Shown piece by piece: positions 1-64,000 of a stretch of 64,000 bases of DNA. The DNA is from Folioceros fuciformis (lineage: Eukaryota): assembly GCA_049999805.1 (NCBI GenBank), contig JBNGIO010006382.1:158234-222233 (forward strand). Reading direction: 5' to 3'. The stretch's first letter is position 1. The number at the start of each line of letters is the position of its first letter. The notes under the pieces were generated by a model, which was not told the DNA's origin, made no database searches, and worked only from the letters and a program-made list of their open reading frames with translations. The position numbers and the translations under genes were made by a program.

Positions 1-563
1 TCAACATAGCCATCTCCTGTCTTCTTCCGCTGCAAAAGCTTCCCGATCACGTTGGTGCCAACGATGGTCTTTGTAAGCCCGAAGCGAGCCAACTGTCGAT
101 ACTGCGTGCCTCTCTACGATTACCAACTGGATGACTGTAGCCATGCGTTTTCATGCGATTTGGAAATTAGGAGCTAATCCTTCACAAAACAATTTCATTT
201 TTAATTATATATAAATATATAAATTTTTCTCACTTTTTTGGAAGAAAATATCAAAATACGGATAGGGTTCTTTCATACATATTTAAGGGCGGGGTATACG
301 GTGCAAAGATAAGGGACATAAGGGACATTGGGTTTGTGCCCGTGTCCGTCATAGGACAAGGTAGGTGTCCCGATCCAGACACTTACTTTCTTCCCTCTCT
401 CACGACCCTGTGCACTCACAGTTACACTCACTTTTTTCTTTTTTAAGTTAGTTAGGACACCGGTGACGAAAGGGCGTATCCATAACCGATAAGGTCGATT
501 GCAGCAGGTCACTGGACGGCATGGAGGGGCGGGTTTTGGAGACAGTTTTTGACAACGCTGACA

Positions 564-790
564 ACTGCCCATCCTCTCTAGACCTTGGCGGTGGCATCTT
601 GCACTCTAGTGACCTCCGACTGCCCATCCTCCCCAGACCTTGGCGGTGGCATCTTGCACTCTCTAGTGACCTCCGACTGCCCATCCTCCCTAGACCTTGG
701 CGGTGGCATCTTGCACTCTCTAGTGGCCTCCGACTGCCCATTCTCCCCAGACCTTGGCGGTGGCATCTTGCACTCTCCATGGCCTCCGAC
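564..790. repeat. Minisatellite, 4 copies of a 55-57 nt unit
   Basis: Unit ACTGCCCATCCTCYCYAGACCTTGGCGGTGGCATCTTGCACTCTCTAGTGACCTCCG starts at 564, 619, 676 and 733. Confidence 0.95.
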
Positions 791-1708
791 CCAGAGCTAT
801 GGCCATGCCCTGCGCAGCGCATCGCTCTTCCCACCAGTGTCACCAGATGTTCCCACAAGGGAAGTGGCTGGGTCTGATGGGCGCACTCCACCGGCGTCGA
901 GAAGAGGCGCTTCTCACAACGTGGCAGTTAACCTTCCTGGCCATGGAGGAGTTGTGCAGCACCATCCCAGATGCAATGAAGTGGAAGAGCAAGGAAGGGA
1001 CAAGCCACAGCGGTGGCCGAACCGCAGCGGACGCTGCACTCTTCTTTGAGACTTGGTAGCCTGCAAGACCGTGCTGCAATGACAGACGAAGGGGATGCGG
1101 ACACCGGAGCTGATGCCCTCACCAAACTTCAATATACCAAGCTCACAAACTTAAGTTCTGTGATTCTTTAAAGACTTGTGTCCCGAAAGACACAAAGTGG
1201 TTAGAGATATTTACAATAATTTGGTATATGGTGTGTACGTGGATTTAAAATAATTTGGTATACGGTGTGTACGGAGGGTTAGATATGTGGCAAGGATGCC
1301 ACAGAATATTCACATAATAAATATTCAAAAAAAAAGACTCTGTAGTCCCTGTCTACATTGTTACCGGTAACCCTAAACCCTAAAAATAATTATAAAATAA
1401 TTCATTATTTTAATTAATAATTATAAAATAACATTGAGAGAATATAGAAAACAAATATAGGAAATATTGAGCCCCAATACTTATTGAATATCCTAAAGGT
1501 TATACTTGAAATCTTAAAAATATGATTGTATGCATATAAATTCACATGTACAGTCCACCCTCCCTAAATGCTACCTGTTGGGAGTAGGGCATTGGATAAC
1601 ATTTAAGGAGGTGTAATAATTAGAGAATTCAAGTATTTATCAAAAATAAAAAAAATATTTATTTAAAATATATAAAGCATGAAATATATTTATATATACT
1701 GATTTATT

Positions 1709-1808
1709 NNNNNNNNNNNNNNNNNNNNNNNNNNNNNNNNNNNNNNNNNNNNNNNNNNNNNNNNNNNNNNNNNNNNNNNNNNNNNNNNNNNNNNNNNNNN
1801 NNNNNNNN
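1709..1808. other. Assembly gap (100 N)
   Basis: Run of N. Confidence 1.
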
Positions 1809-2290
1809 CTTTATATTATTATAACTTTATAATAAATAAAATAAGAAATGAACTTTAAATTGGCCTAAAAAAATGGGTTATTTCTACTTGTTTCAAAGAC
1901 GATCTAACTTGTTTTAAAACTTCTTTCTTAATTTGTTGCAAATTCCTAATTTTAGACATCATATCATTTGGTTGTTGCTTGAAAAACATACATATCACCC
2001 TCAAGTGCATGACATAAAATAGGCATTTCTTGATAATATTCTTCAGAAGAATTTTCAACATCGATAACTTCATCTTTAGGTGAAGATTGAATAAAAGCTC
2101 ATGTACCATCTACATCTAGAGTAGAAAAGATAGCACATGCATTTGATAGCACATGCATTTGTCACCTCATAATCAATAAATTCTTATGCAGACATAGTAG
2201 GGGTCAATCTTGTTGTTTCAAGTCTTAAATCCTTCAGTTGATAAAAAAGCATTTTTAGTTCTACGTAATCTCTCTATTGAACAAATCTTT

Positions 2291-2344
2291 TGCATTGCTC
2301 AAGCGATTCAAAAGTGTGCTCTTGCCTGCATTTGTGTAACCAAC
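2291..2344 (-). pseudogene. HflX-family GTPase G1/P-loop fragment inside the transposon
   Basis: Translates to VGYTNAGKSTLLNRLSNA, the HflX G1 signature. No other HflX exons were found nearby. Confidence 0.75.
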
Positions 2345-3210
2345 TTGCCAGGCAGGCTTCGTGGACTTGCTGTTGCTCATTATCATTGTTAGCATTCCAT
2401 GTCTCAAAACTAAGTTGATTCAAGTCTATATCCAACACGCTACCAGTTGATGCCTTAACCTAGTGTGTTTCTAATAATTTCTAATGATTTTTTTTTTATA
2501 TCAATACACCAAGCTTTTTTTTATCGCATTATGATTGGATAAGTTAGATAAGTTAGATATATATATTATCTATGCTATTTTAAGCATTATATATATATAT
2601 ATATTCTAAAATTAAAATAAATTCATAGAATAGAATTAGACTAAAGTGATTGGAAGTGCCTATTTTTATAAAATAAGTAATATATAATATTTATAGAAAA
2701 ATAATATTTAAGCTTATTCTTCAACTAGGGGGAATACCCAAACTTGTAACATTTATAGAGGTATAACATTTAGGGAGATTACATTTAGAAAGGGTCGATT
2801 GTATATTGAACAAAAATAAAAATCCTTAAGAAATTAAGTATTATGTACCAAATATCTAACTCAAGAAAAAAATTCGTAGTATTTTCATGTTTAGAAAATT
2901 ACATAAATGTATTAATTTATATTTAATATGTATTTAAAATAGTTTTTTTTAATTTCAAAGAGATAAAAAATCTAGCTGTGCCACTACGTAATACTTGTAA
3001 CAGTATCCATTCAATCAATCTTTGTCGATAGTAATCAGACAGGTAGACGTACGTACATTCTGGATCACGTTAAATAAAGCAAGACCGAAACAGATAAGCC
3101 GGGTCTGGCTGGAAGGAATATGAACAACCTGCCTAACCTGGGGAAGTGGATGTGCCCAGGAAATTATTTGTGCACGACTACATACTCCCTTCTACTGCGA
3201 TCACGTTACA

Positions 3211-6200
3211 TCAGGCTGTGCCATCCAAGACAAGCTCCTTGAACCTCTCAATGGCCCTCAGAGCTGTGTTGAAGTTCTCCTCTTCTAGAGCTGCAACAAA
3301 ACGACAGTAGCCAGGGAGTCCAGTCCAAGAACTGTCGTTGATGTACAGTCCAGTTGTCCGAAGAAATGCGTCTCTGATGGTACTGTCGTCTATAACAACT
3401 TTCTTGTTCACAGAATTCGGTCCTTGATACGCAACACTCTTCCCCTCGTACGAGGATGGCTGAGCCAGCAGGGAAACACCACCCGAGGGCTTGACTGTTG
3501 TCCAGCCACTGTTTACAAGCACCTGCCAAGGCCAAGAAAATGCTACTATGAAGAGCAAGGAACGAAGACACCGGAGTCATGAGAAGTCACATATCCTTAC
3601 CTGCTCCAGCTTGTGCATCTTTTGCTCTAGCACTTCTCGTTGATGCTCAAGGTCCTTGGTGAGAACATTGTTTCCTTCATTCAGCATACCAAACAGCTTC
3701 TTCATCGAATATCTGACGGTGCCATGTGGCCTGCTCAGGCTAGGAGACTCTTTGAAAACATCAATGAATACAGGGTCGTGTAGGGCTGCAAATCCAAATT
3801 CAAGCCCCCCAGTACCAGCTTGGATTGAGGATCCTCCGAGAAGCGCAATGCCAAATGTACTGTTTTCTGTGTTTTCAGATAGGATTTTCTCCAAGTTCCA
3901 CAATTGAACCGCATCCTTCCCGAACTCCAGCCCAGAAAAGGACGTGTCCAGGATCACTCGTGCACCATGTTTTTTGGAGACAGTTAAGAGTTCATCAATT
4001 TCATCGTCTGCATACACTGCTCCTGTGGGGCTTACGGTAGGTCCAGATATACATATCCAGGGATCCTGGACAGAGCTAAGAAAGCCATCAAGGCCTTCCG
4101 CAGTTAACTTGAATCCATCCGAAGCTTTTGTCGGAATCACCTTGACACTGGCACTTAGAAACTTGGCCGCAGATACTTGAGCTCCATTTGAACCAGATGG
4201 AAAACAGAGCGTTCCTTTCTCCTCAACACACGCTAGAACAAGCTTGCCGAAGAGTCCTGTCCAAGTGTCACTGAAGAGAAGCTCCTTTGAATGCCAAGTT
4301 GGAAGACCAAACCTGGCATAGAGGTACTCACCAATCTCCAGTTTTGGGTCCATCTCAGTTTCTGCAATATGTTGCCGAGCAAATCCTTCAAATAGGGAGA
4401 CCTTCACGGCCGAAGGAGTTTGCACAGCATTTTCATCAAAATCCATATGGACCACGTCTCTTGCAGGGGGCTCATCACTCAACGTTTCTCCATCGCTGAT
4501 AGCAGTAAGTGCTGTGTGTGGAATCTCAATAAATTGACTTTGTGCGCCTTCGTACTTGGGCAACCTCTGCATCAAGAAAGATTACACGTCAATCACTTTC
4601 CGTTTCCATCACTGATTCTACATCTCGAACAACAAGTTACAACACCGCTACAACAATACGTAGTGGTGTAGCAACTCACCTCTGCTGTTAGATGCCTATC
4701 CGGCAGCTGAAAACTCAGTAGCTCATGGAGAAGACATCCGTAATAAAACTGGCTTGATACAGCTGTTCGACCGTATGTTAGCTCACCTGCCTTGGCAAAA
4801 GCTTCAAGAAAACTTTTATTTTCAGATACGATGAAGGCCACCTCTAAGTCTGAGTAGACCTGCACTGACGTCAATATGTGAAAAAACAGTTTCAGAAAGG
4901 ACTTTCAAGGGAAGCAATCACTGCTTCATTTCAGTGACAAGAGTCACCTCACCTGATTCTTCACAAGGCCACAAATGATCGTTGCATGAAGTGGAAGAGG
5001 GTTCACTGCCAGGTACTGCAGTACACCATTGGTTCCTGGGAGACTGGACAGCTCAACATGATCCGAGATGTCAAGGAATAAGCGAGCACCAACATTCTCG
5101 GTAGTTTCCAGCAGCTTTTCAAACGCCGTAGTGGTCCTCATCTCAAAGTCTGCAAGGCTCGTGATGACAATTTGGGGTTTCAAGTGCTTGACAAGCTGGG
5201 TAACTAGGTCCGCACGGTGAGGTGCCTCCACGACGCAAATCTGAGGTGTTGTCTCCGTGGTGTGGCCAACACTTCCCTGCTTGAGCATGCACCCCAAAGA
5301 ACGGTGAGACGGGAACTTCCACATTCTTTAGAATAACAGCAAGCACCGAAGTATTTTCTGTACCTCAGACGGCAAAGCAGAAAGCCACTTTTTTGGAAGA
5401 AGCCTTGTAAGATTACCATCAACTAGGGCCAGCTGTGGGGCATAAAGCCTCAGGACGTTCTCGATTGCTACAGACCTTGAAGGTACTACAATAAGGTTCT
5501 GCCAACAGACGAGCGTCATGTAGAGCTAAGAATGTATGCTCTCCAGACTTCAACTTCTGAAACAAACGGAGACAGCAAACAGAACATAAGGGATTACCTC
5601 AGAGAGTGACATCTATGAGTAGAGATTTCTTACACTGGGGCTCAATGGAAGACGATGGTATATTCGCAGAAATCCAGCAATAAGTTTCCGAAACCTTGAG
5701 CTTCCCGAGGGCAACTCATATGGGAAGCTTACGAGTTTCCCCAGGGCTCGTGCCAGGTGGGCAAGAAAAGGTATCTTCTCATCTGCCACTGTATCTTCCT
5801 GAAAAGATAGATCCACGGCACCACGTGTGTCCCCAAAACCATCATTCAGGAACTTGAAAATTGTCTTCACCTGGATACAAGACAGGGTGTCAGTTTGTAA
5901 TTGCCCATAATAACTGCAGCGTCCCTCTCTTTGCTGCTATTGAAGTCACCTGATTTGGTTGTCGGAGGTTGCATTCATATACAGACAGCCCATGTGAAAT
6001 CACGCCTCCTGAGTTTGCATAAGCCCAAGCAGTGCGGGCACTTATTGGCTCCTCACTACGACCCATGAAAAACTCAAATCTGTGTCGACTATTCTTCTCA
6101 ATCTCCACAAGGGCAAGAATATCTGTGTCTGCTGCCTGGCACACACAAGCCCAGAGAAAACAGGGCATGAATCTTGGGTGCCATTGTCTAGCAGCTACCA

Positions 6201-7954
6201 CACCCTACTCCAAACTCCAACTGGACATGTACCTGGTTAACTCTGGTCTGCCACAATTTTGTTATGTTGAACCCTCTGCGCTGGAACAGTCTTTCACAAA
6301 CAGCTTGGCCTGGACGACCACCAACGTTAAATATCATTGCACCAGTAGGCTTGATACTTGCTATCCCCTCCTCAACAGCCCGTGCAATAAGGCCGAGTCC
6401 AAACTGGTCTTCAACAAAACCCTGCGGGCTCCAAATTCACCAGGTACATGGAATGAAGGGACAGAAGGCTTGACAAGCAACCTTAAATCAAAGTTGGGAC
6501 AGCCAGTATGAACCAAAAAGTTCGCTTCAAGTATTGTAAGCAGTTACCTGAAGGCCACAGTAGTTGCTCAGGGAATGTAGAAACTCCTCACTTGCGTTCT
6601 CTGAAACTATCTTCTGCATAGCTTCTGGGTCTGGATTCAGTATCTGCAGTTTTACTTCTAACACATAAGTCCGATTGGAGGAACAAAGTTACACGTCTAC
6701 AAATGCCCAGACGTGCAAGGGGCCAACCCGGAGAAATAGAAAAGCAACCGAGACATCACCTGTGGTATGCATCCAATAATGCGGTCGAGCACAATATTCT
6801 GCTCTCTGCAATATGCCAGCAGGTCAGAGACATGAAACTCGACACGGTCCAGAAGGGTTGTTCCTTCATGGTCACGAGTAGGAAACCCGTCTGGAGTGAG
6901 TGCATTAAGATACAGATTGATCCAAGCCACATTAATAGCCCTTGGGTTGATATCAAGACCATACACCTGCAAAACCACAAGCTTTAAACTCTTGCCTTGT
7001 TGCACTCCTGCCAAACATCAGCGCCCTACACCTGACGCTTACCTTTCGTGGAGACCACCTATCTGCTAGTGCAATGGACACCCATCCATTCCCACATCCA
7101 AGCTCTGCAATATCTCGATTCCTAAAACCGATGTCTGGATGCCTGTTAATCCCTTCGAAGAAGGTGAAGGACCAGTCTTCCGGGATGAAAATGCTCGGGA
7201 GCTCCAGCAGCGTAAGGCTTTGCCTGTTGGCCTGAAACCCTGGATGACAGAACGTATTACTGTCAGCTAGGCTGTCAGTTGCAGGATTCCCAATGGCAGC
7301 CGGGTTGACTTCGTACTACATGTTTCAGGTACGTCATAATCACAGGCCAGTTCAAAGACGTTAGCAAGGTACACCACACAAATCTTTTGTTAAATTCAAG
7401 GGTACCCACGGGAGCGTTTCATGGTAAAAGAATTGGCTGCACATCCTCGCAAGTTTCCTGACCACATGCTACTGTTCCCTGAACAGCGGTAACTACGAAA
7501 AGCATTGTTCTACATCACCTGACTCAGGGATGTAACAACGTGTGCTCAGGAATGTTATCTCCACTAACTTATTTCTCCATCACACAGGTCCATTGTCATG
7601 CGACAGACGCAGTAGGCCGAATACCAAACCTCCAGCAGGATGCAAAGACTGGCTCACCACTAACCTCAAAAATTCCCAAACTGACTTCACCAGAGACAAG
7701 AATTCTAGTAACAGACCTTCGTAGTCGGTGAGAGCGAGCTGGTGAATCCGGAAATGATAGGTAGCCAGACAGTCCACACCCTGCAGCTGAGTTTCCACAT
7801 ACTGCTCAACCCAGCTCAAAAACTTCCGTGCTCCCCGGCGAGTCTCCTCATCCTGCAGTCTGGCCAGAATCGTCTTGAATGCAGCGTAAGCCCGATCTCC
7901 AGACTCTCGACATTGCTCTAGAAAAGCCTGGATTTCAGCCTCTTGTGCCTCCAT
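3211..7954 (-). CDS. MMT: Methionine S-methyltransferase (multi-exon; start at 7954, or 7981)
   Basis: Spliced exons give FLEQCRESGDRAY, PSIFIPEDWSFTFFEG, ELGCGNGWVSI, VYGLDINPRA, RIIGCIPQ, FVEDQFGLGLIARAVEEG and a C-terminal PLP-aminotransferase-like domain, collinear with plant MMT. Confidence 0.95.
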
Positions 7955-8417
7955 CTCACCGAAAGACACAGGAACAGGCATCGCAGAACGCTGGCAAAGG
8001 AAATTGCACACTCTAAGTGGATCCGGCCGGATACCAAGACTGGTCAAGGACAATGCTAATCTAGCTTCTATCCCACAAGAATAGTAACAATCTCGTTTAT
8101 AGATTTTTATAGTTTCCTTCAATTCCAAAGCGTGGACGTTTGATTGACTCGGCTGATTGTGATCCACCCATAGATGCGATAGATGCGAAATTTGGGAGCG
8201 AAGCCCGGCGAGATAGAGAGCCAGCCGAGGGACAAGTTCCCGAGCCTTTGAGCTTCCCGCAGTTCCCGTGCCTTCGCTGCCACGTCATCCGAACGAGCTC
8301 TGTTCCGTTAAAAAAAATAACGGAACGGGATATTCTATTTTCTCGCCTTCAGTGGGAAAACAAGCGCGCGTTCTCGGTGCCGTGGGATTTCGATGCGACT
8401 GGCGAGGGAGGTGTAAC

Positions 8418-9537
8418 ATGTCGAGCCGCCGCGGTGGCAACACCAAAGGCCCGCCCAAGCATCAGAACTCGTCGGTTTGATCTGCAAATTGTCTGCCTTC
8501 GGCATGTCTTAAATCGTAAACCCTGCTATTTTGGTGTTGCTGACATGCACCGATTGTTGAATTCGCGTTAGGCATGCGTGGAAGCCGAACGCTGGAGTGA
8601 AGCGGAAAGACAAGGTGACTTTGTGATGTTTCAATCTTCTTTGCGGCCTAGATGGCTAGGTTGGTGTGCTATTCCTCATCGTTAGATGCTCTGTAATGCA
8701 GGAGCTTGGAGGCAAATCCCATCCATTTCCTGCTGTTACGGATGTGTGCAACCGTTGCAAGGAGCAGATAGAATGGAGACGGAAGTATCCTGTGCTCCTT
8801 GTCAGGGTTCGTCGTATGTCCTGTTTCGCAAGTCGCAGCTTGTGATTGCAGATGCTAGTCCTTAACACGTGGACGTAGATACGGGAAGTACAAACCATTG
8901 GTAGAACCAGCAAAATGGTGAGTGCGTGATTCTAGCTTAGGAGTTGGAATTTCTGATTTTTTGATGTACTGAATTTTTTCTGTGAGCTCCTATGGTCTTT
9001 CATCAGATTTTGATTGGCTCTTGGTTCGATCTGCATCTGTTTTACAGTAATCAGTGTGGAAAACGAGCGGTTAAACAGGCGTACCATACGCTGTGTTCAG
9101 GTCTGGTTTCGTTTGTTGACTTGCCCTCGTTTCAGTCTGGTCACTGGAAAAGCGCGAATCCTGCTTTCATCGTTTAGCATGATCGTGTGCAGCCTGTGCA
9201 CTGCAAAGGGATGTGTGCGCGAAATGTTGTCATTGGAAGGACGTGATTGTGGGGAGGTAAAGGATCTGAGACTCATGAACAATCGCGTGGCTATTTTCTC
9301 CTGATGTGAAATTGGGAAGATGGCAAATACTGGCAATGAGACCCTTGCTTGGGTTGGGATATCTGCAGGACTAGCGTGGACGACAAGGTCTTGAAAGCAG
9401 ACAAGGACGACTCCGCGACAGCAGACAAGGACGACTCAGCGACAGTAGACAAGGACGATACTGAGGCAGCAGACAAGGCCTACGAGAACGAAGAGGATGA
9501 AGATTTATCGGAAGTGGATTCCGAAATAGACGATTAG
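8418..9537 (+). CDS. DUF2039 / C9orf85-like Cys-rich Zn-binding protein (7 small exons, mostly missed by the ORF track)
   Basis: Phase-consistent splicing gives MSSRRGGNTKGPPKHQNSHAWKPNAGVKRKDKELGGKSHPFPAVTDVCNRCKEQIEWRRKYGKYKPLVEPAKCNQCGKRAVKQAYHTLCSACALQRDVCAKCC followed by an acidic tail. Confidence 0.92.
8785..8878 (+). other. U12-type (minor spliceosome) GT-AG intron
   Basis: 5' site GTATCCTG; branch point TCCTTAAC at 8859-8866, close to the AG; no polypyrimidine tract. Confidence 0.85.
9397..9478 (+). repeat. 24-nt coding tandem repeat (ADKDDSAT x about 3.4)
   Basis: GCAGACAAGGACGACTCxGCGACA repeated in the last exon of the DUF2039 gene. Confidence 0.85.
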
Positions 9538-9807
9538 AGAACGGGTTTAGATAACGGGTTTTGAGCAAAGAAAGGAGGGCTAAGAAGGAAAGCCACCAGA
9601 ATTGCGGCCCTTTGTACGATACAAAATTTGTTAATTACGTACAATTTTGGGGTTCGTGCGGTTTGCAATTAGCTCGGCCTGCGTGTCTTCTGAATTATTA
9701 AGAGCCCTGCCTGTCAGCACATTACTCTGTTCGATGACTGTGGAGCTTGGTGCAACCCATTTCCCCTTGCGTTGTTGATTTCCGGCTGCGCATCGGGTTT
9801 ATCGAAG

Positions 9808-10539
9808 ATGGCGCTGCAGTGGATGATACTTGGCCTAGTAGCGACGGTGGAAGCAGCGGTTGTGTTGCTACTAAGTGTTCCCTTCCCCAGCTCTGTGCGC
9901 AAGCAGCTGTTGAAGCTTGTCCGTCCGATACTCCAACCTGCGCTTGCAATCATTCCTTTTGCACTCTTCCAGCTCCTAGGTCAGTCTCTCACCAACGCAA
10001 CAGTTAGAAGTTTGCCGCTTCTTCTCTTCAGCGCTTGTCCATAAATTCAGATGCAACAGACTGACTTCAGTTTGGTGCATCGACGACACCGTGTTTTGTC
10101 AATTTTAGGGTTTGTCTGCCTGCCACACATTGCTTGCTATGGTGTATTTTGCAGAGGTGTATTGGAAATACGAACACCGCATTCGATGTCAGGAGGGCAT
10201 CTGCACATCGAAGGAACGAGACCACTTCGAGAAATCTGTGAGCGACCGAGTCCGGCCACGCATCCTTCGTGTGTCATTGTTAGCTATGCTTGAGACTGAT
10301 GTTTCGCCGTGGTCTGATTTTCAGATGTTCAAAGGTCAAAGGAATGCCTTGCTTGGTGTTGGAGCAGCTTTCTTCTACTGGTATGTTTCATGGAGTGCTT
10401 TTGCAGTGGCTCACGTAGTTCCAGCGCTTATGTGGGGCCTCGCGTACTGCTGTCCAGGTTGCTGTACCGCTTGGTTCAAGTCCAGACCGAAATTACCCGA
10501 CTAGAAGACGAAGTGAAAAAGTTGCAGAAGGCGGAATGA
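9808..10539 (+). CDS. BAP31-like small ER membrane protein (4 exons)
   Basis: MALQWMILGLVATVEAAVVLLLSVPFP...ILQPALAIIPFALFQLL|EVYWKYEHR...KS|MFKGQRNALL...YW|LLYRL...KKLQKAE*. Confidence 0.85.
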
Positions 10540-11167
10540 CCTGACCGAGAGAGCGAGAGTACCTGATTGCCTCGAAGCCCTTACTTGCTGACTGGCGGGC
10601 CTGGTTGCAAATGTTGGTCAGACATGGCCTTCTATATGCTTTGTGACACCCACAATTCTCGCGCAAGTCCTCGACATATTTTGTTAGCTCTCGACACGTA
10701 GGTAGAGAAGACTGATCAGGTCACTGAAGGACAATACATTATGCGGCAGTGGAATCTTGGATTCCATCCCAGGTGTCCAGTACTGATTCTATCCACATGT
10801 GGCACTCCTCGAATATACATGTAGATGTGCATGGCCACATGGGGATAGTGTGCGGTCGACCGGCCACCCTCTAAACCTGCAGGGAGACAAAGGGCGCCGT
10901 AAAAGTTGGGTGTAACTTGTTGATCCATGTCCTCGGCAGATGCTGAGGTCACCGTCAACAACAGCCTATAGTCAGGTGCACACCTACCTTCCTGCGGGCC
11001 ACAAGGTGTTCTGTTGGTCGAGCTCATTACGCTTCCCCGAGTTCTGCTCCATCAGTTTTAGTTACCGCTTTACCGGGCTTGGGCTATACAACACGAGGGG
11101 TTCCCTGAAATCCTTTGGAAAGCATCCAGCTTCTAGTTGGTTTTTGCGTACAGCCTCCCGGGGTGCG

Positions 11168-12553
11168 ATGGCGGACCAGGAATTGGTCTGCGTGAGCGGG
11201 TCATGGGTGCTCATGGGCTATTGGCTTGTGCGCCTTCTGCTTCGCAAAGGCTACCGAGTGCGTACCACCATTCGCACCTCAGTGGGTGAGCAATCCTGCT
11301 GCCGATAGTGAGCAATCCTGGTGCCGATGGGAGAATCTGAGGTTGATTTGGGTGCGTTTGTCTGAGCTTGGTGTCGCAGATGAGGCAGCCGCTTTCATGG
11401 CTCTGGACGGCGCAGAGGAGAGGCTGGAGCTTGTGCAAGCTGACTTGCTCCGCTACAACAGCCTTGCTCGGGCCTTCAGTGGCTGCGTGGGAGTCTTCCA
11501 TTCGTCCCAGCCCCTCAATTTGGCCGACTTGTCTGATTATCCAGTGAGCTGACGCTGTCGTGGTTCTGGAGTCTCCTGCCCGAGTTCCCTGAGAAGATTC
11601 CGGGGATTTATTGCGCGTGGCCTGAACGCAGGCGGAAATGATTGACCACGAAGTCCGAGGGACTTTGAATGTGGTGGAAGCATGCGCCAACAGCGAATCC
11701 GTGAGACGCCTGGTGTTAACTTCTTCACTTTCCACAATTGTCTGGGATGGCAAGTTCTCTGGCTCGCCCTCCGGCCAAGAGAGTAGTCACTCTGTGGTGG
11801 ACGAGAAGTGCTGGAGCAATATGGAGTTCTGCCGGGAGAAGAAGGTACAGCTCTTGGCGGCATCATTTGCTGTTGAGTCCGTCTACTTTGCTTTGATTCG
11901 CATCTCACAGTCACTCCCCTGCCTGCGCAGCTCTGGTTTCCTCTGTCAAAGACGCTGGTGGAGAGGAATGCCTGGGCTCTCGCCACAGACAAAAGGCTCG
12001 ATCTGGTTGTGATCAATTCGGCTTTGGTTGTTGGGCCGAGGGAAACAACAAAAGTCAGGGAGTCCTTTCTCAAGGGTGCGTATGCACTTTCTTTGTGTGT
12101 CTTGAGCTCTTGGGTGATGTCATAAGTGGAATAGGCTGTGCTGACTTCCTTCCTTTCCTGATTGAAAATCGTCCAGAAACCAAAGAACCGCACCAACGAG
12201 GAGCTTTTGCCTATGTGCATGTCGACGACGCGGCCCAAGCTCACATTCTAGCATTTGAAGTACCGGCGGCATCGGGGCGCTATTTGTGCTTCGACAACCT
12301 GCTCTCTGAAGCTGAATTGTTAGAGCTTCTTCAGGGTTTTTACCCAAATCAGTCGTTAATGACCAGGTACATACCCACCTACCCCAACAGAATGGTGCAT
12401 CTCACGTGTTGACTGGTGTACCCGCACCTTCCAGCCCTATATAGCAAACTGCATGGAAATCACATGATGATTCAATGCTGCAGGATTGGTGAAGCCTACA
12501 GTCCCCACACTATTTCCAACGAGAAAGTGATGCGATTGGGAGTGAAATTCTAG
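11168..12553 (+). CDS. Cinnamoyl-CoA reductase-like SDR, atypical/SNL6-like (6 exons)
   Basis: VCVSG..LLLRKGYRVR, ERLELVQADLL, GTLNVVEACA, RRLVLTSSLS, WSNMEFCREKKLWFPLSK, YVHVDDAAQAHILAFE, ASGRYLC. Confidence 0.9.
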
Positions 12554-13524
12554 CAAACGGAATCGAAGCAAACCGTACACAGCATCACCAGCAGGCCTGG
12601 GCTAGTCGACTAGGCTGTGGATTAGGTGTTTGATAATGTCGGGCCTGTCATCCTTTATTTCATGTATCTGGCGTGCAGTCAGCATTGGAGCTAGGAACCC
12701 AGTTGGATTCATTCCAGCAAGAAACGAGTATGGCCCTGAGAAAGGTGCTGTACGAAATTGATCGATTCAGCTTTCAGCTCTTTCATCACGCTTATATACC
12801 GCAGTAGAGCATGATCCAAAAGTGAAGGAGGTGCCCAAAACATTGAAAATTGTGTCTACTTGGACAGAACCAACTAGCTGCTAGAGAATCGTCTATTCCT
12901 ATTGCTATGAGTCTCCCTGCCAAAAGAACGCAAGGGATCCTGGTATCCGTATCCAGTCCCAGCCAAGGCTCACGTGCATCAATTCTTGTTTAGTTTGCCA
13001 CCTACAGCTGCGGCTTGCAAAAGGTGACAAGGGTACTTTGGGAAGGCGTGAAAAACAGAACTATCGCTCAGACATAGGTCACAACATAGTGGGATGCACA
13101 ACTGTCCTACTTGCAACTAATTATTTTATTATTTGTTATCTATTTTCAGTACGTATTCCGGATGGAGGATAAGGCTGTCGTACGGTTGTCCTTGCACCCT
13201 CCACTTGGATAACGCATTCGTCGTGTTACATAAGATGTAATTTAAAAAGTGGGATGGAAACTCATCGACCCCCAAGACAGGGAGAGAAACATCAGACCGG
13301 GACCATGTAGTGACGAATCATTTCAACACCCACAACTACAGATGTAATACAGAGAATCTTGCAGGAACATTGGCGAAGTCCAGGCGTCACTTACCCAGTG
13401 AAGGGCATATTTTCCACATAGACTCCTCGAGACACATCGCGATAAGGGGAAGGAGAGGTGAAAAGCTGCCTGCCTCAGAGTGAGCGAGCAATGCCTCGCT
13501 CTCTCTGCGCGTGGTCACTCAAAT

Positions 13525-14317
13525 TCACTTGAGCGCCAGACAGCAATGTTCTCCACGGTGGGCGCCACGGAGAGATGAGGAAAACAAACTCGAAGAGCGC
13601 GGTCACAATGAGCCCGTTCGAGGACCCGTATGGAACAGTCGCTCCGTCGGGCAACGAAACCTGCAGCACGGCGCCATCTCGACGGTCAGCTTGCCTCAAA
13701 CACCTAAAGCAAACATCGTTCTCGCAATGACACGATTGCTCTGAAGGGTGTCGCGTGCAGGACATGCCGTGTGATCTTGACAACCGTGGAAGAAGGGTAG
13801 GCGAACACGACAGCGGTCAATTTGTCGATGCCCCTGAAGAAAGCGATCAGGGCCTGAATCTCCTTCTCCTCAACCTCTCCGAGCGTGTTGTCCTTGGTGA
13901 GCTTCCCCCTGATGACCTGCTCCGCCCTGTCCGCAACCTTGAATCCGCGGACTTCGTCCAACAGAAATCGGACGCTAATGAACTTCTCCACAGGAGCTGC
14001 AGATTGGGATGGCGTCACTCGTGAGCGGTAGGTTTCAGCGAGTGAGATGCATGCATCTGGATGCAGTTGCGTCTTCCGGCGGGACAACTCACGGAATGAT
14101 GATACGCAACAGCATCAGTTGGGACAGGCAATTTACCTTTAAAGGGCCAGTGCCGCGACGAAGGCCTCGTCTATTCGGATCTCTTCAGCGGATTTCTTTC
14201 ACCTTCCATGCCTGGAGGTGAGAAACCACGTCGGGCTCATAGCAAAGCTCCTATCCATCCGGTACACTTTCACGGGGCTCTCTCTCCCTGAACCTCCGTC
14301 TCCCCTCTCCGGAGTGC
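13525..14317 (-). pseudogene. CHIL copy A: frameshifted, lacks exon 1
   Basis: 13403-14322 aligns with 17084-17970 (copy B). Multiple short insertions in exons 2 and 4; premature TGA near 14200. Confidence 0.85.
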
Positions 14318-14643
14318 CTGCGCACACAGGAGTAAGCCACACGGTTAAGAGAAAAGCTACACTCATTCCTTAGGAGTGAGAGAGAGGACACTCCAGAGAA
14401 AGTGGTGTGGGGGTAATCATACTCAATTTTAGTAACAGAGCATCCATGAAACCCGTAGCAGTTAGAATGAGTGGTTGTGGGATGTAGCTTTCAGCTTAAG
14501 TAAGGTAGTACGGTTACAGAAAAGGATTGGTATAAAACGGGGTTAGCCTTAGGTGAGAGCAACAGCTGTTGGAGAGGTGGTTGCCAGTCTGTTGGACAGT
14601 GGGATACGTTCACAGTGGGCTACGTGGAGCCTAGTAGGGTTTT

Positions 14644-14703
14644 GTTGTGGAAGTTGAGCTACGTAAAGGAGTTGTGGAAGTTGAGCTGCGTAAAAGAGTT
14701 GTG
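14644..14703 (+). repeat. 27-nt tandem duplication upstream of the F-box ATG
   Basis: GTTGTGGAAGTTGAGCTRCGTAAARGA x2. Confidence 0.8.
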
Positions 14704-14754
14704 CGCAACCAGCGATCCGAGGCACCAGTTGTCACACATACCTGGGGCTTGGGT

Positions 14755-16440
14755 ATGGAGGCCGAGGGGGTGGCCATCATGGGTACGTCGGCGGACAGGG
14801 AAGATGTGGGACTCCGTCTTGGGGAGGAGGCCAAGGAGGTCGTGAGGAAGTATCCAGGACTGAATTGGGAGGAGACTTGCAAGAAGTATTTCGGGGAAAA
14901 CTGGGAAAAGCAGTGGGATGAGGGTAGGGAGGGCTGGGGGAAATTTGTCTTGGACTCGAGAGGTTGGGTGTGGGGGAGGCCCGATCAAGACGAGTCGGCA
15001 AGTGCGGTTTACGATGTCCATGGGCAGAACGTGGAGTTCCCGGTCTTCACCAACGAGGACGAGGACATGCGAGTACAGGATAAATATGAGAACAGAAGGG
15101 AAGAGAAACACATGTCAAGACAGTACTGCTATCTCAAGCTTTACGTGGCCGAGGCAGAAACTGGCTGCTACCCTATGCCCTCTGCTACTGCTAATGTTGC
15201 AGACAGTAGTGCTTTGCTGTGGCAGACATTGCCGGAAGCCATAGTCGAGAAGGTGTTGATGTGTTTACCCCCGGCAGCGCAGGCCCGCTGCCGAGCAGTG
15301 TGTAAGGGCTGGCTTGCTATGATCGAACAGCCAGAGTTTGGCCGGCGTAGCTTTGTGGAATCTCTTTCGCGAACGGAGTGGCCTTGTCTTTGTGCCCACT
15401 CGTTGCTGGAGTCTGGTGCGAGCAGGCAACCACAGGCCATGGGGCGCAGAAACTACTTCTACTCTAACTCTGCTTTTCCCTTGTATAACACCTGGACTGT
15501 GGATATGTCTTTCTTGCCACAGGTGTTCCAAGCTGTAGACTCGCATGTTGACGTCTTCGCATCGTGTTGTTTGATTTGCATCACCCGGCGCCTGCCCGAG
15601 GGAACGGTCATGTGTGTGGTCAATCCGGTGAACATGTCCTTCAAAGTTTTGCCCATGCTTCACAAGCTTTGGAGTTATCGTGTCCTCCCTTTGGCCAAAT
15701 ATGTCACAGATGCAACAGAAATACTTCCTAGCTTCCTGGTCTACCTCCTCGGGGTTTCATCAGCGTTCTTCTCCGCGCATCCACCAGTGAAGGTCCCTGG
15801 GGTTTCACCAGCTATGAATCGCAATCTACGTAACCATGATGGCCACGTCACAATTGTCTACAACAGCATCACTGGTAGGTGGAAGGGCATGATCAGTCAC
15901 CCGTTGAAGCGCGATATTACGAGTTATTTGAAATTGGATCCAATATTGGCGTACGACGGACATCTGTACGCGATAGATGGTAGGAAGCTGCTGCGGCTCA
16001 GCATGGAGAGCGGTCCCCATTACGTGTGGGACTTGACTTTGCCCCAAGTTGACGGCCGCTGGGGCCAAAATTTCAAAAAGCTTGGCCGTTGCTTTGTAGT
16101 AGAGCACAGCGGAAGGATCCTGTACTGCTCTGCTGGCATCTGGACGTTAGACGATACCATGGGCTGGGTCAAGATTGCGAGGAGGTGCCCGGTTCGCCTG
16201 TTGCTGCCTGATGGCTGGGAGTCCAGGACGTCCACATTCGTCTTGACGGAACGTCTGGTGTTGATTCATGTGAAATGTTTTAAGGATCTCATCATTTTCA
16301 TTTATGGTACCTTCTTCTTCGAGGACGGCTCTGCAGTTGCGTACGACATGCGTCGAAATGTCTGGAGAAGGATTCCTGTGCCTTACATTCCCTATGCCAA
16401 CATCTTCCAACCCACGCCTAATTTGAGGCTTATTGAGTAA
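14755..16440 (+). CDS. Intronless F-box protein with a probable kelch-like beta-propeller C-terminus and a Trp/acidic N-terminal extension
   Basis: Long open frame; F-box motif WQTLPEAIVEKVLMCLPPAAQARCRAVCKGW at about 15220-15312; CVVNPV, VYNSITGRW and AYDMRRNVW motifs. First ATG at 14755. Confidence 0.85.
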   Translation: MEAEGVAIMGTSADREDVGLRLGEEAKEVVRKYPGLNWEETCKKYFGENWEKQWDEGREGWGKFVLDSRGWVWGRPDQDESASAVYDVHGQNVEFPVFTNEDEDMRVQDKYENRREEKHMSRQYCYLKLYVAEAETGCYPMPSATANVADSSALLWQTLPEAIVEKVLMCLPPAAQARCRAVCKGWLAMIEQPEFGRRSFVESLSRTEWPCLCAHSLLESGASRQPQAMGRRNYFYSNSAFPLYNTWTVDMSFLPQVFQAVDSHVDVFASCCLICITRRLPEGTVMCVVNPVNMSFKVLPMLHKLWSYRVLPLAKYVTDATEILPSFLVYLLGVSSAFFSAHPPVKVPGVSPAMNRNLRNHDGHVTIVYNSITGRWKGMISHPLKRDITSYLKLDPILAYDGHLYAIDGRKLLRLSMESGPHYVWDLTLPQVDGRWGQNFKKLGRCFVVEHSGRILYCSAGIWTLDDTMGWVKIARRCPVRLLLPDGWESRTSTFVLTERLVLIHVKCFKDLIIFIYGTFFFEDGSAVAYDMRRNVWRRIPVPYIPYANIFQPTPNLRLIE

Positions 16441-17202
16441 CATGTGTTTCACAAGATGGGCTTAGAAAGTGAGTGCGGAAGTGAACATGGCTTCTGTAGA
16501 CATTTGTTGAAACGACGCCGATGATGGTGCTGCCACGTTGTTGGGAATGTTGCAGTACCATCATCCGATTCGGCTTGTTTTCCCATGTTCCACTGTTTTT
16601 GGGGAGGACAATGTTGCACTTAGCCTGGAGTGTGTGAAGCTATGATAGCCTGGAGTGTTTTACCAGTCACGACAGATCAGGTCCCTAAGGTGTTGGTCCC
16701 TACAGTTGGCAATTGCACATGTGAGCTACAATTTAGCTGATGTCTTTGGTAATTTGGATCAGAATATGAAGAGCTTTTGAAAGAAGCTTTGTTAGATCAT
16801 TTTTATTCTACTTGTTTCTGAAGCTTCTGCGTCCCACGTTCAGGGCTTAGGTGCATTCGAGGGCTTTCGGCCTAAACAATCGGCAGCGGCATCCGGGCAG
16901 CAGCAAGGACTGATAGCCGTTGCGAAGGCTTGTTGTTACTGGATGCCTATTCTCTTAGGACTGCAGTAACTTATCCTAGGCGGACCTTCTGTCCAAGGTG
17001 ACCACGCTGGCGCTGGCGCTGGCGCTGAATATTGAGGATGCGGCTGGAGATGGGCTGACCTCAGACCCTACTTCTACAATACTGGGCATTTCCACATATA
17101 AACCTCGAGACACATCGCGACAAAGGGAAGGAGGAGAGGTGAAAAGCTTCCTCAGAGTGAGCGAGCCAGCCCCTCGCTCTCTCTGCGTGTGGTCACACAA
17201 AT

Positions 17203-18133
17203 TCACTTGAGCCAGACAGCAATGTTCTCCACGGCGGGTGCAGAGATGAGGACGACAAATTCGAAGAGCGCGGCCACAACGAGCCCGTTCGCGGACTCGT
17301 ATGGAACAGTCTCTCCATCGGGCAACGACACCTGCAGTACGGGGCCAGCTCGATGGTCAGCTCGCCCCAAACACTTAAAGCAAACATCGTTCTCGCAATG
17401 ACACGATTGCTCTGAAGGCGGTGGGGTTCGGGACATGCCGTGATCTTCACATCCGTGGGAGAAGGGTAGGCGAACACGATAGCGGTCAATTTGTCGATGC
17501 CCCTGAAGAAAGCGATCAGGGCCTGAATCTCCTTCTCCTCAACCTCTCCGAGCGTGTTGTGCTTGGTGAGCTTCTTCCTGACGGCCTGCTCCGCCCTGTC
17601 CGCAACCTTGAACCCGCGGACTTCGTCCAACAGAAATCGGACGCTAATAAACTTCTCCACAGGCGCTGCAGATTGGGATAGCGTCAATGGTGAGCGGCAG
17701 GTTTCAGCGAGTGAGATGCATGCATCTGGATGCAGTTGCGTCTTCCAGCGAGACAACTCACGGGATGAATGATACGGAACGGCAATGATCAGTTGGGACA
17801 GGCAATGTACCTTTGGCCAGAGCCACGACGAAGGCCTCGTCAGTTCGGAGCTCTTCAGCGGATTTCCCCTTCCATGCCTGGAGGTGAGAAACCACCTCGG
17901 GTTCATAGTAAGCTCCTATCCGAGACACTTTCACTTGCGCTCCCTGAACCTCCCTCTCCTGAGTGCCTGTGCGAAGTAACAGTTACTTGTTCAGGACATT
18001 GCACATTCTCGCATGACAATTTTTTCACACGCAAAGATTTGCAGCAGAATTTACCATGGCCTGCCAACTTGAGAGTCTTGGACAAGCCGGGAGGAGCGGT
18101 GATGCTGTCGGGAAACGTGTCGGCCACTGTCAT
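17203..18133 (-). CDS. CHIL copy B: divergent chalcone-isomerase-fold protein (4 exons, about 195 aa)
   Basis: MTVADTFPDSITAPPGLSKTLKLAGHG|TQEREVQGAQVKVSRIGAYYEPEVVSHLQAWKGKSAEEL...|APVEKFISVRF...|VSLPDG...IAVWLK*. The third donor is ambiguous (GT or GC). Confidence 0.8.
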
Positions 18134-19438
18134 ACAACATCCCGGAACATTTCAGATCCAAATCTTGAGTGCCTTCTAGCACTCCAGTTTCACTAATGCA
18201 GCACTTACTGGATCCTACTCTCTTGTGCAGAACCTAGCCTGAGGTGATAGCAGCAGATTTCGCTTTGCAAATGCAAGGCTCTGGACGAACAGGGCTCCAA
18301 TTCTCGACTTCGGTGAACTGCGATTCAAGAACTGAACAGGCCATGTCGAGGTGAGCATTTGTACCCCGAACTCGTACCTGCACCCGGATTGAAGGTTCCC
18401 CGGAGCCGTCCAAGAGCTTGCACTTGCAGTCACGCTTGGGTCGGCGACATCGGTAAAAGTGGTCAAAAGGGCGTAGGTGTCACCTATGTTTTCAGAACCA
18501 ATACGGGGAGGCCAGAGCGACTTCTAACGCAAAATAATGTTGCCCAGGTCAAGTCTTTGCAGGCTTTCGGAGGGCCCTACGGCTGGACCAATGGCTGACG
18601 AGGTGAAGCATCATTACCAAGCTGCCTTATGTATAAAATGCGCTCCCTCATAGGCTGTGAAGCATCGGGTGAGAACCCGTGACGCTGCTTTCACACCGGA
18701 TCGCCTGACACCTGCAACATTGAAACATTTGTACCACGGGCCACGCAGAAAGCTCTTGTCAGGGTTCGCAGCAACAGATGCCGAAGAAGGTTCGAGAAAC
18801 ATCTGGCCATGGTGTTACCGAGAGGGCGACTTGGGCAGTCCGACACCGCTTGTAATGACTTTTCTGCACACGAACTTTATGCATATTTGTTGAAACACAA
18901 CGCCATTGAGCCTAGAAACTATCAACCACGCTTAAGACATCACGGTTCATAAGGAGGAAGAATTTTCTTAACATTTGTACCCTCTCTCACCTTTGTTGTG
19001 GTGTAATGTTCCCTACACCCGGACTGAAGCTTTCAAGGATTTGTTCAACAGCTGGCTGGGGGAGGCGATGCTGGTCAGGGTCAGAAAGGCAGAGAGTGTT
19101 CGTTTTGTAAGGCAGGTCGGTAGCTGGAAATCCATCCACGTATGAGATTTGAACCAGTAGGCGGAGGACAGCGCGACGCCGGACACATAATATATAATCA
19201 TCCGCGTCCAGTGTTTTCTCGGAGGCCTGTTAGATGGGATGGGTGACCAGGTGAAGAATCACGCCAACCCACCTGATCCTTCACAGCATCCGGCGCCAGG
19301 AAGTTCTAGAAACATCGATACGGATCAATTCGCTCACAACTTGACTACAGCATCTCCGGCTGCTATAGCTCTATGCTTATTTATGATGATGATGAAGGAT
19401 TTTATTCTAAGCAGATCCTGAAGCAGCACATTTGTGGG

Positions 19439-20369
19439 CTACTTGAGCCAGGCAGCAACGCCTGCCGCCACGGATGCAGCTGTGGAAGGACTTTGCGTGT
19501 TCTCTCCCAGAAAGATGTCCAAGAGCGACAACACAATTGCAGCGCCTGAGACTGTGTGCGCTGTCCCTGGCTCTGCCTCTGTAACGCCATCGACAGACAC
19601 CTGAACAAAAGATGGAGACGAGACGAAGAGGTTATCAATTGCTCCAGGACGTGTGATCCGATGCAAACATGTGATATCGCACTTTTGGAGTTGTGGTTCG
19701 CTTACGGTGAACGTGGAAGGGGAGGGGATTGCGTGGAGAACAGCGGAGCCTACAGGTAATTCCTTGAAGTTTTGGAAGAATGCGACCAGCTGCTCCAGTT
19801 CCTCTTCTTCCGCCTCACCGAGCTTCTCATCGAATAGCAGCCTCTCTTTGATGTACGACACCAGCCTCTTCCCGTAGTCGGTTCCTCTGATGGGCCCTTT
19901 GAGTATCACTACCTTCACGAACTTCTCCACAGGCGCTGGAGATTGAGAGACAAGATGCAGATCCGGTCAAGGATGAGGAGAGATGCAGAGTGTGAGAAGT
20001 GGAGATCGGGATCTTGCAAGCAATCCTCGAAGCTCACCTCGGACCAGCTCGTTGAAGAAATCGTAGTCTTGTATCAGCTCGTCGACGGCCTTCCCTTTCC
20101 ACGTCTGTAAGTGAGTGCTTACCTCGGGATCTATGTAGACCGTGATTCGTGTGAATTTCACATGCAGAGCCTCGATGTGCATGTCCGTCAGACCTGCAAA
20201 CATGGCACAGTTGGCGAGGTCCGAGCCAAAGACGAGTATCGGTTCAAGCAAAATCAATACCCTGTCCCGCCAGCCAAAGAGTCTTAGAACAGCCGGAAAG
20301 GGCCGGAATTGTGTGAGGCTCGGTGCTGTTCTCTTCCGCGGGGAGGAGCTCTTCCTTATTCGCTGCCAT
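19439..20369 (-). CDS. CHIL: CHIL copy C: chalcone isomerase-like (type IV-like) protein (4 exons)
   Basis: [78 protein letters not shown], SPST. It has the CHIL-type GxTD in place of the catalytic GxRG. Confidence 0.88.
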
Positions 20370-20763
20370 TTCACAGATTGAAGGAATTCGCAAGTGCCTT
20401 GGTGTTGACTTCAGGCTTGTGTCCAGCCAGATGCACAGGCGCCTTGGCGAAAACTTCTGGCGTCCGCCTGGGCGGATGGAACCCCTCTCTAATGAAACTC
20501 AAGGAAATAGATTCGACTATCGGGAAGTTCTGCAGAGCAGCAGTGGCTTCAGAATGATGCAGACATTTACAGAAAGCAGGAGGTACGAGTCGTGCCGGTA
20601 GGTGTAGAAAAGACAGGCCATCGCCCACTGACGATGTTTGAAAACGGCTACAGGAGGCAACGGTTGAGGCACACGTCCCCATTACAGAATTTGGAGGAAA
20701 TACACCTCCATACCAAAGACCAGCATGTGGTCCACAGAAGACGGACGGCTTGTTCGCAGGTCC

Positions 20764-22755
20764 CTAGTTCGATGCCAGTGCACTGGACCTTGAAGATGAC
20801 CGGTCTACTGTTGAAGGTAAGCCAAGGGCATCCGCAATGGCCCGGACAGCGGCAACCATGGCAATTGTGTCATTCAGCTTGTTGATAGCAGATCCAACGC
20901 CCTGTCACCACAAGTCGTGGTTGTTAACACATCTCAAAATTCAGGAACACCAGGAACGTGCAGACTGAAGGAGAAACGACGAGACAGGAAGCAGTGAGAA
21001 AGTTAGGATTCTTACCACTCCGGCAGCACCAGCAGTGATGGCTAGCGGAGCTGTCACAGAACTCAAACCGGACGCACACATGACTGGAATGTCCACAGCT
21101 TTGGAGATGGAGTATGTCGCTGCCAGGGTTGGGGCAGCCTGCACAGAATCAAAAACACTTCCAGAGTGAGTCAGTCCATAACACGGGATGTTGTTGGTCT
21201 GCACATCATCAAGTCTTGTCGAACCGTGCTTCATTCGGAATGTGGTGAACCTTACCTTCTCAAATAGGCCAAGAATGCCAGAACTAGATGGAGTAGAGCT
21301 AGTACCACCCTCTGTCTGGATGATGTCAGCCCCTTCAAGTTCCAATCTCTCAGCAAGTGCCACCTGAGCCAAACGGGGATTATAAAACAGTCAGTAGCAT
21401 TTCTAATCGATTTTCATACAAGACCTGAATGCCAGTGCGTTGATCCTTCCATGTAAACAATATCAGTACAATAAGTTCTTAAACAGATGAACCAAGAAAA
21501 CAAACAGACATGACCTGCTCATCCAAAGGCATTGTATGCGGCACTGTGACAGAAAGAACCACACTGGGCAGCAACTGTCTAGTTTTCCTTGTAAGCTGGA
21601 CAATCTGAATAACACGCTCGTCCCATCAGTACCGCAGACAGAAATGGAAGCTACTACATAGCAGGTAGAACAAGCCGAAGAGCTGATAACCACACTTCAG
21701 ATTGGAGATACTCAGACTGAAACATCCTGTCCAAAATTCTAAACTTTACCTCCTCTGCTGAGAAAACGCGGCCGCTCTTGTAGAAGGAATCATAATTACC
21801 GATCTCTACCTGCAGGACCTCGCTTCCACATTGTCAAGCTACCTGCAGACTTTGTCACCACATAAGGCAAGAAGACAAGCCTTGTTAAAGCGTGAAACTC
21901 ACCATGCGGGCTCCAGCTTGCACTGCAGCAACGAAACCTTCCGGCTCCACAGACGAAACACAAACCTGACAAACCATAGACAAAAGGTGTAAGTAGGTAC
22001 CCAGCACATCGCAAATCCAAAAAGAGCAAGGTTCGGACATGAAATTCGGCCACTTACAGGCAAACTGGTCAGGCTGGTGGCCATCTTCACCAGTTCTGGG
22101 TCACAGGCAATGTCGACGTGAGTGGCGCCACCCTGGCCCACCGCCTCGACCACAGAGAGAACATCAGTGGCAGCGAGAGCACACACAGCAGCGTTGGCAG
22201 AGACATGGCAGCTACAGCTTCTTGGACGGGCAATGCCATTAAACAACTTGAAGGACGTGGAACAAGCAAAACTGAGTCACACAATGTAAATCCATCCCAC
22301 CTTCTCAGCGGCCATGACAACTGCAGACACATTGTCCACGTTGAAGTTTTGCAAGCCTGCAATCACCTGACATCAGAAACGCGTGCCTTGGTGTCAGCCT
22401 TTGCATGCCTGAGACGCTGACCCGACCTGCTGCCTACTCGTCAAATCCGGAAACAAAAAGGGCTCGCAAAGTGCACCTTGAATGCTGTGTGATCGGTGAA
22501 GGCCCTCAGGACGGATTCCCTAGAAGATTCAGCTGCGCCAGAGGTCGATGCCCTGCAACGTGCGACTGGGAGTGCCACCGCCACTACATTCAGCCGCGAT
22601 TCCGTTCCCAGCCGCACCCCCAAGAAGGTCGACTTGCGAAATGCCTTGGCAGGAGCCAGCGAGACATCTCCCACTGCACCCACGGCCTGGCTGGAGCCCG
22701 CCAGCCTGCAGACAGCAGATGTAGCCGCAGAGGGGAGGATGAGCGAGGCAGCCAT
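20764..22755 (-). CDS. ycf23: Ycf23 / DUF561 family protein with a predicted plastid transit peptide (9 exons)
   Basis: FKVIAGLQNFN, GGATHVDIACDP, VCVSSVEP, VEIGNYDSFY, LSVTVPHT, GADIIQTEGG, PVMCASGLSSVTAPLAI, GVGVGSAINKLN. Confidence 0.93.
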
Positions 22756-22928
22756 GGGAGCGTCGCAGGAGCCGAACCAGGGCACTCAACGTTGTGTTCT
22801 GCTCTCTCGAACAGTCTTTTCTTTCCCCTCTCCTCGTAAGTGCAACAGTGTGAAGCTGTCTCTGCCTGCCGCCGTCTCCGGAATCGACCGCTTCTGTCGG
22901 GATTGTCTCTGCCTTTGCGAGGTGCACC

Positions 22929-25093
22929 ATGGGCGTAGAGAGCAACCCGCAGGCGAACGACGGGCCTGCTCCGGCACCCATCGTGATGAAGACAGCAAGG
23001 GCCCCGAGCAACATCGCCGTGATCAAGTACTGGGGGAAGCGGGACGAGAAGCTCATCCTGCCCGTCAACTCCAGCATCAGCGTCACTCTTGATCCGGAGC
23101 ACCTTTCCGCGACGACCACTGTCGCTGCCAGCTCCTCTTTTTCTTCCGATCGCCTCTGGTTGAATGGCAAGGTGCGCTGGCCATCAGCATTGTGGTGATC
23201 TTTCTCGGATTGCATGCCCGTATGCTTGGACTGAAAATGGGGGCTGCAGGAAGTGTCTGTCGATGGTGAGCGGTACAAGAATTGTCTGCGGGAAATCCGT
23301 GCTCGAGCTTCGGATGTTTTGGATGAAAGCTCTGGGCGAGTCATCACCAACCAAGATTGGCAGAATCTGCATGTGCACATTGCGTCTGTCAACAATTTTC
23401 CAACAGCTGCAGGTCTGGCGTCATCGGCAGCGGGATTCGCGTGCTTAGGTACGATTTGACGCCCCTGTGTTGTGTTTGGCCAGCGCTGGGTCGGAGAGTT
23501 CTAGGTAGGTTGGACTTTCCCTGGTTAGCCTGCCGATCTGAGAGTTGGATCCGGAATTACTGCAGTTTATGCCCTGGCAGAGTTGATGGGGGTGAAGGAG
23601 TCATACACCGGGGAGCTTTCTGCCATCGCTCGGTATTGCTCGCATTGTCCTTCTGCTGGTGTGGTTTGCGTCGTTCGCAGCGTGCAGGTTAGAACGTGTG
23701 TTTTGCTGTTGCAGGCGTGGGTCTGGCAGTGCTTGTCGAAGTTTGTACGGCGGGTTTGTCAAGTGGGAGATGGGGAAGGTACTTCATCAGCCGTCAGCTC
23801 TGTTGTGGATGTTTGAATTTCATGTGGAAGAAGAGCAGAAGGAACTTGTGACGCTAACTCTGTTCCCTGTATTGCAAAGCAAGGAAGAAAATGGGAGGGA
23901 CAGCATTGCAGTCCAAATTGCCGACGAATCTCATTGGAAAGATCTGGTTATCATCATTGCAGTGGTATGTCTATCAGTTCCTCTGTAGGCCCTGGTGGTT
24001 GGCACCGAATTTGCCACCTAGGAAGCAGCTGACCCTAGTGCTTCTCTCCGTTCTCGCAGGTCAGCTCTCGGGAGAAGGAAACTAGTAGCACTTCAGGAAT
24101 GCAAGGAAGTGTACTTACGAGCCCTCTCTTGAAGTTCAGAGCGGAGGTATGGCATCCTGTATTATAGTCAATCTCGGCTTGTGGTCTTCAAGCTACATTT
24201 CACTCCTCGTGGGCTGACTGCGATGTTGTTCGTTTGTCTGCTTGCCCAGAACGTCGTTCCGAAACGAATCCTTCAAATGGAGGAAGCCATCAAAACGCTC
24301 GACTTTGATACCTTTGCAGCCCTTACTTGTGCGGACAGCAACCAGTTCCATGCTACTTGCCTGGATACCTCCCCTCCAATCTTCTACCTGAACGAGACAT
24401 CTCGCAGGCTTGTTCTTGAACCAAGCTCTACTCCCTCTCGTTTCAGTTCAGACTAATCTTGGCGTCTGAAACAGAAAAACCTTGTCCCTGTACCGGTTGC
24501 AGGATTATCAGCGTTGTAGAGCGGTGGAACAAGGCTGCTGGGAACCCTCAGGCATGCTTCTTACCTCAACTTGCAAGCCCTGGGTAAGCTTTTTCCTGTT
24601 AAGAGTGGTGCGTGAGCCATCTAACTTATTCCACGGTTGCAGCAGGTAGCATACACGTTTGATGCTGGTCCAAACGCTGTGCTATTTGCTCGGAACACAG
24701 AAGTTGCGGGGCAGTTGTTACACCGCCTGTTTTATCAGTTCCCCCCTGGACCCGATGTGGAACTTTCAAGGTTTGGCTGTCCCTCCTGATTTCATTCATT
24801 CTGGTATCGTGCTCATGGCCCCTCCCGTGATAACAGCTGGCATGGCTAAAAACCGACCACTGTGCTGCATGTACAGATACGTCATTGGGGATCAGACAGT
24901 GGTCCAGAGAGCTGGAATAAACTCCTTGGATGACTTGCATAACCTGCCCCTGCCTCCAGAAATGGCTGGTAGTAGCAACCTTCCCCGTACACCTGGAGAG
25001 CTTGGTTACTTGATATCTACTAGACCAGGAAAGGGTTCTGGCCTCTTGCCTGCAGTCTCCCTCTTGAATGCCAACACCGGGCTACCTCTGTAG
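22929..25093 (+). CDS. MVD: Diphosphomevalonate decarboxylase
   Basis: [97 protein letters not shown]. Confidence 0.97.
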
Positions 25094-26507
25094 CGGGTCC
25101 GTTGACCTCATAAGATTGTTCCGTTGTTTCAACTCTTCCTCCCATTACTCAACCTCTCGTCTCTTCTTTTATAGAAGTCGCTTACGCAGATCCTGGACCC
25201 ATCTTCGGGGTGAAAATCCCCTGCACAATGCGGAAGCCGTAGTCCTCGCACCTTTTTGCGATGCTGGCTGAGTTTCATTTGTGGTCTGCCCTCATCAGAT
25301 TCCATTATGATTTATCCACCTTGAAGTGGTCCAGCACACGATCGGAGTAGCGTGTGTCATAAGAACAAGGATTCCGTACCCATAAACCGATAAGGAAATT
25401 AATGAATAAATGATCCACTCTTTTTGTCTTTCTTTTTTTCAGAGAATTGAGCACATTTTGATGTTAACCCTAGTGTCATTGAGTGAGATTAGAACATGAT
25501 ATGTTCAAAAGAAGCTTATAGCACAGCTTACAATAATCAGCATCCTAGTGCGGGAATGCATTGCACTCCATCCTGATACTCAATACTGGTGTGCTTAACT
25601 TGCACCGAAGAAGCAGTTCCAACCTATGAACTTCTTACCTTTAAGTTGACAACACCTTGATAGTATCAACAACTAAATGTTATACTAGAGTACGAAAGGG
25701 CCTGAGCTTTGTGACCTTGTCACGCATTGTACAACCTTGACAGTGTAAGCCAACAAATGTTATTCTAGAGTACAGGAGCAGGAGCACCAAGCCCAACGAA
25801 GCTGTTGTGCATTGTACAACAAGAAATGAAGAGGATGGTTTGTTTCTCTTCATAGCAGCGGCTAGGGCTGAAAGATTGGCACACATCTAAAATAAAGGTG
25901 TACAATCCAATGAGTGTTGCAAAAGGCCATATCAATACCTGAAGCAGATGCCATCCCAAACACTTTCAATGTAAATACATCCAACTCTTGGAAAAGATGT
26001 CCGTATCGTGTTCTTGGACGAATTGCCAAGGATATAAGCAGAAGTGGAGGAGGAGCTACTAAGAACACTAAGCAGAAACAACACTTATGCGGAAAAGACC
26101 GGCCAGAGAAGCTAAACAACTTGGAGAATGGTTAACCTCATTCATTTATTGGATGAAAATGACTTACACGTTTCTTTTGATAGAAAGATACCTTGAGAGA
26201 GATTTTTAAAATCATATTTTTAAGAATGTAAAAGATTAAAATATATAAAGTAAAAAAAGATATTAGTAATCAAATGTTTATTTGTTTAAATCAAAATCTA
26301 AAATAATTTTATGATTATCGCTGCTTATAAACCTGGATGGAGATCAAGATGGGAAAGTGTGAGTAGGTCAAGAGGAAATGAGAAAAGTGGGAGAGTCCCA
26401 GGGTTTGAATGGCAAGCTTTGTCCCGGTACGGAAATGCCAAAAATGAGATGCATATAATATATACATACGGGGGGTGTTTTGTGCCGCATGGCCTAAGTG
26501 CGACGAC

Positions 26508-26547
26508 GGGCTGGGCTGGGCTGGGCTGGGCTGGGCTGGGCTGGGCT
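26508..26547. repeat. (GGGCT)8 array upstream of the GYF gene; site II-like (TGGGCY) and G-quadruplex-capable
   Basis: Eight perfect pentamers. Confidence 0.9.
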
Positions 26548-26888
26548 GCCTGACTCAAAATTGAAGCGTAGCTACCCGCATACAGACCTAGCAGCAGTTG
26601 TAGATGTATGTATGTATGTATGTATGGATGTATTGATGTATGTATTTGTTCTAGTCCCGAGTGTGAAGGCAGAAGGCAAAACCCCGTTCCAAAAGGCAAA
26701 ACCCCCTCTCTGCTTGCTTCCTTGCTCAGGTGCTCACAGGACTCATTCCGCTCACGCCTTTGCTCGCTTGCTCTCTGCGCCGCCGCCTCTGGGCTTGTGC
26801 TCTGCCGAAGCCGCACGCCGGGCTCGCCCGCCCTCTGCTCGCGACGTCGTTGGCTGCAACCTGGGCGCCCCCACTGCTGCTCTGATCG

Positions 26889-26988
26889 NNNNNNNNNNNN
26901 NNNNNNNNNNNNNNNNNNNNNNNNNNNNNNNNNNNNNNNNNNNNNNNNNNNNNNNNNNNNNNNNNNNNNNNNNNNNNNNNNNNNNNNN
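26889..26988. other. Assembly gap (100 N); may hide the GYF start codon
   Basis: Run of N; an open frame resumes directly after it. Confidence 1.
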
Positions 26989-29900
26989 GTTGCCGGCAGA
27001 TCGTCCAATCTCATGCTGGGACTCGCTGATCCCGACATGAAAGGTTTGCTACCACCTACCCTCCGCCTCTGCATGCTCACAGTCTGGAAGCACGGGTTTC
27101 TGCTGGTGCGGGATGGTCTGTCTCCTCGTCGGCTCGGCGGTAGGGCTCCCTCTCTGTCCGCGGCTCACTTTGTGTTTTTTTTGTTTTGTTTTTTGGCTGT
27201 CTGGCTTGTGTCTTAGAATTTGCTGCAACGGAGAACTTGTTACCGCTTTCACCGCAATGGCTCACGTCGAAGCCTGGGGAGGGGAAGCCGGCAGGAGTGG
27301 CGGGGGTATGCCTCTTTCTCTTCTTCTTCCTCCCTGGGAGGGGAGTGCACTACGGTGTTGCTTCCTTGTGTGGATCTGAAGGGTGAAGCTGGACTCGCCC
27401 GACTGTGTTTTGTGCTAATAGCGAATGAATGTGCAGGATAACCTCCGGGCACCTAGCACTCCCGGGCATGGAGGGAACGGGGACGGGATGGGGAAGGAGC
27501 GCTGGCGTGGCGGCGACGGCAACCGGGATGGGAAGCGGGATCGGGACTGGTGGCGCTCCATGTCCTTGGAGCGGGATCGGGAGGTGGACAACTCGCGACG
27601 GGATCGGTGGCGGGAGGAGGAGAGGGAAAACAGTGCCGTGGCGCGGCGGGACCGCTGGAAGGAGGGAGAAAGAGACGGCGGGGACGCAAGAAGGTGGGCC
27701 GACAACGGCCCGGGCAGGGATTCCCTGGACAACAGGCGCCCTCCCGCCGCGCCGGATCGTTGGACCACTGACGTCTCCAACCGGGACGCTCCTTTTGAGG
27801 CCCGGAGAGACAGCAAGTGGAGCAATCGCTGGGGGCCGGAGGAGAAAGATAGGAGGGAGAAATGGACCGACCCGGAGAAGGAGGCAGAGGGCCATCGTGA
27901 CAGACATGTGCCGCCTCCCCCTGTTACTACTAGGGATAGCGAGCAGGATGCTGGCGTTCGAGATCGTGCTTGGAGGCCTTCGTTTGCCAGTAGGGGCCGT
28001 GGGGAAGCTCCGCCTCCGGGGACCACTGCGCCGAAGTTTGCACCGGGCTTTGGGGTTGGTAGGGGTCGGGGTGATGGGAATTCTGTAGGGTTTGCAGCTG
28101 GCCGGGGCCGTGCTAATTTCACTGCCACTGGCCTGCTTCACGGACCTCCGACTCCTGGGATTGGAGCCCCCTCTGGTGTAGATAGGTGGGACATGGGGCA
28201 GGGAAGAGTAGCTTCTCTTCAGGATGGCACCTTCAGGTATCCGAGGGCCAAGTTGCTTGACATCTATCGGAAGACAGTCATCCTGCCCTCTTTTGCCAAA
28301 TATCCCGATGGTTTTGTGGAGGTTCCTCAGCTCGTGCAGGCAGAGCCATTGGTGCCGCTGGCGTTTCAGGCCCCCGAGTCAGAGGAGGAGGTAATGCACT
28401 TGGTTGTGTATTCTTGTTTCCACTATCTTGGTTGAGCTTTGGACCAGATGTATGGGTTCCTTAGGAGGAGGTCTGCCCTCATTTTGGGATTTCTGTGTCC
28501 AGGCTGTTCTTGAAGCTATTCGGAAAGGGGAAGTTGTAAGTAGTGGAGCTGTACATAAAGATTTAGCAATCAACAGAACTCGTGAAGAGGCCGCTGGACG
28601 CGGAAGAGGTCGCGGTCGAGTGACTGGTAAGCTTATGGTCTTCATTGTCGCCTTTCCTCTACGTTGTCCTAGTAATCCATCTTGTCAGTTGTTCAGATGT
28701 CAGCGTGTCCATGTTGTTAGTTGTTTAGACGTCAGCATGTCCCTCTCGTCAGTTGTTTAGATGCCAGGTAATCTGCCATATATATATATATATATAAACA
28801 TATAGATATGACTGCATGGTTCCACGGTGGAGGGCTTTTTTGACAGCTCAGTCTGACAATTTTTTGCACTATAGGATCAAAAGACGACAATGGGGCGGAT
28901 GGCATTCTGGAAGCTGGTAATGTTGATACCAATGACCTCAGGGGAGAGAATCATCCCTCAGAGAAAGTATCCGATGGGCACTCTGCAGATACTGAAGTGG
29001 GGGATGGGTGGGAGGTTTTGTCTGGCCCAGATGTCAATTCAGAATCAGAAGGTAATACTGATTGCTTAGTGACAATGCCTGCGAGTGATGCTTTGCCCTA
29101 GACCTTTCATTGTTGCCATCTCTGCACCTAACGTTTCTGCTGCGGAAAGGTGGAAAAGATGATACCACGTGGAGGCGAGCTCGAGGTGGAGATGAAGGAG
29201 CAGGGGCTTTTCCACGAGATGACCAAAATTGGAGGCGTGAGACTGCTGGTCGCAGTGATGGGGTCTGGCGGCGAGGTAGGAACACAGAAGACTCTGGGGC
29301 CACTGCAAAAGATGAGAAAGGTTGGAGAATGGATCGGGTGAACCCTGATCGTGAGGAGCGTGTCTGGCGGAGAGGTGATGAGGATGCGAAGGAAGAAAGA
29401 AAGGCAGAAAGCCTTCCCAAAGTGGACGAGAAGGAGCCTAGAGCTGTGGAAGGTCCTCATCCACTACAGGACTCTCCAAATTGGCATGAGGAGGTTCTGG
29501 CTGAAGCTGCTGAAAACTCAGCGGAATCATTGGAAGCAAAGTGGCGAGACATAAGTCCGAACAAGTTGGCTACAGGTCTTCATGAGACAGCAAGTGGGAG
29601 TGTGGCTGATGGGCCTGATGGACCAGATCTCATCGAAGAATCCTCTCAGGATGTTCCACCAGAAAGGTTACTTCTGTACTATTCTGATCCTCAGGGTGAT
29701 CTTCAAGGGCCATTTACAGGTCTGGACATAATCAGCTGGTTCGAGGCTGGCTTTTTTTCGACAGACCTCCCTGTAAAAATTGCAGGTTCACCAGATGCAC
29801 ACCCTTTTGTGCCATTGGGTAGTGTGATGCCACACTTGAAACCGAAAGCCAGAGTGCCTCCTGGCTTTGATTCATTGAAGCTTGGAGAGGAACAAGCGGA

Positions 29901-32900
29901 CCAAAGCAAGGCAGAAACAGACGCTCTTGCCAGTAGCTTTGCAAGGAATGTGGGCATGTCCTCGAATGAAGCAGAGCAAGGGGCAAACTTGAACAGGGGT
30001 CAACCACCTTTTTCAAAGCTGGATATGGCAGGCAATTTTGATGCAGCTTCTCACAGCCTCTTCGGGGGTAACCTTGAGGGGAGCAGCAAGGAGCACTCAG
30101 GTTGTTGTATGTCCTTGCATTGTAGGTTTTTTTATTTTTTTCGTAGATTCATCTGCATTTTATTAACATATTCTCGTTTGCTGGCATTGCAGATGCATCG
30201 CTGGACAAATTCTTTAGTCGAGGAGCCAATGGCAGTGCTGTGAAAGCCGAAGGTGGCTTGGACCGGACATTTTCTGCAAGGCGGGCGATGTCTAGTTTTC
30301 CTGGCGTTGAGTCTGAAGATGCAGAGGGATCCAGACTTCATTTGCCAAACTTGCCCAACTTTCTAGCCTGGCCGGCCCGTGATATTGATCCAAACTCATT
30401 ACCCGGGATGGTTGCATCAAATCTCCCAATGCCCCCTTCTCCTGCACGGCAGCTGGACCGTGGTCCTTTCTTGCAAGCGCCAGCTGGTCCCCAGGATAGG
30501 GGTTGGCCTGATATGATGCGTTCTCTGTCATCTGAGATACGGGCGCACAATGGTCTGCATCAATCCGATCCTGGTCAATTACATCACTTGGAGCAGCTTG
30601 AGAACTTGCAGCGGCTTGGACATCTTCAAGGTCCTCCACGCCACATGGGACCACAGCAGCAGCAGCATCAACCAGTTCCTGTGCCGCAGGTACTGGGGTC
30701 CCAAAACCTTGCACCTCCGGGTGGACCCCTCCTGGATCAGCTTCTGCGCCCTTCTGTGAGCATAATGCAGCAGCAGCAGCAACTGCCTCTGCAGATGCCT
30801 CCTGTACCAGGGCTGGATCATCTTCTAAGAATTCAGCAGCAGCAGCAGCAGCAGCAGCAACTGCCACATCAGGCTTTACTGGAGCAGATTTTGAGACAGC
30901 AGCATCATGTGCCTCCATACGATCATGGTGCCCGCCATCTTCCTGGTTCTGTGGGCACAAGCCTTGCTGATCAGCTTGTTTCGCGACAGCCGCAGGATGG
31001 GATGCACATGGATCCTCAGCCTCAGCAGCGTCACCCTCTGTTACCTAGAGGTGGTTCGCTGGACCAGCTTTTCCAAGCAAGGCATGCACCAAACCCAAGT
31101 TTCGAGCAGCTCCTGCTCCATCGCCAGCAGGAGGATCAGATTCCTCCCAGGCACCTGGGTTTGCCGGTGCAAGCAAGGCCAAGTCTGGATGAGATGCGTA
31201 TAAGCGGAGTCTGGGAGGTGGACGAGTATGGTCAGTTTGTACGTACGCAAGCTCCTGCGACGGGCCCACCAGCAGGTCCAATACCTATGCATCATTTTGA
31301 CCTTCAACACCAGCAGCTGCGTATCCAGCCGCCACAGACCTACGCACAGTTGCAAGCACCCCTACACACGGAATCACCTGCAGGTTTTGCATATGAGAAA
31401 GGCCAACATCAGGATAAGCCTCTTGATGGTCGAGCCTCCTCAAGTCTCTTCGATCCTAACTTGTTAAGCTTGGAGAGGAGTCTGTCTGCCATCACAGGTA
31501 ACACGAGGACGGAGGGACCAGCAGACCTGCTTGCTCGTTATCAGGAGCACCGAATGAGGCTGCAAAAGCAGAATAGTCTGCCATTTACAGAGGCTAGATC
31601 TTTTCAACCAGAGATGGACAGGTATCTCAACCCGCCATACCAGCTCCAGTCGCAGGAAAATAACTTAGATGCTTCAGGAAGAGCGTGGGCGGGCCCTGCT
31701 GTGGATCCCAGTGAAAGGAGGTCTGGACAGAATCAGGAGGACTATGCTAAGACCCTGGGCCAAAATGGAGAACAGTTGCACGTTGTGGCCTCTTCTGACA
31801 TGGGGAATACCTCTGATCAACGTGGGAAACATAAGTCCATATCCAGGCTTAGTAACTGGGATGCGGTGGCGGGAGTAGACTCGTCAAAGGGCATTTCTGA
31901 TCCCCGTCCACTTCCTGAGTTGCTTGTAAGTCACAATTGGAGGGGAGATACCGAGTTTGCACCCCAGGATCAAAATCTGACGGGTTTGTCTCAAGAGCAG
32001 ACACCTATCCTTCCAACTCCAGCTGCTCTTGGAGGTCGCCATCAGTCTGTGTCTGGCCCGTCGGGTGCCAGTGTTGGAGAGCAGCAGCATGATATAGGTT
32101 TGGGTGGTGGTTGGTCTTTGGGATTCCCTTCTGAACCTATATCTTCTCCAAGTGTGGCTGCTTCTACGCAGGCTCCTGCCCAGCAACCTGGCTGGAGGCC
32201 TTCCCCTTCACCAAAACCCAAATCTTTGATGGAGATTCAGCAGGAGGAAGCAGAGCGAAGGAAAGCAGAGGAAAAGGCTGAAGCAGAGGTGGCTGCCAGA
32301 GCTGCTGCGAACCACGCTGCAACCTCTGCTGCCCTTGGTGCTTGGGCATCACCAACAAACCTCTCACATACAAAGTCCTTAAGAGAAATCCAGGAGGAAG
32401 AGACTCGCAGAGCTGGCGTATCAGTGCAATCCAGTGCCAATTCTACTCCATCGTTTGGTACAACGTTGAAGCAGGAGCTGAGTTGGCCGGAGACCCATGC
32501 GGAGGATGTGGTGACCAAAAAACCTGCTGAAAGTGTATCACACCCTCCAGCATTTGAACAGCCAAGTGGTTCCGAACCTGTACCAATAACGTTTGTACAA
32601 CTTTCTGGAAGTGGTGATGATGGGGAATTTTTGGAACCCAAGGAGGCCAAGAAGAACAAGAAACGGGCGTCCAAGGTGAAGGGTTCTGCAAAGACAGCCG
32701 TAGGTGTTATTGAAGCTTCTCAGCAGGTGCTGGCCAGCAAGACATCTGGGTCCAGGCAAGTTTTGCAAGATCTTGGGAAAGATATAGTTCCGCCAACTCC
32801 TGCTAATCCTTCATTGGCTGATTTCATTCTATCGAGGGAAGAAAGTACTGCAAGTCAGGTACCTGCATGGTCAACAGATGCTAACAAGCAAGCAAAACCA

Positions 32901-34424
32901 GCTAAGTCACTCAAGGAGATTCAAGAGGCAGAAAAGCGTGCAAGAGAGGAGCAGGAGAGGCAGATGCGACTAGCTGCACAGATCCAGGCATCTGCTGTTG
33001 CTGTAGCTGGACCTAAACCTCTGGTCACTCGCAGCTCAAGTGGGGGTGCTTCAGCATGGCAGCGCCCTTCTGTAACCTCTCCTCAACATCCTGGTTCTGC
33101 TCAGAACAGTGTTGCTCATGCCACAGGGCCAGTGACTCCGGGGTTGTCTACTTCCAGGTCCAAGACAGGAGTATTTGAGGATGATGATGAAATGTTTTGG
33201 GACTACAGTGATAGTGCTCCTGTGTTGGTTTCGGCTGTCAAGGCGGCATCCAAGGCCGAAAGGTAGTCTGTGGTTCATGTTGAACCAATCTAATCAGTGC
33301 AATCTAAGTGCCCATGCTTCATTGCCATGGGCTGGGCACACGTAATGATACTGGTTACAGATGAGAAGTATTCATCAATCGCTGACATTGTGGCATCTGT
33401 GCAGAGGTGATTTTCCGTCTCTCTCTAGCAGGCCGAGCTTGCGCGTGATCCCTACCAAGGTCCCTTCATCTGTGAACGTCGCATTTCGCCAAGCAGCAGT
33501 TGGAGCACCTTCTCCTCGAGCAAGTTCTGCTGATTTTCCTTCCTTATCAGTTACGTCTTCGACAGCTGTGAAGTCAGCATCTGCCAAAGTGAAAAAGCAG
33601 CTTTCCACAAAGAGAGGAGCTGAAGGTCTCTGTTGTGTTCCGCTGGGAGTTGGTTATGCTAGAACTGTTTTAAATGCTGTAAAAATCTTAGGTTTCCTGA
33701 CATGTGAGCAAATGTATGTAATCGTTCTGCAGATGGCATCCCGCATTCTCCCTCATCAGTGATGGAGGGCAGAGCTTTCCGGCAATGGTGTGAATCTAGC
33801 TATAAGAAGCTCACGGGCCAGGATGGTATGCTTCCAATCCAAGCATGAGCATAAGTATTTCGTGAGATTGGGATGGTTTTTTTGTAGAGCTATGTCGAGG
33901 ATGCCGTCTGTGTGGTTAGATGGCTGGCTTGTTGCTGTTTTCTCACCACCTTTCCCCCTTCGTGGAATTTTTAACGCATGGCAGATGTCACACTGATGGG
34001 GTTCTGTACAAACCTTAGCACGGTTGAGGAGGCAGGGAACTATCTTGATGAGTATCTGAAAGTGTACCCACGGGCTGAAGTGCAACAATTCAAGTCTGAG
34101 TTTTTGCGGCGAAAAGAGCTCATTTCCCCTGAAGGATTGTTGGCCGCATTTCCGCCAAGTGAGGCTGTGATAAGGGATGATGTGGAGTTCATTATCAAAA
34201 GCAATGGGAAGAAAGGAGAAGCGAAAAAGGGTGGCAATGTGGTGGAGAGAGCGAGAGAAGATGACAACGGCTCAGAACCTGAAAGCAATGTAGGTGGAGG
34301 GGTTAAATCAGCAAACAAAAAAAAATCTAAAAAGGGAAAGAAGGTGGTGGATCCAACTCTGCTTGGCTTCAGTGTACACAGTAGCCGCATTATGATGGGA
34401 GAAATACACCACATCGAAGACTAG
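26989..34424 (+). CDS. GYF-domain protein of the EXA1/PSIG1 (plant GIGYF-like) type; 5' end uncertain
   Basis: ENLLPLSPQWLTSKPGE exon (about 27217-27305), RRDRWREEERE, FRYPRAKLLDIY, GYF domain YYSDPQGDLQGPFTGLDIISWFEAGFF, poly-Q, KSLMEIQQEE repeats, C-terminal VDPTLLGFSVHSSRIMMGEIHHIED*. Confidence 0.93.
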
Positions 34425-35152
34425 GTGGACGGAGTGTTATTGACTACGTCCTTCCGTGATGCCGTGTCTTCCTGTACACGGGACTAATGCATATCCGGAG
34501 AGGAAAAGGTTAGCCCACGTCTTCGTCCTGGTCATGATTCCTTCCCCTGGACGTGTCTGCTCGTATGACCTAATCTTATGGCTATGATCTGCGAAAGTGC
34601 AGTGTCTTGAGATGTTGGTGTGGGTTGTGGGCTCTTCGTCAACGACTGATGTAAAGGCGTCTCTATCTCTCTCCGATGGAAGCAGGCTTCCTGATGCAGA
34701 TGAAGCCTCGGAAAGGTGGTGCCGTGGAGGAGCTGTTTCGTGGCATGGGATACCTGGAAAATGGAAGGTCCGGTCCAAACAAGATGACAGTCACGTGTCA
34801 CTGTTTTGTAAAGGATCTTGCTGTTGTGGATGGGTTTCGAGCCTTTCTCTGGCGTCGCCCTCAACACCCCGTAGCAGTTGAAGTAGGCGGCGGTGCGGAT
34901 GCGGGGTTCCCGAATGTATTCTATGTGTTATTGGTAACTGTTGATACTGGTCCCATCGGAAAAGATCTTCGTTGTGGCCTAGCCGGTAGTTGACGCCACA
35001 CCCGAGATTGCGGTGGAAAAAAAAAGGATGCATCAATGTAAAGAAGTCATCACCTCTCGTACAATGACATCAACAAGTCGTGGCCTCGACATCTATTTCG
35101 ATGTCCATGTGTCACCTCTAGCTCCACGATACGGGGGATACGCGATCTCCTC

Positions 35153-35747
35153 CTAAGCCGGAGACCAGGTATCTCCACACTCGTAGCACACGAAATACAG
35201 AACGCTCTCTTTCCCCAGCGGTTTGTACTGCACCAGTCACAGTGTTAGACAGGAACCACCAGCAAGAACAAGGGAAGGTCGTTCAGGGATTTAGAGCTGA
35301 CGTTAAAGAAGCCGGTTTCGACATTGCGGCATCTTTTGCAGCGGATGGACTTGGTCTTAGGCAGAGCTGGTTGTGACTTCACGTCCTGCACAAGATGCAT
35401 GCTCGCTTCTGCTGTGTGATTGATTTCCAGGTGGTATACGATGTTGTTCTCCGCAGGCTCCTGCTCCATGACACCAGAAAGCCCAGACATGTGAGAAAGA
35501 GTGACAAGAGCTTGCGCTATGCATACTCCAAGGATGAGGCTGTGGCGCATCGCACCTGATAGTCGCACCATCGACATGCGTACAGAAGAGTCTTGTTGGT
35601 TCTGTCTGCCTTGGGGTGAAGCATGTTGTTGCTGCAACGTGCAGACACGGCGCTGGTCACAAGTTCGAAAGAAACGAGAGGAACAACAGCAAACACTGGG
35701 AGGAATCGTAGACGTTACCAGTCGCGGCAGAACTTCAAGCTGGTCAT
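35153..35747 (-). CDS. Divergent RNA polymerase ninth subunit (RPB9/NRPB9-like), 112 aa, 4 exons
   Basis: Exons 35747-35719, 35631-35556, 35460-35302 and 35227-35153 give [112 protein letters not shown]. Both Zn ribbons are intact. Confidence 0.9.
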
Positions 35748-38700
35748 TGTCGCAGCCTCTGCTTCGGGAAATACGGCTCGCTGGACTGTGAGTTAGGTTT
35801 TTGCGGAATTAGAGGAAGGTAGAAGCGTACCCGTATCGTCCGATCCTGAATCCGTCCGCTGCAAGGTGCCAGCGCCGTAATTCTCAGCGTCGGTAGCTAA
35901 GCTTTCGGGTAGCTAGAGCTGGTTCCCTAGTCTGAGGGCGGCCATCCCATTCGAGACATGCCCACCGCCAGCAGGAGGGATAGTAGAAAACGAAGCACAT
36001 GGCGACCGGCAGCACATGTGCAAGCCAAACGAGGAAGCAGCCTTCGGGGTAATCTTAGGTGTATGCAAGCAGCCTTGGAATCTGGTTTGCTGGGAATTTT
36101 CGACGTATGAAGGTGAAAACAGTGACAGGCTTCCAGATTTCGACTCTTCGTGGCCAGGGGAAAGAGTGGCTACGTGTCGATGTGGTCTTTGTTGACTAAA
36201 ACTCCACTTACCCACATGTGCAGATTCTGCGAGAAGCAACCCGCTAGCACCTTCACGGAGGTGATTGCAATCTGAAAAGGTCAGTACAGCGGCTCCTTTA
36301 ACAGTAGCAGGTTTTGCGATTACTGCCAAGCTGTACGAGGTGTCTGCAAGATATTTTCTGGTGGGATTGGTGGCCGTTGAATTGAGTTGTCCTTGTCCCC
36401 TTGTGGACTCCTTTTTTCACTTTGAATTCAAAACAATATCAAGGTGTCCCAAACTGCGTTTTGCACATTCCTTCCTGAGCGCGAGCAGACAAGACAGGGA
36501 AGAATGCAGACGAGGATATAAAAAAAACATGAAGATAGGACTGGGTGAGGTGCCAGGTAGGTGTTCAGGCTAAGTTGTTGCAGCCTGTGAAACTTGTATC
36601 ATGTCCACTGAAGGATTGCCGGCAGCACTTGATCCAACGGATTCAGAAGCTTTGCCTATTGATGGTGACTAGTAACAGGTGGCTTTGAAGGTGCAAGAGA
36701 TAGTAAAGGCAGTTAGAAAAGATGATGGTTGAGGCCAGCAGAACAGAAGAGAACAGCACAGGGTGTGGGTGGAGGAGACATGAGAAACGAAGCAGAATGG
36801 CAAGAAAGGAAGGCCTTAACGTGATGGCTCCCAGGGTCGACGGCAGGCGCAGGGTGCAACAACTGTTTGCTCCGGAGCCATGAGAAATGGAGTGGACCAA
36901 GTCTTGCGTTTTGTTGCACAGTGATGGCCCTAGTGGTGATAGAATCAACACAAGAGGCATATATTCTGTGCGCCAAACGGCTCACACCAAAACCGACCGC
37001 ACGACATCTCTACAGTTGTGACCTGTGCAGTAGAAACGTCAGCAGCAGCTGGCAGCGACGGCGTGGGCCGGGCAAGGCGAGAACGTGTGGGGGGTACGTC
37101 ACACAGGACAGAGTGTGTCATCACGGGTTGTGATCCCCCTCGTGCTCCAGAGACAAAAGCTTGGAAGTCGGGGCTGCCTGCCTCCCTTTGCCATGTACGG
37201 ATGTTAACGAGTTCCGTACCAAGATCGTGTGAGTGTTGGATGAAAGACCAGTGGCAGTATTCCGTCCATCACTGTCAGATGTAACGTCACATTTTTACAT
37301 CATCGGGATGTATTCACATGCATCTGATACCTGGCACTGTAGAGGCCGATTGAGCAGCACATCTAAGTGGTACGGCTAATCGGCCACAGGGTTCGGGCCT
37401 CGTTGGAAGAGGAAGGTGGACGTTACGAGCAAGGGCTTGCAAGTGCGTACACTAGGTATGTGTATACCGTATATAGTAGGCCGTTGTCATGAGCAAGTGC
37501 ATGATGTCAGAGGTCAGTGTCCTTGTCTACGCCGTTGCAGAGGGGATGAATGGGGTGGGACGCCTTTCCAGGGCTTGGCAGTCTCGAAGGCGTTTTTAGC
37601 CGAGCACAGCAGGCGCCGGCAGCCCTGAGGGCGTGAGCGTTGGCACGCGGGCGTGGGACCCTTCGTGTTAAAGCATCCATGCTCCAGCGTCCTCCAGTGC
37701 TCCAGGCTCCAGCGTCAGTCGATCGCCAATGCGCTCACTGTCATGGTCACTAGGGAGCCGAGGCTCCAAGTGCACGCTTGCACCGGGCGCTCCTGTTCAG
37801 ATGCAATTTGCAGCACACATGGGGCCACGTGAGCCGTGGTATTGGATGACGGATCTCGTTCATGTGTTAACGGCTGTGAAGGCGGGGGTATGTCTCCAAC
37901 CTCTCCAGGTGACCTCATACAGTATCCCGACTGTGCTGTGCTGATTTTTAGCTGGGGAGGCGGAGGCGGAGACGGAGGCAGAGGCGGAGTCGGAGTCCGA
38001 CCTGGACCTGCGGGTTGGGCCCGCATGTACAACAAAACGGAAAGTCTAGGGAGGCAAGCCGGCTGCCAAGTGGCACTGGACGCTGATGAGAGTTGCGGTG
38101 CTGCGTGCGTACGCAGATCCTGAAATTGAGGGAAGGCCCGCTCGTATATGCTAATCTCAGGTTACAGTGGAGCCGCGGGTACCAGGAAGTTCCTCAAGGA
38201 GGAAAAGGCATGCAAGCGACACAAGTTGCAGTCGGGGCTAGCCTGTCCTGTCTCTTGTTTATCGCAGCATGCCTCGCCCCTGCTATTGCTGCTCCCAGCT
38301 CCTGATATGGTTGCTCCCCGGACCGGAAGTAGAAGTGTGCGGAGCTGCGAATCAGCACTGCAATTTCCTTCCACGATCCCACGCCAGTCTAGGAATCCGC
38401 AATTCTCTTTCCTGTCCGGGACGTATTTTCCTTCGCTGCTCTACGATATATTTATGTATATGTACAGGTGACTTATTTCAAGTGCTGGTAGCGTTCCAGT
38501 GAACGTGGCCCGGGCGGTTGGTTCGCCTCGCAGGTCCTGGGCAGAGCCGATCCTCGAAGCAAATCTGCCAACCTCTCGCACTCTGGGCCTCACGTGTCCG
38601 TGTGCGTGCGTGGGATGCGAGATTGCAGGCGCAAACGCAGATGCGGTGTGCGTGCAGCAGTAAGTTTGCAGCGGGCGGGCTGTGGCACAGAAATAGGTGG

Positions 38701-39075
38701 ACTCCGAGGCTGATGATGTGGTGGTGGTCGTTGCCCGCCTCTTCCCCGCCACACCCGGAGCCTTACGCAAATTTTACCTCCTCATCGCACTGTCGCTGTC
38801 GCTGTGTTGTCGCCTCGCCGTGACGTCGCTGTGGTTGAGGGATATGAAGAGATTTCTGCTGTCCCCGCGCAGCGACCAATAAGCCTGGGCCTGGTCTGGG
38901 CCTGGGCGGCTGCCGCAAGCGCTACCGTAATTGGCACATCCTGCTGTCCCGCTGCCCAACCTTGTCTGTCCTCAGGACTCTGGACCCGCCATGATTGTCG
39001 CTCATCCTTGAAGCCCAAGCCGCCCTCCATTGGCGCGCACAAAAAATGTGACGCCTTCACCTTGCCACCCAACTC

Positions 39076-64000: not shown

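Follow-up and report, generated by a model that had tools for sequence, protein, structure and literature searches.

The locus is a four-exon gene on the minus strand of the window (the whole 64,000-nucleotide stretch of Folioceros fuciformis DNA that was analyzed), running from 35747 to 35153. Its exons join into 339 nt, encoding 112 aa plus a stop codon, and the product carries eight cysteines (positions 7, 10, 29, 32, 76, 79, 102, and 105) in two Cys4 groups. A preliminary description of this DNA had claimed an intact 4-exon, 112-aa gene with eight zinc-ligand cysteines, and the exon join, the GT-AG introns, and the joints read in a public transcriptome-like run (X1) bear this out. The gene was also said to be hidden from the list of open reading frames (ORFs), as it proved to be: among listed ORFs of at least 100 aa, only exon 3 is contained, within a 187-aa frame that reads through introns. 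The altered segments QPALPKT and TGFFN...CYECGDTW read as had been claimed.

Table. Coordinates of the RPB9 paralog and of other features of the window; identities given for the other ORFs are presumed from their translations.
Feature	Positions	Strand	Description
Putative 3' UTR	34684..35152	- (strand putative)	Same run X1 contig; extends into the spliced 3' end of the convergent neighbor (+ strand)
Exon 4, coding part	35153..35227	-	Rewritten loop, last two Cys with shortened CxxC spacing, stop codon
Intron 3	35228..35301	-	74 nt, GT-AG; run X1 joint
Exon 3	35302..35460	-	Linker, QPALPK in place of DPTLPR, first half of C-terminal ribbon
Intron 2	35461..35555	-	95 nt, GT-AG; run X1 joint read with cut +1
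Exon 2	35556..35631	-	Remainder of N-terminal zinc ribbon; PF02150
Intron 1	35632..35718	-	87 nt, GT-AG, within Cys10 codon; joint 35631/35719 in run X1
Exon 1, coding part	35719..35747	-	Start codon and first half of N-terminal Cys4 zinc ribbon; 29 nt
5' leader, transcribed	35748..36240	-	493 nt covered by run X1 contig (unstranded; true start may lie elsewhere)
ORF	3577..8284		Presumably methionine S-methyltransferase-like
ORF	14638..16440		Presumably F-box protein-like
Assembly gap	~26500..26600		N run within an ORF translation
ORF	40722..41435		Presumably flavin amine oxidase-like
ORF	43175..44101		Presumably MSH6/7-type protein-like
ORF	55868..56707		Presumably alcohol dehydrogenase-like
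ORF	58336..59742		Presumably JmjC/cupin protein-like

Searched alone against Pfam, exon 2 matched PF02150 above the cut-off (E 4.4e-6, 26.9 bits; cut-off, 25.2), which gives the paralog the N-terminal Cys4 ribbon of RPB9 and NRP(B/D/E)9. Exon 4 matched PF01096 weakly and under the cut-off (E 0.022), and exon 3 matched no Pfam family; against the PDB, all ten exon 3 matches were RPB9-type chains, with plant NRP(B/D/E)9 the best (E 7e-10). The C-terminal ribbon has its four cysteines and lacks the catalytic acidic hairpin (RSADE). Plant NRP(B/D/E)9 proteins (Arabidopsis 9a/9b; PDB 7EU0 chain I and 8HIL chain I) share with the paralog the two Cys4 ribbons and a length of ∼112 to 114 aa, and they are its best PDB and protein matches; the paralog differs in having QPALPK for the DPTLPR linker motif, with the P-x-L-P core kept, a rewritten C-ribbon loop, and a last Cys pair two residues closer. 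In the ESM Atlas, the recognition score for the paralog was low and the top clusters were streptophyte RPB9/TFIIS ribbons, which serve as a lead only.

The ribbon families PF02150 and PF01096 are also common to the RPA12, RPC11, and TFIIS cleavage factors. Family searches of the genome returned two RPC11-like loci, one RPA12-like locus, and one TFIIS-like locus; RSADE is present in both RPC11-like genes and in the RPA12-like gene, whereas the paralog is without it. The gene is an RPB9 paralog and not RPA12 or RPC11, in agreement with the preliminary description; canonical NRPB9 likewise lacks RSADE.

Transcription was assessed in run X1, where a 1301-nt contig covers 34684 to 36240, omits exactly the three predicted introns (CT..AC ends), and has no letters differing from the window. 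Of three runs, X1 is the only one listed with the paralog, and its contigs show neither strand nor level; X1 is not recorded as RNA, and we take it to be RNA because the paralog and its plus-strand neighbor are both spliced in it. Lack of expression, named beforehand as evidence against a specialized subunit, was looked for in this way, and the three introns were found spliced out. No contig of runs X2 and X3, from other organisms in the same study, matched the paralog, which is not proof of absence. The leader holds six short upstream ORFs (7 to 38 aa), none of the six overlapping the coding sequence, and these may limit translation. At 34478 to 35152, the 3' ends of the paralog and of the convergent plus-strand gene meet or overlap; this neighbor, which by motif we take to be GYF-domain-like, has two alternative GT..AG introns past its stop codon, from 34506 to 34601 or 34684. 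A further X1 contig, less than 90% alike, matches the paralog in part. Its loose ends start at the stop codon (35153) and inside exon 3 (35441), its extra depth is confined to the two bins holding these positions, and a piece of one loose end is absent from the assembly. This contig may stem from a third copy of the gene, from an orthologue of some other species present in the run, or from chance.

An exon 3 search of the host genome gave two matches, the paralog locus itself and canonical NRPB9 (114 aa; G000:C5941). The canonical gene for which the preliminary description had proposed a search is thus present, and the paralog is not the sole copy. Both genes have a 29-nt coding part of exon 1 and introns at the same three positions, and these shared positions identify the pair as a DNA-level duplicate. 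The two proteins are identical at 57 of 111 residues (50% for exon 3 alone), and this distance, with PDB matches that are all of RPB9 type, agrees with the earlier claim of a strongly diverged RPB9 paralog. Canonical NRPB9 is ∼80 to 90% identical to full-length streptophyte NRPB9, and the paralog is 50 to 53% identical to its best full-length plant matches. A DNA search of the genome with the paralog returned the locus only. No third RPB9 was seen in the genome, in an assembly that may be incomplete and with a PF01096 search that missed the paralog's own exon 4. Horizontal transfer and contamination were rejected by the host intron positions, the plant best matches, and the plant neighbors. 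The host is hornwort-like in that its genome encodes LCIB (PF18599), which the accessible text of PMC8075897 reports, among land plants, in hornworts only.

Next, the pattern of substitution between the two genes was examined. pS was 0.92 (saturated), pN was 0.31, and dN was 0.40, with identities of 65, 73, and 31% at the three codon positions. Neutral decay is rejected because synonymous sites are saturated at so low a pN. Sixty-four of 70 synonymous sites differ, compared with a pS of ∼0.49 expected under a neutral paralog branch (p 5e-14); this test is crude, and GC3 differs (0.67 versus 0.50). In 1,000 substitution-only decay simulations run to the same protein identity, an open frame was kept in 38, all eight cysteines in 1, and the splice sites in 39; in no simulation did the frame, the cysteines, the splice sites, and the start all survive. 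The earlier proposal of selection rather than decay is upheld by both results. Positions retained in the paralog have a mean conservation of 0.61, against 0.36 (p 2e-5; 48 distant RPB9 rows). By these sequence measures, the paralog is an old duplicate under purifying selection that is still shaped by the RPB9 fold.

Change in the paralog has been fast and uneven. The terminal protein branch is 0.99 to 1.16 for the paralog versus 0.03 to 0.045 for the canonical protein in two trees, i.e., ∼25- to 30-fold longer; such lengthening over the Pol II copy is necessary for a Pol IV/V subunit and is not specific to one. The N-ribbon has an identity of 0.68 to the canonical protein, compared with 0.36 for the C-ribbon; a gap this wide was found in 1 of 48 comparison rows. 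Three changes fall in DPTLPR; D65 of this motif is kept in all 48 comparison rows (DPT in 41 of them) and is Q in the paralog. Among 33 deeply conserved positions, 9 are altered in the paralog (one depending on the alignment) versus 0 to 8 (mean, 3.4) in the 48 rows, while P66, L68, P69, D61, Y44, L14, and P16 are retained. These 48 rows, judged by eye to come from outside the land plants, were taken out of 119 sequences of near-full length, themselves drawn from the best 150 of 1,855 profile hits and 120 of 253 word hits; the set leans to conservation because the profile contained a canonical sequence, and the contrast is probably overstated. Judged from these alignments, the C-terminal ribbon and the DPTLPR motif have changed the most.

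To place the paralog among plant proteins, homologues were sought by several routes. Of 250 proteins retrieved, not one had a better score against the paralog than against the canonical protein (top ratio, 0.81). A word-based homologue search with exon 3 gave no candidate (102 to 328 aa) with three 5-residue words in common, and a metagenome scan with exon 3 gave 370 pattern matches, none of them confirmed. In a profile search built from liverwort copies and exons 1 to 3, 3 of 58 candidates passed and none was an orthologue; both profile searches were run without exon 4, which did not align correctly as a separate row. The paralog was nested among streptophytes in a quick tree and fell outside the plant group in a careful tree, with no well-supported group in either; these trees rest on 114 columns, and placement and dating are beyond their reach.

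Eight diverged land-plant RPB9 copies were found, from Calypogeia fissa (CAM6122851.1), a relative at 84%, Welwitschia, Phalaenopsis, Dendrobium, Dioscorea, Cajanus, and Carex. Like the paralog, they are 50 to 62% identical to the canonical protein, D65 is changed in five of the eight, and H34Y is common to six; they differ in being just 34 to 43% identical to the paralog and in falling apart from it in both trees. N-ribbon cysteines are lost in three of the eight in the alignment. Orthology with the liverwort copies is unsupported (40 to 41% identity, two or three shared derived residues, and no joint group in the trees). From the sequences, the simplest reading is that diverged RPB9 copies on separate plant branches would be independent duplications. 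The Calypogeia fissa copy (P0142, P0252, and P0253; two records and the relative 84% identical) is a liverwort paralog that is conserved and has an altered DPTLPR of its own; it is a candidate specialized subunit itself.

The polymerase complement of the host was then considered. The genome encodes Pol IV/V catalytic subunits and, separately, the canonical Pol II ninth subunit. Five largest-subunit loci were found, including an NRPE1-like gene (single long frame, 2,164 aa, 29 WG/GW in the tail) and an NRPD1-like gene (single long frame, 1,869 aa, no WG/GW in the tail); both have Pol V and Pol IV chains as their best matches, with Pol V ahead, and the NRPD1 label is therefore drawn from the absence of WG repeats, which mark bryophyte NRPE1-like proteins in the accessible text of 10.1101/2023.12.26.573199. 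NRPD2-like and NRPD7-like genes and several RDR loci are also present. The match to NRPD2 follows a long charged N-terminal stretch and sets in near residue 104 of the solved chain.

Other duplicated subunits provide a comparison for the RPB9 pair. The two NRPB2 genes are identical at 1,126 of 1,184 residues (dS 2.6, dN 0.038) and lie ∼42 kb apart as single open frames of ∼1,190 to 1,200 aa, 95% identical (G000:C6150:36500-41000 and 79000-82700; L058 and L057). NRPB11 and RPC11 are also duplicated, each pair close in aligned exon segments and conserved (contigs G000:C1086, C5218, C5800, and C5627). The dN of the RPB9 pair is about ten times that of the NRPB2 pair; by sequence comparison, duplicated polymerase subunits of this genome are usually conserved. 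RPB5, RPB8, RPB6, RPB10, and RPB12 have one clear locus each, weak extra matches being left uncounted, and an RPB3/AC40 family search gave one match under the cut-off, too weak for a copy count. A second RPC17-like copy on C1551 is apparently broken across frames.

These results led us to favor, at about an even chance of being right, the reading that the paralog evolved independently into the ninth subunit that Pol IV and/or Pol V prefer, with the canonical copy staying with Pol II. A role of this kind, in the RdDM polymerases, had been put forward as an example in the preliminary description. It is favored because the gene is spliced and selected, its ribbons changed unevenly, Pol IV/V genes are present, and the other duplicates are conserved. 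In Pol II structures, the C-terminal ribbon of RPB9 sits at the rim of the funnel or secondary channel; the paralog would thus be most altered where the surroundings of Pol II and Pol IV/V are least alike. We infer that the paralog would still dock through its better-kept N-terminal ribbon and linker. The C-terminal ribbon, released from Pol II and TFIIS constraints, may have been adapted to the diverged surfaces of NRPD1, NRPE1, and NRPD2 or to a partner RDR. A parallel exists in maize, where a lineage-specific subunit-9 duplicate stands beside a canonical copy and its membership is reported from polymerase purification (Haag et al. 2014, as relayed in the accessible text of PMC4476159). The maize subunit resembles the paralog in being such a duplicate in a plant with Pol IV and Pol V; it differs in its evidence, since membership of the paralog is predicted from genomic sequence. 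Any likeness would be independent, as the lineages are far apart. Against a dedicated Pol IV/V subunit, neither Pol IV nor Pol V needs a ninth subunit of its own, because subunit 9 is common to Pol II, IV, and V in Arabidopsis; a dedicated RDR2 has been described as a seed-plant innovation, no orthologue of the paralog was found, and the trees disagree on its placement.

The presence of two NRPB2 and two NRPB11 genes is just as compatible with a variant Pol II, in which the paralog would replace canonical NRPB9 at a particular stage or in a particular cell type (e.g., sporophyte or sperm cells), possibly with the second NRPB2 and NRPB11. RPB9 acts in start-site choice, fidelity, and the TFIIS response, and such a subunit would alter one of these. 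The kept N-ribbon and fold-critical residues and the long leader with many upstream ORFs fit this reading. We consider it unlikely, since the additional NRPB2 and NRPB11 have stayed conserved and have not diverged, the five largest-subunit loci (the three with introns being individually untyped) showed a single NRPB1-type candidate, and the transcript was assembled from the sole run containing the paralog, alongside its neighbor. We assign a similarly low probability to a loosely constrained, redundant duplicate that still folds, can serve in Pol II, IV, or V alike, persists through weak selection or dosage, and has drifted but gained no new role. The recurrence of diverged copies on unrelated plant branches, three of eight with N-ribbon cysteines lost, fits such drift, as do the failure to find an orthologue and the description of the Arabidopsis duplicates as partly redundant. 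Synonymous saturation with the eight cysteines, frame, and splice sites intact instead indicates long retention, the change is uneven between the two ribbons, and the other duplicate subunits of the genome have not drifted.

The three DPTLPR changes and the number of deeply conserved positions altered, beyond the range of the 48 rows, could also mean that the paralog is a two-ribbon zinc protein no longer stably in a polymerase and acting as a free regulator or inhibitor, by analogy with the archaeal TFS4 paralogue, a precedent in the accessible text of PMC5715097. That would be quite improbable for a protein that keeps P66 and the six other residues named above and whose conservation tracks RPB9 constraints. 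A transcribed pseudogene or an assembly artifact would account for the lack of an orthologue and for the upstream ORFs; this reading is largely refuted, with only a marginal chance left to it, by the failure of every neutral simulation to keep all features, by a pS far above pN, and by three exactly spliced introns in a transcript that agrees with the window letter for letter.

A broader proposal builds on the dedicated Pol IV/V subunit. Hornworts may have evolved one independently of grasses, with the C-ribbon remodeled at an RDR/TFIIS-facing surface; together with the liverwort, gnetophyte, orchid, yam, and sedge copies, it would make the ninth subunit a component of the silencing polymerases that has been specialized repeatedly, D65, invariant elsewhere, having been lost more than once along the way. 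We put this forward tentatively, as a possibility that falls short of probable. In the published surveys consulted, Pol IV/V specialization is followed through subunits 1, 2, 4, 5, and 7, and subunit 9 counts as shared, except in maize and for the Arabidopsis 9a/9b split; in the accessible text of PMC4607528, the NRPE9B orthogroup spans the 12 species of that study. A literature search that covered few subscription papers returned no work dealing with the ninth subunit of hornworts or bryophytes, and the subunit-9 terms sought are absent from PMC7714444 and PMC11194755. The kind is known from maize and Arabidopsis, and the hornwort instance appears to be undescribed. If the favored reading is true, the selected, spliced, and strongly diverged ninth subunit of this early-diverging land plant would mean that this step was taken early and more than once. 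The paralog would also be a natural variant with which to ask what the C-terminal ribbon and DPTLPR of RPB9 do in Pol II versus Pol IV/V. In the service of Pol II, it would instead count as an unusual variant of a core subunit; as a loose duplicate, it would be ordinary.

The subunit genes of this genome also differ in structure. The NRPE1-, NRPD1-, NRPD2-, NRPD7-, RPC25-, and RPC17-like genes are single long open frames (G000:C6003, C6380, C6037, C6946, and C836; L032, L033, L059, L038, L036, and L040), the RPC25 and RPC17 labels being read from sequence only, whereas the NRPB1, NRPB7, RPB4, and RPB9 genes have introns. This difference is a hint of repeated retroposition. The NRPD1-like and RPC25-like genes share a strand and are ∼9 kb apart (G000:C6380:223700-233400).
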